From positions 1,560,022 through 1,624,021 of the forward strand of contig JAXLYE010000002.1 in NCBI GenBank assembly GCA_046351595.1: DNA of 64,000 nucleotides, in the 5' to 3' direction. Positions 1 to 64,000 of this stretch are shown here, piece after piece. Every line of letters begins with the position of its first letter. Positions within the stretch are counted from its first letter, which is position 1. The notes beneath the pieces are model-generated. The model was not told where the DNA came from. It saw only the letters and a list, made by a program, of their open reading frames with translations, and did no database searches. Both the position numbers and the translations under genes were made by a program. The stretch is from Polyangia bacterium (lineage in GTDB: Bacteria > Myxococcota_A > Polyangia > Palsa-1104 > JAEUJZ01).

Positions 1-503
1 TGCAACAGCCGCACCTTCTGCGCCGAGCGCCGCCCGCAGCCCCGCGGGCCCAGGCCGCCCTCGTCGAGCACGTCGAGGAGGAACTGCGCCGTCTCGAGGA
101 TGCGGCGGTACACGTCCTTCCGCATGCGCTGCGACAGGTACAGCACCTGCACGCCCTTGCGCGCCGCGTAACACGACGGCAGCGACGCGCAGTACAGCGC
201 GATGAGGATCTGCGGCATGTAGCGCCCGAGCAGGTCGTTGCCGCGCTCGATGAGCTCGAGATCGGCCCACGGCGGCAGCTCCGCGGTCGCGGCGAAGAAG
301 CGCAGGAGGCCCGGCGGCAGCCCGGCGGGCAGGGGGTCCTCGTTGCGCTCGAGCGAGCGCAGGATCTGGTTGACGCGCTCGACCGCGCCGCCGCCGCCGT
401 CGCTCTCGAACAGCTCGCGGAGGGCGTCGTCGGCCGGCGGGTCGCCGACCTCGCGCAAGCGGGTAAGGGTGCTGTCGTCGATGGGCAGGGGCGTCGTCGG
501 CAT
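1..503 (-). CDS. DUF2236-like protein of the MpaB/rubber-oxygenase family; N-terminal part only, the 3' end runs off the window
   Basis: The reverse complement of 1-503 reads MPTTPLPIDDSTLTRLREVGDPP...ILIALYCASLPSCYAARKG...RSAQKVRLLH with GC at nearly every third position. The QxVRLLHA motif recalls DUF2236. The gene is missing from the ORF track because no stop codon lies inside the window. Confidence 0.55.
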   Translation of the reverse strand, partial: MPTTPLPIDDSTLTRLREVGDPPADDALRELFESDGGGGAVERVNQILRSLERNEDPLPAGLPPGLLRFFAATAELPPWADLELIERGNDLLGRYMPQILIALYCASLPSCYAARKGVQVLYLSQRMRKDVYRRILETAQFLLDVLDEGGLGPRGCGRRSAQKVRLL

Positions 504-780
504 GCGGCTCGGGCAGCCGCCATCGTACCCGAAGGCTGGGCGCAGGCGGGCGCTGTCGGCCGGGTCCGCTTCTGGCGCGCGCCCGAGTCCGTCGCCCCGA
601 ACCGGCCGCCGCGGGTCGCCGGCCGCCCTCCGCCCTCGCTTGCCGCCCGTTCCGCGCTCGCTCCATCGACGGGATCTGCTGGCGTCTGCGCGATCGCTTT
701 GCGATGCTGCCGCCAAGCAAGCGGAGCCTTGGATTCCGAGGCCACCACGCCCGAGGTGTCACCCTGCCAGAGGCATCCCC

Positions 781-2223
781 ATGAAAGAGCCAGCTGCCCG
801 TCGAGTCTCCCGGCCCCCGGCCCTCCGTCCCCGGCGCGCCCCCTTCACGCTGCTCGCGCTGCTCGCCTGCGCCCTCCTGCTCGGCATCGGGGCCGAGACG
901 CGGGCGCGCGCCGGCCGGTGCCCGAACCTGGTCATCGTGCTCGACGCCTCGGAGTCGATGGGCTGGGCGCCCGACGGCACGGACCCGGCGCCGCCCGGCG
1001 GCAGCCGCTGGGAGATCTCGATCAAGGCGCTCAAGGAGGTGCTGGATAACTACGGCGGCCAGATGCCGATCGGCCTGTCGGTGTTCGCCAGCGACGGGGT
1101 GTGCGAGGGCGGCAAGCTCCTCATCGCGCCCGCGTACGACACCCGCGACAAGATCAAGCAGGTGATCGACGCGACCAAGCCCGTGTCGTCGACGCCGACC
1201 TCGCCGACGATCGAGAACCTGCGCCACGAGGCGGCGCTGCGCGATCCGTCGCGGCAGCAGTACCTGCTGCTGCTCACCGACGGAGAGCCGAACTGCACGA
1301 TGGACGAGCCGAGCCTGACGTACGAGGCGCTGCGCGCGGCCCGCCTGCAGAGCCCGTCGATCAAGACGTTCGTCCTCGGCCTGGGCGCGCTGCCGGCGGC
1401 GTCGACGCTGATCATGGACAAGATGGCCGAGGCCGGCGGCACCGCGGTCACCGGCGGCGCGCACGCCTACTACACCGCCGAGGATCTGCCGTCGCTCAAG
1501 GCGGCGCTGGCCAGGATCCTGGCGGTGGTGACGGGCGAGTTCGCCAGCGCCTGCGACGACAGCTGCTACGCCGCGGACATCGGCTGCAAGGCCCCGGGCG
1601 AGACCTGCATCCGCGGCAGCTGCCGGCCAAACCCCTGCGCGGGCGTCACCTGCGACGCCGGCCAGTACTGCTACACCGACGGCGTGAGCCCGGCCCGCTG
1701 CGTGGCGGCGTGCGCGTCGGCCTGCCCCCGCTATACGCGCTGCGAGCTCGGGCGCTGCGTCGAGTCGGCGTGCCCGACGGCGTGCGCCGCCGGCCTGGTC
1801 TGCGACAACGACACCGGGCGCTGCGAGCCGGACCCGCTGTGCCCGAGCAACCCGTCGCCCCTGCAGCGGTGCCACCCGCCGTCGCTGTGCCAGCGCGGCG
1901 AGTGCGTCGACGATCCGTGCCGCTTCATAAGCTGTCCGGCCGGCACCCGCTGCCTGCCCGGCAGCGGCAGCTGCGAGTGGGCGCCGCCGGCCGCGCAGCT
2001 GGACATGGGCGCGAGCGGCAAGACCGAGGGCGAGGTCTGGCACAACGGCGGCTGCGCGGTGCCGCCGCAGGGTCCGGGCGGCGCGCGCGGCGACCTGTCA
2101 CGCCCGGGCCTGGCGGAGCAAGCGGGTCCGGTCGGTCCGGCTGGGCTGGCCGGGCTGGCCGCGCTGCTCGCATCGCTGGGGCTTTTGCTGCTGCGCCGCC
2201 CCCTGCGGTCGCTGCAGCGCTGA
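781..2223 (+). CDS. Secreted von Willebrand factor A (VWA) domain protein with Cys-rich repeats and a MYXO-CTERM-like C-terminal sorting tail
   Basis: The ATG at 781 is followed by a signal peptide, FTLLALLACALLLGIGAETRARA. The VWA core reads LVIVLDASESMGW...LLLLTDGEPNC. At least five Cys-rich modules (CxxxxCxxGxxC) follow. The C-terminus GGCAVPP...LAGLAALLASLGLLLLRRPLR has the Gly/Cys, transmembrane and Arg pattern of a MYXO-CTERM signal. The track ORF starting at 238 is an N-terminal over-extension. Confidence 0.85.
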   Translation: MKEPAARRVSRPPALRPRRAPFTLLALLACALLLGIGAETRARAGRCPNLVIVLDASESMGWAPDGTDPAPPGGSRWEISIKALKEVLDNYGGQMPIGLSVFASDGVCEGGKLLIAPAYDTRDKIKQVIDATKPVSSTPTSPTIENLRHEAALRDPSRQQYLLLLTDGEPNCTMDEPSLTYEALRAARLQSPSIKTFVLGLGALPAASTLIMDKMAEAGGTAVTGGAHAYYTAEDLPSLKAALARILAVVTGEFASACDDSCYAADIGCKAPGETCIRGSCRPNPCAGVTCDAGQYCYTDGVSPARCVAACASACPRYTRCELGRCVESACPTACAAGLVCDNDTGRCEPDPLCPSNPSPLQRCHPPSLCQRGECVDDPCRFISCPAGTRCLPGSGSCEWAPPAAQLDMGASGKTEGEVWHNGGCAVPPQGPGGARGDLSRPGLAEQAGPVGPAGLAGLAALLASLGLLLLRRPLRSLQR

Positions 2224-2341
2224 GCCTTGCGGCCTTGCGGTCCTGTGGCCTGTCGCCCTGCCGGCGCCCAGCCGCCGCGGCGCCCCCCGGCCTGAGCCCA
2301 AAGGATTGAGATCCACGAGCGTCGGCGATACTATCGCGATC

Positions 2342-2605
2342 ATGGCGCTGATCGACAAACCCGAGCGGGCCCGCCAGTTGGCCCGCGCAATCGCCTCCGA
2401 CCTCACCCTCTACCACGAGAAGGAGATCGTCGAGGGCATCGAGAACGACAACCTCTTCGACGTCATGCACGACCACATCGAGGAGGGGCGGACGCTGTTC
2501 AAGTCGCGCGTCGCGCCCGAGATCTTCGAGCTGGGCCTGTTCGATCGGGCCATCGTTGACGTGATGCTCAAGTCCAAGGGGCATGTAAAGTCCCGCATCT
2601 GGTGA
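2342..2605 (+). CDS. Small hypothetical protein
   Basis: Third codon positions are strongly GC-biased. The product reads MALIDKPERARQLARAIASDLTLYHEKEIVEG... Its stop codon overlaps the GTG start of the next gene (TGGTGA). Confidence 0.55.
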   Translation: MALIDKPERARQLARAIASDLTLYHEKEIVEGIENDNLFDVMHDHIEEGRTLFKSRVAPEIFELGLFDRAIVDVMLKSKGHVKSRIW

Positions 2606-3744
2606 CCCAAGAACCCCCCGTCCGCATCCACGAGTTCATCGTTCCCGAGTCGGCGGCCGGCCAGCGGCTGGACGTGTTCCTCGCGCAGCAGGGGCTGCCG
2701 TACTCGCGCTCGCAGCTCACCCGCCGCATCACCTGTGGCGAGGTGCGCGTCGACGGCTCCGCGACGGACCGTCCGGGCCTGCGCCTGCGCGCCGGCCAGC
2801 GCCTGCGCTTCACCCCGCCGCCGCCGCTGCCCGTCGAGGATCCGGCCGAGGACATCCCGCTCGACGTGCTGTTCGAGGACCGCCACCTCATCGTCGTGAA
2901 CAAGCCGGCGGGCCTGGTCGTGCACCCGGCGCCCGGTCACCTGCGCGGCACGCTGGTGAACGCGCTGCTGTTCCGCTGCGGGCCGCTGCCGGTGCCGCCG
3001 CCGTTTGTGCCCGGGGAGCGCGACTCGGACGAGGATCTAGACGACGAGAGCGACGACGCGGGAGAGGCAGCGGCGGAGGTCCCGGGCCTGGATCCCGGCC
3101 TGTCGATCGGCCTGTCCATTGGCGGCGAGCGCCGGCCGGGCATCGTGCACCGCCTGGACCAGGGCACCTCGGGCGTCATCGTCTGCGCCAAGGACGAGCC
3201 GACGCTGGTCGGGCTGCAGGCGCAGTTCGCGGTCCACTCGATCGCCCGCCGCTACGTCGCGCTCGTCGAGGGCGTGCTGCCCGAGCGCGGCACCTTCACG
3301 ACGCGCTACGGCCGCCACCCGCGTGACCGCAAGCGCTTCACCGCGCGATCGGGCAAAAAGCGCGCGGTCACCCACTACACCGTGCTCGAGCGGCTGGCCG
3401 GCGCGACGCTGGTCGAGGTGCAGCTGGAAACCGGGCGCACGCACCAGATCCGCGTCCACTTCAGCGAGGCCGGGCACCCCCTGCTCGGCGACCCCTTATA
3501 CGGCCGGCCGCCGCGCGCGCCCGAGGTGCGGCGGGTCGCGGCGGGCCTCAACAACCAGGCGCTGCACGCGCGGCTGCTCGGCTTCGTGCACCCGATGAGC
3601 GGCGAGCCGCTGACGTTCACCGCGCCGCCGCCGCCGGAGTTCCTGCAGGCGCTGTTGGCGCTGCGCCCGGCGCGGCCCGGGCTCGACGCGGCGACCGCGA
3701 GCGCGGGGTGCAGCGGCCGGCTGCCCTGGGAGATTCCGGCATGA
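2602..3744 (+). CDS. rluD: 23S rRNA pseudouridine synthase of the RluD/RluA family
   Basis: An S4-like N-terminus is followed by the catalytic HRLDQGTSGVIVCAKD motif and the C-terminal GRTHQIRVHF motif. The start is a GTG. Confidence 0.9.
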   Translation: MTQEPPVRIHEFIVPESAAGQRLDVFLAQQGLPYSRSQLTRRITCGEVRVDGSATDRPGLRLRAGQRLRFTPPPPLPVEDPAEDIPLDVLFEDRHLIVVNKPAGLVVHPAPGHLRGTLVNALLFRCGPLPVPPPFVPGERDSDEDLDDESDDAGEAAAEVPGLDPGLSIGLSIGGERRPGIVHRLDQGTSGVIVCAKDEPTLVGLQAQFAVHSIARRYVALVEGVLPERGTFTTRYGRHPRDRKRFTARSGKKRAVTHYTVLERLAGATLVEVQLETGRTHQIRVHFSEAGHPLLGDPLYGRPPRAPEVRRVAAGLNNQALHARLLGFVHPMSGEPLTFTAPPPPEFLQALLALRPARPGLDAATASAGCSGRLPWEIPA

Positions 3745-4628
3745 TAGACTGCCCTCGGATGCACAAGGCGCAGCCGGTTTCCGACGTGTCCGCAGGCATC
3801 CCCGGTGAGCTCCGGGGCGAGGGCCGCGGCGAGCACGCGGCTCCGGCCGGCTGGTACGAGGGGACGGCGAGCCCGCGCCTCTTGCGCTCGGCGCTGCTCA
3901 GCCGGCTCGGCGTGCGCCACGGCTTCACCACGCGCCGCGGCGGCGCCTCGCGCGGGCCCTTCGCCTCGCTGAACCTGGGCGAGAGCTGGGGCGACGAGCC
4001 GGCCGCCGTGGCCGCGAACCTGCAGCACGTCGCCGACGAGGCGGGCTTTGATCCGGCGCGGCTGTGCCAGGTCCGCCAGGTGCACGGCCGCGACGTGCTC
4101 ACGCTCACCGCGCCCGAGCGCCGGCGGCGCGAGGCCGACGGCATGGCCACGGTGTCCGAGCTGGCGCTCGGCGTGATGTCGGCGGACTGCGTGAGCCTGC
4201 TGCTCGGCGACGGCGAAGGCCGGGTCGCGGCGGCGCACGCGGGCTGGCGCGGCACCGTCTGTGGCATCGCCACCGAGGCGGTGGCCGCGCTGGTCGCGCT
4301 CGGCGCCCGCCCTTCGTCGCTGCGCGCCGCCATGGCGCCGTCCATCGGGCCGTGCTGCTTCGAGGTCCAGGCCGACGTCGCGGCGCAGTTCGCGGCGGTC
4401 GTGCCCGACTCCGTCGAGCCGCGCGGCGGCCGCACCTACGTCAACCTGTGGCGGACCAACCGCGCGCTGCTCGTGCGCGCGGGCCTTGCGCCCGAGCACA
4501 TCGAGCTCGATCCGCCGTGCACGTGCTGTGACGCCGAGCGCTTCTACTCGTACCGTCGCGACGGCGCCCGGCAAGGCGGGCCGCTGCTCGGTCAGCACCT
4601 GGCTTTCATCTGCGGAGGCAACTCGTGA
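3741..4628 (+). CDS. pgeF: Peptidoglycan editing factor PgeF, a YfiH/DUF152 laccase-domain purine-nucleoside phosphorylase family protein
   Basis: The product contains ...HGFTTRRGG...SADCVSLLL...AHAGWRGT...GPCCFEV...YSYRRDG. The start overlaps the rluD stop as ATGA. Confidence 0.9.
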   Translation: MIDCPRMHKAQPVSDVSAGIPGELRGEGRGEHAAPAGWYEGTASPRLLRSALLSRLGVRHGFTTRRGGASRGPFASLNLGESWGDEPAAVAANLQHVADEAGFDPARLCQVRQVHGRDVLTLTAPERRRREADGMATVSELALGVMSADCVSLLLGDGEGRVAAAHAGWRGTVCGIATEAVAALVALGARPSSLRAAMAPSIGPCCFEVQADVAAQFAAVVPDSVEPRGGRTYVNLWRTNRALLVRAGLAPEHIELDPPCTCCDAERFYSYRRDGARQGGPLLGQHLAFICGGNS

Positions 4629-5491
4629 CGGCAGGAAAGAAGTGGCTTGGGCTGCTCGCGCTCCAGGCCGGGCTCCTCGGCGCCGCGTACGGCGGCGGCG
4701 TCTATCAGCAGTGGCAGCAGCGCCAGGCCGCCGAGGCCAAGCTCAAGGTCGCCGACGAGAAGCTGGCCAAGGCGCAGGAAGAGGGGCGGACGGCGCTGTA
4801 CGCCAGCCGCGGCCGGGCCCTGTTCCTGGAGGCCGCGCTGGCGGTGCGCTTCGGCAACTACGCGATGGCGTTCGAGCGCTCGGTGCGGGCCAGCGCCCTC
4901 GCGAACCGGCTCGGCGTCTCGCTGGACAAGGAGATGGGCGAGCTGAACCCGCTCCTGGTGGCGCAGCGGCCCGAGGCGGTGGAGAAGCTCTTGCGCCTCG
5001 CCGACCGCATCGAGTCGCCGCCGCCGCCGCCCGACACGCCCGCGGTGGCCCACCCGCCGGCCGCCGCGCCCAAGGCCGCGGGCGTGCCGACCGCGACGCC
5101 GACGCCGGCCCCGGCCGCGGGCCTGGCCCCGGGCACGACCGCGCCGCCGGCCGCTGCACCGATCCCGAGCGCGGCCACCGGCACCGCAGCCTCGATGGGG
5201 AGCGCCGGCGCGCCCGTCGCTGCACCGCCGTCCCCGCCGGCCGCTGCCGCCGCGCCCAACCTGGCCGAGGGGCGGACCGCCCTGCTCGGGGCCAAGGAGC
5301 TCCTGATCCTGGGGGCCGAGCCGGCGCAGATCGTCAGCAAGCTGGCGCACGCGCAGGTCATGCTCGACGAGGCCGGGCGCACCGAGCTCGACGAGCCGAT
5401 CGGCGGCGCGATCAAGGCCGTGCGCGCCCGCGACGAGGCCAAGGCGCGCGCCGCGATCGACGGCGCCCTGACCCAGCTGCGCGGGCCGTAA
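4625..5491 (+). CDS. Hypothetical protein with an N-terminal membrane anchor, a coiled-coil segment and a Pro/Ala-rich low-complexity linker
   Basis: The GTG start overlaps the pgeF stop as GTGA. The N-terminus reads MTAGKKWLGLLALQAGLLGAAYG, and a long PAAAP-rich stretch follows. Codon bias is consistent with coding. Confidence 0.6.
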   Translation: MTAGKKWLGLLALQAGLLGAAYGGGVYQQWQQRQAAEAKLKVADEKLAKAQEEGRTALYASRGRALFLEAALAVRFGNYAMAFERSVRASALANRLGVSLDKEMGELNPLLVAQRPEAVEKLLRLADRIESPPPPPDTPAVAHPPAAAPKAAGVPTATPTPAPAAGLAPGTTAPPAAAPIPSAATGTAASMGSAGAPVAAPPSPPAAAAAPNLAEGRTALLGAKELLILGAEPAQIVSKLAHAQVMLDEAGRTELDEPIGGAIKAVRARDEAKARAAIDGALTQLRGP

Positions 5492-5675
5492 GGCGAGCGA
5501 CCCGACCGGCCGCGGGCGGCGCCGACGGCCAAGCGGCTGCGTGCATCCGCCGCCGTCGGGTGTCCGCGCGGCGCTCCGGGCAGGTACCGCAAGCGCCCGG
5601 GACGCCTCGGCGTGCCGGTTGGCCGGCGCGGGCCGTTCTCAGCGTGGCGATGTGCTGCTAGGCTGACGCTCGCTG

Positions 5676-6638
5676 ATGCCCAAGCGCTACGATCTTCAGC
5701 GCCGCAAGCTGCGCCGCCTGATGACGCTGGTGGCGATCTTTGCGTTCACGCCGAGCGCCCTGCTGCTCACCGTCGGTGTGCTCATCCTCGTGCTCGGGCA
5801 CGCGACGCGCGACCTGGTCTTCGGCGTGCTGACGCTGAGCCTGACCGCGACGCTGCTCGGCGGCGTGGCTGCGACCGTCCTGTACGTGCGGCGCGAGTCG
5901 AGCGTGGCGCAGCTGCAGACCGAGTTCGTCAACAAGGTCAGCCACGACCTGCGCACGCCGCTGACCTCGATCCGGCTGTTCGTCGAGACGCTGCAGGGAG
6001 GGCGGCTGCGCGACCCCGAGAAGATCCAGCAGGCGCTCGACACCATCGCCGCCGAGACCTCGCGGCTGTCGGCGATGATCGACCGGCTGCTCGGCTGGGC
6101 GCGCATGGAGGCCGGGCGCCGCGTCTACCGCCTGGAGGAGGCCTCGCCGCGGGCCGTGGTCGAGGCGGCGCTGCAGGCGTTCCGGCCGCAGCTGCTCACC
6201 GCCGACGTCAAGCTGAGCATCGAGGTCCCCGAAGAGGCCGAGCTGCCGCGGGTGCGCGTCGACCTGCCGGCCCTGCAGGAGGCGCTCTTGAACCTCTTGC
6301 AGAACGCCTTCCACTACACCGGCTCGCACAAGGTCATCGGCGTGCGCTGCTACCGCAAGGAGCGCGGCGTCGCCATCGCGATCAGCGACAACGGGCCCGG
6401 CATCCCCAAGACCGAGCACCGGCGCATCTTCGAGAAGTTCTACCGCCTGACGCGCGACGATCTGCCGCGGCAGCCGCCGGGCTCGGGGCTGGGCCTGTCG
6501 ATGGTCTACCACATCGTCAGCGCCCACGGCGGCACCGTGTCCGTCGACAGCGAGCTGGGACACGGCGCGACCTTCACGGTCACGCTGCCGAGCGCCGAGC
6601 TGAGCCGCAGCCTGCCCGCGCCGTCCGAGGGAGGATAG
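5676..6638 (+). CDS. Sensor histidine kinase with two transmembrane segments, a HisKA domain and a HATPase_c domain
   Basis: The H-box reads VSHDLRTPLTSI. The N, G1 and G2 boxes are visible (LLNLLQNAFHYT, DNGPGIP, GSGLGLS). Confidence 0.9.
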   Translation: MPKRYDLQRRKLRRLMTLVAIFAFTPSALLLTVGVLILVLGHATRDLVFGVLTLSLTATLLGGVAATVLYVRRESSVAQLQTEFVNKVSHDLRTPLTSIRLFVETLQGGRLRDPEKIQQALDTIAAETSRLSAMIDRLLGWARMEAGRRVYRLEEASPRAVVEAALQAFRPQLLTADVKLSIEVPEEAELPRVRVDLPALQEALLNLLQNAFHYTGSHKVIGVRCYRKERGVAIAISDNGPGIPKTEHRRIFEKFYRLTRDDLPRQPPGSGLGLSMVYHIVSAHGGTVSVDSELGHGATFTVTLPSAELSRSLPAPSEGG

Positions 6639-6648
6639 GAGACCCAGC

Positions 6649-7341
6649 GTGCCTGCCGAAACCATCCTTGTCGTCGAGGACGATGCCGCCATCCGGCGCG
6701 GCCTGCAGCTCAACCTGAGCCTCGAGGGCTACCGCGTGCTGTGCGCCGAGGACGGCGAGGAGGGGCGGCGCCTGGCGCTGAGCGACGCGCCGGACCTCTT
6801 GCTGATCGACCTGATGCTGCCGCTGTTGCAGGGGATCGACCTCATCCGCGAGCTGCGCCAGGCCGACGTGCAGGTGCCGTTCCTGGTGCTGTCGGCCAAG
6901 GACCAGGAGGCCGACAAGGTGCTGGCGCTGTCGATCGGCGCCGACGACTACATCACCAAGCCGTTCGGGCTGGCCGAGCTTCTGGCGCGGGTGCGGGCGG
7001 CGCTGCGGCGCGGCCGTCGCAGCCTGTGGCAGGGGGCGGCCCCGCCGCGCGCCGCGCAGGGCACGCGCATCCTCCTCGACCTCGCCGGGCGCCGCCTGCT
7101 CGTCGACGGCAACGAGGTCGAAACCACGGCCAAGGAGTTCGATCTCTTGCGCTTGTTCATCCAGCACCCCGGCCAGGTGCTGACGCGCGAGCAGATCATG
7201 GAGCGCATCTGGGGCGAGCACTTCGGTCTGCGCACCATCGACAACTTCATCGCCCGCCTGCGCAGCAAGATCGAGCTCAACCCCGACGCGCCGGTGCACC
7301 TGGAGACCGTGCGCGGCGTCGGCTACCGCTTCAAGCCGTAG
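6649..7341 (+). CDS. OmpR/PhoB-family response regulator with a receiver domain and a winged-helix DNA-binding domain
   Basis: The receiver region reads LVVEDDAAIRRGL...LLLIDLMLP, and the C-terminal winged helix reads ...LTREQIMERIWGEHF...VRGVGYRF. The gene lies immediately downstream of the kinase. Confidence 0.9.
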   Translation: MPAETILVVEDDAAIRRGLQLNLSLEGYRVLCAEDGEEGRRLALSDAPDLLLIDLMLPLLQGIDLIRELRQADVQVPFLVLSAKDQEADKVLALSIGADDYITKPFGLAELLARVRAALRRGRRSLWQGAAPPRAAQGTRILLDLAGRRLLVDGNEVETTAKEFDLLRLFIQHPGQVLTREQIMERIWGEHFGLRTIDNFIARLRSKIELNPDAPVHLETVRGVGYRFKP

Positions 7342-7574
7342 GGCCGGTCGCCGGCCCGGGCGGCGGCCCGGGGTGATCACCAGGGGCCGAGGGCGGGGTG
7401 GGCCCTGGGATGAGGATCACCCAGCGGGCAAAAAGTGGCGGCGGCAACGAAGGCCGGGGCCGTTTGCTCGTCCTACGCCGTATCCGCGCTCACTTCGGCG
7501 GGGTGCGCAGATAATGGAGAGGGGCCGCGGTCCATCCCGATCGGACCACCGCGACCCAAGGAAAGGAGCACAGC

Positions 7575-8270
7575 ATGAGGACCCTTGTTCTTTCTGCCTT
7601 GGCGCTCTCGCTGGTTGGCGTCTCCGGCTGCGGCCGGCACCGCTGCGATGGCTACAACTACCAGTGCCCGACCACGTACACGCCGACCCCGGGGCAGCCG
7701 CCGATCAGCGACCCCAACACCTTCGTGATCGACGCGGGCGCCGCGATCGAGCTGCCGCAGGCGACGCTCGGCATCACCACCAACGGCCGTGACTGGGTGC
7801 TCGCCTGGCAGGGCGACGCGTACCCGCGGCAGTTCCACGGCGCCATCACCTGCGCGGTCGGCTGCGTGATCACCGGCGCCCGCTACGACAACCCGGGGCC
7901 GGGCGACACCGCGGTGGTGACCGCCCAGAACCAGCTCCAGTTCACCGGCTACACCGACGCGATCGCGCCGCAGAACCTGGTCTTCTCGGCGACCGGCCAG
8001 CCCATGACCTTCGACCTGTACATCGAGAACACGCCGGCCGTCGGCCGCGTCGTATTCCCGTCGCAGGGCTACCTGGCCACGACCGACGCGATGCCGTTCT
8101 CGCTGATCAGCAGCAACGCCACCGCCTTCAGCAAGAAGATCGACAAGGCGCCGCAGTTCGTGCCGAAGCCGCCCGAGGACGGCCAGGCCGAGCACATCAT
8201 CACCGTTCGCGCCCCGACGCCAAAGACGGAGGCAGGTACCCAGGAGCAGGGCTCGGGCGCGGCGCAGTAG
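7575..8270 (+). CDS. Lipoprotein of unknown function
   Basis: A ribosome-binding site AAGGAAAGGAGC precedes the ATG. The signal peptide and lipobox read LALSLVGVSGC. Third codon positions are GC-biased. Confidence 0.75.
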   Translation: MRTLVLSALALSLVGVSGCGRHRCDGYNYQCPTTYTPTPGQPPISDPNTFVIDAGAAIELPQATLGITTNGRDWVLAWQGDAYPRQFHGAITCAVGCVITGARYDNPGPGDTAVVTAQNQLQFTGYTDAIAPQNLVFSATGQPMTFDLYIENTPAVGRVVFPSQGYLATTDAMPFSLISSNATAFSKKIDKAPQFVPKPPEDGQAEHIITVRAPTPKTEAGTQEQGSGAAQ

Positions 8271-9849
8271 CCGCCCCGTGCGCGCTGCGCCCAGGCAGCG
8301 CGTGCCACAGCCGCGAGATGATGATCGCCCCCAGCACCGCGAAGACCAGCGGCATCAGCGGCCAGACCTCAAACTCGGCCCCGGGCAGGCCCGCGACCTT
8401 GTAGCGGTCGAGGAGCCGCCCCATCACCTGGCTGACGATCGCGCCGGCCAGGTACTGCGCGCCGTCGAACAGCCCGGCCGCCGTCGCCACCGCCTTGCGC
8501 CCGCCGAAGTCCATCGACGCCGCGCCGCCGACCAGCGAGTGCGCGCTCTGCACGAAGAACGAGATCGCCACCAGCACCAGGCACGCGGCCCACGCCTCGC
8601 GCAAAGACGCCCGCAGCAGCAAAAGGCACAGCGCCTGACCGAGGAACGCGAAGAAGATCACCGGCGCCCGCCGCGAGCCGAACAGCCGATCCGAGGCGTT
8701 GCCCGCGGCCAGCCCGCCGAGGATCGCGGCCACCGGCATCGCGATCGAGGCGAAGAACGACGGCGCGAACGACGACAGGATCTTCACGCCGAAGACGCCG
8801 TCGAGGTAGCGCGGGTACCAGTGGTCGACGGAGTTGCGCACCATGCCGATGCACATCGACGAGAAGGCGATGAGCCACGGCTCGCGGCGCACGAACACCT
8901 TGCGCAGGACGAAGCCGAGCGTCGGCGCGGCGGCCTTTTCTTCCGGGGTCTCGTCGCCGGTGTCGATGTCCTTGAGGTTCGCCGCGGCCGGCGAGTTCTC
9001 GACGCGCGCGAACAGGACCACCCACATGACGACGAGGAACACCGCCGGGATGAAGAAGGCGTACTGCCACGGCAGGAACAAGAGCGTCATCGGCAGCAGG
9101 GTGAACGCCAGCGTGCGGCCGCCCTGGATCATGATGCCGAAGATGCCGGCGAACTTGCCGCGCTCGGAGATGCGGAACCAGGCGGCGTTGATCTTGACGA
9201 TCGAGAGCGCGCCGAACGACTGGAAGTAGTGGTTGCAGGCCCACAGCGCCGCGAACATGGCGATGGCGCTTGAGCCCTGCATGCCGCCGGCGAGCACCGC
9301 CGGAGTGATGATCTGGCCGCCGCTGCCCGTGACCGCGGGCGTGACGATCAAGAGGTGCCCGAGGCCGAACAGCAGGTTGAAGACCGCGGCGCCGGCCGCG
9401 CCGATGAGGATCGCGCGCTTGCCGCCGATGCGATCGGCGAGCGGCCCGTTGAAGAAGACCGCGCAGCCGTAGGTGAACAGGCCGGCGAAGAGCACCGAGC
9501 CGTAGTCCGAGTGGCTCCAGCCGAACTGCCCGGCGACCGCGGCCTGGACGGCGCTGAAGTTGTAGCGGCTCATGTAGAAGAAGCCGTACATCAGCCCGAG
9601 GAAGAACCAGTTCTGGAAGCGGCGCATCCGGAACTCTTGCGAGAGCGGCTCGCTGTCCGGGTGGACCTGGGGCGCCGGAGTCGGGTACTGCGGAGCCGGT
9701 GGTGCGGGGCTCGGCGGGGTGGCTGCGACCGGCGACGGGCTTGGGGCCGCCGACTTTGCGGCGGGGGAGGTCACGGGGGTCGGCGTCGCTGCAGAGGCGG
9801 ACGACGACGACGAGCGCGACCTGAGTCCGAGGCGCGGGACGGACGCCAT
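8200..9849 (-). CDS. MFS transporter of the organophosphate:Pi antiporter (GlpT/UhpT-like) family, with a Pro/Ser-rich N-terminal tail
   Basis: The product has at least 12 transmembrane helices. The WFFLGLMYGFFYMSRYNFSAV and GKFAGIFG segments are typical of the OPA family. The true start may lie internally, near MRRFQNW. Confidence 0.85.
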   Translation of the reverse strand: MASVPRLGLRSRSSSSSASAATPTPVTSPAAKSAAPSPSPVAATPPSPAPPAPQYPTPAPQVHPDSEPLSQEFRMRRFQNWFFLGLMYGFFYMSRYNFSAVQAAVAGQFGWSHSDYGSVLFAGLFTYGCAVFFNGPLADRIGGKRAILIGAAGAAVFNLLFGLGHLLIVTPAVTGSGGQIITPAVLAGGMQGSSAIAMFAALWACNHYFQSFGALSIVKINAAWFRISERGKFAGIFGIMIQGGRTLAFTLLPMTLLFLPWQYAFFIPAVFLVVMWVVLFARVENSPAAANLKDIDTGDETPEEKAAAPTLGFVLRKVFVRREPWLIAFSSMCIGMVRNSVDHWYPRYLDGVFGVKILSSFAPSFFASIAMPVAAILGGLAAGNASDRLFGSRRAPVIFFAFLGQALCLLLLRASLREAWAACLVLVAISFFVQSAHSLVGGAASMDFGGRKAVATAAGLFDGAQYLAGAIVSQVMGRLLDRYKVAGLPGAEFEVWPLMPLVFAVLGAIIISRLWHALPGRSAHGAATAPRPSPAPGYLPPSLASGRER

Positions 9850-10136
9850 GGGCTTGCAATAGCACAGCTAAGCCCGCAAACGGGTCAAAAAAATTCCCCA
9901 TTTTCTTCGGCCGCATCGACGGCAACTAGTGCCGGGTCCGCCCCAAGCCGGGGGGCCGCGCGCGTCCAGCCTTGACCTTCGCGCCGCGGCTCACTACCTT
10001 CATCTCGACCCGGCTGCCTGAATCGCCTCGGTGAGGAGAGTTTTTTCCCTACAAGCATTGAACCCGGGATCTGCCGCTGGCCGTGGCGTGCACGCCCGCT
10101 CGTCGGGAAGCCCAATCCGGCTATTTGCAGAGCCCA

Positions 10137-10195
10137 CCTACTTCGGTAGGGGTTCAAACTTCCACACCACGACCGGGCGGGGGTCATTTTTTTTG
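10137..10195 (+). ncRNA. Candidate small RNA 3' end: a UUCG-tetraloop hairpin followed by a terminator-like hairpin and a run of eight T residues
   Basis: CCUACUUCGGUAGG is a 5-bp stem closing a UUCG loop. GACCGGGCGGGGGUC followed by UUUUUUUU lies at about 10171-10194. It sits in a 466-bp gap between divergent genes and is in the wrong orientation to terminate either flanking gene. Confidence 0.3.
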
Positions 10196-10315
10196 TTGTC
10201 GTTCAGGGGGGGACCTTCCCGTCCCCCCTCCCTCGGCAGAGCCGAGTGAGCCTCGGCATCTGTCTCTCTGGGCCGCGCGTTTGCCTGTGCTATCTGTAGT
10301 GCCAAGGAGTCCGGC

Positions 10316-11035
10316 ATGAGCGAGCGGCGCGCCGACGGGGACAGCGACGGCACCGGGGACGACGGCAGCGTGGTCGGCTATGAGGTGAGCTCCGAGGAGG
10401 AGCTCGGGCGCGGTCGCTACCTGCGGCTGCGGCGGATCAACCTGCGCAACCGCCGCGCCGACGGCAGCCTGTCGCCGCCCTACTTCTGCGAGCTGGTCGA
10501 TCGGCCGCGCCACGGCACCGACGCGGTGGTGGTCGGGCTGTGGCGACGCGGCGAGCACGGCGTCGAGGTGCTGCTGCGGCAGGGGCTGCGGCCGGCGCTG
10601 CGCTTCGGGCGCACCGAGCGGCTGCCGGTGCCGGACGCGGCGCCGTACCTCTTGCTGACCGAGGTCGTCGCCGGCATCCTCGAGGACGAGGACGTCGGCG
10701 AGGAGGGCGTGCTGCGGCGCGCCGCGATCGAGGCGCACGAGGAGGCCGGGCTGCGCCTCGAGCCGTCCGCGTTCCGCCGCCTGGGCGGCAAGGTCTTCCC
10801 GACGCCCGGCATGGCGCCCGAGTGCTTCCACCTGGTGCACGCCGAGGTGCCGGCCGACGCCGCCGCCGCGCCGCCCGAGGGCGACGGCTCGCCGATGGAG
10901 GAGGGCAGCCGGCAGCGCTTCGTGCCGCTCGTCGAGGCGCTGCGCCTGTGCGATCGCGGCGAGATCGAGGACGCCAAGACCGAGCTCCTCTTGCGGCGCC
11001 TGCACGCGGCGCTGGCCGCCGGCACCCTGGGCTGA
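10316..11035 (+). CDS. NUDIX hydrolase
   Basis: The Nudix-box-like stretch reads GILEDEDVGEEGVLRRAAIEAHEEAGL. Confidence 0.75.
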   Translation: MSERRADGDSDGTGDDGSVVGYEVSSEEELGRGRYLRLRRINLRNRRADGSLSPPYFCELVDRPRHGTDAVVVGLWRRGEHGVEVLLRQGLRPALRFGRTERLPVPDAAPYLLLTEVVAGILEDEDVGEEGVLRRAAIEAHEEAGLRLEPSAFRRLGGKVFPTPGMAPECFHLVHAEVPADAAAAPPEGDGSPMEEGSRQRFVPLVEALRLCDRGEIEDAKTELLLRRLHAALAAGTLG

Positions 11036-11066
11036 GCCGCCGCCGTCGCCCGCCGTCGTCGCGCGC

Positions 11067-11597
11067 TCAGCGCACGCGCTTCCAGTACAGGAGCTCGGTG
11101 ATGCCGGGGCGAACGTAGTCCGCGAGCTGGCCGACCCGCGCGTAGCCGTGGCGCTCGTAGAAGCGCTGCGCCGCGGTGTTGAAGTCCGAGGTCAGGAGGA
11201 ACAGCTCCGACGAGGACACCGCGACCTGGCGCTCGACCTCGGCGAGCAGCAGGCTGCCCAGGCCCTGCCCGTGCTGGCCCGGCACGAGCGCAATCAGCCG
11301 CAGGTAGCCGCCGCGCCCGAGCTGGCCGCGCAGCGAGAAGCGCGCCAGCCCGCACAGCTCCGGACCGGTCGCCGCGGCGCCGTCGTCGGGGTCCGGCCGC
11401 TCGGCGACGAGCAGGCGCTCGTCCGGGGTCGCGCCGTGCGGCTCGGGCAGGAGCCGCAAGAGGTCGGTGTGCAGCCCCGTCGCCGTCGTGCCGTAGCGGG
11501 CGAGCAGCGGCAGCGTCACCAGCGACGCGGCCAGGCGCCCGAGCGGCGCGGCGTCCTTTGGCGAAGCGGCGCGGATGCGGGGGCTGGGGCTGCTCAC
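11067..11597 (-). CDS. GNAT family N-acetyltransferase
   Basis: The C-terminal acetyl-CoA fold reads RLIALVPGQHGQGLGSLLL...FYERHGY. I place the GTG start at 11597, overlapping the stop of the upstream ferredoxin gene as GTGA. The 279-aa track ORF is over-extended through an Arg-rich false N-terminus. Confidence 0.75.
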   Translation of the reverse strand: MSSPSPRIRAASPKDAAPLGRLAASLVTLPLLARYGTTATGLHTDLLRLLPEPHGATPDERLLVAERPDPDDGAAATGPELCGLARFSLRGQLGRGGYLRLIALVPGQHGQGLGSLLLAEVERQVAVSSSELFLLTSDFNTAAQRFYERHGYARVGQLADYVRPGITELLYWKRVR

Positions 11598-12175
11598 GGG
11601 GCGCCTCGCGAGGCGCTCGGCTTGAGCGCCAGCGCGGCCAGCGGCTTGACCACGATGGCCGCGGCCTTGTCCGTCGGGCAGTAGTACTCGCACAGGCCGC
11701 AGCCGGTGCACGCGCTGGTCACCTGCGGCAGCCCCTTTTCGTCTTGGATGAGGGCGCCGGGGATCGGGCAGCGCTCGACGCAGAGGCTGCAGGGCTGGCC
11801 CTGGTGCGCCAGGCAGCGGCGCGGCACCACCACGGCGCGGCCCATGCGCACGTCCTCGGGCCGCTCGATCGGCCGCAGCGCGCCGCTCGGGCAGTGCGTG
11901 GTGCACAAGAGCCCGTCACAGAGCACGCACGGTGCGTCGCGCGCGACGATGTGCGGCGTGCCCGCGCGCTCGCCGTACGCGACCGCGAGCGGGCGGATGG
12001 CGCGGCGCGGGCAGACGTCGACGCAGGCGTTGCAGCGCAGGCAGGTCTCGGCGAGGCCCTTCTCGTCGAGCGCACCGGGCGGCCGCAGCGGCACCGGCAG
12101 CGGCGGCTCGCGCGCGGCGTCGAGCGAGCGCCGGAACATCCCGAACAGATCGCGCCGGCTCAGCTTGTCGGCCAT
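11594..12175 (-). CDS. 4Fe-4S ferredoxin-type protein with multiple iron-sulfur clusters (NapF-like)
   Basis: Four cluster motifs are present: CLRCNACVDVCP, CVLCDGLLCTTHCP, CSLCVERCP and CTGCGLCEYYCP. Confidence 0.85.
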   Translation of the reverse strand: MADKLSRRDLFGMFRRSLDAAREPPLPVPLRPPGALDEKGLAETCLRCNACVDVCPRRAIRPLAVAYGERAGTPHIVARDAPCVLCDGLLCTTHCPSGALRPIERPEDVRMGRAVVVPRRCLAHQGQPCSLCVERCPIPGALIQDEKGLPQVTSACTGCGLCEYYCPTDKAAAIVVKPLAALALKPSASRGAP

Positions 12176-12242
12176 GCGCGACCTCGCTGGCTGGCCCGGC
12201 GGGCGGCGTCGCGGCGGGCAGGCGCCGCGCTATCATGCGGCC

Positions 12243-12713
12243 ATGCCTTCCCCCGTGGCAGTCGACAGCACGAGCACGTCTTCATCTCGCTTGGTTCTAC
12301 CACAGCAGCGGGCGCTGCACCGGGACCGCGGGGGAGACCGGCGGCGGCTGGGGCTGTGGGCGCTGCTCGGGCTGGCCGCTCTGGGCGCCAGCACCGGCTG
12401 CGGCAGCGAGGCGCCCCGGCCGCTGGCCGTGCGCTGGCGCCTGGTCGACGAGCGCACCTGCTTCGAGGCGGGCGTGGTCCTGTTCCGGTTCTCGCTCAAG
12501 GGCGGGGCGCTGGAGAGCAGCGAGGCGATGGTGCGCTGCAGCCGCGACCTGATGCAGCAGCAGGTGACGCTCGCAGGTGCGCTGCCCGGTGCGGCGCTGC
12601 TCGGCGAGGGCGACTCGGTGAGCGAGGCGCCGCTGTACCGCGGGGAGCTGCGGCTGCCGTCGCCGCTCCCCGACGAGCAGGAGCTCGTGCTGCGCTTCAG
12701 CGGCGGGATCTAG
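12243..12713 (+). CDS. Putative small lipoprotein
   Basis: A signal peptide and lipobox are present (LGLWALLGLAALGASTGC). The start is uncertain because codon bias near the ATG at 12243 is poor, and a GTG at 12255 or a TTG at 12291 are alternatives. The upstream half of the track ORF (11706-) is an artefact. Confidence 0.5.
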   Translation: MPSPVAVDSTSTSSSRLVLPQQRALHRDRGGDRRRLGLWALLGLAALGASTGCGSEAPRPLAVRWRLVDERTCFEAGVVLFRFSLKGGALESSEAMVRCSRDLMQQQVTLAGALPGAALLGEGDSVSEAPLYRGELRLPSPLPDEQELVLRFSGGI

Positions 12714-12714
12714 C

Positions 12715-14502
12715 TCAGTACGTGAGCACCAGCCGCGGCGCGCGCGCTCCGGCGGCGCCGTCGTGCAGCGTCAGCGCGTCGGCGGCGAAGTCGCGCGGCG
12801 TCACGGCGCGCAGGCGCAGCTGCGTCCGGCCCGCCGGGTTCAGCGCCGCGAGCGCGCTCGCCGGCAGCGCCACCTCGACAGCGGTGTCGTCGGCGGACGG
12901 CGGCGGAAACGTCGCGACTCCGACGAGCGTCGCGGTCGCGGCATAGTCATCCGCCTGCAGCGCCGCCGAGCGGCCGAGCGCGCCGCGCTGCACATCGAGG
13001 CTCAGCGACGACACGGTGCCGGCCAGCGACCTGCGCACCAGCACCAGCCGCGCCGACTTCACCACCGCGCCGGCGGGCAGCAGCGAGGTGTCGAACGACA
13101 GCACGCCGCGCAGCTGGTCCCCGCCGAACAGACCCTTGTCCCCGAGCTTGAGCACCGAGGCGCTCGGCGCATCGACCGGCAGCGACCCGACCGTGCCGTC
13201 CTCGGCGTCGATCGAGGCCAGCACCAGCGTCCGCGCCGAGCCGCCGTCGAGCGAGCCGCCGTCGACTGAGCCGCCGTCGACCGTGCCGCCGTCGACTGAG
13301 CCGCCGTCGACCGAGCCGCCGTCGACCGAGCCGCCGTCGACTCTGCCGCCGTCGAGCGAGCCGCCGTCGACTCTGCCGCCGTCGAGCGAGCCGCCGTCGA
13401 CGGGGGGCCGACCGCCGCGCGGGTGCGAGCGGAAGAACTGCCAGACCAGGGCGCTCTCGCTCGGGCCCTTGGGATCGGTGTACGAGCCGCTCGGTCCGCC
13501 GGACCAGGCGTGGTTCATGCCCTCGACCAGGACCTTCTGGAGCAGCGGCGCGCCGCTGCGGTCGTTGTAGGTCGAGCGTGTATAGCGCCGCCCGCCCGGC
13601 ACGGTCAGGGTCTCGCTGGCATCGGCGCGATCGTCGACGCTGCCGTTGTCGAGCCCGTCGTCGGCGAGGTCCGCGGTCTGCGCCCACTGGCTGAGGCCCT
13701 GCTCGGCGTTCACGGGCGCGACCGTGCCGTCGGCGGTGCCGTGGAAGATGAGCGCGGGCAGGGCGCGGCTGCGCGGGCCCATGGCGCGCAGGGCGAGCTG
13801 GCCCTGGGTGTTGGGATCGGGCCCGCCGCGGGACATCGCGGTGTTGGCGCTGAGCCCGTCGGTGGCGGCCTTATACTCCAGGCCCGAGCCGACCGCGATC
13901 GCGGCGAACACGTCGGGGTAGGTGGCGCCGAGGACCGCGGCCATGCCGGCGCCCGCCGAGAAGCCGGCGACGTACACGCGATCGCCGTCGATGCGGTAGC
14001 TCTTGCCGACGTGCTCGACGATGCCGGCGAGGATCGCGGGCTCGCCGCTGCCGCGCGCCTGGTGCCCGGGATCGAACCAGCGCCAGCACTTGATCGGGTT
14101 GGCGCTCGTCGGCTGATCGGGGAACGCCACCAGGAAGCCCTCGGACTCAGCGAGCGCCTCCATCTGCGTGCTCTGCGCGAACTGATCCGCGCTCTGCGTG
14201 CAGCCGTGCAGCATCACCACGAGCGGCGCACCGCTGCCGGGCGAGTAGCGCGACGGCACGAACAGCCGATAGGCGTAGCCGCCCGAGTGCTCGGTGGTCA
14301 GAAGCGGCGCGGCGCGCTCGCCGACCGGCGCCTGCGGCGCGCAGCCGACGCCGACAGCGACGGACACCAGGGCCCACAGGGGCAGCGCGCGGGCGCGGGT
14401 CCGAGCCAGAGCCAGAGGCTGAAGCAGGGGCCGAAGCAGAGGCCGAAGCAGAGGCCGAAGCAGAGGCCGAAGCAGAAGAACAGATCGCAACCGGGTGGGC
14501 AT
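12715..14502 (-). CDS. Secreted esterase of the PHB-depolymerase family (LpqC-like alpha/beta hydrolase) with a (DGGSx)n linker and a C-terminal beta-rich domain
   Basis: The core reads LVVMLHGCTQSADQF...KCWRWF...YVAGFSAGAGMA...HGTADGTV. The signal peptide MPTRLRSVLLLRPLLRPLLRPLLRPLLQPLALA is encoded by a 12-bp DNA repeat. The start is the ATG at 14502. Confidence 0.85.
   Translation of the reverse strand: MPTRLRSVLLLRPLLRPLLRPLLRPLLQPLALARTRARALPLWALVSVAVGVGCAPQAPVGERAAPLLTTEHSGGYAYRLFVPSRYSPGSGAPLVVMLHGCTQSADQFAQSTQMEALAESEGFLVAFPDQPTSANPIKCWRWFDPGHQARGSGEPAILAGIVEHVGKSYRIDGDRVYVAGFSAGAGMAAVLGATYPDVFAAIAVGSGLEYKAATDGLSANTAMSRGGPDPNTQGQLALRAMGPRSRALPALIFHGTADGTVAPVNAEQGLSQWAQTADLADDGLDNGSVDDRADASETLTVPGGRRYTRSTYNDRSGAPLLQKVLVEGMNHAWSGGPSGSYTDPKGPSESALVWQFFRSHPRGGRPPVDGGSLDGGRVDGGSLDGGRVDGGSVDGGSVDGGSVDGGTVDGGSVDGGSLDGGSARTLVLASIDAEDGTVGSLPVDAPSASVLKLGDKGLFGGDQLRGVLSFDTSLLPAGAVVKSARLVLVRRSLAGTVSSLSLDVQRGALGRSAALQADDYAATATLVGVATFPPPSADDTAVEVALPASALAALNPAGRTQLRLRAVTPRDFAADALTLHDGAAGARAPRLVLTY
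13238..13400 (-). repeat. In-frame 15-bp tandem repeat (about 10 units) encoding the (D-G-G-S-V/L/R) linker of the esterase
   Basis: On the + strand the unit is GAGCCGCCGTCGACY, repeated with minor variants. Confidence 0.8.
14419..14478 (-). repeat. In-frame 12-bp tandem repeat (about 5 units) encoding the LLRP repeats in the esterase signal-peptide region
   Basis: On the + strand the unit is GGCCGAAGCAGA, present 4-5 times. Confidence 0.75.
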
Positions 14503-14713
14503 GGGGCTCCTCTCTGCGAGCGGTGGGCGGGCCTTGAACAGGGCGTGGCCAGGCAGCGCTGGCTGGCGCGGTGCTACTACGCCCCCGGGGCGATGTCTAC
14601 CGCCTCGGTCCGACTGGCCGCGGCGGAGACCTTCTGGCCGCGGTCCGCGGACATCCAATCGATTTGATGAGCGGGCGGTCGAGCCGCTATACACTGAGGC
14701 CAGGAGGGGTCTG

Positions 14714-15937
14714 ATGAAATCGAACCTGATCGCCCTCGCCGTCCCGTTCTTCTTCCTGGCCATCTTGATCGAGGCCGTGATCAGCCGCAGAAAGAAGCTC
14801 GGCGTCTACCGCCTGCACGACAGCCTCTCGAACCTGAGCGGCGGCATCGGCCACGAGGTCCTCGGCGGCTTCACCGCGGCCCTTGGCATCTACGCCTACG
14901 ACTTCCTGCAGACGCGCTACGGGCTGCTCAAGATCTCGACGAGCTCCGTCGCTGCCTGGCTGGTGCTGCTGGTCGCCTACGACTTCTGTTACTACCTTTA
15001 CCACTGGGCGTCGCACCGCGTGAACTTCCTGTGGGCGACGCACGCCGTGCACCACCAGAGCGAGGAGTACAACCTCTCGGTGGCGCTGCGTCAGAGCTGG
15101 TTCACGCGGGTGACCTCGTGGGTCTTCTACGTGCCGCTGGCGCTGCTCGGCTTCCCGCTGGTGATGTACCTGACCATCGGCGCCATCAACCTCCTGTATC
15201 AGTTCTGGATCCACACGCGGCCCGTCGGACGGCTCGGCGCCTTCGAGTGGTTCATGAACACGCCGTCGCACCACCGCGTGCACCACGGCATCGACCCGCG
15301 CTACATCGACAAGAACCACGGCGGCATGTTCATCATCTTCGACCGCCTCTTCGGCACCTTCATCGAGGAGCGCGGCGAGCCGGTCTACGGCACCGTCAAG
15401 CCGCTGTCGACCTACGACCCGATCTGGGCCAACCTCGTCGAGTGGGCGCGCCTGTGGGGCATTGCGCGGCGCACGCGGCGGCTCGCCGACAAGCTCAAGA
15501 TCTGGTTCATGCCGCCGGAGTGGCACCCCGCGGACCTCGGCGGCGTGGTCGAGATTCCCGAGGTCAGCCGCGCCAGCCAGCGCAAGTACGACGTGCACAC
15601 CGCGCCGGCGATCACGGCCTACGCCACCTTCAGCTTCGCGCTGGTGCTCGTGGCCTCGGTGTACTTCCTGTGGGTGCAGCACCAGCTCGAGCTCGGGCTG
15701 CGCACGGCCTACGTCGGCGAGGTGATCCTGGGCCTCTACACCGTCGCGGCGCTGGTCGAGGGACGGCCGCACGCGCGCCCGCTCGAGGTGCTGCGGCTCC
15801 TGTCGGTGGCGGCGCTGGCGGTGCTGGTGCCGATGCCGCTGCGCGCGGTGCTGCTCGGCGCGGTGGCCAGCTCGCTCGGCGCGGTGCTCTACCTGCAGCT
15901 GCGCGTGCACACCGCGCCCCGGATCGAAACCGCCTAG
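14714..15937 (+). CDS. Fatty-acid hydroxylase / sterol desaturase superfamily membrane protein
   Basis: The ribosome-binding site AGGAGG precedes the start. The three His-box motifs are HWASHR, HAVHH and HHRVHH, and the product has multiple transmembrane helices. Confidence 0.9.
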   Translation: MKSNLIALAVPFFFLAILIEAVISRRKKLGVYRLHDSLSNLSGGIGHEVLGGFTAALGIYAYDFLQTRYGLLKISTSSVAAWLVLLVAYDFCYYLYHWASHRVNFLWATHAVHHQSEEYNLSVALRQSWFTRVTSWVFYVPLALLGFPLVMYLTIGAINLLYQFWIHTRPVGRLGAFEWFMNTPSHHRVHHGIDPRYIDKNHGGMFIIFDRLFGTFIEERGEPVYGTVKPLSTYDPIWANLVEWARLWGIARRTRRLADKLKIWFMPPEWHPADLGGVVEIPEVSRASQRKYDVHTAPAITAYATFSFALVLVASVYFLWVQHQLELGLRTAYVGEVILGLYTVAALVEGRPHARPLEVLRLLSVAALAVLVPMPLRAVLLGAVASSLGAVLYLQLRVHTAPRIETA

Positions 15938-16044
15938 CCCGCGCCGCGCGCGATCGTCCGGTGCCCGCCGCAGCGCCATTTCTCGACGGCAGCGAGCACC
16001 CGGCGCGGCGCTTTGGGGGCCATCGCTTATAGTGTCTATTCGCG

Positions 16045-18438
<2,394 letters not shown>

Positions 18439-18458
18439 AGGCGGTTACCTGAAGGCGG

Positions 18459-19439
18459 TCACGTGAAGACGAGGCGGCCGCTGCGCGTGACCTGGCACAT
18501 CGCGTAGTCCAGCGCCCGCGCCAGCGCCGAGCGGGCCAGCCCCGAGACGCCGCTCGACGTCGGCGCCGCCGCCGCCCGGGCCGCCGGCGTCGAGCGCGCG
18601 GGCGCGGCCTTGGGCACGAGCTGCAGCCCCTCGCGCTGGGTCGCCGGCTGCCCGATCAGGCGCACGCAGACCGCGGCCGAGTAGCGATCGAAGAAGTACT
18701 CCAGCGAAAGGTGCAGGGTGCGCGTGCGCTGCGGCGCGCCCGCGGTCACGGCGCTGCGGCGGCGCTCGTCCTCGTAGCGGCGCAGCACCCGGGCGTGCGC
18801 GCACAGGCCCAGGACCTGCGCCTGCGAGAGCCGCGCGCGCCGCAGCGGCTCGGGCCAGCGCTCGGCCGCCAGCACGAAGCGCTCGATACGGTCGACGAGC
18901 TGGTCGGCGTCGCGCAGGCTCACCTGATCGGTCACCGCCAGCTCGGCGCGCGCGGCCCGATCCTCGGCGCGGCTCGACCGGCCGAGCGTGACATCGAGCG
19001 CGGCGCGGTAGGCGTTGAGCAGGAGCACGCCGGTGCGCAGCGCCTCCTCGTGCTGCGCCGTGCGCGGCAGCGGCACCGCCAGCGGCTCGGACAGCGCCTC
19101 CGCCGAGGCGGGACGGCCGAGCAGCTCCTCGGCGATGCGCAGCGCCGCGCCGCAGACCTCGCGCGACAGCGACAGCTCGTCGTGCAGGAGCGGCTGCGTG
19201 GCGACGAAGCGCAGCACCGGGCCGAGCGCCTCGAGGTAGCGCTGCACCGGCAGCCGCGGCTCCGCTCCCTCGGCGGCGAGGTCGGCGGCGCGCTGCAGCA
19301 GCGTGCCGAGCGCCGAGGCCGCGTCGGGGAACTGCCGCGGCGCCGCGTCGAGGGGGGCCGGCCGCGCCAGCCCTTGTCTCGGCGCTGGGCTGGACGGGTT
19401 GAGGGTCCGGGGGGATGGTCGCTGGGCTGGTTGGCTCAT
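18459..19439 (-). CDS. Hypothetical protein
   Basis: This frame shows clean GC third positions (gcg ctg gcg cgg gcg ctg gac tac gcg atg tgc cag gtc). The overlapping 420-aa ORF in another frame (18445-19707) is Arg/Ala low-complexity sequence. The N-terminus is Pro-rich, so the true start may lie internally. Confidence 0.6.
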
Positions 19440-19558
19440 GGCTGGTTGTGCCTGGCGTGGGTGACGATGTAGGACAACAACCTACGGTTACTTTGTGCAG
19501 GTGCCAAATTTTCTGCTCGCGCCGCCCGCACCGGCCCTGGCTGGCGTATCCTGCGCCC

Positions 19559-20155
19559 ATGCTTCTCGACGGAAAGACCGATCCGCAGGCGCTGTTCTCG
19601 GCGCTGTTTGCGCGGGCCCAGGCCGAAGAGCCGTTCGACGCCACGGCCGTCGCCTTGGCGACCGCGACCGAGGACGGCCGGCCCGCGGTGCGCATGGTGC
19701 TGCTCAAGGGCGCGGACGAGCGCGGCTTCGTCTTCTACACCAACTACGAGAGCCGCAAGGGCCGCGAGCTCCTTGGGAACCCGCACGCCGCGCTGTGCTT
19801 CTACTGGCCCAAGCTCGGCATCCAGGTGCGCGTCGAGGGCGCCGTCGAAAAGACCAGCGACGCCGAGTCGGACGCCTACTTCGCCAGCCGCGCGCGCGGC
19901 AGCCAGATCGGCGCCTGGGCCTCGGAGCAGAGCCGCCCGCTCGCCGGCCGCGACGAGCTCCTGGAGCGCGTCGAGAGCGCCGAGGCGCGCCTGGGCGAGG
20001 GCACGGTGCCGCGGCCGCCGCACTGGGGCGGGTTCCTGCTCGCGCCCGCGGTCATCGAGTTCTGGGTCGCGCAGCCGAGCCGCCTGCACGATCGCGTCCA
20101 GTACCGACGGAGCTCGCCGCAGGCGCCGTGGTCCGCGACGCGGCTGTTCCCCTAA
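19559..20155 (+). CDS. pdxH: Pyridoxamine 5'-phosphate oxidase
   Basis: The product reads [24 protein letters not shown]...CFYWP...RVEG...FWV. Confidence 0.9.
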
Positions 20156-20242
20156 GCCGCGGAGCGGCAGATTGCAAAGACCGCGGCGCGAAGTCCGCGC
20201 CGACCCCGTTTTCGCCGGGCCGAAGATCAGATAGGGTTGGCC

Positions 20243-21361
20243 ATGCCGCTTACCCTTGATCTGATCCAGAAGCTCCCCAAGACCGACCTGCACTGCCACC
20301 TCGACGGCTCGCTGCGGATCCAGACGATCCTCGATCTCGCCAAGGAGCAGGGCGTGCGCCTGCCCGCGGACACCGCCGACACGCTGCGGCCCTACGTCTT
20401 CGCCGGCAACGGCCACCGCTCGCTCGAAGAGTACCTGAAGGCGTTCGACATCACGCTGGCGGTGCTGCAGACCGAGCAGTCGCTGTACCGCGCCGCCTAC
20501 GAGCTGGCCGAGGACTGCGCCAAAGAGAACGTCTGGTACCTCGAGGTCCGCTACTCGCCGATGCTGCACACGCAGGCCGGCCTGTCGCTGGCGCAGATCG
20601 TCGAGTCCGTGCTGCGCGGCCTGCGTGACGCCGAGCGTGACTTCGGCATCCGCACCGGCGTGATCCTGTGCGGCATCCGCAGCTCGTCCGCGGACTCGTC
20701 GCTGCGCATGGCCGAGCTGTGCGTCGCCTTCAAGAACCGCGGCGTCGTCGGCTTCGACCTCGCCGGCGCGGAGCTGAACCACCCCGCCAAGGTCCACAAG
20801 CAGGCGTTCCAGCTGATCCTCGACAACAACGTCAACTGCACCGCGCACGCCGGCGAGGCCTACGGCCCGGAGTCCATCGCCCAGGCCATCCACTACTGCG
20901 GCGCGCACCGCATCGGCCACGGCACCCGCCTGCGCGAGAACGGCGACCTGCTCAACTACGTCTGCGATCACCGCATCCCGCTCGAGGTCTGCGTCTCGTC
21001 GAACATCCAGACCGGCGCCGCGGCCAGCTTCGATACGCACCCGCTGCCGTTTTATTACACCTACGGCCTGCGCTGCACGATCAACACCGACAACCGCCTG
21101 GTCACCGACACCACCGTCAGCAACGAGCTGTACCTGTGCCACCAGCACTACGGCTTCACGCTCGACGACATCAAGGACACGATCATCGCCGGCTTCAAGA
21201 GCGCTTTTTTGCCCAAGCGTGACAAGAGCGAGCTGCTCAAGCGCGTGAACGCGGAGCTCGCGAAGTTCACGGATCCGGACAGCAGCGGCAGCATCCGGCA
21301 GCAGCACCCCAAGAACAACATGATGATGCGCCACGTCTCGCCCGACCTGCGCGAGCCTTAG
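20243..21361 (+). CDS. add: Adenosine deaminase
   Basis: The product contains LPKTDLHCHLDGS, ...GFDLAGAE..., HAGE and ...SLNTDD-like SINTDN. Confidence 0.9.
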   Translation: MPLTLDLIQKLPKTDLHCHLDGSLRIQTILDLAKEQGVRLPADTADTLRPYVFAGNGHRSLEEYLKAFDITLAVLQTEQSLYRAAYELAEDCAKENVWYLEVRYSPMLHTQAGLSLAQIVESVLRGLRDAERDFGIRTGVILCGIRSSSADSSLRMAELCVAFKNRGVVGFDLAGAELNHPAKVHKQAFQLILDNNVNCTAHAGEAYGPESIAQAIHYCGAHRIGHGTRLRENGDLLNYVCDHRIPLEVCVSSNIQTGAAASFDTHPLPFYYTYGLRCTINTDNRLVTDTTVSNELYLCHQHYGFTLDDIKDTIIAGFKSAFLPKRDKSELLKRVNAELAKFTDPDSSGSIRQQHPKNNMMMRHVSPDLREP

Positions 21362-21367
21362 TACGAG

Positions 21368-21430
21368 CGTGACAGGGTGTAACGGAGGGCGTGATAGGGT
21401 GTAACGGAGGGTGTGACGCCGTGTAACGAC
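21368..21430. repeat. Intergenic 22-bp direct repeat, about 2.5 units
   Basis: The units are GACAGGGTGTAACGGAGGGCGT, GATAGGGTGTAACGGAGGGTGT and GACGCCGTGTAACGAC. They lie about 120 bp upstream of the molybdopterin oxidoreductase start. Confidence 0.7.
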
Positions 21431-21552
21431 GCGGGTCCTGTCGGCTGCGGGAATCCCGCCGCTTGCGCGTCGGGAGCCCTCCCTCCGCCGCCACCCGCTT
21501 TCTTGGGCAGGAGTTTACACCTGCCGGGACTGTGAATCAGGAGGCGACTGCG

Positions 21553-23868
<2,316 letters not shown>

Positions 23869-23906
23869 CGGCTGCGGGAAGATAGGGGCTCGAACTCGCG
23901 ATCGAG

Positions 23907-24959
23907 TTGGGTCACGATGCCGGCATGGCCCTTCACCCCGCCGCTGGCGCTGCCGCCGGCTCGAACGCTGCTGGCCCGAACGCTGCTGGCTCGAACAGTG
24001 ATCGCAGCTCTTTGGATGACCTGACGCTCGACGATCTGGAGGCCGCGGCCCGCCGCCTCGCCGGCGCGGTGCGGCGCACGCCGACGCTGCGCGCGATCGG
24101 GCTCAAGGAGCCGCCGGCGGAGCTCGGGGCGCTGTACCTCAAGCTCGAGCTCCTGCAGATCACGGGCTCGTTCAAGGTGCGCGGCGCCCTCAACAAGCTG
24201 CGCGCGCTGCCGCCGGGGAGCACCGCCGCGGGGCTGGTCACGGCGTCCAGCGGCAACCACGGCCTGGCCGTCGCCTATATCGGCCACCTGGCGCAGCTGC
24301 CGACGACGATCTTTCTGCCCACGGTGGTCCCGGCGAGCAAGGTTGAGAAGCTGCGGCGCTGGGGCGCGCGCATCGAGGCGGTCGGCACGGTCTGGGACGA
24401 CGCCAACGACGCCGCGCTCGCGCTCGCGCAGCGGGACGGGCTCTGTTACATCCACCCGTTCGCGGACCGCGACGTCATCGCCGGCCAGGGCACGCTGGGG
24501 CTGGAGCTGTGCGCCGATGCGCCGGAGCTCGACACGGTGCTGGTGGCGATCGGCGGCGGTGGCCTCATCAGCGGCGTCGCGGCGGCGGTCAAGGCGCGCC
24601 TGCCCGGCGCCCGCATCATCGGCGTCGAGCCCGTGGGCGCGCCGACGCTGCGCGAGAGCGTGCGCGCCGGCTCGCTGGTGCGGCTCGAGCGCATCGATAC
24701 GCTGGCCGGCACGCTGGCGCCGCAAAAGAGCGACGCCCTCAACCTGCGCCTGGTGCAGCGCTACGTCGACGACATCGTGCTGGTCAGCGACGACGAGATG
24801 CGGGCCGCGGCGCGCTGGCTGTGGTTCGAGACCGCGGTCGCTGCGGAGCTGAGCGGCGCCGCCGCCATGGCCGCGCTGCTCTGCCGGCGCTACGTGCCGC
24901 GCCCCGACGAGCGCGTCGCGGTGATCGTCTGCGGCGCCGGCAGCGACGGCATCGTCTGA
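23907..24959 (+). CDS. PLP-dependent threonine/serine dehydratase (threonine ammonia-lyase-like)
   Basis: The product has the PLP lysine motif GSFKVRGA, plus ASSGNHG and GGGGL. An ATG at 23925 is an alternative start. Confidence 0.85.
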   Translation: MGHDAGMALHPAAGAAAGSNAAGPNAAGSNSDRSSLDDLTLDDLEAAARRLAGAVRRTPTLRAIGLKEPPAELGALYLKLELLQITGSFKVRGALNKLRALPPGSTAAGLVTASSGNHGLAVAYIGHLAQLPTTIFLPTVVPASKVEKLRRWGARIEAVGTVWDDANDAALALAQRDGLCYIHPFADRDVIAGQGTLGLELCADAPELDTVLVAIGGGGLISGVAAAVKARLPGARIIGVEPVGAPTLRESVRAGSLVRLERIDTLAGTLAPQKSDALNLRLVQRYVDDIVLVSDDEMRAAARWLWFETAVAAELSGAAAMAALLCRRYVPRPDERVAVIVCGAGSDGIV

Positions 24960-24984
24960 GCCGCCCGGCGACCCGAGCGCTCGG

Positions 24985-25103
24985 TCATACATAGGACACC
25001 GGACTTTGTCTGGTGCGAACCCGCGCGAGAAACGCGCGGCATGGGGGAGGCTCGCTCGGCTTTGCCGAGTGAGGGGGCACGGGAAATTGCCCCCTGTATC
25101 AGA
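24985..25103 (+). ncRNA. Copy 1 of a repeated roughly 120-nt element made of four consecutive hairpins; either a structured RNA or a DNA-level regulatory module
   Basis: The four stems are ACCGGAC-TTT-GTCTGGT, CCGCGCG-AGAAA-CGCGCGG, CTCGCTCGGC-TTT-GCCGAGTGAG and GGGGGCA-CGGGAAAT-TGCCCCC. The second copy is at 51898-52016. Confidence 0.4.
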
Positions 25104-26307
25104 ACGCGCTCACGCCGCGCGGGCGGGCGACGACGACCCGCACGTTGCCCTGATCGGACAGCGGCGCCACCTTGAGCGCGTGCTCGTCGCCGCTATCGAT
25201 GATCAGGTCGTGCGGTCCGAGGACGCCGTCGGGCACGCCCTGCGGCCCCGAGTCCGCGAACAGGACGACGATGTGATCGAGCGCGCGCGGCAGCTCGCCC
25301 GCGCCCAGGTAGTCGACGGCCAGGATGTCGCCGGGGCGCACGTCGGCGCCGAAGCGCAGCGGCGGCTCGGAGGCGCTGGTGCACGCGGGCATCGCCGTCG
25401 GACAGACCCGCACCGTGGCCTCGCGCCCGAGCTTGCCGATCGCGTCGATCACGCCGCCGACGTTGGAGTAGCGCAGGCGCGGCAGGCCGGCCCGCCGCAG
25501 CGCCGCGACCAGCACGTCCGCGCAGTCGGCGCCGAGGAAGCGCTCGGCCTGGTTGCGGGCGCCGTCACCGGCGCTGCCGAACAGGTAGGGGACGTTGTAG
25601 AAGGCGGTGAGCCAGCCGATGAAGCCGTCGCCGGTGCGGAAGCTGTAGCGGAAGGCGCGCTCGGCGCCCGTGCCGCTCGCCGTGTCGACGGCGCCGGCGG
25701 GGCCCGGGGTCTTCCACTCGCGCCCGCCGCTGCGCACCGTGGCGCCCAGGCGCAGGGTGCCGCAGCCCTCGTGCTCGGGCGGGCGCGGCGCCGCGAAGCT
25801 CGACGGGCGGGCGTCGCGCACGAGCAGGCTGAGGCCCGCGGCCTGGTCGATCGCGTGCTCCTCGTACTCGATGCGGTCGTAGCCCAGCCAGCGGCCGTGG
25901 CTGGGCCCGAAGATCGCGGCGTTGGCGTAGACGCGCAGCGACGGGTTGGGCGACGGCGTCGCGGTGTGCGCCATGCGCGGCTCGATGCGGTGCCAAAGGA
26001 CCTCGAGCGGGCCGCAGCCGCTGCCGGTCCACGAGACGTGCCCGCGGCCGCCGTCCTCGCTGAAGACGACCTTGCGGCCCTCGAGCAGGCCGGGCATGAC
26101 CAAAAAGACCTCGAGCTCCTGCCCGAGCCGCGCGTCGACCGCCGCGGCCGGGGGCCCGTCGCTGCCGCGCAGCCTTCCCGCCAGCGTCGGCTCGCCGCGC
26201 AGCTCGCAGCGGGGCGGGGCGGCTCGGGCCGTGCGCTCGTGCAGCAGGACGGACGGTAAGGCAGCCAGCACCCCGATGAGGAAGACGCAGCGAGCGGTCC
26301 CGGTCAT
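25099..26307 (-). CDS. Secreted hypothetical protein, possibly an NlpC/P60- or DUF1287-like hydrolase
   Basis: The signal peptide reads MTGTARCVFLIGVLAALPSVLL. The C-terminal region GADCADVLVAALRRAGL...GDILAVDY...HIVVLF resembles the Cys...His arrangement of the papain-like NlpC/P60 fold. This is the only ORF in the interval with coding-type codon bias. Confidence 0.55.
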   Translation of the reverse strand: MTGTARCVFLIGVLAALPSVLLHERTARAAPPRCELRGEPTLAGRLRGSDGPPAAAVDARLGQELEVFLVMPGLLEGRKVVFSEDGGRGHVSWTGSGCGPLEVLWHRIEPRMAHTATPSPNPSLRVYANAAIFGPSHGRWLGYDRIEYEEHAIDQAAGLSLLVRDARPSSFAAPRPPEHEGCGTLRLGATVRSGGREWKTPGPAGAVDTASGTGAERAFRYSFRTGDGFIGWLTAFYNVPYLFGSAGDGARNQAERFLGADCADVLVAALRRAGLPRLRYSNVGGVIDAIGKLGREATVRVCPTAMPACTSASEPPLRFGADVRPGDILAVDYLGAGELPRALDHIVVLFADSGPQGVPDGVLGPHDLIIDSGDEHALKVAPLSDQGNVRVVVARPRGVSAF

Positions 26308-26451
26308 GCGGCTTCCTAACGGATAAGAGGCGCCGCCAGTCTAACCCGCCCGCGCCGCGCAGGTGCGACGGAGCGCGACAGGGCCCGGCACCGCGCCCGC
26401 GCCTGCGTTAGGCTGGGGGCCCACCGCGCCGAGGAGCTGCGAGGAGCTGCA

Positions 26452-27396
26452 ATGAGAGCGATGATCTTCCGCACCTACGGAGGCCCCGAGGTGCTCGAGC
26501 TGGCCGAGCTGCCGCGCCCCGTGCCCGGGCCCGAGCAGATCCTGATCCGGGTCCACAAGAGCAGCATCAACCCCGTCGACTGGAAGCGCGCCAGCGGCAA
26601 GCTGCGGCTGCTCATGCCGGTGCAGCTGCCGTCGGTGCCGGGCTTCGACGTGGCCGGCGAGGTGGTCGAGGTCGGCCCCGGCGTCACCACCTTTGCCCCG
26701 GGCGCGCGAGTGCACGCGCGGCTTTTGGGCGTCGGCGGCGCCGCGGCGGAGCTTACGCTCGCGGGGCTGGACGTGACGGCGCCGATGCCGGCGGGCATGG
26801 ACATGGCCACGGCGGCGGGCCTGCCGCTGGCGGGCATGACCGCGCTGCAGGGGCTGCGCGATCGGGCGGGCGTGCCGATGCAGGGCGCGCGCGAGCGCAT
26901 CCTGATCGTCGGCGCCTCGGGCGGTGTCGGTCACCTGGCGGTGCAGCTCGCGGTCGCCGCGGGCGCGACCGTGGTCGGCGTGTGCAGCACGCGCAACGTC
27001 GAGCTGGTCAAGGGCCTGGGCGCGCACGAGGTCATCGACTATACGCGGCCCGATCCCTACGCCGGGCAGGCGCCCTTCGACGTCATCTTCGACTGCGTCG
27101 GCGGCTCGCCGGGGCCGTGGCTTGTGCGGCTCAAGGCCGGCGGGCGCTTCGTGTCGGCGATGCCGGGGCCGCAGGTGTTCCTGCGCTCGGCGCTCAACCC
27201 GCTGGCCGGGAAGAAGGTGCGCGCGGTCATGCTCAAGCCCAACGCCGCGGACCTGCGCGCCCTGGACGCGCTGTACGAGGCCGGCAAGCTGCGGGTGGTG
27301 GTGGATCAGAGCTTCCCGCTCACCGAGCTGCGCGCGGCGTGGGAGCGGTCGCAGAGCGGGCGCGCGACCGGGAAGATCCTCGTCGACGTTTTGTGA
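26452..27396 (+). CDS. NAD(P)H-dependent zinc-type alcohol dehydrogenase / quinone oxidoreductase (MDR family)
   Basis: The N-terminal fold reads MRAMIFRTYGGPEVLELAELPRPVPG, and the Rossmann motif GASGGVGH is present. Confidence 0.9.
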   Translation: MRAMIFRTYGGPEVLELAELPRPVPGPEQILIRVHKSSINPVDWKRASGKLRLLMPVQLPSVPGFDVAGEVVEVGPGVTTFAPGARVHARLLGVGGAAAELTLAGLDVTAPMPAGMDMATAAGLPLAGMTALQGLRDRAGVPMQGARERILIVGASGGVGHLAVQLAVAAGATVVGVCSTRNVELVKGLGAHEVIDYTRPDPYAGQAPFDVIFDCVGGSPGPWLVRLKAGGRFVSAMPGPQVFLRSALNPLAGKKVRAVMLKPNAADLRALDALYEAGKLRVVVDQSFPLTELRAAWERSQSGRATGKILVDVL

Positions 27397-27408
27397 AGGG
27401 CAGGGCGG

Positions 27409-29049
<1,641 letters not shown>

Positions 29050-29278
29050 GGTCGCAAAGCTGTACCACGACGGCGAGCCCGCTTGCCAGCGACAAGAGTG
29101 GGCGAGGGGCTCTGGGCGAGGCGGGCCCCGGGCCTGGCCCGGCTCGGCCTGACGCAGACCGGCCTGACGCAGACCGGGCGGTTCCGGGCGAGAACTTGAC
29201 GGCCCGGGGGGGCTTGCAGGGAGACTGAGCCGCTCTCTTTCCTCTTTCAGCCGAGAAGGCCAAGCGAAAGGCAACGCC

Positions 29279-30058
29279 ATGGAGACCGCCATCACCACCG
29301 AGCGAATCACCGTCCACCCCGACGACGGCTCCGGCCCGATGGGCTGCTACCTCGCGCGCCCCGAGGGCGGCGGCCGCCACCCGGGCGTGCTGCTGTTCAT
29401 GGAGATCTTCGGCATCAACAGCCACATCCGCGACGTGGCCGCGCGCATCGCCAGGCTGGGCTATGTGGTGCTGGCGCCCGACACCTTCCACCGCACCGGC
29501 CCGGGCATCGAGCTCGGCTACAACCCCGAGGGCTTCAGCAAGGGCATGCCGCTGCTCAAGCAGCTCAAGCGCGACGAGGTGCTCTCGGACCTGCGCGCCG
29601 CCTACGAGGCCCTGCACAGCCGCGCCGACGTCACCGGGCCGATCGGCGCCATCGGCTTCTGCATCGGCGGCCACCTGACGTACCTGGCGGCGGCGAGCCT
29701 GCCGATCCAGGCCGCGGCGTCGTTCTACGGCGGCGGCATCGCCGGCTGGGACATCCCGCTCAACCAGCCGGCACCGACGATCACCCTGACGCCGGGCATC
29801 GCCAAGAACGACTGCCGCATCCTCTGCCTCTTCGGCGAGAAGGACGGCATGATCCCGGCCGCCCAGCGCACCGCCATCGCCACCGCGCTCACCGACGCCG
29901 GCGCCCGCCATGAGATCGTCGTCTACCCCGACGCCGACCACGGCTTCTTCTGCGACCAGCGCGGCAGCTTCCACGCGCCGAGCCGCGACGACGCCTGGCA
30001 GCGCGTGCAGGCGCTGTTCGCCGAGGAGCTCGGCGGCAAGCACGGCCGCCAGGGCTAG
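29279..30058 (+). CDS. Dienelactone hydrolase family protein
   Basis: The product has the DLH fold with GFCIGG around the nucleophile elbow and a C-terminal DHGF. Confidence 0.9.
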   Translation: METAITTERITVHPDDGSGPMGCYLARPEGGGRHPGVLLFMEIFGINSHIRDVAARIARLGYVVLAPDTFHRTGPGIELGYNPEGFSKGMPLLKQLKRDEVLSDLRAAYEALHSRADVTGPIGAIGFCIGGHLTYLAAASLPIQAAASFYGGGIAGWDIPLNQPAPTITLTPGIAKNDCRILCLFGEKDGMIPAAQRTAIATALTDAGARHEIVVYPDADHGFFCDQRGSFHAPSRDDAWQRVQALFAEELGGKHGRQG

Positions 30059-30111
30059 CCGGACCCGCGACGGGCCAGGCCGCCCGCGCCGCGGCCTGGT
30101 ACCATGCCCGG

Positions 30112-31062
30112 ATGGGGCGACGCAGACCGCTCTTCCTGCTGGCGGCCGGGGTGGTGATCACGCTGCTCGCCTGGCCGCGGGAGGCCCGCCTGGGCACCTA
30201 CGGCTCCCACACGCTCGTGCGCCGCGGCTTCACCCTCGCCGCGGACATCAACGTCGGCTCATACTCGGAGCCCGAGCACGAGGCCGAGATCTTCCGCTCG
30301 CGAAAGGCCGCGATCGACGCGCAGGCGAGGCCGCTGTTGCCGCTGTACGAGCGCTGGTTCGAGCGGGTGCTCGTGCAGAAGCACCCGTACACGGGCCGGC
30401 TGGCGGCGCTCGATCGGGCGCGCGCGGCGGCGAGGCCGAGCGACTACAAGTGGCGGCTGCCGGCGCCGGTGCGGCGCGCGACGGGGGGCGCCGACCCCGG
30501 CCCGGGGGCGCTGCTCGCCGCGAGCCCGCCGCCATCGCCGCTGAAGGTGTACCTGCACATGCGCGCGGATGCGACCGGGCTGGCGCGCGGACGGGCGCTG
30601 GTCGGCTTCGTGCTGGCGCAGCTCGCACTCGGGCCCAGCGCGGAGCTCGCGCTCGAGTCGAGGGACCCGCGGTCGCTGGCAGAGCGGGTGAAGCACGCGG
30701 CGGGCGCGGACTCGTACGCGGGCCAGCCCCACCTGATCGCGGCGCTGCTGATGGGGGCGCACGCGCAGGCGGCGGAGATGGAGCGGCTCGCCCAGGATCC
30801 GGGGCAGAGCGCCGAGACCCGGCTGCTCGCGCGGCTGTGCCTGATCGGCCTGCGGCATAAGGCGTGGGCCAGCGCGGACTGGCAGAAGATCGAGCAGGCG
30901 CGCTCCGCCACGGATCGCCGCACGCTGTGGACCTGGGTCCTGCTATTTGCCGAAGAGTCGGAGCTCGCCGCGCGCGAGGCCGAGCTGCGCCAGCGGCTCC
31001 CTCTGAACGAAGACGACGAAACCTACTTCTACCGCGGGTTCATCAAGGGCAGCACGGAGTGA
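30112..31062 (+). CDS. Hypothetical membrane-anchored protein
   Basis: The N-terminal transmembrane segment reads MGRRRPLFLLAAGVVITLLAW. Codon bias is consistent with coding. Confidence 0.6.
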   Translation: MGRRRPLFLLAAGVVITLLAWPREARLGTYGSHTLVRRGFTLAADINVGSYSEPEHEAEIFRSRKAAIDAQARPLLPLYERWFERVLVQKHPYTGRLAALDRARAAARPSDYKWRLPAPVRRATGGADPGPGALLAASPPPSPLKVYLHMRADATGLARGRALVGFVLAQLALGPSAELALESRDPRSLAERVKHAAGADSYAGQPHLIAALLMGAHAQAAEMERLAQDPGQSAETRLLARLCLIGLRHKAWASADWQKIEQARSATDRRTLWTWVLLFAEESELAAREAELRQRLPLNEDDETYFYRGFIKGSTE

Positions 31063-31162
31063 CGGACCGCACAGCGGAACAGCGCTTGAACAGACGTTAA
31101 TTAAAGAAGCATCCAGCCTGCGTATAATAGGAGGGACTGCGTAGCTCGATACGGAGCCTCCG

Positions 31163-31909
31163 ATGACAAGGCTGAGCGCGATCTCGATGGACTCGTTCCG
31201 ATCCTGGGAAGCGACGGTGCCGGCCGCGGTCCGGGCCTGCGGCTCGTTCGAAGAGGCGGCGCAGCGGCTCGTCGGGATGGTCTTCGAGCAGTTCCGTGAG
31301 TCCGTGGTGCTGGCGCGGCTCTACGCCATCATTCCCTACAGCCGGCTGCCGCCGCAGGCGCGCGAGTTCGCGCTGGCTGCCGCCGCGTCCTGGCACAAGC
31401 GCGAGCTGCTCGGTGAGGACACCAAGGTCCTGACGCTGAGCGGCACGCGCGGCGAGAGCCCGGCGTGGAACAGCCGGCACAGCTCGAAGGGCCACGCCGC
31501 CATCCCGCTGATCTCCGCCGCCGTCGAGGAGCACCTGCCGATGGTCGCGCGCATGATCAAGGAGCTCGGGTTCCCGATGGACTGGGTCCTGGGCTCATCC
31601 CGCGCGTTCGCCGCGGACACGTTCGGCAGCCTGGGCGGCTTCTTCTATGTCGAGGATGCGGAGACGGCGCTCGATGACGCGGGCCGGCGCATCATCCCGG
31701 CGCGGGACTTCGTCGCGAGCCACGGCGTACGGACCGTGTTCGGGACGGCCGGGGTGTATGTGCGCTCGCGGATGATCGTTACGCTCATCGTGTTCTGCCG
31801 CGAGACCCTGGACCGCACCACGCTGCGTCAGATGTTCATGCCCCTTGGCAACGTGTTCACCAACGCCACCGCGGCGGCCGTGCGCAACGAGCGACTGTTC
31901 ATTTCCTGA
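31163..31909 (+). CDS. Hypothetical protein
   Basis: A clean 248-aa ORF with GC at third positions is preceded by GGAGCC. Confidence 0.6.
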   Translation: MTRLSAISMDSFRSWEATVPAAVRACGSFEEAAQRLVGMVFEQFRESVVLARLYAIIPYSRLPPQAREFALAAAASWHKRELLGEDTKVLTLSGTRGESPAWNSRHSSKGHAAIPLISAAVEEHLPMVARMIKELGFPMDWVLGSSRAFAADTFGSLGGFFYVEDAETALDDAGRRIIPARDFVASHGVRTVFGTAGVYVRSRMIVTLIVFCRETLDRTTLRQMFMPLGNVFTNATAAAVRNERLFIS

Positions 31910-32323
31910 GCACACGGTCGGCGCCGCGCGGAGGGGCCAGCAGCCTGCCGAGATCCACCTACAGCGCACCCTCAGCGCAGCTGTAGTCCCGGCAGACGCC
32001 TGTTTCCACGGTCGCCGCACCTGCTTGGCCGCACGTGCCGAATACTCTTATAGTGAGTAACGTAGCCAGGCATTTCCTCGTCGCTGTTACGCTGTCTGTC
32101 CGGTAGCGGGAAGGCCGCGGGAGGGTTCTCTGGCTGCGCACGCGCGCGGGCGCGCGGCCGCTCCGGCTTGTGCCCCTGCGCGTACACACTCCTGCGCAGC
32201 GGTCGCCGCGCACAGCGCCAGGCCAGGCAGACACCCGAGGGCCGCGCCGACCCGGATTTAGGGCTTCCCCGATACCAAAAAGCCGAAGGAATCCGTCCCT
32301 CTGCGTCGTGAGATCCGGGCCTC

Positions 32324-32355
32324 CGGTTCCGGATTTTTTTTCTTGCGCCGGAACC
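32324..32355 (+). terminator. Hairpin plus a run of eight T residues (CCGGTTCCGG-ATTTTTTTT-CTTGCG-CCGGAACC) in a low-GC non-coding region
   Basis: It is intrinsic-terminator-like on the + strand, but sits 415 bp downstream of the nearest + gene. It may instead mark an sRNA 3' end or an AT-rich promoter element. Confidence 0.3.
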
Positions 32356-32397
32356 AGGAGGGGCGTGGCATCGTAGTTACTCGGGGGTTGTAGGTCT

Positions 32398-32411
32398 GTC
32401 CCAATTGGGAC
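32398..32411. promoter_or_regulatory. Perfect 14-bp palindrome GTCCCAATTGGGAC, a candidate operator
   Basis: It lies about 250 bp upstream of the DUF4331-like gene. Confidence 0.4.
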
Positions 32412-32440
32412 GGATGGACGGATGGAGCGCCGTGTCACCA

Positions 32441-32537
32441 GATCGCTCGCTGATCGGCTGGTTGATCTCCCGAGCAATCACTGATCTCCCATCTGATTTG
32501 GCACCTGATCTGGCACCCGATCTGGCACCGAAGGATC
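32441..32537. promoter_or_regulatory. Cluster of 7 GATC sites spanning three tandem copies of YGATCTGGCACC
   Basis: Counted directly in the sequence. Base composition predicts roughly 0.3 GATC sites in 97 bp. Confidence 0.5.
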
Positions 32538-32661
32538 GGGACCTGCGCTGCGCCGGCCAGACGGCCCGACGGAGCCGCTCCCGGCACAGCCGCTGACGCA
32601 AGGGCGTGATGTCAGCGGGTACGGACCGTAGAAGAAATCGCTTGTCAACTAGGAGTACTGC

Positions 32662-33387
32662 ATGAACTGGAAAAACGGGATCCTGGCACTCGGACTGGGC
32701 GCCGCTCTGCTGCCGGCACAGGCGGCGCTCGCCGCCGACCACCTCGACGGCGCGGCCGTGAAGACGGACGCCGCGACGGACATCAACGACGTGTACGCCT
32801 GGACGTCTTCGGACGGCTCGAAGGTGTACCTGGCGATGACCGTGTTCCCGGCGGCGACGACGACCGCCAAGTTCTCGAACGCGGCCTACTACGTGTTCCA
32901 CACGTCCAGCCGCGCGGACTTCCTGAACCAGACCATGGTTGCCAAGGACATCATCTGCAGCTTCGACGCCGCTCAGATGATCAGCTGCTGGGTCGGTGAC
33001 AACACCAACTTCGTGTACGGCAACGCCAACGTCACGACGGGCCTGACCGGCGCTGGCGGCAAGGTCAAGGTCTACGCCGGCCTGCGCAAGGACCACTTCT
33101 TCTTCAACCTGGACGGCTTCAACAACGCGCGCGCCACGATCAAGGCGCGCAACATGACCACGGCGATCACCATCGGCGCCAACGGCTGCCCGAGCAACAT
33201 CAACACGACCGAGACGGGGCTCATCGTGAACCAGCTCAAGACGAGCATGGCTACCGGTACGGGCACTCCGACCAACTTCTTCGCCAACCTCAACACCCTG
33301 GCGATCGTGCTCGAGGTCGACAAGACGCTGCTGAACGGCGGCGGACCGATCATGAGCGTCTGGGGCGCGACCGTGAAGAAGAACTAG
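32662..33387 (+). CDS. Secreted protein resembling the N-terminal half of a DUF4331-family protein
   Basis: The ribosome-binding site AGGAG precedes the ATG. The signal peptide ends ...AQAALA. The segments DAATDINDVYAW and NFFANLNTLAIVLEVDK resemble the DUF4331 N-terminal region as I recall it. Confidence 0.8.
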   Translation: MNWKNGILALGLGAALLPAQAALAADHLDGAAVKTDAATDINDVYAWTSSDGSKVYLAMTVFPAATTTAKFSNAAYYVFHTSSRADFLNQTMVAKDIICSFDAAQMISCWVGDNTNFVYGNANVTTGLTGAGGKVKVYAGLRKDHFFFNLDGFNNARATIKARNMTTAITIGANGCPSNINTTETGLIVNQLKTSMATGTGTPTNFFANLNTLAIVLEVDKTLLNGGGPIMSVWGATVKKN

Positions 33388-33405
33388 GCCAAGGAGCGAC
33401 CAACC

Positions 33406-34167
33406 ATGAAGCGAATCATTCTCCCCTCCGTTGCGCTGCTCCTCGGCGTCCTCGCCGGCTGCGGTGACAACACGCCGACCAACACCAACAAGTGCGCCAA
33501 CGTCACGTGTACGGGCGGCCAGACCTGCGATGCCAACACCGGCATGTGCGTCGGCGGCACCGTCGACAAGTGCATGGGCGTGAGCTGCACCAACGGCCAG
33601 AGCTGCGACTCCGCGACCGGCATGTGCGCGAACCCGGCGATGCCGAGCCTCGCCGGCCTGACGCAGATCGACCGCATGGGCCGCCCCGCGGTCAACACCG
33701 CGCTCACCAACCCCTCCGACGTCTACAAGCCGGGCGGGCAGACCGAGACCTCGGACGTCACCAAGGACAAGTACAACGCCGACTCGACCGTCGCGAGCTG
33801 GCCGACGGCCTGGGGCCCGGCGATCAAGCTGCACCTGGGCGTGTACGACATCCTGGACAACACCTGCGGCAACCAGATCGCGTACGGCGCGCTGGCCATG
33901 CCCAACCACACGCTGCTCTCGGTGCTGCTGGCCGGCGACGCGCTGCAGGTCGACACCAGCCAGACGACCTGCTCGGCGTACCTGGCGGCGGAGCGCAAGG
34001 CGCTCGGCGCGACGATCAACGACTGCGGCGGGCGCAAGCTCGACTACGACGTCGTCGACGTGACCTACTCGGCCCTGGCGACCGGCATGGTCACCGGCGT
34101 CACCGACGGCATCGCCCAGGGCACGGCGCCGGACACCACCTTCCCGTTCTTCAAGCCGCCGGTCTAG
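33406..34167 (+). CDS. Lipoprotein with two Cys-rich 'myxo' repeats and a domain resembling the C-terminal half of DUF4331
   Basis: The lipobox is LAGCG. The repeats are CANVTCTGGQTCDANTGMC and CMGVSCTNGQSCDSATGMC. The MGRPAVNTAL...KDKYNAD segment resembles the second half of DUF4331. Confidence 0.8.
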   Translation: MKRIILPSVALLLGVLAGCGDNTPTNTNKCANVTCTGGQTCDANTGMCVGGTVDKCMGVSCTNGQSCDSATGMCANPAMPSLAGLTQIDRMGRPAVNTALTNPSDVYKPGGQTETSDVTKDKYNADSTVASWPTAWGPAIKLHLGVYDILDNTCGNQIAYGALAMPNHTLLSVLLAGDALQVDTSQTTCSAYLAAERKALGATINDCGGRKLDYDVVDVTYSALATGMVTGVTDGIAQGTAPDTTFPFFKPPV

Positions 34168-34485
34168 CGCCAGTCCGGTCTCCCTCCTGAGCTACACCTG
34201 ATCTGTCCGTGAGCTGCGCCCGATCTGCTGATCATCAGCCGATCGGGCGGCCGGCTCTCCCTCCCGGGCTGCGCGCGGGCGCGGGAGCGGTGTGCGTGCT
34301 CGCCGCAGCGGCCTGGTCGCGCTGGGTCGATGACGTCCGTGGCCGCGCGACCGAGGCCGTCACCGACCGCGCGCCGCCGTTCCCGCCCGCGAGCGCGCGA
34401 CGAGCGCGAGGCGGCGTCGGAACGGCTGCGCGCGCTCGGCCTCGGCGCGGACCTCTTAGTGAGAGAGGGTTCGCAGGGGGCCCAG

Positions 34486-35238
34486 GTGTCGTCCACGCTC
34501 TCGTCCGCGACGGTCTCGGTGACGCGCGTCTGCTCGGTCTGCAAGGCCGGCTACGTGCAAAGCCAGGGCCATGCCTGCCCGCTGGGCGAGTCCGTGCCGG
34601 CCACCAACGACACGCAGCTCGAGGGCGCGGTCCTCGGTGAGCGCTATCGCATCGCGCGCGCCATCTCCAAGGGCGGCATGGGCGTGGTGTTCAAGGCGCA
34701 CCACACGGTGCTCGACAAGCCGCTGGCGGTGAAGGTCATGCTGCAGCCGCAGGACGAGGCCGCGCGCCGCCGCTTCCTGCAGGAGGCGAAGCTGGCCTCG
34801 CAGGTCGCGCACCCCAACATCATCGACATCGTCGACTTCGGGGTGCTGACCACGGATCAGCCGTTCCTGGTCATGGAGTGGCTGTCCGGTCAGACGCTGG
34901 CCGACCTCATCGCCGAGGGCCCGCTGCCCTTCGCCCGCGCCTGCACCATCGCCGCCCAGATCGCCCGCGGCCTGCACGCGGTGCACCAGCGCGGCATCAT
35001 CCACCGCGACCTGAAGCCCGCCAACATCTTCGTCCTGCCGCAGGACGGCGGGTTCGATCTGGTCAAGATCGTCGACTTCGGCATCGCCACCCAGGTCGCG
35101 GACGGCGACGGGTCGCGGCCGGCGCCGGCGCGCCTGACCTCGCCGGGCATGGTGCTGGGCACGGCCGAGTACATGTCCCCCGAGCAGGCCCAGGGCATGC
35201 GCACCGACCACCGCGTCGATCAGTACGCGCTCTGCTGA
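34486..35238 (+). pseudogene. Ser/Thr protein kinase, N-terminal fragment (subdomains I-IX), truncated by the insertion at 35233
   Basis: The kinase motifs are GKGGMGVVFKA, HRDLKPANIF, DFGIA and GTAEYMSPEQ. The product ends ...VDQYALC*, and the expected continuation GCILFEMLTG... is found in frame at 40714. Confidence 0.75.
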
Positions 35239-35317
35239 CGCTGCCGTCGCGGCTGCGGGTCCAATCGATCCGCGGCTGCGTGCTCCCTCGCGCCCTCTCC
35301 CGGCAGGAGCCGCGCGG

Positions 35318-37090
35318 TCAGACGCTCAGGTCGCGCTCTGCATCGACCAGCGCGAAGCGCGCCATGGCCAGGTTGGCCCGCGTGCGATCGACGGCAAGGT
35401 AGATGAAGATCGACGGCCGGGCCCGCAGCGGCCGGATCAGGTGGTACTGCTTGCCGAGCGAGATCAGCATGTCCTCGATCTCGTCGCGCAGGTTCAGGGT
35501 CTTGATGATCTTGCGCTTGGCGCGGACCACCTCGGTGTTGCCGGCCGCTGCGACCTCGACGTTCAGGACGCCGCTGCCGCCGGCCCAGCCGAGGCACAGG
35601 CCGCTGTCGCTGTCGGCGACCGCGGCGCCGATGAAGCCTTCCACGTTCTGCTCCAGCTTGGCCAGGGCTTCTTTTACGCTGCTGCTCGTTACTGCCATCG
35701 GTTCTTCCTCCTCAAATTGCTCGTCAAACATGCTGGTTGCATCGAGCTGTAACCACGCCTGCTCGAGGCTGTGCTCAATCTGTTCAGGGCTCTGCGGGGG
35801 CTCGGCTGCGGCGGCATCGGGCTCCTGTGCGGGCTCGTGTGCAGGCTCCCTTTCGGGCTCCTTTTCGGGCTCCTTCTGCCCCAGCTCGTCCGGTGCCTCG
35901 GGCTCCTTTTCGGGATCTTCCTGCGGCTCCGGGCCAGGCTCCTTCAGCGCGGCGGCCTCCGGTCCGGTGCGATCCGCGGGCTCGGTCGGCGCCGCGGGCT
36001 CCGTGTGCTCCGTGTGCTCCGTGTGCTCCGTGTGCTCCGTGTGCTCCGTGTGCTCCGTGTGCTGCGCGGGCTGCGCGGGCTCTGCGGCTGCGACGCGGGG
36101 AGCCGCTGTCGGCGTCGTCCCGCTCGGGGCCGCCCCGGCCTCACTCTGTGCCTCTGCCTCCGCTTCCGGTGCTGCATCGGGCTGGAGGATCTGGAACAGC
36201 GGATCGGTCAGCCCGAGCTGCAGCGAGCCGATGGGAGTACGCCCCAGGTGCAGCCGGAACGTACCGCGCGGCCACTCCAAAAGCGACAGCATCGCGGCGC
36301 GACCGCGGCGCTCGCCGAGCTCCGCGTGCACGACGCGGCCCTCGTGGATCCACAGCTCACCGCGGCTCCAGCGCCGCCACACCACCAGCCGTCCGGTCAC
36401 CCCGGCGATCAGCAGGAGCTGCACGACCTCCAGCAGGCTCTCGGCCTGGAACTCGCCGCGGAAGTTGATCTGCTGCAGCGAATGCGGGCGCTGCCCGATG
36501 GCGGGGAAGTCGGCGCTCGCCCGCTGCGGGTGCAGAAAGAAGAAGGTCCCGTCCCGGCTCACTCTGCAGTACCCCGCCGGCAGCCGCGGGCTGATGCAGA
36601 CGAGCGGCCAGGTCGTGGTGACCTTCTGGAGCTGGCCGATCACCTCCAGCACGTACTCGTCGGTTTCTGTCAGATCGATGACCGCGCTCGAGAACGTACT
36701 CCGGCGCAGCACCTCGACGAGCGCGGCGTCCTTCATCCGGAAGGAGCGCACCTCCTCTCCCAGCTGCAGCCCTTCTGTGATCCGTTTCACATAGAGCGCC
36801 GCTTCATTACTGAGCACCAGGATCTGCCGTTGCGGTCCTTCCATTCGCATCTCCGCGTCCAGACGGAGCGATCGGCCAGCCGGTAGCGCAGCGGCGCCCT
36901 CCGCCGGGAAGGTGATCAGCGTGCCGGGGCCTGCTCTCAGGGGCGCAACGCCCGGACCGTGCTCGTCGCTCTGCACGGCTCCGGCCAGCGCGTGCAGCCC
37001 TGCCTCTCTCTCATCCCGCGTCCGTCCGCGCGCTGCGTCCGCGAGCCCTACGTTCACTCCGACAGACAACTGCTTCGCCTGAGGCTCCAT
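35318..37090 (-). CDS. DUF4388 (PATAN-like) plus Roadblock/LC7 (MglB-like) domain protein with a receiver-like N-terminus and a (HTE)7 / Pro-Glu-rich linker
   Basis: The ribosome-binding site AGGAGG precedes the ATG at 37090. The DUF4388 core reads ...FQAESLLEVVQLLLIAGVTGRLVVW...GELWIHEGRVVHA. The C-terminal Roadblock fold reads VKEALAKLEQNVEGFIGAAVADSDSGL... Confidence 0.8.
   Translation of the reverse strand: MEPQAKQLSVGVNVGLADAARGRTRDEREAGLHALAGAVQSDEHGPGVAPLRAGPGTLITFPAEGAAALPAGRSLRLDAEMRMEGPQRQILVLSNEAALYVKRITEGLQLGEEVRSFRMKDAALVEVLRRSTFSSAVIDLTETDEYVLEVIGQLQKVTTTWPLVCISPRLPAGYCRVSRDGTFFFLHPQRASADFPAIGQRPHSLQQINFRGEFQAESLLEVVQLLLIAGVTGRLVVWRRWSRGELWIHEGRVVHAELGERRGRAAMLSLLEWPRGTFRLHLGRTPIGSLQLGLTDPLFQILQPDAAPEAEAEAQSEAGAAPSGTTPTAAPRVAAAEPAQPAQHTEHTEHTEHTEHTEHTEHTEPAAPTEPADRTGPEAAALKEPGPEPQEDPEKEPEAPDELGQKEPEKEPEREPAHEPAQEPDAAAAEPPQSPEQIEHSLEQAWLQLDATSMFDEQFEEEEPMAVTSSSVKEALAKLEQNVEGFIGAAVADSDSGLCLGWAGGSGVLNVEVAAAGNTEVVRAKRKIIKTLNLRDEIEDMLISLGKQYHLIRPLRARPSIFIYLAVDRTRANLAMARFALVDAERDLSV
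35997..36062 (-). repeat. Perfect 9-bp x 7 tandem repeat (CTCCGTGTG on the + strand) encoding (His-Thr-Glu)7
   Basis: Counted directly in the sequence. Confidence 0.85.
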
Positions 37091-37612
37091 CGCGCTCCTC
37101 CTTCGGAACGACAACCCGCTGAACAAGACCTCAGGCGCTCCTGGCCAAGACCAGGCTGCGCGGCCCTGCCACCTCAGGTGCCTGCTGCACGACCGCCCGC
37201 TGGGGGAGCGAGCGATCGCCTCATCACGACTTCTTCTTGGCCAAGGTACCAACCTCCCGCTGCCCGTGACAATCCGGTCCGCCCCGCGCTGCCCAGGGGG
37301 GCCTACACCCATGCCCGCTGCGGACACTACTTAGGGCCTGGACCTAGCGACCCTGAGGTCCCGCGGCGGCGCTGCTTTGCGGAAGGTCTGTGCGCCCTTT
37401 GTTGATGCTGTTCGCCCGCCTCCCGCGTCAAGCAGAGCCGTGATGGAAAACCTGCGGAATTCCTTATCAGCGCCTGTGCTGTGCTGTGCTGTAGGAACAG
37501 CCGCTCCCAAGAAGGGGAAATGATGTCGGATTCGCATGTCTCCTACAGCATTTTGCATTCCTGATTCAGCGGCTGCCTGGTGTACTCTTTCCGCGTGGCA
37601 AGAGGTGATGTG

Positions 37613-39976
37613 ATGCTGCTTGATCCACACCAGCCCGCAGCCGGCTCGGACGCTCTCCTGTTCAAGCGACTGTTCGACCACAGCCTCGACGCGATGGTGG
37701 TTGCCGACGACGAGGGCCGCTATCTGGAGGTCAACGACGCCGCGTGCGTGCTGCTCGGCCACTCGCGCGATCAGCTCCTGCGCATGCGCGTCACAGACCT
37801 GCAGAGTCACGACGGACCCGACACGGCAGAGCGCTACAAGACCTACCTCCGCCGCGGCCGCGAGATCGGTGAGTTTCCCTTTTTGCGCGGCGGTTCCGAG
37901 CCGTGCATCGCGGAGTACTACGCCATCCGCCTGGGTCCCAACCAGAACTTCAGCGTGCTGCGCGATCTGACTGCGCGCAAGCGTACGGAGGCGCAGCTCC
38001 GGGAGAGCGAGGCGCGGTTCCGTCAGCTGGCGACCAGCCTGTACCGCGTCTTCTGGCTCGTCAGCGCCGACTACAGCGAGACTCTGTACGTAAATTCCCA
38101 GTACGAAACGGTATTCGGGCAGCCGCTGCGTACGGTGTACGCAGACTTCCGCGCCTGGCTGGCGCTGGTGCACCCCGACGATCGGCCGCAGGTCGCCGCG
38201 GTGATCGAGCAGTACCGCACGCAGCCCCACCCCGGCAGCCGCGAGCTGGAGTACCGGATCGTACACGCGGACGGCAGCGAGCGCTGGCTGCTGACGTCGC
38301 TGTTCCCGGTGCGCAGTGACGAGGGAGAGGTGTACCGACACGGCGGGCTGACGCGTGACGTGACGCACGAGAAGACGATGGCCGCGGCGCTGGTCGCCGC
38401 CGAGCAGAACTTCCGCGCGCTGGTCGAGAGCTCGCTCGATGGCATCGCGGTCCTTACGGGCGCGCGCATCGTATTCGCCAACCGCAAGATGCTCGATCTC
38501 TTGGGCGCCGCTTCGCTCGACGCGGTGCTCGGCGGGTCGCTGTCGGGGCAGATCCACCCGGGCGATCAGCAGACCTACGCCGAGGTGCTGGCCGAGCTCG
38601 CGCAGGGGGCGGAGCGCACCTCGCCGCGGCGGCTGCGATTCGTCGTGAAGACGGGCCGCACGATCGAGGTCGAGCTGACGCTGGTGCGGGTGCAGTTCAG
38701 CGGCCGTGCGGCGATCATGGCGGTGCTGCATGACCTGAGCGATCGCACGCGGGTGCGCCTGCTCAGCGAGGCCGTGGAGCTCGAGCGGGCGACCCGGCTG
38801 CAGGCCGATGCCGCCCTGCTGCGGGCGCGCGCGCTGCAGGCCATCACGGACGCTGCGCTGGCCTCTGGCGACGAGACCTTGCTGTTGTCCGAGCTGGCCG
38901 AGCGGGTGCGCGGGCTGCTCGGCGCCCGCTGCGTCAGCGTCTACCGCGTCGATGAAGAGGCCAAGGCGCTGCGCGCGGTCGCGATCACACCGGCCGCGCT
39001 CGGCGCCTGCGGGCAGGCGCTGGTGCCGCTGGGGACGTGGGTGTGGCAGGGCCCAGGGGGCCGCCCGACGATGCCCTCGCCCGACGCGGTGGCGCTGCTG
39101 CCGCCCGGGTTCCTGCCGACCGCGCTCATCCGGCTGACGCCGCCGGGGGGCAGCGCGCTCGGCCTGTTCGTGGTCAGCATGGCGCCCGACACCGGCCTCT
39201 CTGAAGACGATCTGCAGGTGCTGACGCCGATCGGCGAGCGGGTGGGCTCCGCTATCGAGCGCAGCCGCCTGTATCACCAGCTGCGGCAGGAGGAGGCGCG
39301 CCTGCGTGCGCTGTCGCGGCAGGTCGTAGAGGCGCAGGAGCGTGAGCGGCGCCACATCGCGCGCGAGCTGCACGACGATCTCGGGCAGCTGCTCACCGCG
39401 CTGTCGCTGCGGCTGCACCACTGCGCGCAGCAGGCGCCCGAGGCGCTGGGTCCCTCGATCGCCGAGGTGCAGGGGCTGAACCTCGAGCTTCTGGGCCGCG
39501 TGCGCCAGATGTCGCGGGCGCTGCGCCCGCCCATGCTCGACGATCTCGGCCTCTTGCCGGCGCTGACCTGGCACCTGGAGCGGGTGCGCAAGCTGATGCA
39601 GATCCACGTCCAGCTCGCGCACAGCGGCATCGATCGCCGCTTCTCACCCGAGCTCGAGATCACCGCCTACCGCGTCGTGCAGGAGGCCGTCACCAACATC
39701 GTCCGCCACGCCGGCGTGCGCGAGGCGGTCGTGCGCCTGTGGGCCAACTCGACCACGCTCGCGGTCCAGATCGTGGATCGGGGTGTCGGCTTTGATCCTC
39801 AGGCGATTCCGGAGTCCTCGGCCGGCCTGCTCGGGATGCAGGAGCGGGTGGTGCTGCTGGGGGGACACTTCACGGTGGAGTCCGCGCCCGGTCAGGGCAC
39901 TTCGATCACCGCCGAGTTCTCACTGAACATGAGCAAAGAGGGGGAGCGCCGCACCGCATGCCTATTACCCTCCTGA
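37613..39976 (+). CDS. Sensor histidine kinase with multiple PAS domains, a GAF-like region, a HisKA_3 domain and a HATPase_c domain (NarL-partner type)
   Basis: PAS-like segments include LLFKRLFDHSLDAMVV... The H-box reads RHIARELHDDLGQLLTAL, and the C-terminal ATPase motif is DRGVGFD. Confidence 0.9.
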   Translation: MLLDPHQPAAGSDALLFKRLFDHSLDAMVVADDEGRYLEVNDAACVLLGHSRDQLLRMRVTDLQSHDGPDTAERYKTYLRRGREIGEFPFLRGGSEPCIAEYYAIRLGPNQNFSVLRDLTARKRTEAQLRESEARFRQLATSLYRVFWLVSADYSETLYVNSQYETVFGQPLRTVYADFRAWLALVHPDDRPQVAAVIEQYRTQPHPGSRELEYRIVHADGSERWLLTSLFPVRSDEGEVYRHGGLTRDVTHEKTMAAALVAAEQNFRALVESSLDGIAVLTGARIVFANRKMLDLLGAASLDAVLGGSLSGQIHPGDQQTYAEVLAELAQGAERTSPRRLRFVVKTGRTIEVELTLVRVQFSGRAAIMAVLHDLSDRTRVRLLSEAVELERATRLQADAALLRARALQAITDAALASGDETLLLSELAERVRGLLGARCVSVYRVDEEAKALRAVAITPAALGACGQALVPLGTWVWQGPGGRPTMPSPDAVALLPPGFLPTALIRLTPPGGSALGLFVVSMAPDTGLSEDDLQVLTPIGERVGSAIERSRLYHQLRQEEARLRALSRQVVEAQERERRHIARELHDDLGQLLTALSLRLHHCAQQAPEALGPSIAEVQGLNLELLGRVRQMSRALRPPMLDDLGLLPALTWHLERVRKLMQIHVQLAHSGIDRRFSPELEITAYRVVQEAVTNIVRHAGVREAVVRLWANSTTLAVQIVDRGVGFDPQAIPESSAGLLGMQERVVLLGGHFTVESAPGQGTSITAEFSLNMSKEGERRTACLLPS

Positions 39977-40611
39977 TCGCCGACGATCACTTCCTGGTGC
40001 GCCAGGGCCTGAAGGCGCTGCTCTCGGCCTCCGGGGATCTGCAGATCCTGGGAGAAGCCGACCGCGGGGAGCTCGCGGTGCAGATGGCGCAGACGCTGCA
40101 GCCGGATGTCCTGATCCTGGATCTCGCAATGCCCGGCCCGAGCGGCCTGGATGTCGCGCAGACCCTGACAGAGCGCGGCGCGCGCTGCCGCATCCTGATG
40201 CTGTCGATGCACGACGACGAGTCGCACGTGCTGGCGGCGCTGCAGGCCGGAGCCCTGGGCTACATCCTCAAGTCCTCGGACGCGGCGGAGCTCCTGCAGG
40301 CGATCCGTGTGGTGGCCAGCGGTCAGCGCTACCTGGGGCAGCCGCTCAACGATCGCGTGATCGCCGCCTATGCCAAGCAGGCGCGCGGCCCGGCGCTGGA
40401 TCCGTATGAGACGCTGTCCCAGCGCGAGCGCGAGATCCTCAAGCTCGTTGCGGAAGGGAACAGCAACATGGAGATCGCCGCGCGCCTGGCCCTGAGCCCG
40501 CGCACCGTCGAGAACCACCGCGCCAGCGTGATGCGCAAGCTCGATCTGGCTTCGCCGACGGCGCTCATCCGCTACGCCATCCGCACCGGCCTCATCCCGC
40601 TGAGCGAGTGA
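39958..40611 (+). CDS. NarL/FixJ-family response regulator with a receiver domain and a LuxR-type HTH
   Basis: The receiver region reads LLIADDHFLVRQGL...VLILDLAMPG. The C-terminal HTH reads LSQREREILKLVAEGNSNMEIAARLALSPRTVENHR. The gene overlaps the kinase by 19 bp. Confidence 0.9.
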   Translation: MPITLLIADDHFLVRQGLKALLSASGDLQILGEADRGELAVQMAQTLQPDVLILDLAMPGPSGLDVAQTLTERGARCRILMLSMHDDESHVLAALQAGALGYILKSSDAAELLQAIRVVASGQRYLGQPLNDRVIAAYAKQARGPALDPYETLSQREREILKLVAEGNSNMEIAARLALSPRTVENHRASVMRKLDLASPTALIRYAIRTGLIPLSE

Positions 40612-40713
40612 GGACGGCGGCGGCGCGCGATTCGCAATTGATCCTCTAGCGATCCGCAGCGCGCGACCGGGCCGAGACGCCGTCGAGCCGCGGGGCCGCG
40701 ACAGTACGCGCTC

Positions 40714-41550
40714 GGCTGCATCCTGTTCGAGATGCTGACCGGGCATGTGCCGTTCGAGGGGCCGACGCCGGCGGCGACCATGCTGATGCACCTGACCAAG
40801 CAGCCGGTGCCACCGAGCAAGGACAGCCCGGACCTGGGCATCCCGCCGGCGCTCGACGCCATCGTGCTCAAGGCGATGGCGATGGAGGTCGCGGATCGTT
40901 ACCCGTCGATGAAGGAGCTCGAGGACGCGCTGGTCGCGCTGCTCGGTGAGCTGACGGGCCTGACGACGAGCGCGATCCTGCCCGCGGTCGGGCGCACGTC
41001 GCTGTCGCGCAGCGCCCCGCGCGCCGCGGTGACGGCGCCGGTGTCGTCGCTGCACCTGTTGCGCTGGCACAAGCTGGTGCTGGTCGGGCTGGTGGCGGCG
41101 CTGACCGCGCTCGGCACGCTGCTGGTGCGCTGGCGCTACGACCGCTCCGAGCCGAGCCGCCGCCCGAGCGCATCGACGCCGGCGGAGCCGACGCGGGCGC
41201 GGCGCGTGGTGTGGGAGATCCAGAGCCGGCCTGCGGGCGCAGCGGTGCTGCTCATGCCGGCGCAGACCCTGCTCGGCACCACGCCCTGGCGCGCCGAGCA
41301 GGCGGCCGAGTCGACGGCGGTCGAGGTCGAGCTGCGGCTCGCCGGGTACCGCCCGCGCCGCATCCGCCTCGATCGCGCCGTCGACGAGCACCGCGTCGAG
41401 GCGCTGCAGCCCGAGCGCGAGCGCACGAGCGGCGGCAAGAAGCCCAAGGGCGCCGGCGGCAAGGCCCGCCCCGGCCGGGATGGCCACGAGGGCCGCGAAC
41501 CATCGGGCGGCAGCCTGAATGACAACGACTCCCTGCCGATCATCAAGTGA
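40714..41550 (+). pseudogene. Ser/Thr protein kinase, C-terminal fragment (subdomains X-XI, a transmembrane helix and a PEGA domain), separated from its N-terminal part by the insertion
   Basis: Reading in frame from the repeat gives QYALGCILFEMLTGHVPFEG... The transmembrane helix is WHKLVLVGLVAALTALGTLLV, and the PEGA-like segment reads VVWEIQSRPAGAAVLLMPAQTLLGTTPW...VEVELRLAGYRP. The first ATG is at 40732. Confidence 0.7.
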
Positions 41551-42179
41551 GGCAGCGCGCCATGAACACACGCTCACTCAAAGGACCGCGGCGGCTCCCG
41601 GTCGCGCTGCTGGCGCTGCTGGCGCTCCTCTTTACGGCGCTGCCGCAGCTCGCGCACGCCGACAACTTCGAGAAGCTGTTCCGCCAGGGCCTGACCCTGT
41701 ACGAGCGCAAGGAGTACGAGCCCGCGATCGAGGCGTTCCTGCAGGCCTATGAGGTGCGGCAGCTGCCGCGCGTGCTGCTCAACATCGCGCAGGTGTACCG
41801 CAAGATCGGGCGCGGCAACGACGCGCTCCTTTACTACGAGCGCTACCTCAAGGCCGAGCCGAACCCGCCGCCCAAGATCCGCGCCGACGTCGAGGCGTAC
41901 GTCCAGCAGGTGCGCGCGCTGGTCAATACGCCCGAGGTCAAGGAAGACCTCTTGCGCCGCCAGGAGCCCGCGCCCACCGGCTGGGACCCGGACACCGGCC
42001 AGATGCTGGCCTGGTACAAGAAGCAGTACGAGGCGAGCCGCAAGCTGTACAAGAAGCCGTGGTTCTGGGCGGTGATCGGCGGCGCGGTCGCGGCCTCGGT
42101 GGCCATCGGCGTCGGTGTCGGCGTCGGCGTCACCCAGAGGAACAAGATCCCCGAGGGGATCACCATCTTGAACTTTTAG
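41547..42179 (+). CDS. TPR-repeat protein with a signal peptide and a C-terminal transmembrane helix
   Basis: The signal peptide reads LPVALLALLALLFTALPQLAHA. The TPR-like core reads YEPAIEAFLQAYEV...ALLYYERYLKAEP. The C-terminal transmembrane segment reads WFWAVIGGAVAASVAIGVGVGVGV. Confidence 0.65.
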   Translation: MRQRAMNTRSLKGPRRLPVALLALLALLFTALPQLAHADNFEKLFRQGLTLYERKEYEPAIEAFLQAYEVRQLPRVLLNIAQVYRKIGRGNDALLYYERYLKAEPNPPPKIRADVEAYVQQVRALVNTPEVKEDLLRRQEPAPTGWDPDTGQMLAWYKKQYEASRKLYKKPWFWAVIGGAVAASVAIGVGVGVGVTQRNKIPEGITILNF

Positions 42180-42244
42180 CGAACCGCCGCGCGCGCCGAT
42201 TCCTAGTCCGCTCGACCTGGGCGCGCGCTCCCGAGGAGGCCCCC

Positions 42245-43309
42245 ATGTCAGCGACGCCCGCAATGTCACCGACGTCCGCGCTGTCTGCGCCGTCCGCGCT
42301 GTCACCGACGTCGGCGATGTCGGCAGTGCCTGCGGCGTCCGCCGCTCCCGCGATGCGCGTACGCTCTGCGGCGCCGCGCCCGTCGGTCGGTCGCGCGCGG
42401 CGGCGGTCGCCGTCCGGCTGGAGGCGCGCCGCGTTTGGCGCCCTCGGCATCCTCTGCGGCGGCGGCTCGCTGCTGTCGGCGGCGGGCTGCGGCGATCGCC
42501 AGGTGGTGGTCGTCAGCGTCACCGGCCGGCCGGATCCGGTCTCGGGCCTGGGCGTCTACTACCGCGTCGATCCGGACGGCGGGCCGCTGCGCTTCGGCGG
42601 GCTGAAGCCGGCCAACGGCATCGTGCCAAACTACGACCTGTTCGGGATCTCGCTCGATCGCGGCGTCAGCGGCACGCTGAGCATCGATGTCTACGCGCAC
42701 CAGGACGGATCCCCCTGCATCCGCAGCCGCGGCCACGCCGACGTCGCGCTGAGCGGCGATCCCAAGCAGCAGGCCGAGGTCGTCATGGCCCCGGTGCAGG
42801 CCGCCTGCGACACCAGCTTCCCGGGCGGCGTATTCCCCAAGAACGCCAAGATCTGGGGCAGCGCCATCGACGACCTGTGGATCGTCGGGGACGGCGGCGC
42901 GATCGTGCGCTGGAACGGCGTGTACCTCGAAACCGTGCCGCTGCCCGAGCCGCTCAAGATGGCGCGGCCGCAGCTGCCCAACTTCCGCGCCGTCTCCGGC
43001 TCCGGCGCGCGCAACGTCTGGATCGTCGGCGATCAGGGCACGGTGCTGCGCTGGAAGGTTGCCGGCGCCCGCCCTCCTGTGCGCTGCGCCACCCTGCGGC
43101 GCCGGGGGAGCCCGGGGGAACGTGCTACGATCTCGGCGTGTCCTCAGGCAAGCAGAGGTCGGGCGGCGACCTCGGGCTCCGCGTCGAAGAGGACCTCCTC
43201 TTCGTCACCCCCACCGGTGACATGCCGCCCGAGCAGGCGCAGCGCGTGGTGCAGCTTTCCGCGGAGGTCTTCGCGCGGCACGGGCACCTGTTCCTGCTCG
43301 CCGACATGA
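42245..43309 (+). CDS. Lipoprotein with propeller-like W-x-V-G-D-x-G-x-x-x-R-W repeats; the C-terminal 80 aa look like out-of-frame sequence, so a frameshift or pseudogene is possible
   Basis: The ribosome-binding site GAGGAGG precedes the ATG. The lipobox is LLSAAGCGD. After about 43080 the frame becomes Arg/Ser/Pro-rich with no stop until 43309. It overlaps the next gene by 170 bp in another frame. Confidence 0.5.
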   Translation: MSATPAMSPTSALSAPSALSPTSAMSAVPAASAAPAMRVRSAAPRPSVGRARRRSPSGWRRAAFGALGILCGGGSLLSAAGCGDRQVVVVSVTGRPDPVSGLGVYYRVDPDGGPLRFGGLKPANGIVPNYDLFGISLDRGVSGTLSIDVYAHQDGSPCIRSRGHADVALSGDPKQQAEVVMAPVQAACDTSFPGGVFPKNAKIWGSAIDDLWIVGDGGAIVRWNGVYLETVPLPEPLKMARPQLPNFRAVSGSGARNVWIVGDQGTVLRWKVAGARPPVRCATLRRRGSPGERATISACPQASRGRAATSGSASKRTSSSSPPPVTCRPSRRSAWCSFPRRSSRGTGTCSCSPT

Positions 43310-43560
43310 AGCGCGCCGGCCTCGTGCCCGCGGAGTCGCGGCGCATCCTGGCCCGCTTCGCGGCCGAGAACCCACCGCTGGCGCTGGCCATGTACAACGT
43401 CGGTCCGCTGGTCCGCGGCGTGAACGCGCTGTTGTTCGGGGCCATCGGCCTGCTCGGCAAGCGGCGCCTGAACGTGATGCTGTTCGCGACGGAAGATGCG
43501 GCCAGGGCGTGGCTCCTGGCCGAGCGCCGGCGGCTGCTGCCCGAGCGCGGGAAGGGGTGA
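43138..43560 (+). CDS. Hypothetical protein
   Basis: The product reads ...DLLFVTPTGDMPPEQAQRVVQLSAEVFARHGHLFLLADMKRAGLVPAESRRIL... with good codon bias. A GTG start at 43138 or an ATG near 43222 are both possible. Confidence 0.5.
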   Translation: MSSGKQRSGGDLGLRVEEDLLFVTPTGDMPPEQAQRVVQLSAEVFARHGHLFLLADMKRAGLVPAESRRILARFAAENPPLALAMYNVGPLVRGVNALLFGAIGLLGKRRLNVMLFATEDAARAWLLAERRRLLPERGKG

Positions 43561-43831
43561 GGCGACGGGGCCGCGCGCCCGCACCGGGCGATGAGCTTCG
43601 GCGCGAGCCGACCTGACCCCACCGACGGGTCGGACCCGTTCCGGCGCCGGGTCGGGCGCTGCGCCGGCTCTGGGCGCTGTCGGGACGGCGTGCAGACCTC
43701 GGCGAGATCAAAGTGATTACCACTGGAACGCGAAGGCTGCTCCGTACTCCGGACTCCCTTGCTCATTCCTTCCGACACTCCGGAAGCGGCCCGGGGCTCC
43801 CGGCTGGTCGGGAACCGGAACGAGCCTCGTC

Positions 43832-44833
43832 TCAGCGCACGCGCCGGCGCAGCAGGAGCAGGCAGGCCCCGGCCACGAAGATCGCGGTCCAGGGCGCCGC
43901 GCCCGTCGCGCCCGAGGCTCCCGTCGCCGTGGTGCAGCCCGTCGCCATGGCGGGATCCCCGGGGGCGCCGGGCGTGCCGGGCGGGCAGGTGGCCTCGGTG
44001 CAGGTGCCGCCGCCGGCCAGCGTGAGGACCGCGGTGCTGTCGTTGTCCGCGGCGTTCGTGTCATAGGTCGCCGAGCGCAGCTGCGCCTGCAGCCGGAAGC
44101 TGCCCGCGGCCGGCGGCATGAGCAGGGTCAGCGTCAGGTTGGTGAGGCCCGCGGTGACCTTGGTCCTGCTGCAGGTGGCGGTCGCGCCGTCGACCTGGCA
44201 GGTCCAGCCGTCGCCTCTGGCGTCCGAGAAGGTCGCGCCGTCGCTCAGTGTGATGGTGAGCGTCGCGACCTGGCTGAAGTAGTAGGCCTGCGGGAGCGTG
44301 CTCGGGACGCCGATCAGGATGGTGTCGGGCGAGGCCGCCGCGCTCGTGCCGAAGCTGGCGTTGCTGCTCGGGAAGTTGGTGGTGAGCTTCTGCGCCTGCG
44401 TCCAGGTGGTGCCGCTGCGCTGGAAGACGTAGGCGGCTCCTGAGTCCTGCCCTTTGAGGTCTGCGGAGGTAGCTCCGAACACCGCGGTGTCCCCCGACAG
44501 CGCGACGGTGATGCCGAAGCTGGAGCCTACCGTGTCCGACGGAGTGAGCCTCGCTTCCTCGAACCAGCGGGTGCCGCTGCGGGTGTGGATATACGAGGTA
44601 CCGACCGCGTAGTCCCCCACGACCACGGTGCTCCCGGAGAGCGCGAGCTGCGTCCGGAACGCGGTCTGCAGCATCACGCCCGAAGGCTGGACTGTGGACT
44701 GCTGCGCCCAGTACGTCGCCGCCGCCTCCACCTTGGTGCTGCTCGTCGCGAGCGCGAGGATCAAGGCGGCACACAGACAGCGCAGACAGGAAGGCGAAGG
44801 CCGGGGCCGCAGATTCTGGAAACTCTCGCTCAT
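43832..44833 (-). CDS. Secreted FG-GAP-like repeat protein with a MYXO-CTERM-like sorting tail
   Basis: The ribosome-binding site GGAGGA precedes the ATG. The signal peptide reads LRCLCAALILALATSS. Repeated ...SSFG..VALSGDTAVFGA...GAAYVF motifs occur. The C-terminus is ...ATGCTTATGASGATGAAPWTAIFVAGACLLLLRRRVR. Confidence 0.75.
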   Translation of the reverse strand: MSESFQNLRPRPSPSCLRCLCAALILALATSSTKVEAAATYWAQQSTVQPSGVMLQTAFRTQLALSGSTVVVGDYAVGTSYIHTRSGTRWFEEARLTPSDTVGSSFGITVALSGDTAVFGATSADLKGQDSGAAYVFQRSGTTWTQAQKLTTNFPSSNASFGTSAAASPDTILIGVPSTLPQAYYFSQVATLTITLSDGATFSDARGDGWTCQVDGATATCSRTKVTAGLTNLTLTLLMPPAAGSFRLQAQLRSATYDTNAADNDSTAVLTLAGGGTCTEATCPPGTPGAPGDPAMATGCTTATGASGATGAAPWTAIFVAGACLLLLRRRVR

Positions 44834-45238
44834 CTCATCCTCCGCCCAGGTAGTGCCGGGTCGACGCATAGACCTTGGCACGGCACCATTTCTGATTGGT
44901 GGCTTTCCGGCAAGACGCGGAGAACGGAGCGATTTTCAGAGTACGGATCTGCCTCTTTTTGCAATCGGGAGTGCTACGTACGGCGCAAGAGGAATGTACG
45001 GACTCTGCTCCTGAGCCATGTTCCCGTTCCGTTCCCGGCGCCCCGCAATCCTGAAGCGTCCTCCGGGTATCGGCGGGGCCGGACCGTTTCCGCGGGAGTA
45101 CAGACTGTCCCACGCGCGCGCTGGACCAACCTGTGTAGTGCTCACCCGGCGGTCCCCGGCGCGGGTCCTGGCCGGTGTTCCCAGGACCTGGCCGGACGGA
45201 GCGCGGCGCCCTGGGAAGGACGCGGCTAGAATGCCCGC

Positions 45239-45622
45239 ATGATCCTCGGCATCCACCACGTCCAGATCACGGTCCCCAAGGGCAGCGAGGCGGCGGCCCG
45301 CGCCTTCTACTGCGAGCTGCTCGGTCTGGTCGAGGTCGCGAAGCCCGCGGTGCTGGTCCCGCGCGGCGGGTTCTGGCTCGCGGCCGGGGCGCTGCAGGTG
45401 CACGTCGGGGTCGAAGACGGCGTCGAGCGCGGCGCCACCAAGGCCCACGTCGCCTACGAGGTGCTCGACCTCGGCGCCTGGCGCGCCCGCCTCGAGCGCG
45501 CGGGGATCGAGATCCTGCCCGGCATCCGCCTGCCCGGCATCGAGCGCTTCGAGTTCCGCGATCCGTTCGGGAACCGCGTCGAGTTCATCGAGCGGATCCG
45601 TGACGGCGCGCACTCCGGCTGA
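45239..45622 (+). CDS. VOC family protein (glyoxalase / bleomycin-resistance fold)
   Basis: The product reads MILGIHHVQITVPKG...AFYCELLGL...FRDPFGNRVEF. Confidence 0.85.
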   Translation: MILGIHHVQITVPKGSEAAARAFYCELLGLVEVAKPAVLVPRGGFWLAAGALQVHVGVEDGVERGATKAHVAYEVLDLGAWRARLERAGIEILPGIRLPGIERFEFRDPFGNRVEFIERIRDGAHSG

Positions 45623-46634
45623 GCACTGGGTCTGCTGCGTGCTCGCTGCGGGTCTGCAGCTCGCGTTCCGCAGGTGCTCCCGGGCGCGACGCCTTGCTGC
45701 CGCTCCGTTCCCCGCCCGCGGCCCCTGGCGCCGTGGGCGCTGCGCCGCCGCGGGGAACGCCCGGGCTCGGGTCTGCGACGGCGGGCTCACTCTGCGCTGG
45801 AACGGCGACTCGCTCTACTGGTTCAGCGCGCTCAGCGGCAAGTCGCTCACCCCGCTGCGCACCGAGGTCCAGAACAGCCTCGAGATCACCGACGTCTGGG
45901 TCGAGCCGGGCACGCGCGACGTCAGCATGATCTCGTGGAACGCCGCCACCTCGTCGCTCTACTTCGGGTTCGGCTCGCCCGACGAGGACAGCGTGCAGTT
46001 CATCAACCCGACCGAGGAGGCCGGGAGCGGCCTGGACCCGGCCGGGACCAAGGACTGCAAGGGCGCGGCGGCCGCGATGTTCGTGCCGCGCAAGCCGCTG
46101 TCCATCGCCTGCTCGCGCGCCAACAGCGGCGACTGCTGGGTCAGCGGCGAGAAGAACCTGCTTCTCTTCCACGGCCCGCGCAACCCGATCCAGAACTACC
46201 GCGACTGCAGCAACAGCCTGGTCTTCAGCCCGCCGGGCCCGGCGCTGCGCGCCCTGCACGTCCTGACCGACGCGTCCAACTACGAGAAGTACGACTACGT
46301 CGGCGTCGGCGACGGCGGCGCCTTCTTCACCGGCGGTCGCGATCCGGTCCTCGCCATGCCGCCGCTGAACCTGCCGCCCTACATCGGCCCGGTGGTGCCG
46401 GGCGGCATGCGGCCCGCCGTCCCCTTCACCGCGGCGACGATGACCAAGCCCGGCGTCGCGCTGGTCGGCGGCGCCGGCGGCTACGTCGGCCGCATCGCCA
46501 ACCCCGGCACGGGCTACGTGGCGACCCCGATTGCGCTCGGCACCACCGACGACGTCTCGGACCTGACCGTGGTGCGCGACCACCTGCTGGTGACGACCAA
46601 GGGCGGCCAGCTCTTCGACCTCGCGGTCCCCTGA
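45600..46634 (+). CDS. Hypothetical protein with an uncertain start
   Basis: Good codon bias runs from about 45770 onward (...LRWNGDSLYWFSALSGKSL...). The first 50 codons are Arg-rich and may not be translated. Confidence 0.5.
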   Translation: MTARTPAEHWVCCVLAAGLQLAFRRCSRARRLAAAPFPARGPWRRGRCAAAGNARARVCDGGLTLRWNGDSLYWFSALSGKSLTPLRTEVQNSLEITDVWVEPGTRDVSMISWNAATSSLYFGFGSPDEDSVQFINPTEEAGSGLDPAGTKDCKGAAAAMFVPRKPLSIACSRANSGDCWVSGEKNLLLFHGPRNPIQNYRDCSNSLVFSPPGPALRALHVLTDASNYEKYDYVGVGDGGAFFTGGRDPVLAMPPLNLPPYIGPVVPGGMRPAVPFTAATMTKPGVALVGGAGGYVGRIANPGTGYVATPIALGTTDDVSDLTVVRDHLLVTTKGGQLFDLAVP

Positions 46635-46759
46635 TACATGGGGCACTCTCCCGTGCCCCCTCATCGAGCAAAGCTCGATGAGCCTCCCCCCCGCCGCGCG
46701 TTTTTCGCGCGGGTTTTGTCACCGGACAGAGTCCGGTGCGCTGTGTATGGGGTCGCGCC

Positions 46760-48757
46760 CTACGGCGACTGCGGCCGCGGCGCCGGCGGCAGGTCCGAGG
46801 GGCACGAGGCCGGCCACGACGCGTCGATGACGCCGGAGCGGCTGCGGTCGCCGCGCTGCTCGGGCAGGTCGCAGAGGTTGATGTCGCTCGCCTCGCCGCC
46901 CTGCACCAGGCGCGTGCGCACGAACAGCTTCTCGCCCTCGCCGTACAGGCCCTGCTTCGGCAGCGGACCGCGGAAGCGCACGCGGTGCAGCACGCGGTAG
47001 TCTGGCGGCGCCGTGATGTCCTCGGCCATAAGCCGCCCCGCCGACGCCGCTGTCACCTCGACGCCGCCGTCGCGCGGCTGCAGCGACAGCCGCAGCATGT
47101 CGCCCAGCCCGTCGCCCGGCGTGCTCCGGCTCGAGAAGAAGCGGCGCTCGAACGCGCCGTCGCTGGCGCTCACGCCGCGCACGCTCAGCACGAGCCGCGT
47201 CGGATCGTCGACCGGCTCGCCCGGCCGCTCGCGCGCCGTCAGCAGCCGCCGGCACAGCGCCACCCACTCGGCGCCGTCGTCGGACTCCAGCCGCAGGCAG
47301 CCGTCGCCGCGCGCCAGCTCGGCGCCGTCGCTGCCGCGCGGCACCGGCTGCTCGGCGTTGCTCGGCGTCGCGATGGCGTCGCTGCTCACGACCGTCTCCC
47401 ACGTCGCCGCCCCGGTGGTGCGGCGGAAGCGGAACAGCCCGTCGCTGGCGCTGTAGTTGTAGAAGAGCAGGCGCTGCCCCGGCTCGCGCAGCGCCTCGGC
47501 CGACAGCGGCTCGCCGCCGCGCAGCCACGCCGGATCGTACAGCCGCCGCGCCGGATCGCGCGCATAGTCACTCGGCACGCGCGGCCCGTCCTCGACGAAG
47601 GCCCACGACCAGTCGGTCAGCAGGAAGTGGTAGCGGCTGCGTAGCGCGTCCTCCTGCCGGCTGCGCGTGGTGACATCGAGCGAGCGCAGAAGCCCGCGCG
47701 CGCGCCGCAGCTGCTCGCCGTCCAGCCGCAGCTGCTCGCCGCACGGCTGCACCGGCAGCTCCGACAGCGGCACGCCCGCGCGCACGACCTCGCCGCGCTC
47801 GTTGGTGATCGGCGCGTCCTTGATCTCCCACAGCACCGAGTTCTGGCGCGCCCGCTGCAGCAGCTCGCTCGGGATCTCGCGCCCCGGGAACCACGGCCGC
47901 CCCAGCGCGTCCTTGCCGCCGTCGGCCTGGCCGCTGCCGCAGAGGTTGAACACCGAGCGCAGCGGGAACGCCGCGCGCGCCTGGATGTCGCCCTCGCCGG
48001 CGTAGCGCGCCCAGTCGTAGTGGTTGGCGCTCCAGTTGCCGGCCATCGACACCAGGAAGCGGCCGCGCAGCGCGTCGATCGTCGGCCAGCCCGCGCGCTC
48101 GCCGCACTCGAGCAGCGTGCTCGCGCCGCGGCAGGCGGTGCGGTTTAGGTACTCGGCCGGCTGGTACAGCGCCGGCGCGAGGTAGCGGCGGATCGTCTGA
48201 TCGAGCTGCTCGGGCGTGTGCTCGGCATCGAAGACGTTGTCGCTCGCGCGGTAAAACACCACGGGCTCGGTCTGTTTGAGCTCGATGTGGACGGTGATGA
48301 TCTCGTGCAGCGGCAGCGCGTAGTGCAGCGCCTGCACCCGCATCAGGCAGTCGTCCAGGTACTCGCACTGCGTGTTCTGATCGGGGTGGGACACCGTGTG
48401 GTAGACGCGCCAGCGCCCGGGCTCGGCCTTGTGGACGTCGAACTCGATCATCCCGGCGCGCCCGAACAAGAGCACGTCCGAGAGGCGCTGATCCGCGCCC
48501 GAGGCCAGCGCCTCGGGCACGTTGCTGGCGAAGTAGTTGTTGTGGCTGGACAGCGCGTAGGTCTGATCCAGCGTCGGGAAGACCGGCGGCGGGCCGGGCG
48601 GCGCCGCGGCCAGCGTCTCGATCGGCACCGGCGGTGAGCACGCGCCGATCAGCGCGACGGCACTGAGCACCAAGAGCCCGGCGCGCGCCCGCCTGCCCGC
48701 CTGCCGCCTGCCCGTCACCCGCCCAGGAAACAAAGGCTCAAGCTTCTGCCTCATCAT
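46760..48757 (-). CDS. Lipoprotein with a PI-PLC-like (X-domain) phosphodiesterase region
   Basis: The ribosome-binding site AAGGAG precedes the MM start. The lipobox is LIGACSPP. The segment YALSSHNNYF...GMIEFDVHKAEPGRWRVYH resembles the PLC-like phosphodiesterase superfamily. It lies 83 bp downstream of the AAA+/TPR gene on the same strand. Confidence 0.7.
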   Translation of the reverse strand: MMRQKLEPLFPGRVTGRRQAGRRARAGLLVLSAVALIGACSPPVPIETLAAAPPGPPPVFPTLDQTYALSSHNNYFASNVPEALASGADQRLSDVLLFGRAGMIEFDVHKAEPGRWRVYHTVSHPDQNTQCEYLDDCLMRVQALHYALPLHEIITVHIELKQTEPVVFYRASDNVFDAEHTPEQLDQTIRRYLAPALYQPAEYLNRTACRGASTLLECGERAGWPTIDALRGRFLVSMAGNWSANHYDWARYAGEGDIQARAAFPLRSVFNLCGSGQADGGKDALGRPWFPGREIPSELLQRARQNSVLWEIKDAPITNERGEVVRAGVPLSELPVQPCGEQLRLDGEQLRRARGLLRSLDVTTRSRQEDALRSRYHFLLTDWSWAFVEDGPRVPSDYARDPARRLYDPAWLRGGEPLSAEALREPGQRLLFYNYSASDGLFRFRRTTGAATWETVVSSDAIATPSNAEQPVPRGSDGAELARGDGCLRLESDDGAEWVALCRRLLTARERPGEPVDDPTRLVLSVRGVSASDGAFERRFFSSRSTPGDGLGDMLRLSLQPRDGGVEVTAASAGRLMAEDITAPPDYRVLHRVRFRGPLPKQGLYGEGEKLFVRTRLVQGGEASDINLCDLPEQRGDRSRSGVIDASWPASCPSDLPPAPRPQSP

Positions 48758-48839
48758 CGCTCCTTGTCTCCCCGTTATGACATCGAGCGCTCGCGCGCTC
48801 ATCCTGACACCGAGCGCCACGCGCTCGTTTGCCGCTGGG

Positions 48840-51728
48840 CTACAGCTCGGCGAGCACGGCGCGCAGCTCATCGCCCAGGCGCATGCGCAGCCGGTCGGCG
48901 ATCTGCACCGCCTCGCGCAGGGCCGCGCGCGCCGAGCCGCGCTTGCCGCGCTCGATGAGGTGGCGACCGAGCGCCGCCAGCGCGTGCGCGAGGTTGGCCT
49001 GGTCGTCGATCTCGCGCAAGAGCGCCACGGCGCGGCGGAAGCAGTCCCAGGCCGGCGGCTCGCCCTCGGCGCTCTCGTCGAACAGCGTCGCGGCGTGGGC
49101 CTCGCCGAGCGCCAGCAGGGCGCGGCCGATGACCGGCTTCAGGCCGCTCTGCTGCGCCTGATCGAGCGCCTTTTCGCACAGCGCCACCGCGCCCTGCTGA
49201 TCGCCGCGGCGCAGCCGGATGAGCCCGAGCAGCCGCTTGATCTCGGCGAGCACCAGGCGATCCGTCAGCCGCTGCGCGACCGCGCTCGCCCGCACAAGGC
49301 GCGCCTCGGCCTCGTCGAGCAGGCCCTCGTACAAGAGCGCCTCGCCGAGGTGACACTCGACCCAGGCGAGCAGCGACGTCGGGCCGAGCGGCTCGCACAG
49401 CGGCAGCGCCTCTTCGAAGCGCGCGCGCGCCGACACCACCTCGCCGCGCAAGAGGTCGACGCAGCCCAGCGCATCGAGGCCGGCCGCGTGCAGGCTGGGG
49501 TCGCCGTCGTGCTTGCGCAGCGCCTCCTCGAAGCACCCCACGGCCGGATCGATGAGTCCGCGCAATAGTTCGATAAAACCGATATGGAGCAGCGACGTCG
49601 CGACCTTGCGCCGGTCGCCCAGGCGCCGCCGCAGCTCGAGCGCGCGCGCCGAGTGGTCGAGCGCCTCGCCGAGCCGCCCGAGCAGCCACTGCACCTGCCC
49701 CAGGTCGTCGAGCGCGTCGGCGCGGCCGCCGTCGTCCCCGAGGTCCTGGAACATCGCCATGGCGCGGGTCAGAAGGTCGATGGCCTGGACCGGATCGCCC
49801 TTGTGGCGATGGATGTCGCCCATCCAGTACAGCGCCCGCGCCGCCTGCGCCCGCGAGGCCATCGCGAACGACAGCCGCACCGCGCGCTCGCACGCCCGCA
49901 GCGCCGCGTCCAGGTCGCCGAGCGTCCGCAGCACCTCGGCGGACTTCATCCACAGCGTCACCTGCGCGCCGAGATCCACGGCGTCGGTACAGGCGAGCGC
50001 CCGCAGGAGCAGCCGCGGCGCCCGCGACAGCGCGCCGCGCTCGATCGAGAGCTCGGCCGCGCGGTGGTAGCGCCGCGCCGCCTCGGCGCCGTAGCCCGCG
50101 CGCTCCAGGTGCCGCGCCACCACCTCCTTGACCTCCTCGCGGTCGCCGCCGCGCGCGAGCTCGAGCCGCTGCGCGATCAGGTGGTGGCAGCGCCGCCGCC
50201 GCTCGGGCGCGATGCCGCTGTAGACGACCTCCTGCCACGGCGGGTAGGCGAAGCGGTACTCGCGCTCGCCCGCGATCTGGCTGTGCGGCCGCGGCAGCAG
50301 CACGCCCTGGCTGATCAGCTGATCGAGCAGCTCCACCACCGACGTCGCGATCAGGTCGCTGCCGCCCAGCACGTCGCTGAGCTCGGGCCCCTCGGGGGCG
50401 CCGTCGCCCGCGCCCTGCTGCGTGATGCCCGTGGCCTGACAGCGCGCCAGCATCAGCAGCATGCCGGTGTGGAAGTGCTCGCCGCAGACGGCCGCGTGCT
50501 CCAAGAGCTCGCGCGAGGCCGGCGCCATCGCCTGCCAGCGCGCCGCGACCAGGCCGTCGAAGCTGTCGGGCAGGGGCTGCTCGGCCAGGCGATCGTGGTC
50601 CCACTGCGGCAGGAGCGAGCCGCTGCTGTCGCTCGGTAGCCACGAGAGCACGCCGGTCTCGACGAGCAGCCGCACCAGCTCGACCACCGCGCGCGGCGAG
50701 CCCTCGGCGGTCTGCATCACGTGCTCGAGCAGCCGCGGCGGCAGCTCGTCGGGCTCGCTGCCGACGACCGCGCCGAGCAGCTCCGCGGTCTCCTCCGGCG
50801 GCATCGGCAACAGCTCGATGGGCTCGGGCTTGATCACGGCGCCGCCGAAGTCCGGGAACGCGTCGAGCAGCTCGGGCCGCGCGGCCAGGCCGATGACCAC
50901 CGGCAGGTCGGCCAGCCCGTCGAGCAGGTAGCTGACCAGGGCCATCGTCTCGGGCGTCGCGTGCTCCATCTCGTCGAGCAGGAGCACCAGCGGGCCGCGC
51001 CGCGCCTCGGCCGCGAGGAACCGCCGCAGCGCCAGGTGCAGCCGCGGCTCGCTGCGCATGAGCGAGATGCTGCCCGTGAGCGGGCCGCCGTCGGGCACCG
51101 GCAGCTGCAGCAGCTCGCCGAGCACGTTGGCGACCTCGGTGGCGCGCACCGCCGGCAGGAGCGTCCGGCACACGCGCACCAGCTTGTCGCGCGCCGCGTT
51201 CGCCGGCTCGTGGGGAAGGAGGTCGCAGCGCCGGCGCAGCAGCTCGACGAAGACGCTGAACGGCCCCGCGCCCTCGCCGCCCATGCGCGCGAGCAGCACG
51301 CGCTCCCGCGAGAGCGCCAGGTGCTGCACGATCAGGCGCCGCAGCTCGCGCAAAAGGCGCGTCTTGCCCAGCCCCGGCGCCCCGACCAGAAGGAAGCTGC
51401 GCAGCCGCGACTCTTCGCTGACGCCCTCGACCAGCCGGGCCAGGGCCTGCAGCTCGGCGCTGCGCCCGCACCAGGGCACCTCGCTGTCCGGCGTTTCTTC
51501 AGGGCCCAACGGCGTTGGCGGGCCGAGCGGCGTCGGCGGGCCCGGCGGCGGGGTCGACGAGGCGGAGCTGGCCGGCATCGGCCCGTCGGGCGCAAACGCC
51601 GACGGCGGCCCGCCCAGCGCGGCGAACGGATCGAAGTCGAGCCGCGGCACCTGCGCGGTGCGACAGCTTCCACATATCTCGGTGCCCTCGGGGACGGGCG
51701 CTTGGCAGCTCTGGCAGCGGCTCCGCAT
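48840..51728 (-). CDS. Large NTPase with a zinc ribbon, a P-loop AAA+/STAND-type domain and TPR repeats
   Basis: The N-terminal zinc ribbon is CQSCQ...CGSC. The Walker A motif is GAPGLGKT and the Walker B motif is LVLLLDEME. More than 10 TPR-like repeats follow. No HTH or kinase domain is present. Confidence 0.85.
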   Translation of the reverse strand: MRSRCQSCQAPVPEGTEICGSCRTAQVPRLDFDPFAALGGPPSAFAPDGPMPASSASSTPPPGPPTPLGPPTPLGPEETPDSEVPWCGRSAELQALARLVEGVSEESRLRSFLLVGAPGLGKTRLLRELRRLIVQHLALSRERVLLARMGGEGAGPFSVFVELLRRRCDLLPHEPANAARDKLVRVCRTLLPAVRATEVANVLGELLQLPVPDGGPLTGSISLMRSEPRLHLALRRFLAAEARRGPLVLLLDEMEHATPETMALVSYLLDGLADLPVVIGLAARPELLDAFPDFGGAVIKPEPIELLPMPPEETAELLGAVVGSEPDELPPRLLEHVMQTAEGSPRAVVELVRLLVETGVLSWLPSDSSGSLLPQWDHDRLAEQPLPDSFDGLVAARWQAMAPASRELLEHAAVCGEHFHTGMLLMLARCQATGITQQGAGDGAPEGPELSDVLGGSDLIATSVVELLDQLISQGVLLPRPHSQIAGEREYRFAYPPWQEVVYSGIAPERRRRCHHLIAQRLELARGGDREEVKEVVARHLERAGYGAEAARRYHRAAELSIERGALSRAPRLLLRALACTDAVDLGAQVTLWMKSAEVLRTLGDLDAALRACERAVRLSFAMASRAQAARALYWMGDIHRHKGDPVQAIDLLTRAMAMFQDLGDDGGRADALDDLGQVQWLLGRLGEALDHSARALELRRRLGDRRKVATSLLHIGFIELLRGLIDPAVGCFEEALRKHDGDPSLHAAGLDALGCVDLLRGEVVSARARFEEALPLCEPLGPTSLLAWVECHLGEALLYEGLLDEAEARLVRASAVAQRLTDRLVLAEIKRLLGLIRLRRGDQQGAVALCEKALDQAQQSGLKPVIGRALLALGEAHAATLFDESAEGEPPAWDCFRRAVALLREIDDQANLAHALAALGRHLIERGKRGSARAALREAVQIADRLRMRLGDELRAVLAEL

Positions 51729-51897
51729 CGGGTGATGCGTAGCCCGTCTGCGCCGCGGGGTGCAAGTGCAGATTCCTGCGCGCCCACCCGCCGCGGGCCT
51801 GCGCGCGCCCCGCCCCGCGGCGACCGTCCCCGCCGGGAGTCGACCGTCGAAAACGGCCGCGGCACGGGCCGCTGCGGCCGGTGCCAGGGCGCAGGCC

Positions 51898-52016
51898 TCA
51901 TGCACAGGGAACCAGACTTTGTCCGGTGACAAACCCGCGCGGGGAGCGCGCGGCGGGGGGAGGCTCGTCGAGCTCTGCTCGACGAGGGGGCACGGGAAAG
52001 TGCCCCCTGTATAAGA
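51898..52016 (+). ncRNA. Copy 2 of the four-hairpin repeated element
   Basis: It is about 80% identical to copy 1. The third stem uses a different sequence but remains perfectly paired (CTCGTCGAGC / GCTCGACGAG). The loop of the second stem differs (GGGAG versus AGAAA). Confidence 0.4.
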
Positions 52017-52342
52017 AAAAAAACGGCAAAAAATTTGCTCGCTTGATCGACCGACCCCAGCATGGGCGCGTGTCTGTGGGCACCGATCTAAATAGCCACA
52101 TAACGCCGTCGCGACAGCGCCATAAGCGCGGCGAAGTGCTGGCTATGATTGAAACGTTTCAAGAGGTTTCACAGGCGCAGGACCTCGGTCACGGGCTCCA
52201 CCACGGCCGACCGGCTGCCGAGCGGGCCGCGCCCCATGCCGGCCCCGCTGCAGACCCCGATGCCGGCCCCGGCACCAAGCGGCCGAGGCGTGCGCGCGGC
52301 GCTTCCGCTGCGGCCGCCTACCGTGCGAACATCTCTGCCGAG

Positions 52343-53233
52343 ATGATCTCGCCAGCCAGGGGGGCCGGGGTCGGGGGCGCGAAGGTGAACCCGGTGGGGC
52401 CGCGGCCGTTCCTCAAGTGGGCCGGCGGCAAGCGCCAGCTGTTGCCCGAGCTTCTGGCCCGGCTGCCGGCCTCGTTCCGTCGCTACCACGAGCCGTTCCT
52501 GGGCGGCGGCGCGCTGTTCTTCGCGCTCGCCGAGCGCGGCCACGAGGGCGCCCGCGGCGCCGTCCTGTCCGACGTCAACCCCGAGCTCGTCAACGCCTAT
52601 AAGGTCGTGCGCGATCGCGTCGAGACGCTCATCACGCTGCTCGGCGCATTCCGCAATGAAGAAGAGTTTTATTACCAGGTTCGTGAGCAGGACCCGAGCC
52701 AGCTCGATCCCGTGCAGCGGGCGGCGCGCCTCATCTACTTGAATAAGACCTGCTTCAACGGCTTGTTTCGCGAAAACCGGAACGGGCGATTCAACGTTCC
52801 GTTTGGCCGATACCGCCAGCCGCTGATCTGCGCACCGAACGAGCTGCGTGCCGCCAGCAAGGCGCTGCGCGGCGCCTCGATCGAGCGCCGCCCGTTCGAG
52901 GCCGCCCTGGATCTGGCCGGCCCCGGCGACTTCGTCTACTGCGACCCGCCCTACGCGCCGATCAGCCGCACCGCCTCGTTCACCGGCTACACCGGCGGCG
53001 GCTTCGACGAGGCGGCGCAGCGGCGCCTGGCCGAGCGCGTGCGCAGCCTCGGCGCCGCCGGCGTGCACGTGCTGGTCTCGAACTCGTGGGTGCCGCTGAC
53101 GCAGTCGCTGTACGACGGGCTGCGCATCGAGAAGGTGCTCGCCAGCCGGGCCATCAACAGCCGCGGCGACCGGCGCGGCAAGGTGCCCGAGCTGCTGGCC
53201 GCCGCCGGCCCCGCGGGCTCGACGGGCTGCTAA
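52343..53233 (+). CDS. Dam-family (alpha-class, D12) DNA N6-adenine methyltransferase, an orphan with no adjacent restriction gene
   Basis: The motifs are FLKWAGGKRQLLPEL, NKTCFNGLFRENRNGRFNVPFG and YCDPPY. An in-frame extension back to the ATG at 52145 is possible but begins with poor codons. Confidence 0.85.
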   Translation: MISPARGAGVGGAKVNPVGPRPFLKWAGGKRQLLPELLARLPASFRRYHEPFLGGGALFFALAERGHEGARGAVLSDVNPELVNAYKVVRDRVETLITLLGAFRNEEEFYYQVREQDPSQLDPVQRAARLIYLNKTCFNGLFRENRNGRFNVPFGRYRQPLICAPNELRAASKALRGASIERRPFEAALDLAGPGDFVYCDPPYAPISRTASFTGYTGGGFDEAAQRRLAERVRSLGAAGVHVLVSNSWVPLTQSLYDGLRIEKVLASRAINSRGDRRGKVPELLAAAGPAGSTGC

Positions 53234-53367
53234 ACCGCGCCCCAGATGAAACCTGAAGTTTTGCGATAGGCGGGGGTGACGCCGGAGGCAGGGCTCCCGA
53301 CGCGCAAGCGGCGGGATGCCGCAGGCGGCAGGACCCGCGCCGATCCGTATCTCGTGCGGGGCGTGGT

Positions 53368-54621
53368 TTAGCGGTTCGCGAGCTCGCGCGCGGCGCGCTG
53401 CCTGCGGTCCTTGTCGAGCTCCGCCGCGGACTCGCGGTTGCCGTCGGGGCGGGTGACCAGGCCGCGGGCGAGGAGCTGCTCGCGGCGCTCCTGCTCGCGG
53501 CGGCGCTCGCCCGGTGACAGGGCGCGGGCCTCGTCGAAGCCGATGCGCGAGCTGCCGCGGGCGCTGCCCTCGACGGCGTCGAGCATGGCCGTGTCCACCG
53601 ACGGGTAGCCGCGCCCGCGCAGGTGCGCCGCGAAGTCCTGGGCGCGCTGCGCGCTGTAGTGCCAGATGTCGCCCGTCGGGTAGCGCAGGATCTCGGACTT
53701 CACGGTGCGCAGCACCACGCCGCGCTCGTCGAGGGGCAGGGCCGTCAGGTTGTGGCGGAAGCTGTGCCCATAGCGGAACCACGACTCGGCGTTGGACAGG
53801 TAGATGACCCGCACCGGCACGCCGGCCGCGCGCGCCGCCTGCGCGATCTGCTGCACCGTGTGCGAGCCGTTGAGGTCCCCCAGCCGCGCGACGACGCGCC
53901 CGCGCTGCATCAGGCCGCGGATCGCCGCGTACTTGGCGTCGTCGCCGAGCCAGGTGTGCGGGCGGCCGCGCTGCTTCTGCAGGTGGTCGCGCAGGTCGTC
54001 GCGGTAGGTCTGGTACAGCTCCAAGAGGGCCTCGGCCTCGCCCGCGGCGCGCCGCTCGAGCACCGCTTTTACCGTCGGCAGCGCCGGCTTTTCGAACAGC
54101 GCGAGCAGCGCCTCGGGCGTCGCGGCCTCGCTGACCAGCGCCGAGTACAGGTGGTGCACGCGGACGACGGCGCCGTCCAGGTCGATGAGCCACAGCACCT
54201 GCGAGCCCGCGGCCGCGGCCAGCGTATAGTTCTGGTCCGCGCCGACGCCGAGGTAGCCGCCGCCGAGCCCCTGCAGGTCGGCGAAGAACAGGTCGTGGCG
54301 GCGCTCGTTGCTCCACATGTAGTGGCGCTTGACCTGGTGATCGCGCTCGTTGCCGGGAGTCCGCACCGCGGCGTCGAACGCCTCGTCGCCGGCTGGTGGT
54401 GCCGCGGGCGGTGGTGCCGCGGCCGGTGCCCCGCCCGCCGCGGGCCCCGGCAACGCCAAAGGAGTCGCCGGGGCTACGGCCGCGGCGGCCGGCTGCGTGA
54501 CCGCACCGGGACTCGGCTGCGCCCCGGCCGGGCCTCCCCCCACCAATCCGACCAGCGACGCCCCCAGCAGCGCGCCGCGCCCCCATGCGCTGACTTGCAC
54601 GGCTTGATCGTACACCCGCAC
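53368..54621 (-). CDS. Secreted hypothetical protein
   Basis: The GTG start is at 54621. A signal peptide is followed by a Pro/Ala linker and a roughly 300-aa domain (...MWSNERRHDLFFADLQGLGGGYLGVGADQNY...). Codon bias is excellent. The 522-aa track ORF is over-extended across the 23-bp repeat array. Confidence 0.65.
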   Translation of the reverse strand: MRVYDQAVQVSAWGRGALLGASLVGLVGGGPAGAQPSPGAVTQPAAAAVAPATPLALPGPAAGGAPAAAPPPAAPPAGDEAFDAAVRTPGNERDHQVKRHYMWSNERRHDLFFADLQGLGGGYLGVGADQNYTLAAAAGSQVLWLIDLDGAVVRVHHLYSALVSEAATPEALLALFEKPALPTVKAVLERRAAGEAEALLELYQTYRDDLRDHLQKQRGRPHTWLGDDAKYAAIRGLMQRGRVVARLGDLNGSHTVQQIAQAARAAGVPVRVIYLSNAESWFRYGHSFRHNLTALPLDERGVVLRTVKSEILRYPTGDIWHYSAQRAQDFAAHLRGRGYPSVDTAMLDAVEGSARGSSRIGFDEARALSPGERRREQERREQLLARGLVTRPDGNRESAAELDKDRRQRAARELANR

Positions 54622-54684
54622 CCGCCGGGTGTCAGCCGGGGCGCGCGTGAGCTGCGTCGCGGTGGGTAGCGACCAGGTATCAGT

Positions 54685-54780
54685 CTGGCAGCGCTGGGGC
54701 GCGCGGCCTGGCAGCGCTGGGGCGCGCGGCCTGGCAGCGCTGGGGCGCGCGGCCTGGCAGCGCTGGGGCGCGCGGCGACG
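54685..54780. repeat. Intergenic 23-bp tandem repeat, about 4 units (CTGGCAGCGCTGGGGCGCGCGGC)
   Basis: It lies between the divergent secreted-protein gene and aspS. Confidence 0.8.
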
Positions 54781-54904
54781 GCCCGGGCCCTTGTGCCGGC
54801 GCAGGGACGGGCAGAGGACGGGCACGAGTCGGGCAAGCACACGGACACAGGCGCCCGCACATCGGCGTGCCAGGCCGGCCGCGCGCCTGATAGACTGCCG
54901 GCCC

Positions 54905-56770
<1,866 letters not shown>

Positions 56771-56794
56771 TCGGCGCCGTCGTCATCGTCCTCG

Positions 56795-57526
56795 TCAGGC
56801 CCGGCGCCGCGCGCCCGTCCGTCGCCCCGGCGGCCGGCGCTGCGACCGCGCCGCCGCCGGATGCTTGTCCGGCAAGCCGCCCGCCAGGTCCTTCGCCAGC
56901 TCCTCCGGCAAATCCCCCGACAGCTCAACGAACGCCGCGGCCTGTTTGAGCAGCAGCCGCGTCACCGCACGCACCGAGCCGCGCGCCGCGTGCAGCGTGT
57001 CGAACGACTCGAAGCTGGTGAGCAGCCACAAGAGGTCGGCGGCGCTGCGCCGCGTCACGCCCGGGCGCAGCCGCCGCTGGCGCTGCAGCCGGAGCGCCAG
57101 CGCGTCGATGAGCTGCCGGCGCCGCGCCGCCTGGTCCGCGACGATCGCCCGCACCTCGGGGTCGATGGCGGCGAGCGAGAACAGGCCGCGGAACATCTCG
57201 GCCTCCGCCGCCCAGACCCGGCACCCGGTCGCAAACGCCGCGTGCAGCGCGAGCAGCGCGTCCCGAGCGCCGAGCTCGTGCCACAGCGCCTCGACGCCGG
57301 CGCGGGCGCTGGTCTCCTGCTCGAGCGCCGCGAGCAGCCCGGACTTGGAGCCGAACTGCTGGAACACGGTGGTGCGGCCGACGCCCGCGTGCGCGGCGAT
57401 GGCGTCGATGCTGACGCGGTGGAAGCCGGCGCCGAGGAACAGCTCGCGCGCGGCCGCGAGGATCTTCTGGCGGGTGTCGGCGAGGCCGGCGGCGCGCCGC
57501 TCGAGCCGGTAGGTGCGCGTGCCCAT
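56795..57526 (-). CDS. TetR/AcrR family transcriptional regulator
   Basis: The HTH reads RQKILAAARELFLGAGFHRVSIDAIAAHAGVGRTTVFQQF. The start is the ATG at about 57526. The track ORF is over-extended. Confidence 0.85.
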   Translation of the reverse strand: MGTRTYRLERRAAGLADTRQKILAAARELFLGAGFHRVSIDAIAAHAGVGRTTVFQQFGSKSGLLAALEQETSARAGVEALWHELGARDALLALHAAFATGCRVWAAEAEMFRGLFSLAAIDPEVRAIVADQAARRRQLIDALALRLQRQRRLRPGVTRRSAADLLWLLTSFESFDTLHAARGSVRAVTRLLLKQAAAFVELSGDLPEELAKDLAGGLPDKHPAAARSQRRPPGRRTGARRRA

Positions 57527-57610
57527 GCCGCGAGCTTTCTCGCAAGGCGGGGTCCGCGCAAGCACAAAGACGCCGCTCGGCCTCGGGCTGCCTGCAGCCG
57601 GTAGATTGAG

Positions 57611-57675
57611 CGTACTGGGAGTACGGCGAAATATGTACTTGGAGTACTCCGAAATACGTACGCACCGTACGCTGA
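57611..57675. promoter_or_regulatory. Candidate TetR operator region: GTAC-containing palindromes in an AT-rich patch
   Basis: GGAGTACTCC is a 10-bp perfect palindrome. The flanking sequence includes CGTACTGGGAGTACG and CGTACGCACCGTACG. It sits between the divergently transcribed tetR and 57919 genes. Confidence 0.5.
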
Positions 57676-57715
57676 AATCCGCAGCGCCGCCTGCCCGGCC
57701 TCGGCGCCCGGCGTA

Positions 57716-57800
57716 TTGCGGCGCGCCTGCCCGTGCGCCTGGCTGCGCGCCTGGCTGCGCGCCTGGTCGTGCGCCTGGCTGCGCGCCTGGCCGTGCGCCT
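57716..57800. repeat. Intergenic 12-bp tandem repeat, about 6 units (TGCGCGCCTGGC variants)
   Basis: Counted directly in the sequence. Confidence 0.75.
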
Positions 57801-57918
57801 GGCTTCACCCGATCGCCACAGCCATTCCGTGCCGCGTCCGCCGGCTTCGGCGACGGTGGCGACGGGCCGGGGGCGTGCGCTGTACGCAAGCGGACAATCT
57901 GTGAGATATTGACGGGGA

Positions 57919-58494
57919 ATGCCGGTCAGAGTGAAGGGCGCCACACTGATCAACACCATGGCGGTGCTGCGCGAGCTCTTGCCCGCGCAGCGCTACCAGG
58001 CCCTGATCAGCGGCTGCCCGGTCGAGACCCAGCACCTGCTGCGGCGCACGCTGGTGGCGGTGGAGTGGATCCCGGCCGACGTCTGGAGCCCGTTCCTCGA
58101 GCAGGTGTTCGAGCAGGTGACGCAGCGCGACGAGGTCAAGTTCCGGCGCATCCTGCGCACGATCTGCGCGCGCGACTTCGCCACCGTCAACCGCCGCCTG
58201 ATCGAGGGCACGAGCGCCCGCGGCGTCATCGCCAAGGCGACGCAGCTTTACGGGACGTACTTCGACGCCGGCACGTTCACCACCCGCGAGCTCGCCTCGC
58301 ACGACGGCGTCACCCAGGCCCAGGGCGAGCTGCGCGACTTCGACGCGCGATCGATGATCTACGTCATCGCGCTGCACGCCTTCCTCGAGCAGCTGCTGAC
58401 CCTGGCCGGGGCGCAGCGGCTCCTGGTGACGCGCGTGCGCGACGGCCGCCGCGACGGCATGGTGACCTGCGACTACCTGATGACCTTCTCGTAG
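57919..58494 (+). CDS. Hypothetical protein, possibly a member of the DUF2378 / 'Myxococcus paralogous family'
   Basis: A clean 191-aa ORF. The product reads MPVRVKGATLINTMAVLRELLPAQRYQALISGCP... The family assignment is from memory only. Confidence 0.65.
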   Translation: MPVRVKGATLINTMAVLRELLPAQRYQALISGCPVETQHLLRRTLVAVEWIPADVWSPFLEQVFEQVTQRDEVKFRRILRTICARDFATVNRRLIEGTSARGVIAKATQLYGTYFDAGTFTTRELASHDGVTQAQGELRDFDARSMIYVIALHAFLEQLLTLAGAQRLLVTRVRDGRRDGMVTCDYLMTFS

Positions 58495-59117
58495 GCGGCG
58501 AGCTCGCGCAGCGTCGTGCGGGCCAGGGGATCGCCGCGGCCCGGGCCGCTCGGCGTCGTATAGGCGCGGTTGATGAGCGCGAGCGCCTGGTCCACGCGCT
58601 CGGCGTCGAGGACGTCGGCGGCGGCGGGCGGGCGCTCGGCCGCGGCGGGGAAGTTGAGCGGGCACCAGGTGACGGCGCCGCCGGGGACCCGGCCGCGCAC
58701 GCTGGCCTCGGGGATGAGGTCTTCGGGGTAGCGCAGCGGCAGGCCCTGGGTGCGGCACACAAGCGGGCGCGCCGCGTAGATCGCGCAGGCGTCGTCGTCC
58801 CCCAGCATCACGCAGCGCGGCGCGGCCTCCGGCGGCCGTTGCGCGCGCCGGCGCAGCGCCTCGCGCTCGTCGGGCGGCAGGGTCTCGAGGTGGGCGCGCA
58901 CCGCCGCGGCCTCGACCGCGCACAGCGACAGCTCGACGCGGCAGCAGCCGGCGCAGCCGCGGCGGCAGGCGAGATCCGCGGCGCGGCGCGTGTGCACCGC
59001 CGCCGCGAACGCGTCGACCTTCTCGCGCAGCGCGCGGTAGCTGGCCCGCGCCGCGGCCTCGGGATCGGCCTCGAGATTGGGCGCGGCCGGCGGCGGGGGC
59101 GACGACGGGGACGGCAT
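58473..59117 (-). CDS. YkgJ-family Cys-cluster protein (zinc/iron-chelating domain)
   Basis: The cysteine cluster reads CRRGCAGCCRVELSLC...C...C. The start is 5 bp downstream of the hemB stop. The track ORF is fused with an out-of-frame stretch across hemB. Confidence 0.8.
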   Translation of the reverse strand: MPSPSSPPPPAAPNLEADPEAAARASYRALREKVDAFAAAVHTRRAADLACRRGCAGCCRVELSLCAVEAAAVRAHLETLPPDEREALRRRAQRPPEAAPRCVMLGDDDACAIYAARPLVCRTQGLPLRYPEDLIPEASVRGRVPGGAVTWCPLNFPAAAERPPAAADVLDAERVDQALALINRAYTTPSGPGRGDPLARTTLRELAAYEKVIR

Positions 59118-59122
59118 GCTCG

Positions 59123-60130
59123 CTACCGCCCGAGCGCGCCGCTGTTGAGCAGCTTCGCCGCCTCCTTGGCGTGGTAGGTGAGGATCATGTCGGCGCCGGC
59201 GCGGCGGATCGACAGCAGCGTCTCGAGCACGGCGCGATCGGGGTCGATCCACCCGCGCTCGGCCGCGGCCTTGAGCATCGCGTACTCGCCCGAGACGTTG
59301 TAGGCGGCGACGGGCAGGTCGCTCTCCTCGCGGACGCGGGCGATGATGTCCAGGTACGCGAGCGCCGGCTTGACCATGAGCACGTCCGCGCCCTCGCCCG
59401 CGTCGAGCATGGCCTCGCGCACGGCCTCGTGGCTGTTGGCCGGGTCCATCTGGTAGCTCTTGCGGTGGCCGAAGCCGGCGTTGGTGCCGGCGGCCTGGCG
59501 GAACGGCCCGTAGAAGCAGCTCGCGTACTTGACCGAGTAGGCCAGGATGCCGACGTGATCGAAGCCGGCCTCGTCGAGCGCCTCGCGGCAGGCGGAGACG
59601 AAGCCGTCCATCATGCCGCTCGGCGCGATCAGGTCGGCGCCGGCCTTGGCCTGCGAGACCGCGACGCGCTGCAGGTTCTCGAGCGTGGCGTCGTTGTCGA
59701 CGTCGCCCCAGCCGCCCTCGGGCAGCACCACGCCGCAGTGGCCGTGCGAGGTGTACTCGTCGAAGCAGGCGTCGGTCATGATGACCATCTCGGGGCAGGC
59801 GCGCTTGATGGCGCGCGTCGCCTGCTGCACCAGCCCGTCGGAGTTCCACGCCTCGCTGCCGACCGAGTCCTTGCGGCTCTCTTCGGGGGCGCCGAAGAGG
59901 ATGACGGCGGGGATGCCCAGGTCCAGGCACTCCTTGGCCTCGCGCACGGCCTGATCGACGGACACCTGGGCCTGGCCCGGCAGCGACGCGATGGGCCGCC
60001 GCACGTCGCGCCCGGGGCAGACGAACAGCGGGTAGATGAAGCTGTCCTGCGACAGCGAGATCTCGCGCACCAGGCGGCGCAGGCCATCGCTGCGGCGCAT
60101 GCGGCGGGCGCGGTACTCGGGAAACTGCAT
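59123..60130 (-). CDS. hemB: Porphobilinogen synthase (delta-aminolevulinic acid dehydratase)
   Basis: The product contains ...MVKPALAYLDII... with the active-site lysine region and ...SGEYAM... The Asp-rich DACFDEYTSHGHCG stretch marks it as a Zn-independent type. Confidence 0.95.
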   Translation of the reverse strand: MQFPEYRARRMRRSDGLRRLVREISLSQDSFIYPLFVCPGRDVRRPIASLPGQAQVSVDQAVREAKECLDLGIPAVILFGAPEESRKDSVGSEAWNSDGLVQQATRAIKRACPEMVIMTDACFDEYTSHGHCGVVLPEGGWGDVDNDATLENLQRVAVSQAKAGADLIAPSGMMDGFVSACREALDEAGFDHVGILAYSVKYASCFYGPFRQAAGTNAGFGHRKSYQMDPANSHEAVREAMLDAGEGADVLMVKPALAYLDIIARVREESDLPVAAYNVSGEYAMLKAAAERGWIDPDRAVLETLLSIRRAGADMILTYHAKEAAKLLNSGALGR

Positions 60131-60452
60131 CGGAACCTCCTCGGCGCACTAGTATCACAGCCGCGTCGTCCGTGCGCCGCCGCACTGCGAGCCGCTGCCC
60201 GCCGCCGACGACGACGCCGCCGCCGCTGCCGAGGCTGCCGTTTCGGGAGGGCGCTGCAGTCGTTCGACTGTTCAGCCTGTAACGAACGTTGTATCTTGAA
60301 AACACGGGGTAACGCCGCTGCAGCCGGCGACCGGAGGGGGAATAGCTGGCAAGCCCGGGCCTCTATAGCGACCGCGCCGGCCGCGAGCGGCGCGCGCACC
60401 GCGGCCTCGCGCCGGGCGGCCTCGTCGAGGGTGCGGCGGGCGGAGGCGGGCG

Positions 60453-63437
<2,985 letters not shown>

Positions 63438-63494
63438 GGCCCGGACCCAGGTCGATGACAAGGGCCCGGGAACCCGCGCCCCTGTATTAGATTC

Positions 63495-64000
63495 ATGCGC
63501 ATGCAGATCCATGAGCTTTCTGCCACGGCGCTCCTGTCTTCCCTGCGCGCTCGCGAGGTTTCGTCGGTCGAGGCCGTGCGCGCCCTGATCGCACGCCGCC
63601 ACGCCATCGACGGCGTGGTCGGCGCCTTCACGGCGCGGCTCGATCAGCAGGCGCTGGCCGAGGCCCAGGCGCTCGACGACCGGCGCGCCCGCGGCGAGGA
63701 GGTCGGCCCGCTGCACGGCCTGCCGCTGACCATCAAGGACAACATCGACGTGCGCGGCACCGACGTCACGATGGGCCTGCGCAGCTGCGTCGGCCGGCCG
63801 GCGGCCGAGGACGCGGTGGTGGTGCGCGAGCTGCGGCGGCTGGGCGCCATCGTGCTCGGCAAGACCAACGTGCCGCAGCTGCTGCTGGTGCAGGAGACGG
63901 ACAACGACGTGTTCGGCGTCACCCGCAACCCCTGGAACCTCGAGCGCTCGCCGGGCGGCTCGTCGGGCGGCGAGTCGGCGGCGCTGGCCGCGGGCCTGAC
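63495..64000 (+). CDS. Amidase-signature family amidase; N-terminal part only, running off the window
   Basis: The product contains ...GLPLTIKDNIDVRGT...GGSSGGESAA. The start is about 63495-63501. The gene is absent from the track because there is no stop codon in the window. Confidence 0.8.
   Translation, partial: MRMQIHELSATALLSSLRAREVSSVEAVRALIARRHAIDGVVGAFTARLDQQALAEAQALDDRRARGEEVGPLHGLPLTIKDNIDVRGTDVTMGLRSCVGRPAAEDAVVVRELRRLGAIVLGKTNVPQLLLVQETDNDVFGVTRNPWNLERSPGGSSGGESAALAAGL

Follow-up and report, generated by a model that had tools for sequence, protein, structure and literature searches.

A window of 64,000 nucleotides from a Polyangia bacterium (by "the window" we mean this whole stretch of DNA) carries an element in which four hairpins had been predicted from the sequence alone, with two copies that differ by compensatory base changes. 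The question is what this element is. Three options had been offered: a novel sRNA family, a structured module of an untranslated region, or a REP-like DNA element. The supposed four-hairpin RNA is a MITE-like repeat that inserts at T-N-A triplets, often a stop codon. We assign a probability of about 0.8 to the reading that this element, which is specific to Polyangia myxobacteria, is a mobile MITE-type DNA repeat that is non-autonomous, non-coding and ~112 bp in length. Its layout is modular, A-(B-C-D)n, with truncated and tandem forms. The observations comprise its small size, inverted-repeat ends, a 3-bp T-N-A duplication, empty orthologous sites, an independent insertion into the same spacer and the modular structure.

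Copies in the window

Copies were counted with a stem-D pattern, with a second pattern search and with a covariance model run without filters. The element had been described as present twice, but the window holds four copies. They score 46-102 bits with the covariance model, and the next best match is at 18 bits. The 27-nt stem-D pattern matches three times in the window, with 0.00 matches expected. The two copies of the original prediction (24985-25103 and 51898-52016) are indeed there, these ranges including the 3-bp flanking repeats. An intact and a degenerate copy, both on the minus strand, had been missed.

Copy 1 (24988-25098(+)) is full-length with 111 bp, has the stems and the inverted repeats, and scores 98 bits on 25017-25104. 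The left inverted repeat starts at 24988 and is followed by stem A (24997-25015), stem B (25021-25039), a G-rich linker (25040-25050), stem C (25051-25073), stem D (25073-25094) and the right inverted repeat, which ends at 25098 (TGTA). The same triplet, TCA, flanks the copy on the left (24985-24987) and on the right (25099-25101). On the minus strand, the right triplet reads TGA and forms the stop codon of a gene (25099-26307(-)). Copy 2 (51901-52011(+)) is also full-length with 111 bp and scores 98 bits on 51931-52017. Its flanking triplets, TCA (51898-51900) and TAA (52012-52014), have one mismatch. Copy 3 (46635-46747(-)), full-length with 113 bp, scores 102 bits on 46629-46716. It is flanked by TGA (46632-46634), which is the stop codon of the gene at 45600-46634(+), and by TGG (46748-46750), again with one mismatch. 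Copy 4 (about 10197-10285(-)) is degenerate and scores 46 bits (E = 2.9e-8) on 10197-10272. It retains half of stem B, a diverged linker, an intact stem C and a stem D with a compensated change (GGGGGGAC/GTCCCCCC).

Copies 1 and 3 are each flanked by convergent genes, copy 1 being placed between two convergent stop codons as originally described. The predicted context of copy 2 is likewise correct: it lies in a divergent spacer, between a minus-strand gene and the plus-strand gene for a D12 (Dam-type) methyltransferase. This gene (51881-53233(+)) codes for a D12-class N6-adenine DNA methyltransferase (Pfam PF02086, E = 1e-57). The methyltransferase domain begins at residue 180 of the longest ORF, and the true start is probably near 52150-52400. 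An A-rich tract (52012-52045, AAGAAAAAAAACGGCAAAAAATTTGC) follows copy 2 immediately. On the minus strand, this tract reads as a weak hairpin (GCAAA/TTTGC) followed by T8, with no evident minus-strand gene upstream and with a weak, sub-threshold match to a DapZ terminator-like sequence.

Copy 4 follows directly after the terminator of a 6S RNA gene, a few bases on and on the opposite strand. The 6S (SsrS) RNA gene (10012-10189(+)) scores 56.3 bits against Rfam RF00013 (gathering score 46.4), with a T-run at ~10186-10194; it is the sole match when the whole window is searched with Rfam. Elsewhere in the window, an intergenic direct repeat (21370-21430) consists of GTGA(C/T)AGGGTGTAACGGAGGG, present twice, followed by a third, partial unit (GTGTAACGA). 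It is located just upstream of a large gene starting at ~21463 and could be a regulator-binding array.

The family outside the window

In a scan of one genome per species, 12 copies were found, all of them in three Myxococcales/Polyangia MAGs. A protein encoded in the window has 100% identity to a protein of an NCBI MAG named "Polyangia bacterium", which places the window in this lineage. Metagenomes were searched with a pattern that imposed GCGCGGC, GGGGAGGC and GGGGGCAC and placed no constraint on stem C. This returned 95 loci, about 75 of which are true members. Searching for further copies, as had been proposed, thus gave two more in the window and about 75 more in Polyangia/Myxococcales MAGs and metagenomes. 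Contigs of marine metagenomes that form two groups (L017, L022, L023, L050, L086, L090, L095 and L101; L032, L070, L073, L085 and L102) were rejected as non-members. They are near-identical within each group and represent chance pattern matches in G+C-rich sequence. Plasmid and viral collections held no copies of the element.

Among the loci that represent complete contigs, 21 have the match no more than ~150 nt from a contig end. A Logan contig with a sequence identical to that of the window (L108) breaks off within copy 1. Contigs that end at the element indicate that it behaves as a high-copy repeat in assemblies.

The full unit opens with TACA and closes with TGTA, within imperfect terminal inverted repeats of 12-17 nt (TACAnnGnGGCAC...GTGCCCCnTGTA). 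In one example, the left end (CTAATACAtGcGGCACT) is identical at 15 of 17 positions to the reverse complement of the right end (CTAATACAGGGGGCACT). In 13 loci, the paired ends are separated by 112-114 bp. The A module (TACAnnGGGCACC..ACTTTGTCCGG..) carries the left end and is found in only part of the family. The right end belongs to the conserved B-C-D core of ~80 nt, which reads tCGCGCG-agaaa-CGCGCGG CGGGGGGGAGG CTC-(5 variable bp)-GC-TTT-GC-(5 variable bp)-GAG GGGGCAC-GGGAAA-GTGCCCC and continues with cTGTA or CCTA. This core occurs alone, as core-only copies, and in tandem arrays. At one metagenomic locus (L037, 2765-3045(-)), one A module is followed by three identical tandem B-C-D units with a period of ~80 nt, which shows that the core can be amplified like the boxB of BOX elements. 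Partial extra units are present in L036, L044, L055, L059 and L067.

Several variants depart from this layout. In a subfamily of four loci (L025 1661-1790, L030 4400-4536, L053 12300-12429 and L068 44-175), stem D breaks off after GTGCC (or GTGCG) and continues into another shared module of ~45 nt (TTTCAAGAAAAAAATACAG..GTCGGTGAGTG..GTGTTGGGTTC), which suggests nested or chimeric repeats. Two loci (L080 1470-1610 and L092 20-150) have a common insertion of ~38 nt (GCCGGCAATCGCCGGCGGGCAGCAAGCTCGGAAAGC.CC) inside stem B. A copy in L107 (13426-13524(+)) has a longer stem C with a large loop (CTCAACTGCCAGAAATTAGATCGCTCCAGTTGAG) and yet reaches 85 bits with the model. A different 5' module (AACTAGTCCCCTGArTCAGTrAATTCTTG) is found in L007 (7845-7990) and L009 (4525-4670). 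In L007, matching inverted sequence is present past the right end (CAGGAAGAAATTGACT), resulting in a longer outer inverted repeat.

Hairpins and compensatory variation

The predicted stem B (CCGCGCG/CGCGCGG, with loop AGAAA in one copy and GGGAG in the other) and stem D (GGGGGCA/TGCCCCC) are correct. Stem A was predicted with 7 bp; it is present but has 8 bp in copy 1 (CACCGGAC/GTCTGGTG), one of them a G.T pair, and one A.C mismatch in copy 2. As a conserved structure stem A was rejected: it pairs well only in the subfamily that resembles the copies in the window, whereas other subfamilies keep the motif TTTGTCCG and not the helix. Stem C, which had been described as fully paired in both copies with at least five differences, does have 10 bp and is paired in both, but the 5' arms differ at four positions, the 3' arms at five, and copy 1 has one G.T pair. 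In copy 3, stem C is different again and still paired (CTCATCGAGC/GCTCGATGAG). Folding z-scores are -3.5 to -6.8 against shuffles, on either strand.

The covariation claimed for stem C is far stronger when more copies are considered. On 63 distinct cores, 97.7% of the cells are paired (32-55% when the partners are slid by 1-3 columns), and 131 cells are compensated on both sides (35 +/- 5 in shuffled data). Independent variation of the paired positions, which would have spoken against the original claim, is not what the further copies show. The covarying pairs number five, all of them inner pairs of stem C. Across the same 63 cores, covariation is never seen in stems B and D, in the three outer pairs of stem C or in its two loop-proximal pairs. 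Stems B and D, the G-rich linker and the loop bases are near-invariant. The search pattern (GCGCGGC, GGGGAGGC, GGGGGCAC) accounts for some of this invariance, but it placed no constraint on the 5' arm of stem B, the 3' arm of stem D, the CTC/GAG pairs or the GC/GC pairs, which are nevertheless constant to at least 95%. A guide-like role of stem C was considered and rejected, as its longest shared word with its own flanks has a mean length of 6.09 nt (6.14 nt for mismatched pairs).

The compensation in stem C might be mutational rather than selected. Template switching in the hairpin at replication would copy one arm from the other, so that palindromes stay perfect without having a function. 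In favour of this, the correction of quasi-palindromes is a well-known route of mutation, the variable region with its constant loop comes close to a perfect palindrome, and 17 of the 35 distinct stem-C cores are fully Watson-Crick. However, 13 of the 35 cores contain a mismatch and five contain a G.T pair, which arm-to-arm copying would erase. Nor does template switching explain why only 5 bp vary, with stems B and D and the neighbouring pairs of stem C remaining constant. We consider this explanation unlikely.

On the G-rich strand, G.T pairs outnumber A.C pairs (63 vs 4 cells), although many of these cells go back to common descent and the terminal T.G of stem B makes up more than half of them; among the distinct stem-C cores, the ratio is 5 vs 2. 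We take this as an indication, short of proof, that folding occurs on the G-rich strand. The excess suggests that one strand folds, something that a purely double-stranded mechanism does not need, and it thus counts against the MITE reading. Three further points stand against it. Conservation is far from confined to the inverted repeats: the G-rich linker, stem B and the loop GGG of stem D are near-invariant as well, a pattern uncommon among MITEs that hints at a further role. A classical transposase could not act on the many copies in which the A module and left inverted repeat are missing. The flanking triplets are non-identical in 9 of 22 copies.

From the unusual conservation pattern and the G.T wobbles that favour one strand, a speculative reading of the core can be derived. 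The B-C-D core may function as a folded single strand, either RNA or DNA: the invariant stem B, the GGGGGGGAGG linker and stem D (with GGG in its loop) would surround a 5-bp "address" in stem C that is hypervariable but always paired. This address would perhaps be read by a protein (e.g. as specificity of a mobilising enzyme), or the core might be a regulatory RNA module exapted by the host. Against it, stem C is not related to the sequence that flanks it. We regard this reading as distinctly improbable.

Target duplication and empty sites

The main reading, a mobile DNA repeat of the MITE type, draws on the ends of the element and on orthologous spacers. The triplets that flank TACA...TGTA are identical in 13 of 22 full-length copies (4.5 expected by permutation, p = 2e-5). 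Identical triplets are TAA, TTA, TGA, TCA and GAA and thus mostly T-N-A. Their middle base is identical in 16 of the 22 copies and complementary in one. Being identical and not complementary, it marks the triplets as a direct target duplication and not as an extension of the inverted repeats. For the same reason, a 2-bp TA duplication of the IS630/Tc1 type with CA...TG ends was rejected in favour of a 3-bp duplication: the outer triplets are direct, not complementary.

The gene to the right of copy 1 (25099-26307(-)) and its neighbour, which codes for a PLP-dependent enzyme (PALP), are syntenic in two related metagenomic loci (L110 and L111, 83% and 71% amino-acid identity, respectively), and both lack the element in the orthologous spacer. 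L110 reads TTC TAG, 18 nt and CTA, and L111 has a 4-nt overlap of the two genes. In the window, the order is TTC TGA, the element (TACAGG...CCTATGTA), TGA, 25 nt and TCA. A third locus (L109) has 93.5% DNA identity to the window over the flanking genes. The protein ends there with the same C-terminus (...GVSAF*) and the same TGA stop codon. Behind this stop, the corresponding spacer contains a decayed copy in opposite orientation (54 bits, with A/T-to-G/C changes at the ends and a deletion in stem C). The copy in L109 is an independent insertion event in the spacer of copy 1. For copy 3, the ortholog of the gene at 45600-46634(+) in L113 (82%) is followed by an empty site (CCC TGA, 37 nt and CTA), where the window reads CCC TGA, the element (TACATGGGG...CTGTGTA), TGG, 9 nt and CTA. 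At both sites tested (copies 1 and 3), the insertion is exactly at the stop codon, which is the duplicated triplet, and the C-terminus of the protein is unchanged. Inverted repeats, target duplications and empty orthologous sites together argue for insertion by transposition.

Stop codons as targets

Stop codons were surveyed in the metagenomic loci, with convergent ORFs restricted to those of high GC3. A convergent ORF has its stop codon at most 16 nt from stem D in 19 of 62 copies, and in 14 of these 19 it is exactly the flanking triplet. A co-directional stop codon is found near the 5' end in 11 of 59 copies. In a genome with 72% G+C, T-N-A triplets in accessible positions would be scarce except as stop codons (TAA and TGA, read as TTA and TCA on the opposite strand), so that the element would often land on a stop. 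The duplicated triplet would regenerate the stop codon, leaving the gene unharmed and the insertion tolerated.

The frequent proximity to gene ends may also be taken as the signature of a cis element that is selected by the host, its hairpins serving as 3'-end protector or as factor-independent terminator, which would be compatible with a mobile origin. About a third of the copies start exactly at a stop codon, copies 1 and 3 are situated between convergent genes, and the hairpins are very stable (folding energies of -52 to -68 kcal/mol). REP, ERIC, Correia and SPRITE elements act in this way and affect neighbouring mRNAs by read-through transcription (PMC10969869, PMC3049150); by analogy, transcription reading through the element may affect the adjacent mRNAs. 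Against host selection, a U-tract follows none of the hairpins, copy 2 is in a divergent promoter region and not 3' of a gene, and the same spacers lack the element in related genomes. The T-N-A target is a simpler explanation of the stop codon adjacency, and we think a host-selected role very improbable.

A possible RNA gene family

A multicopy family of sRNA genes would have an own promoter for each copy and produce a four-hairpin RNA of ~110 nt that acts in trans, possibly via the GGAGG-rich linker (CCUCC-rich on the other strand). Such a family would agree with the strong compensatory variation in stem C, with the excess of G.T over A.C on the G-rich strand and with the near-invariant unpaired bases of linker and loops. 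The minus strand also has a weak resemblance to the anti-Shine-Dalgarno sRNA ar14 (E about 1), which is far under the gathering score.

However, no Rfam family is matched at threshold. The element had not been recognised as SRP RNA, 6S RNA, tmRNA, RNase P RNA or another familiar RNA family, and a search of the copies agrees, being without a match at gathering or permissive thresholds. With Rfam 15, the best hits at the copies have E of about 0.5-1, far below the gathering threshold, ar14, DapZ and naRNA4 all being sub-threshold. Neither a sigma-70-type promoter nor an intrinsic terminator was found at the copies, in a scan that covered the sigma-70 type among the promoter types of myxobacteria. 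The sigma-54 consensus is TGGCACG-N4-TTGCW. A candidate sigma-54 promoter in stem D (GGCAC-N6-GTGC) was rejected for its wrong spacing and its wrong -12 element with respect to this consensus. Orientation relative to the flanking genes is random: between tandem genes, ~9 copies are co-directional and ~10 anti-directional, once chance matches are removed. This lack of bias is also why a co-directional 3'-UTR element was rejected as a general rule. In addition, truncated, tandem and decayed copies are present, and the ends of the element overlap the stop codons of neighbouring genes. The inverted repeats, 3-bp target duplications and empty orthologous sites indicate transposition. Among the options originally offered, the "REP-like DNA element" comes closest, while the "novel sRNA family" lacks support. 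There is no evidence that the element is an sRNA gene; covariation shows that the hairpin is kept, not that it belongs to an RNA gene. We judge an sRNA family to be highly improbable.

Comparison with known elements

The MITE-type mobile repeat, our preferred reading, can be set against published descriptions. Except for a demonstrated partner IS, the element has the features published for prokaryotic MITEs (PMC10969869). MITEs are below 500 bp and devoid of coding capacity; full-length copies have 111-115 bp and core-only copies ~80 bp, too short for a transposase. Terminal inverted repeats, which in MITEs are of about 4-30 bp, are imperfect and 12-17 nt long, with TACAnnGnGGCAC(T) at both ends. 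Flanking direct repeats from target duplication are represented by the 3-bp repeats, and presence/absence at orthologous sites by the loci described above (L110, L111 and L113 are empty; L109 has the opposite orientation). MITEs are A+T-rich, and the element, with 64-69% G+C, is slightly so relative to the window (72%), the difference being small. The definition of prokaryotic MITEs includes truncated copies that resemble REPs (PMC10969869). An autonomous IS with matching ends was not found in the window or in ~640 kb of loci, either by scanning for end pairs at distances of 0.5-6 kb or by comparing all loci with one another in BLAST. A literature search gave neither a description of this element nor work on myxobacterial MITEs or comparable repeats, and a 2024 review on MITEs has no text match to "Myxo" (PMC10969869).

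Several known elements are similar in part. In the Correia elements of Neisseria, the target duplication is TA, 2 bp. These elements (CREE/NEMIS) are non-coding, about 100-150 bp long, and have inverted repeats and a short A/T-containing target duplication; they have many intergenic copies, often beside gene ends, their transcripts fold stably, and they have no known transposase partner (PMC10969869). Our element shares this lifestyle, being short and non-coding, with inverted repeats, target duplication and many intergenic copies near gene ends. It differs in its unrelated sequence and host and in its 3-bp T-N-A duplication, and the promoters and IHF site that Correia elements carry were not seen; Correia elements, in turn, lack repeatable modules. 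The BOX elements of Streptococcus pneumoniae have the structure boxA-boxB(n)-boxC, with inverted repeats in the terminal modules and an internal module that is absent or in tandem, and form MITE-like stem-loops (PMC3049150). The likeness to BOX is in architecture only, i.e. A-(B-C-D)n with three units in L037. Unlike in BOX, the repeated unit includes the right end (D), the 3-bp T-N-A duplication is clear, the host is unrelated and G+C-rich, and the sequence appears to be unrelated. QMITE2 (Coxiella) and Chunjie (Geobacter) have few full-length and many truncated, REP-like copies without inverted and direct repeats (PMC10969869). The core-only B-C-D copies parallel these truncated copies, although sizes, direct-repeat lengths (7-9 bp in QMITE2) and hosts are others.

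With the REP/BIME elements of Enterobacteria and Pseudomonas, the element shares G+C-rich extragenic hairpins, a mosaic or tandem structure and the frequent position between convergent genes. REPs are single palindromes of 20-40 nt with a conserved tetranucleotide, have neither inverted-repeat ends nor target duplication, and are RAYT-linked. The structural ones among these defining features are not seen in the element. A REP/BIME- or IS200/IS605-type palindromic element would be moved as single-stranded DNA by a hairpin-recognising Y1 HUH transposase (RAYT or TnpA). The several G+C-rich hairpins, the BIME-like mosaic and tandem architecture, the core-only copies without a left inverted repeat and the strand-asymmetric G.T excess, which fits recognition of a single strand, all agree with this. 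HUH-mediated insertion (IS200/IS605, REP/RAYT) is not known to make terminal inverted repeats or target duplication, whereas full-length copies have inverted repeats of 12-17 nt and a 3-bp direct target duplication. Alignments show no conserved GTAG-type tetranucleotide beside a single 20-40-nt palindrome; in place of the one palindrome with tetranucleotide and without duplication of a REP/REPIN, there are four different hairpins over ~112 nt, nor does the element have the form of an IS200/IS605 derivative (subterminal hairpins, no inverted-repeat ends, no duplication). We judge this explanation to be highly improbable.

Proposed mechanism

As a MITE-type repeat, the element would depend for its movement on a DDE-type transposase that acts in trans from another locus. 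A 3-bp target duplication with a preference for T-N-A or T-W-A is known for the IS5 family (IS1031/IS427 groups) and for PIF/Harbinger-Tourist MITEs. The 3-bp T-N-A duplication of the element resembles these, a likeness that we treat as a lead only; on this basis, an IS5/Harbinger-like enzyme is a candidate mobiliser. Ends in the IS5 family generally begin with G, whereas the element starts with TACA, and a transposase was not found in the sequences scanned for an autonomous IS. Pairing in stem C would be kept because the folded single strand matters, either as DNA in transposition or replication, or as RNA upon read-through from a neighbouring gene. Stem B, the linker and stem D would be near-invariant because only copies that keep them yield new copies.

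Implications

The element is worth masking and annotating in Polyangia genomes and MAGs, as it breaks assemblies, with numerous contigs that terminate in it, and can be mistaken for a structured RNA. It also calls for caution in covariation-based RNA discovery, because strong compensatory change is possible in a mobile DNA repeat. Two points are of modest interest: the insertion exactly on stop codons, and the hypervariable, compensated stem in an otherwise invariant core. A paired stem that is hypervariable amid invariant surroundings bears on the question of what MITE mobilisation needs. For the host, the element illustrates transposon life in a very G+C-rich genome, with T-N-A targets that are often stop codons and with a stop that is regenerated by the duplication.

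Follow-up and report, generated by a model that had tools for sequence, protein, structure and literature searches.

Does a dense cluster of GATC sites in front of a bacterial gene pair mark a methylation-dependent switch, or can such a cluster come about in a more ordinary way? The question is raised by a 752-bp spacer (31910-32661) in DNA from an uncultured Polyangia bacterium (JAXLYE010000002.1), of which we analysed a window, meaning the whole stretch of 64,000 nt, and compared the spacer with eight close and about 20 distant relatives. To us this comparison does not appear to favour a Dam-dependent switch, and it seems to hold no evidence as yet that the GATC cluster works as a methylation switch. 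We lean, if only somewhat, towards a different reading, in which the spacer is a composite control region, that of an operon of two genes for exported proteins, and the array is a poorly constrained repeat in its leader. From left to right, such a region would comprise a promoter (P1), a non-coding RNA of about 280 nt, a terminator, a second promoter (P2) and a leader of about 285 nt that holds the GATC array (Table 1).

Table 1. Features of the spacer, the operon and the methyltransferase gene, in window coordinates
Feature	Position	Strand	Remarks
Inverted repeat CTACAGCGC...GCGCAGCTGTAG	31959..31986	+	near left edge of the segment common to relatives
Promoter P1, sigma-70-like, TTGGCC / 18-nt spacer / TATAGT	32025..32054	+	within conserved block 32010-32072
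Predicted P1 transcript, ~280 nt	32061..32341	+	candidate small non-coding RNA or attenuated upstream leader
Predicted intrinsic terminator	32310..32341	+	hairpin 32310-32333, then T8 at 32334-32341 (terminator scan)
Promoter P2, ECF-sigma type, GGAAC (-35) / 17 nt / CGTA (-10)	32350..32375	+	directly behind the T-run
Palindrome GTCCCAATTGGGAC, a presumed stem-loop close to the 5' end of the P2 leader	32398..32411	+	
GGA-rich tandem duplication of GGACGGAT, sequence GGACGGATGGACGGATGGA	32408..32426	+	
GATC-phased tandem-repeat array in the leader, 11-12-bp units	32441..32537	+	7 GATC plus decayed AATC (32476) and GATT (32495)
Leader hairpin CCGCUGACG...UGUCAGCGG	32590..32618	+	
Near-invariant proximal leader	32621..32661	+	ribosome-binding site AGGAG at 32651-32655
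Gene 1, N-terminal half of DUF4331, Sec signal peptide (…AQAALA|ADH)	32662..33387	+	PF14224 profile positions 127-234
Gene 2, C-terminal half of DUF4331, lipoprotein (lipobox LAGC)	33406..34167	+	PF14224 profile positions 250-421
Hairpin after the operon, 16-nt arms	34217..34249	+	inverted repeat CGCCCGATCTGCTGAT/ATCAGCCGATCGGGCG, 94% complementary
Orphan Dam-family DNA adenine methyltransferase	52136..53233	+	start inferred from a 365-aa homologue

Could the spacer hide a small gene of its own? We rejected this idea, since neither the third-position GC spread nor an ORF search gives a coding signal: as far as about 32580 the spread does not exceed 0.23, while the flanking genes show 0.33 or more, and a Pfam search of the four small ORFs inside 31910-32661 returned no match. 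An Rfam search of the same interval found no family at gathering thresholds, and only a chance microRNA match at E values up to 10. The region had originally been described as non-coding and low in GC; the first part holds, while the second is true only in a modest sense (65.3% GC in the spacer vs 71.9% in the window). On its left, the block shared with relatives begins at the same ...GAGATCCACCTACAG in the window, in L012 and in L027, and it does so in L027 even though the upstream gene there differs from that of the window. At the position of the window's inverted repeat, L027 has a perfect hairpin of its own (CCTACAGAG/CTCTGTAGG) and L012 has a deletion.

P1 is the sole promoter-like match in the 3.1 kb scanned (0.2 expected), its motif occurs once in the window, and it is also found in L012, L025 and L027. 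The block around it is 97% identical in L012 and 92% identical in L027, whereas identity over the following 240 nt is only 73-80%, the body of the predicted transcript carrying large indels while its 5' and 3' ends are conserved. P1 would most likely drive a non-coding RNA that ends at the hairpin and its run of T residues. The hairpin and the eight Ts had been noticed beforehand, and both are there: hairpins of -11.5 to -12.3 kcal/mol adjoin T8-T10 in the window, L012 and L025 with hairpin sequences only 62-67% identical, so that a GC-rich hairpin directly before a U-run is kept in relatives, although in L027 it is weak and followed by a retained T5 run. Two things count against this part of the picture. 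The fold energy of the P1 RNA is ordinary (z = -0.48) and its covariation weak (an RNAalifold covariation term of only -1.62 over four sequences), so significant structure was found by neither measure; and in the two-unit model both transcription starts and the termination between them are predictions. The P1 unit, standing in tandem before an ECF promoter, could instead be an insulating terminator or an attenuated long leader. Pairing of the P1 RNA with the P2 leader was considered and set aside, as the duplex energies were no better than those of shuffles in 4/4 strains.

The case for P2 is built on conservation. The hallmark of ECF promoters is AAC at -35 and CGT at -10 (PMC8103513), to be looked for about 16-17 nt apart, and P2 has both, with a gap of 17 nt. 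GGAAC-N17-CGTA has two matches on both strands of the 64 kb (0.51 expected), and upstream of the orthologous gene it recurs, at unchanged spacing, in L012, L025, L027, L001, L002, L004, L008 and L015, with -35 variants in L016 (CGAAC) and in L005, L006, L011, L020 and L029 (TGATC). Counted by descent, identical spacing recurs in four independent orthologue lineages and the variants add two more, the orthologous position being common to several Polyangia lineages; one lineage, that of L031/L032, has a TATAAT-type promoter in its place. The block that holds P2 is 96% identical to L012. Because P2 is conserved upstream of orthologous gene pairs, we consider it probably the main, signal-dependent promoter of the operon, with a start predicted near 32382. 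Most orthologues in our tabulation have an A5-A6 or T tract immediately 5' of the -35 element; the T-run of the terminator also sits where such a UP-like A/T tract for P2 would be, and it would replace it here. Among the window ORFs scanned there is no gene for an ECF-type sigma factor, which we count against our reading; the only Sigma70_r4_2 match is marginal (26.1 bits) and falls in a GerE-type response regulator at 39796-40608. Beside the orthologues in L030-L032 no gene for an ECF sigma, OxyR/LysR or Lrp was found either. In general, target promoters need not adjoin their sigma gene. A sigma-54 promoter within the repeats was also tried, since TGGCAC is present, but no GC stands at -12 at the required distance (TGGCAC-N5-CTGG) and L012 carries GATC in place of the window's TGGC, so this candidate was dropped.

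What lies between P2 and the genes? The 5' leader would carry stem-loops at 32398-32411 and 32590-32618 on either side of the array, and then a near-invariant ribosome-binding region. The palindrome of the first stem-loop had been singled out in the original prediction, and it is present and perfect, yet as a statistically significant feature it has to be discarded, because perfect 14-bp palindromes occur at chance frequency in the window (14 vs a mean of 13.0 in shuffles). Its counterparts are GTCCCAATCGGGGC in L037 and CTCCCGCTCGGGGT in L027, which retain the core TCCC/GGGR with a U-A to U-G change and leave the central 4 nt free, and L031/L032 have GTCCCTAAGGGGGG directly after their promoter. 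The GGA-rich duplication, the second sequence picked out beforehand, is likewise present; it is conserved in L012, L025 and L037 and has one unit fewer in L027. The second hairpin keeps its stem by compensatory double changes at three pairs (CG to UA, UA to CG and AU to GC; RNAalifold, five strains). All five strains, including those at 86-88% protein identity, share the same 39 nt immediately before the ATG (32623-32661), and the alignment of the proximal leader differs by one substitution or 1-nt gap at about 32621-32622.

The two genes that this leader precedes each encode one half of a DUF4331 protein. Gene 1 has a GC3 of 0.94 and gene 2 contains two Cys-rich repeats; with a Sec signal in one and a lipobox in the other, the products are predicted to be exported, in line with the surface or secreted proteins foreseen. 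A search by structure suggested no function for the N-terminal half: its AlphaFold2 model (pLDDT 84.5) matched nothing in the PDB by Foldseek (best E 0.26), and DUF4331 was mentioned in no paper found in our literature search. The four GATC sites that had been reported downstream of the pair are indeed there (34200, 34222, 34230 and 34241), and three of the four belong to a single hairpin, which is probably the operon terminator. GATC, being self-complementary, appears in both of its arms. In L012 the outer stem CGCC(T)GATC/GATC(G)GGCG of this hairpin is preserved around a different interior. We also tried the idea of a repeated element flanking the operon (32467-32554 vs 34184-34250) and rejected it, the local alignment score being 27, where the upstream segment reaches 28-31 against unrelated parts of the window.

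We come now to the array itself, which lies 125-221 nt upstream of the ATG and roughly 60-155 nt downstream of the predicted P2 start, and so would fall within the transcribed leader. Its GATC sites stand at 32441, 32452, 32464, 32483, 32507, 32519 and 32534 (spacings 11, 12, 19, 24, 12 and 15), and 7 sites in 97 bp, just as first counted, make up the densest GATC cluster of the window. How surprising is this? The excess of about 20-fold that had been claimed is right against base composition (22-28-fold, with 0.25-0.31 sites expected), but it comes to only about 9-fold over the real GATC density of the window (7.6 per kb) and about 12-fold over the non-coding density (5.85 per kb), GATC being over-represented throughout the window (489 observed vs 269 expected). 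When 489 sites are placed uniformly at random, a cluster of at least 7 in 97 bp arises in 3.75% of simulations, and when the 320 bp upstream are dinucleotide-shuffled, 7 GATC are attained with P=0.007. The sites are not independent of one another, since several derive from one tandem repeat. The 12-bp repeats span 32482-32529, and the three copies previously described, TGATTTGGCACC (32494-32505), TGATCTGGCACC (32506-32517) and CGATCTGGCACC (32518-32529), are all present; only two of the three carry GATC, and a fourth, more diverged unit can be added at 32482-32493.

We turn next to the comparison among relatives. Four versions of the array, in the window, L012, L025 and L037, hold 7, 8, 5 and 4 GATC sites, respectively, in strains whose coding identity is 96.5-97.5%; the spacings are 11, 12, 12, 12, 8, 4 and 11 in L012 and 11, 11 and 26 in L037, while L028 has 3 GATC within a 26-bp repeat. 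Identity of the array to L012 is 50% with gaps, vs 95-96% in both flanks. In L027 (88% protein identity) the array is absent and no array GATC position is kept, whereas both promoters and most of the leader are. L012, L025 and L037 all retain the positions of 32441 and 32452, that of 32534 is kept in L012 and L037 and lost in L025, and the inner sites differ in every strain, so that among relatives sharing the region the GATC sites as a set are not conserved in position. Decayed units (GATT, AATC, GATG, GAAC) occur in every strain. The triple 12-mer and a 22-nt insertion are specific to the window's strain. At three repeat positions the window has TGGC where L012 has GATC, a sign of concerted change among the units; L025, L037 and L028 carry units of other kinds. 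An independent assembly of the same strain, L036, has an identical array, so the array is no assembly artefact; by the same token, no repeat-length polymorphism within the strain is seen in this one independent contig.

Taken together, we think that the cluster would be the outcome of a GATC-containing unit being duplicated, deleted and converted again and again in a stretch of the leader under little constraint, where nearly every unit begins with GATC and the array stands between the two well-conserved blocks, the triple 12-mer representing the most recent amplification and one confined to this strain. Any effect of the array on the operon is, we infer, at most modulatory, exerted via leader length or structure or via Dam or a binding protein. 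Some observations sit uneasily with this account. Four arrays, each rearranged in its own way, have all stayed rich in GATC, which appears also at the -35 of the TGATC-type orthologue promoters; this is not obviously explained by neutral repeat turnover alone and could reflect selection for GATC. The 11-12 bp spacing, moreover, is near one helical turn, as it would be for a protein that binds one face.

Is there an enzyme that could methylate these sites? The answer is probably yes, and the Dam-like gene anticipated some 20 kb from the spacer is there. Its product has the motifs FLKWAGGK and DPPY, matches PF02086 at 2.6e-58 and TIGR00571 at 269.8 bits (cutoff 114.85), and has GATC enzymes as its closest solved relatives (DpnM at 1.8e-60 and E. 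coli Dam at 1e-45). Residues corresponding to K9, N120, L122, R124, N126, P134 and Y138 of Dam are retained, and GATC specificity may be inferred. The neighbouring genes encode an AAA_16/TPR protein and a DUF7790 protein, an order kept in L033 and L034 and in part in L035 at 67% identity. No cognate restriction enzyme lies beside it, and GATC is not avoided in the window, as befits a solitary methyltransferase.

How, then, should the other explanations be weighed? One is that the orphan Dam methylates the phased GATC sites and that a methylation-sensitive protein, bound to the unmethylated array downstream of P2, blocks transcription and so creates a heritable ON/OFF state; on the model of OxyR at agn43, competition between Dam and the binding protein would yield ON and OFF lineages. 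We regard this as unlikely, even though much about the locus suits it. The enzyme is conserved across the clade, with its GATC-contact residues; the operon's control region contains seven GATC, at least two being what such a switch would call for, in the window's densest cluster; the 11-12 bp phasing would bring the sites to the same side of the helix; the otherwise different units of the window, L012, L025, L037 and L028 have GATC alone in common, and GATC also overlaps the -35 of the TGATC-type promoters; and the products are predicted to leave the cytoplasm. An array downstream of the promoter is compatible with what we take to be the layout of agn43. Against all this stands the turnover of the array: no conserved sequence surrounds the GATCs to serve as a regulator site, position is not conserved beyond the first two sites (the last is kept in 2/3 of the closest strains), decayed units are tolerated, and the array is missing from L027 and most orthologue lineages. 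In a relative that does carry Dam (MAG GCA_025057315.1), no GATC precedes the DUF4331 pair. The agn43 cis-regulatory sequence has three GATC sites, and known switches in general use 2-4 positionally fixed ones embedded in a defined Lrp or OxyR site (PMC13076061, PMC4872104), where here there are 4-8 variable ones. The window ORFs scanned include no OxyR/LysR or Lrp/AsnC gene, though a methylation-sensitive regulator, of which Lrp, OxyR, HdfR and Fur are examples, may be encoded elsewhere, and the literature that we searched contained no report of Dam regulation in myxobacteria. The original prediction that the GATC sites overlap regulator-binding repeats in the manner of pap or agn43 is not supported by the comparison, the units differing from strain to strain and L027 lacking the array.

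Variation of this kind invites another thought, namely that slippage or recombination in the 11-12-bp array frequently changes leader length and structure irrespective of methylation, and so alters read-through, mRNA stability or translation of the exported proteins. Four different arrays in a control region among strains of at least 96.5% coding identity, the deletion in L027, flanks that stay 95-96% identical to L012, and the strain-specific insertion and triple repeat would all suit such a contingency locus. We find it quite improbable nonetheless, as the P1 body also diverges by 20-27% and the array may be merely unconstrained and not selected to vary, and as the one independent assembly of the strain is identical. 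Units of 11-12 bp at 3-4 copies are also much less prone to slippage than the repeats of 1-7 bp in known contingency loci. Still more doubtful to us is a binding array that needs no methylation, in which an oligomerising DNA-binding regulator would recognise the repeated YGATC units, or an RNA-binding protein would recognise them as GAUC, and control the operon after ECF-dependent initiation. A phased and reiterated core between conserved leader blocks is what one would look for, and CAGATCG...GATC also adjoins the promoter in L005-type loci; but 4-5 nt of core is too little to be recognised specifically, strains differ in copy number and in spacing (11, 12, 14, 19, 24 and 26 nt), L027 dispenses with the array, there is no candidate protein, and the RNA structure is inconsistent, L012 having an inverted repeat where the window has direct repeats. 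A broader proposal, that selection keeps the array GATC-rich and that with the clade's orphan Dam it forms a methylation- and/or repeat-dependent ON/OFF switch in an ECF-controlled operon leader, strikes us as improbable too. If true, epigenetic phase variation would here be described for the first time in Myxococcota, and it would use an array of many sites under rapid remodelling, unlike the 2-4 fixed sites of enterobacterial switches.

Why should any of this matter? Under the reading that we prefer, a poorly constrained repeat in a composite control region, the value lies in annotation: an uncharacterised, widely distributed exported split-DUF4331 pair gains an ECF-type promoter that is conserved and a leader with structure, attention is drawn in Polyangia to a candidate small RNA and to an orphan Dam that is conserved, and the locus provides an example of a tandem repeat that mimics a methylation-site cluster. 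Should the array turn out to be functional, Dam-type or repeat-type phase variation would be extended to social soil bacteria, in which population heterogeneity matters biologically but no mechanism of this kind is known. The locus lends itself to direct tests, since nature supplies variants with 8, 7, 5, 4 and 0 GATC sites on otherwise near-identical backgrounds.

It is instructive, finally, to set the locus beside systems that are better understood. With the Dam/OxyR and Dam/Lrp switches of Enterobacteria (agn43, gtr, opvAB and pap) it has in common a solitary Dam-family enzyme, clustered GATC in a control region, sites about one helical turn apart and genes for exported or surface proteins, and it departs from them in having 4-8 sites that vary in number, spacing and flanks among near-identical strains, no visible regulator motif, a close relative without the array and a myxobacterial host. 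The clusters bound by SeqA at E. coli oriC and the dnaA promoter also pack many GATC into less than 100 bp at about one helical turn, but SeqA is a gammaproteobacterial protein and our array lies in an operon leader and not at a replication origin. The likeness to SSR/VNTR contingency loci is a control-region tandem repeat that varies in copy number and arrangement among very close strains, the difference being a long unit (11-12 bp) and a low copy number. The P1 unit resembles small RNA genes with an intrinsic terminator in its conserved sigma-70-like promoter, in the hairpin and U-run about 280 nt further on, in compensatory change that keeps the hairpin and in having no ORF; unlike them it belongs to no Rfam family, its fold stability and covariation are not significant, and its body is poorly conserved with large indels. 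As for ECF (group IV) sigma promoters, no cognate sigma/anti-sigma pair adjoins P2 and some orthologues have TGATC or CGAAC at -35, while GGAAC/CGTA with its 17-nt gap and AAC/CGT hallmark, the conserved position before an orthologous operon and a target that encodes envelope or exported proteins are all shared.

The comparative data establish, at the level of sequence, that the spacer upstream of the DUF4331 gene pair (31910-32661) is a conserved control region with two predicted promoters, P1 and P2, and a structured leader, and they show that the GATC cluster within it is a rapidly remodelled tandem repeat. Every motif originally listed for the spacer is indeed there, and its non-coding nature holds: codon-phase GC spread is at most 0.23 up to about 32580 and at least 0.33 in the flanking genes, and neither a Pfam match for the small ORFs nor an Rfam family was found within 31910-32661. 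The window (GC 71.9%) is otherwise gene-dense apart from one ORF-poor stretch, and carries Ser/Thr kinases, DUF4388, PAS histidine kinases, 6S RNA, Ffh and AspRS, a gene content consistent with a myxobacterium.

DUF4331 is split over two adjacent genes here (32662-34167) and in those related loci whose downstream gene was examined, and the protein from 32662-33384 has the same sequence as NCBI MFO0575041.1 ('MAG: DUF4331 family protein [Polyangia bacterium]'). A Sec signal is predicted in the N-terminal half, and the C-terminal half, a predicted lipoprotein, contains two Cys-rich repeats that a 63-nt direct repeat encodes. For the N-terminal half as modelled by AlphaFold2 (pLDDT 84.5), Foldseek against the PDB gave no match, and we found no literature on DUF4331. 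The four GATC sites noted downstream of the pair are present, three of them being both arms and the centre of a single hairpin, whose outer stem L012 retains around a different interior and which is likely the operon's terminator. Further on, a Ser/Thr kinase ORF stops after position 183 of 263 of Pfam Pkinase, just before a convergent DUF4388 gene; L012 has an ORF of similar length (2325-3299; 324 vs 302 aa), and ours may encode a truncated kinase or a pseudokinase.

Features of the control region and of the wider window
Feature	Position	Strand	Identity to L012 or other detail
6S RNA gene	10012-10189	+	Rfam RF00013, 56.3 bits vs gathering score 46.4, full model length matched
P1 block	32010-32072		97%
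Candidate small RNA	32025-32341	+
P1 body	32073-32309		73%
Hairpin	32310-32333		67%
T-run, P2 and 5' leader	32334-32455		96%
P2 motif, GGAAC-N17-CGTA	32350-32375
GATC array	32456-32533		50%, gaps counted
Proximal leader	32534-32661		95%
Second leader hairpin	32590-32618
Coding sequence	32662-33387		97%
63-nt direct repeat	33488-33550, 33566-33628
Likely operon terminator hairpin	34217-34249
Kinase ORF	34330-35238	+
Other P2-like match	41715-41739	-	16-nt spacer
ORF-poor stretch	42180-43831		1.65 kb without any ORF of coding-type third-position GC
Dam-family ORF	52136-53233	+

Protein searches brought up distant orthologues (L001-L024 except L012; 39-61% identity) as well as the close relatives tabulated below. 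At four-fold degenerate sites the window diverges by 8-10% from L012 or L025 and by 26% from L027, and the spacer aligned to L012 is a mosaic of high- and low-identity segments.

Close relatives and the GATC sites of their arrays
Locus	Protein identity to window	GATC sites	Spacings (nt)
Window		7	11, 12, 19, 24, 12, 15; decayed AATC and GATT units in phase
L036	100%, independent assembly
L037	same 90% protein cluster; coding DNA 97.5% identical	4	11, 11, 26
L025	97%	5	about 11
L026	97%
L012	95%	8	11, 12, 12, 12, 8, 4, 11
L027	88%	0	array stretch absent
L028	86%	3	within 26-bp tandem repeat
L029	88%; upstream region of different type

In the P1 block, TTGGCC-18-TATAGT (-35, spacer length in nt, -10) is the sole sigma-70-like site that turned up in 3.1 kb; it occurs once in the window and recurs in L012, L025 and L027. 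Some 280 nt 3' of it, the window, L012 and L025 each have a hairpin (-11.5 to -12.3 kcal/mol, of differing sequence) directly before a run of T8-T10, so that promoter and terminator together make a candidate non-coding transcription unit. This candidate unannotated small RNA, seen also in L012, L025 and L027, would run from a near-perfectly conserved promoter to an intrinsic terminator; its body is poorly conserved, with ordinary fold stability (z = -0.48) and slight covariation, and it matches no Rfam family.

The P2 block begins at the T-run, and its promoter pattern has two matches in the window on both strands, against 0.51 expected; the only other GGAAC-N15-18-CGTA match, antisense within a TPR-protein gene, is probably due to chance. 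Identical motif and spacing lie 137-157 nt before the ATG in L001, L002, L004, L008 and L015 (window group: -227 to -312), the -35 varies to CGAAC in L016 and to TGATC in L005, L006, L011, L020 and L029, and most tabulated loci have an A5-A6 or T tract directly upstream of it. Because motif and spacing are conserved in orthologues and carry the hallmark of ECF sigma promoters, AAC at -35 and CGT at -10 (PMC8103513), P2 is read as a predicted, conserved ECF-dependent promoter of the operon, for which the T8 would double as terminator tail and UP-like tract. Neither the window ORFs scanned nor the neighbourhoods of the orthologues yielded an ECF sigma gene. In the five TGATC-type loci the -35, about -175 to -240 from the ATG, is flanked by CAGATCG and often by GATCGATC; 2-4 GATC sites cover the -35 region, with upstream enrichment of GATC (P = 0.000-0.043). 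L029 (1-264) is itself a mosaic: its DUF4331 N-terminal half shares 88% identity with that of the window, and its 5' end and upstream region are of L005 type (TGATC-N17-CGTA with GATCGATC), which suggests recombination between both locus types.

About 23 nt past the P2 -10 lies a palindrome, GTCCCAATCGGGGC in L037 and CTCCCGCTCGGGGT in L027, whose core TCCC/GGGR is kept with a U-A to U-G change and whose centre is free, a thin indication that it may be a 5' stem-loop rather than a symmetric operator; L031 and L032 carry GTCCCTAAGGGGGG directly after a TATAAT-type promoter. Perfect 14-bp palindromes occur in the window at chance frequency (14 vs 13.0). A second leader hairpin retains its pairing through double substitutions at three pairs, and five strains agree exactly over the final 39 nt ahead of the ATG. 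In L027, where the gene preceding the conserved module is a different one, an AT-containing palindrome occurs twice (ATACATAGGGCCCTATGTAT and TATAGGACCCTATGT, at about 330-400) in the interval that separates this gene from the module.

The GATC array, with a conserved leader block on either side, sits roughly 60-155 nt downstream of the inferred P2 start and is no assembly error, since L036 is identical. Across all three closest strains, position is fixed for the first two sites only; the last persists in L012 and L037 and is lost in L025, and each array has decayed units (GATT, AATC, GATG, GAAC). The window's array has a 22-nt insertion, with TGGC at three repeat positions where L012 has GATC; because L025 and L012 share GATCGATC, its TGATCTGGCACC unit is derived and was later amplified. 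The three tandem 12-mers are present, in this strain only, but GATC occurs in just two of them (the first is TGATTTGGCACC), and a fourth, more diverged unit precedes. Substitution in the array (71-84% in aligned columns) is similar to that of the unconstrained P1 body, the excess being indels. For its last unit, GGATCGGGAC, there is a match, GATCGGGAC, within the -35/spacer region of L029's TGATC-type promoter, which hints that the array may descend from the GATC-rich promoter region of the other locus type. Upstream enrichment is lineage-specific, being found in the window group, the L005 group and L018, and not in L027, L001, L002, L004, L008, L015, L016, the L003 group or L031.

The cluster is the densest of the whole window, and the 20-fold enrichment originally claimed is 22-28-fold over base composition, but only about 9-fold over real window density and 12-fold over non-coding density; GATC is over-represented throughout (489 vs 269 expected from dinucleotide shuffles, 1.8-fold). 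An equally dense cluster arises in 3.75% of simulations with uniform placement, local shuffles give P=0.007, and part of the cluster stems from a single tandem repeat.

A Dam-like enzyme is, as predicted, encoded nearby, by an ORF with FLKWAGGK and DPPY motifs and matches to Dam-family profiles (PF02086 at 2.6e-58; TIGR00571 'dam' at 269.8 bits, cutoff 114.85). Among solved structures its nearest relatives are DpnM (1.8e-60) and E. coli Dam (1e-45), and the alignment retains the equivalents of Dam K9, N120, L122, R124, N126, P134, R137 and Y138, residues that contact GATC in the Dam-DNA structure. Homologues form a graded series (96, 86, 83 and ~72% identity), and gene order around them (divergent AAA_16/TPR gene, DUF7790, AspRS) is conserved across Polyangia/Myxococcota MAGs, down to 67% identity. 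Because of the family matches, the divergent AAA_16/TPR neighbour kept in L033, L034 and L035 (67% identity) and the lack of a restriction enzyme near the gene in the window and in those three neighbourhoods, the predicted protein is a conserved orphan Dam-family enzyme.

On balance we lean towards a control region whose repeat is largely neutral or modulatory. The original prediction of a Dam-dependent switch of the pap/agn43 type, with GATC overlapping regulator-binding repeats, started from a real observation and true premises, but the feature is less exceptional than stated and the comparison does not favour the interpretation, which we now consider unlikely: the arrays tolerate decayed units, L027 can dispense with the array, and L035 comes from the same Dam-bearing MAG as L032, where the 320 bp upstream of the DUF4331 pair are free of GATC. 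What speaks for GATC having some role is that it is the common denominator of otherwise differing units in five strains, is spaced at about one helical turn, recurs at the -35 of TGATC-type loci and coexists with an orphan Dam conserved across the clade. That the array is a repeat-length contingency locus seems to us quite improbable, and that it binds a protein independently of methylation very doubtful.

We found no literature on Dam regulation in myxobacteria. Known switches have 2-4 fixed GATC sites inside Lrp or OxyR sites (PMC13076061; PMC4872104), whereas here the GATC positions shift between strains, and the strains compared share no sequence around them that would mark a regulator site. 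The locus adds a further case of familiar kinds (ECF-type promoter, structured leader, tandem repeat, candidate small RNA), with a modest chance that it hides a new type of switch.

Follow-up and report, generated by a model that had tools for sequence, protein, structure and literature searches.

Does a Dam-like adenine methylase gene that follows an AT-rich stretch in a GC-rich myxobacterial genome represent a foreign element, one half of a defense system, or a native gene with a control region of its own? The gene lies in a public MAG of an uncultured soil-type myxobacterium (Polyangia, Myxococcota), and we analyzed it within a window of 64 kb, a term that denotes this whole stretch of DNA throughout. 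Based on the evidence presented below, we favor, with a probability of roughly 0.6, a joint model in which the locus would encode a solitary chromosomal Dam acting on GATC, made as a 387-aa protein with a disordered N-terminal extension from a leaderless start, and would be transcribed from a sigma-70-type promoter under methylation feedback.

A Dam-type methylase and its predicted target

The product of 52409-53230 matches PF02086 with an E value of 5.4e-58 (197 bits, versus a cutoff of 22) and TIGR00571 ('dam') with 268 bits (cutoff 115). Its motifs are arranged as in the alpha class, AdoMet motif I being followed by the target-recognition region and then by the catalytic DPPY:

52409..52432, + strand: FLKWAGGK, holding the equivalent of EcoDam K9; invariant in the alignment of relatives
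52490..52513, + strand: AdoMet-binding motif I, EPFLGGGA, by motif comparison
52754..52813, + strand: target-recognition loop FNGLFRENRNGRFNVPFGRY (FNGLFR...NVPFGRY), by alignment to EcoDam and DpnM
52943..52954, + strand: catalytic motif IV, DPPY, by motif comparison

FLKWAGGK, DPPY and the two family matches bear out the assignment to the Dam/D12 alpha-class of N6-adenine methyltransferases made in a preliminary description of this DNA. The loop holds the equivalents of EcoDam Y119 (here Phe), N120, L122, R124, P134, R137, and Y138. In EcoDam, roles in contacting the bases of GATC have been attributed to K9, Y119, N120, L122, R124, P134, and Y138 (PMC4417163). Six of these seven (all but Y119) are identical here and invariant in 44 relatives, and the closest solved relatives, DpnM (E 4e-60) and EcoDam (E 2e-45), are GATC enzymes. 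Judging from the contact residues that are kept, the target of the enzyme is most likely GATC.

The enzyme itself is ordinary for a Dam. With EcoDam and the solitary Dam of Gammaproteobacteria it shares PF02086, TIGR00571, the alpha-class order, DPPY and the six contact residues, as well as a solitary chromosomal position and vertical inheritance within its lineage. Yet it is not an orthologue, since its score against NF008152, the equivalog for gammaproteobacterial Dam orthologues, is 182 bits versus a cutoff of 441, and it differs from EcoDam in its probably disordered N-terminal extension, which EcoDam lacks, and in a putative clade-specific promoter that contains the predicted site of the enzyme. 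The closest solved structure by sequence is M.DpnII 1 (DpnM, PDB 2DPM), a Type II restriction-modification methylase with the same predicted target, whose gene adjoins that of its endonuclease; in contrast, no endonuclease is adjacent here or in the relatives examined.

Genomic setting and origin of the gene

The gene had been described as solitary, and indeed its neighbors include neither a restriction enzyme or specificity subunit nor a phage gene, as searches of about 10 kb around dam with Pfam, NCBIfam and PADLOC showed; the DNA analyzed comprised 64 kb of a contig of 1.63 Mb in the MAG. A cognate endonuclease does not adjoin dam in the relatives either, among at least eight different neighborhoods, and the Type II arrangement of DpnII/MboI, with the endonuclease beside the methylase, was found neither in the window nor in the relatives. 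The gene sits amid housekeeping genes in several distinct contexts (aspS, hemB and ffh here; pyrD-like, purB, clpX and rsmG in relatives). Its flanking genes in the window are the following:

48840..51728, - strand: protein with a zinc ribbon, AAA_16 (STAND-type) and TPR by Pfam, 962 aa from the ATG at 51728
53368..54936, - strand: lipoprotein-like member of the DUF7790/LIC_10091 family, downstream neighbor of dam, with AspRS next

The start of the first protein (MRSRCQSCQ) was set by comparison with relatives. Orthologues lie divergently upstream of dam in the related loci L001, L004, L175, L089, L094, and L011, with 46-93% identity in the five that were compared, L175 being recognized by its AAA_16 Pfam match only. 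The AAA+/TPR neighbor noted earlier is thus present, but it is not the incidental neighbor it was taken for, being a divergent partner kept in at least four deep lineages.

Such a pairing, found in the clade of the window and in L089, L094, and L011, could mean that the methylase provides the modification activity of a restriction or defense system and is partnered by the AAA_16/TPR NTPase or by an endonuclease whose gene lies at another genomic site. Defense systems often include STAND NTPases with TPR sensors, and among the PADLOC models the methylase scores best with 'Type II methyltransferase' (E 5e-91), by a slight margin over 'orphan methyltransferase' (E 1.5e-84). Yet Pfam, NCBIfam and PADLOC detect no nuclease or effector domain in the AAA_16/TPR protein, and only a weak TPR match; five further lineages retain dam and its promoter but no longer the pairing, the neighbors are housekeeping genes, GATC is not depleted in the window, and the methylase and the AAA_16/TPR protein are similarly diverged, as vertical inheritance predicts. 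We therefore regard a defense role as distinctly improbable.

The low GC content reported upstream of the gene was confirmed, 100-nt windows over 51961-52180 being at 0.51-0.57 versus 0.72 for the whole window. About a dozen similar patches are found elsewhere in the window, so that low GC alone is ordinary intergenic behavior. It had also been read as a sign of horizontal transfer, and in this form the claim has to be abandoned, as the GC3 of the core is native, synteny with close relatives is kept, and the upstream element described below is inherited with the gene. A recently acquired mobile or phage-derived methylase, whose AT-rich flank would mark a transferred island, might also account for a lower-GC stretch inside the gene (52581-52760), and Dam genes are common in phages. 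However, it is the most conserved part of the protein, the Asn/Phe/Tyr/Lys-rich catalytic core, that this stretch encodes, and the GC3 of the Dam core (0.92) equals that of the neighboring genes. The order PI-PLC-like / AAA-TPR / dam / DUF7790 / aspS is kept in relatives with 86% identity and, without the PI-PLC-like gene, in L004 (78%), and integrase, transposase, tRNA and phage genes are all absent at the locus. In viral contigs we found neither a close Dam relative nor the promoter-like element. The genome-like GC3 and a best viral relative that is only 51% identical argue for a native solitary methylase; a recent acquisition is scarcely credible. A 17-base pattern of the element had 48 viral matches, which we attribute to chance: none adjoins a Dam gene and none reaches an nhmmer E value of 0.01 or below.

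The upstream element, the start codon and the N-terminal extension

The regulatory reading of the AT-rich region, also part of the preliminary description, is upheld by a promoter-like element that is kept across lineages. It comprises two A-tracts, TTGCNN, a spacer of 16-17 nt, YAGCAT, a further 6-7 nt, and GTG:

52016..52023, + strand: distal A-tract, UP-element-like (-54 to -47 from the GTG), A-rich in most of 16 loci
52028..52033, + strand: proximal A-tract (-42 to -37), AAAAA(A)T ahead of TTGCNN in all loci
52035..52040, + strand: -35-like hexamer TTGCTC (-35 to -30), TTGCNN in 15 loci and TTGATT in L178
52058..52063, + strand: -10-like hexamer CAGCAT (-12 to -7), YAGCAT invariant in the 16 loci
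52062..52064, + strand: ATG overlapping the -10 box, decoy start, out of frame here
52070..53233, + strand: dam gene as re-delimited, 387 codons plus stop, start GTG at 52070
52070..52408, + strand: N-terminal extension, 113 codons, basic, Ala/Gly/Pro/Arg-rich, frame open in all lineages
52322..52357, + strand: conserved island RANISAEMISPA in the variable extension, containing a GATC (52345) and an ATG (52343)

The 16 loci represent about 14 lineages, with Dam proteins 52-90% identical and differing gene neighbors; L005-L010 stem from activated-sludge samples. The element occurs only once in the window and is confined to the region upstream of this dam clade. Protein-alignment scans of genomes and metagenomes gave, among the matches listed, mostly distant Dam homologues of at most 65% identity; the genome scan contributed only L009-L011 to the clade among the matches listed, and the metagenome scan no addition among those listed. 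Exceptions in the distal A-tract are T-rich runs in L093 and L094 and the lack of any such tract in L011. The two hexamers, 17 nt apart here, match only 6 of the 12 positions of the E. coli consensus; their placement with respect to the start codon is canonical and is kept in the 16 loci, YAGCAT always lying 6-7 nt from the GTG. A scan of 51850-52450 for consensus promoters (including sigma-70) and terminators reported nothing. We infer that the AT-rich patch is a sigma-70-family promoter with UP-like A-tracts, inherited along with the gene.

Other candidates for this region were discarded: a sigma-32 promoter, as the CCCC run is not conserved, and a known riboswitch or sRNA, as the Rfam matches in the patch (gathering threshold over the whole window, E values up to 10 over 51850-52450) were all at chance level. 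L001 does not share the two hairpins of 51964-52008.

Sigma-54 regulation is widespread in Myxococcota, and the GG-N10-GC signature fits cGGCAaaaaatTTGCt (52025-52039), as TGGCAC-N5-TTGC, in the window, L005, L009, L010, L089, L091, L175, and L179. The element could accordingly be a sigma-54 promoter, with transcription from about 12 nt past the GC, near the GATC of the spacer, and a short leader; or else it could be the operator of a dedicated regulator. Yet the GG, which hardly varies among sigma-54 promoters, reads TG in L001, L004, and L093 and is gone in L094, L176, L177, L178, and L011, and is thus not kept in eight of the 16 loci. This reading also leaves unexplained the invariant YAGCAT and its fixed distance to an in-frame GTG, and no gene for an enhancer-binding protein adjoins dam. 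We consider it very improbable compared to a sigma-70-family promoter.

The same GTG bears on where the protein begins. The NCBI annotation of this MAG (locus tags U1A78_, proteins MFO05750xx) places the gene at 52394..53233 (279 aa, "DNA adenine methylase"), and the preliminary description had proposed a longer form starting MIETFQ at the ATG at 52145. That reading frame (52145..53233, + strand) is indeed open, as far back as 51743, and the extension appears to be real; its start, however, is displaced to the conserved GTG, 25 codons further upstream. In all 16 related loci, this GTG shares the reading frame of dam, and no stop intervenes before the Dam domain. The probability of such an open frame arising by chance is 0.02-0.16 per locus in nine of 11 loci tested, including all lower-GC relatives (only 0.02-0.09 each in those with 50-58% GC), and is higher in L094 (0.32) and L011 (0.73). 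Both other frames contain stops, except in L011, the shortest and most GC-rich locus. In L178, the gene caller itself chose the conserved GTG. The commonest choice of gene callers in the relatives, the ATG at 52062 with the N-terminus 'MGCVS', was rejected because it is out of frame in three loci (the window, L001, and L011), and L178 and L179 have ATA and ATC, respectively, in its place, whereas the GTG 6-7 nt past AGCAT is in frame everywhere. Translation thus most likely starts at GTG 52070 and yields a 387-aa product.

A sigma-70-family promoter would put the transcription start at or beside GTG 52070, so that the mRNA would have a 5' GUG and little or no leader. The position of the -10 box, 6-7 nt before the in-frame GTG, and the lack of a Shine-Dalgarno sequence both point to a leaderless mRNA, and are features shared with the leaderless genes of Actinobacteria, Deinococcus and archaea. 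In those genes the GTG or ATG is the first transcribed triplet, whereas here the arrangement is deduced from geometry and conservation alone. For Myxococcota, the literature searched contained no report of a 5' GUG being used in this way.

The product would consist of a basic, disordered extension of 113 residues followed by a conventional Dam domain. AF2 gives pLDDT values below 50 over most of residues 1-99 (1-22, 31-63, 68-99) and above 90 over most of the Dam core, which suggests that the extension is intrinsically disordered. It varies between 27 and 120 residues across the clade. Indels between close pairs (36, 15 and 12 nt) are all multiples of three, substitutions by codon position (6/3/15 and 18/11/29 in close pairs) show an excess at third positions, and 42-58% of the changed codons are synonymous. 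The island RANISAEMISPA differs at synonymous sites only among the window, L001, L175, and L004. The GC3 of the extension (0.64-0.73 versus 0.92 for the core) is atypical for the coding sequence of this genome.

This composition would be expected if the protein were a conventional short Dam starting at GTG 52394, ATG 52343 or GTG 52385, with 52070-52340 as an untranslated 5' region, long and structured, and with a purely regulatory DNA or RNA feature behind the conservation upstream. GC3 climbs to 0.93-0.97 only from about 52331 on, the leader RNA folds better than shuffled sequences (z = -3.46), there is a G-rich stretch ahead of GTG 52385, AF2 predicts no fold for the extension, and it is the 279-aa form that NCBI calls. 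Against this stand a frame that runs open from the conserved GTG in each of the 16 loci, those of relatives with 50-58% GC among them, the indels in multiples of three, the excess of synonymous changes and the purely synonymous variation of the island; in addition, the other clades have no conserved internal start or Shine-Dalgarno-like sequence. We therefore hold a short form alone to be unlikely; a mixed version, in which long and short isoforms are both made, is possible.

GATC sites at the promoter and possible roles of the methylase

Two GATC sites lie in or close to the promoter-like element:

52045..52048, no strand assigned: GATC in the promoter spacer (-25); eight of 10 lineage groups have it 3-5 nt past the -35 box
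52085..52088, no strand assigned: second GATC (+16), also at +16 in L001 and L175

The preliminary description had pointed to a GATC-containing promoter. In this genome alone, this is not significant: the window has 489 GATC sites, or one per 131 bp, with an observed/Markov-expected ratio of 1.04 (no avoidance), and a pair within about 200 bp is no more than chance would give. The pair is meaningful only because it is conserved across lineages, and it is the GATC at the same position in eight of 10 groups that lends significance to the claim. At the spacer position the next commonest 4-mer is found in four groups only, and the identity of the flanks is 0.29; the binomial P of about 1e-9 is overstated, as the lineages are related and not independent. 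Counterparts of the second site are found at +6 in L089, L176, and L179 and at +9 in L094, the equivalent being GATG in the L005 clade and L091. The retention of the spacer GATC while its flanks were randomized suggests a methylation-dependent autoregulation of dam. The clade L005/L009/L010/L177 and L011 have kept the promoter without the spacer GATC, and therefore autoregulation, if real, is not universal. A shared 'TCCACATAG' motif downstream of the start, resembling a DnaA box, was rejected as probably due to chance, because it is missing from the close relatives L175 and L177; it also falls in different reading frames in two clades.

In the model that we favor, selection would keep one GATC between the two promoter boxes and, in most cases, another within the first 6-16 nt of the transcript. 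Whether the promoter is fully methylated, hemimethylated (as after replication) or free of methylation would feed back on the transcription of dam, either directly or through a methylation-sensitive binding protein, and the enzyme may thereby exert GATC-based epigenetic regulation in this organism. Promoter methylation is known to act in a comparable way on Caulobacter CcrM and on several Dam-sensitive promoters of E. coli. As a functional analogy only, the locus resembles that of CcrM in Caulobacter and other Alphaproteobacteria, a lineage-conserved solitary adenine methylase with its own sites in its own promoter, which make its transcription methylation-sensitive. CcrM differs in being a beta-class enzyme with a different motif order that targets GANTC, and its regulation by CtrA, methylation and Lon is experimentally established, whereas the present locus is known from sequence alone.

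What is new here is the earlier start and a lineage-conserved promoter carrying the predicted target, the Dam enzyme itself being of a known type; should the underlying inferences fail, the gene would be just another Dam homologue. Current gene callers give three different versions of the N-termini of this family, and in most relatives the called start is an ATG that probably belongs to the -10 box. The corrected model (387 aa versus the annotated 279 aa) hence matters for protein expression and for the reading of metagenomic annotations.

Lineage-fixed solitary adenine methylases such as Dam, CcrM and CamA each control replication timing, repair or development, and to our knowledge none has been characterized in Myxococcota; our literature searches on myxobacteria returned nothing specific on Dam, methylomes or leaderless transcripts. 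What the locus offers here is a putative GATC methylase that Polyangia have kept together with its promoter. A more far-reaching possibility, which we put forward tentatively and consider doubtful as a whole, is that a whole branch of Polyangia has independently evolved a counterpart of Dam and CcrM whose mRNA would be leaderless, beginning with GUG, and whose promoter would read the enzyme's own mark. Its disordered tail, with a conserved tip (MS[VL][SG][AT]D or MPISAQ), would control stability or localization, and the methylase would be functionally coupled to the divergent zinc-ribbon STAND ATPase/TPR protein. Myxobacteria are known for their multicellular behavior, and if true, these parts together would amount to an epigenetic switch linked to replication or development.

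Family, predicted specificity and genomic setting

The window has a GC content of 72%. The frame containing 52145..53233(+), which is open as far back as 51743, encodes a D12-class N6-adenine DNA methyltransferase (PF02086, E 5.4e-58, full domain span; NCBIfam TIGR00571 'dam', 268 bits for a cutoff of 115). Its motifs are arranged in the alpha-class order, which together with these family matches shows that the preliminary description was correct in assigning it to the Dam/D12 alpha class from FLKWAGGK and DPPY. The catalytic part is ordinary and had been annotated before, as a 279-aa 'DNA adenine methylase' starting at GTG 52394 in the public metagenome-assembled genome (locus tags U1A78_).

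Methyltransferase motifs and divergent neighbour
48840-51728, minus strand, zinc-ribbon/AAA_16/TPR gene (start ATG 51728)
52409-52432, plus strand, FLKWAGGK
52490-52513, plus strand, motif I, EPFLGGGA
52943-52954, plus strand, DPPY

The nearest solved structures are those of GATC enzymes, DpnM (E 4e-60) and E. coli Dam (E 2e-45). In the latter, R124, L122, P134 and N120 serve GATC recognition, K9 and Y138 contact the first base pair, and Y119 intercalates (PMC4417163). All of these residues have identical equivalents in the window protein (in FLKW and FNGLFRENRNGRFNVPFGRY), invariant across an alignment of 44 relatives, except Y119, which is replaced by Phe. Since all but one of these residues are kept and GATC enzymes are closest, GATC is the best prediction for the target. 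The protein scores below the cutoff of the gammaproteobacterial equivalog NF008152 (182 versus 441 bits) and is not an orthologue of E. coli Dam; nor does it belong to a DpnII-type restriction-modification system. It is a Dam family member that, by prediction, resembles the solitary GATC Dam enzymes.

The genes around dam encode a PI-PLC-like protein, the zinc-ribbon/AAA_16/TPR protein, a DUF7790/LIC_10091-family lipoprotein-like protein, AspS, a TetR regulator, HemB, sensor kinases, Ffh and 6S RNA. The last (SsrS) lies at 10012-10189 (+) and matches Rfam RF00013 over the full-length model (56.3 bits). The AAA+/TPR NTPase and secreted protein initially noted as neighbours are thus present, and the gene was rightly described as solitary, as no restriction enzyme, specificity subunit, integrase, phage gene or tRNA is found among the surrounding genes. 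The order PI-PLC-like/AAA-TPR/dam/DUF7790/aspS recurs in metagenomic relatives with 86% protein identity, and in locus L004 (78%) without the PI-PLC-like gene. Relatives at 52-70% identity carry dam in different, mostly housekeeping contexts, such as next to malic enzyme and glutathione synthetase genes or, in an activated-sludge clade (L005-L010, L177; ~8001-13326), between a DHO dehydrogenase gene and purB, clpX and rsmG (gidB); no nuclease was found in the neighbourhoods examined. The gene rsmG is found close to the origin of replication in many bacteria.

Horizontal acquisition, proposed earlier from the AT-rich flank, is unsupported because the GC3 of the dam core (0.92) is similar to that of adjoining genes, gene order is kept, and the best viral-contig homologue is only 51% identical. 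A lower-GC stretch within the core (52581-52760, 0.56-0.57) encodes the most conserved, Asn/Phe/Tyr/Lys-rich segment (FRNEEEFYY...LNKTCFNGLFRENRNGRFNVPFG) and therefore reflects amino-acid constraint rather than foreign origin. The window holds 489 GATC sites (observed/Markov-expected 1.04), showing no avoidance.

The AAA_16/TPR protein begins with a CxxC…CxxC zinc ribbon (MRSRCQSCQAPVPEGTEICGSCR), behind which come a STAND-type AAA_16 domain and TPRs; no effector domain could be recognised in it, and PADLOC gives it no assignment. In six related loci (L001, L004, L175, L089, L094, L011) from four deep lineages, orthologues occupy the divergent position upstream of dam, with 46-93% full-length identity for the five compared, L175 being identified from its AAA_16 Pfam match only. 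None is found beside dam in the L005 clade (L005, L009, L010, L177), L091, L176, L178 or L179. The pairing is probably ancestral.

The promoter-like element and the probable start codon

By aligning the relatives' DNA upstream of dam, we found a nucleotide element that persists even between loci whose Dam proteins share only 52-57% identity and whose gene neighbours differ. It was compared in 16 loci representing ~14 distinct lineages, and its layout recurs in all 16: an A-rich tract, ~5 other nt, AAAAA(A)T, TTGCNN, a 16/17-nt spacer, YAGCAT, 6/7 nt and GTG. The first tract is A-rich in most loci, T-rich in L093/L094 and missing in L011, and the TTGCNN box reads TTGATT in one locus.

The element in the window, with positions relative to the G of GTG
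52016-52023, distal A-tract, -54..-47
52028-52033, proximal A-tract, -42..-37
52035-52040, TTGCTC, -35..-30
52058-52063, CAGCAT, -12..-7
52070, GTG, +1

Counted from this G, the boxes occupy textbook sigma-70 promoter positions and the A-tracts those of UP-element subsites. A profile of the element matches once in the 64-kb window and otherwise only upstream of this dam clade, with no match in the other 150-odd Dam loci or in viral contigs; no Rfam family matches it. As the hexamers agree with the E. coli consensus at just 6/12 positions, a simple consensus scan reports nothing, and the reading as promoter-like is based on conservation and geometry, not consensus strength. The earlier suggestion that the AT-rich region is regulatory is hereby strengthened. 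Just 5' of the A-tract lie two perfect GC-rich hairpins back to back (51964-52008), with stems of 10 bp (51964-51973/51977-51986) and 9 bp (51985-51993/52000-52008), which are missing from the close relative L001.

Gene callers start most relatives at the ATG in AGCATG, giving N-termini such as 'MGCVS…' or 'MSSVP…'. In the window, L001 and L011 this codon is shifted by one base from the dam frame, and in L178 and L179 it reads ATA and ATC, respectively; where used, it probably lies inside the -10 box. The GTG 6-7 nt past AGCAT shares the reading frame of dam in 16/16 loci, and the frame from there to FLKWAGGK is open in all of them, while the other two contain stops everywhere save in L011, the shortest and most GC-rich locus. 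In each relative with 50-58% GC, a frame of that length would stay open by chance with a probability of 0.02-0.09. Between members of close pairs there are indels of 36, 15 and 12 nt, substitutions with a third-position excess (6/3/15 and 18/11/29 by codon position) and altered codons of which 42-58% are synonymous, all of which argues that the region is translated. Most simply, translation would start at GTG 52070, giving a protein of 387 aa. This leaves no room for a leader or Shine-Dalgarno sequence, implying a probably leaderless or near-leaderless mRNA.

The extension proposed in the preliminary description is therefore open and translated, but its MIETFQ start (ATG 52145) falls 25 codons inside the protein. 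Two caveats attach to the long form, the low GC3 of the extension (0.64-0.73) and the preference of NCBI for a short one; a short isoform may arise from an internal start. Public start calls disagree, NCBI giving 279 aa (GTG 52394, MFO0575056.1) and JGI 365 aa for an 86%-identical relative, from a MIEAFQ ATG. The predicted fold of the RNA of 52070-52420 (-186 kcal/mol) is more stable than the folds of shuffled sequences (z = -3.46).

A predicted disordered N-terminal extension

Read from GTG 52070, the extension ahead of FLKWAGGK varies from 27 to 120 residues across lineages, is rich in Ser, Arg, Lys, Ala, Gly and Pro, and aligns poorly; that of the window is net basic (K+R 15, D+E 9). AlphaFold2, run with the 44-sequence alignment, gives pLDDT <50 over most of residues 1-99 (1-22, 31-63, 68-99) and >90 across most of the catalytic domain. 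Two pieces are conserved: the N-terminal tip, M-S-[VL]-[SG]-[AT]-D or M-P-I-S-A-Q, and an island RANISAEMISPA (52322-52357) that varies only at synonymous sites among the window, L001, L175 and L004. They could possibly be a degron, a localisation signal, or a DNA- or partner-binding motif. In L094 (6010-6222) the extension consists of four tandem AASGASRPEN(R/H) copies, which fits a low-constraint disordered linker. A DnaA-box-like motif, TCCACATAG, lies 3' of the start codon in two clades (window 52096-52104; L005 ~8058), with the form TATCCACA in L004 (~6136); since its reading frames and distances differ and neither L175 nor L177 has kept it, it is probably due to chance.

GATC sites in the probable dam promoter

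The GATC sites first noticed in the AT-rich promoter lie at 52045 and 52085. A GATC 3-5 nt past the -35 box, as at 52045, occurs in 10/14 distinct sequences, corresponding to 8/10 lineage groups, versus four groups for the runner-up 4-mer; it is lost in the L005 clade and in L011. Since GATC is kept while its flanking positions are essentially random (29% identity among lineages), the site appears to be under selection. Most of the same lineages carry a second GATC at +6, +9 or +16 (52085 in the window), the L005 clade and L091 having GATG at the equivalent place. Given the conserved spacer site and the predicted GATC specificity, the simplest model would have the methylation state of the promoter feed back on dam transcription. 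Parallels for methylation-responsive promoters are ccrM and the Dam-sensitive promoters of E. coli.

No publication on Dam-type methylation in Myxococcota came up in the literature searched. This dam differs from described Dam enzymes in its lineage-specific disordered N-terminal extension, its probable leaderless GTG start and its conserved promoter carrying the enzyme's own predicted site. Supported so far by comparative sequence evidence, the proposed regulatory layout and the revised gene model are new and open to direct testing.
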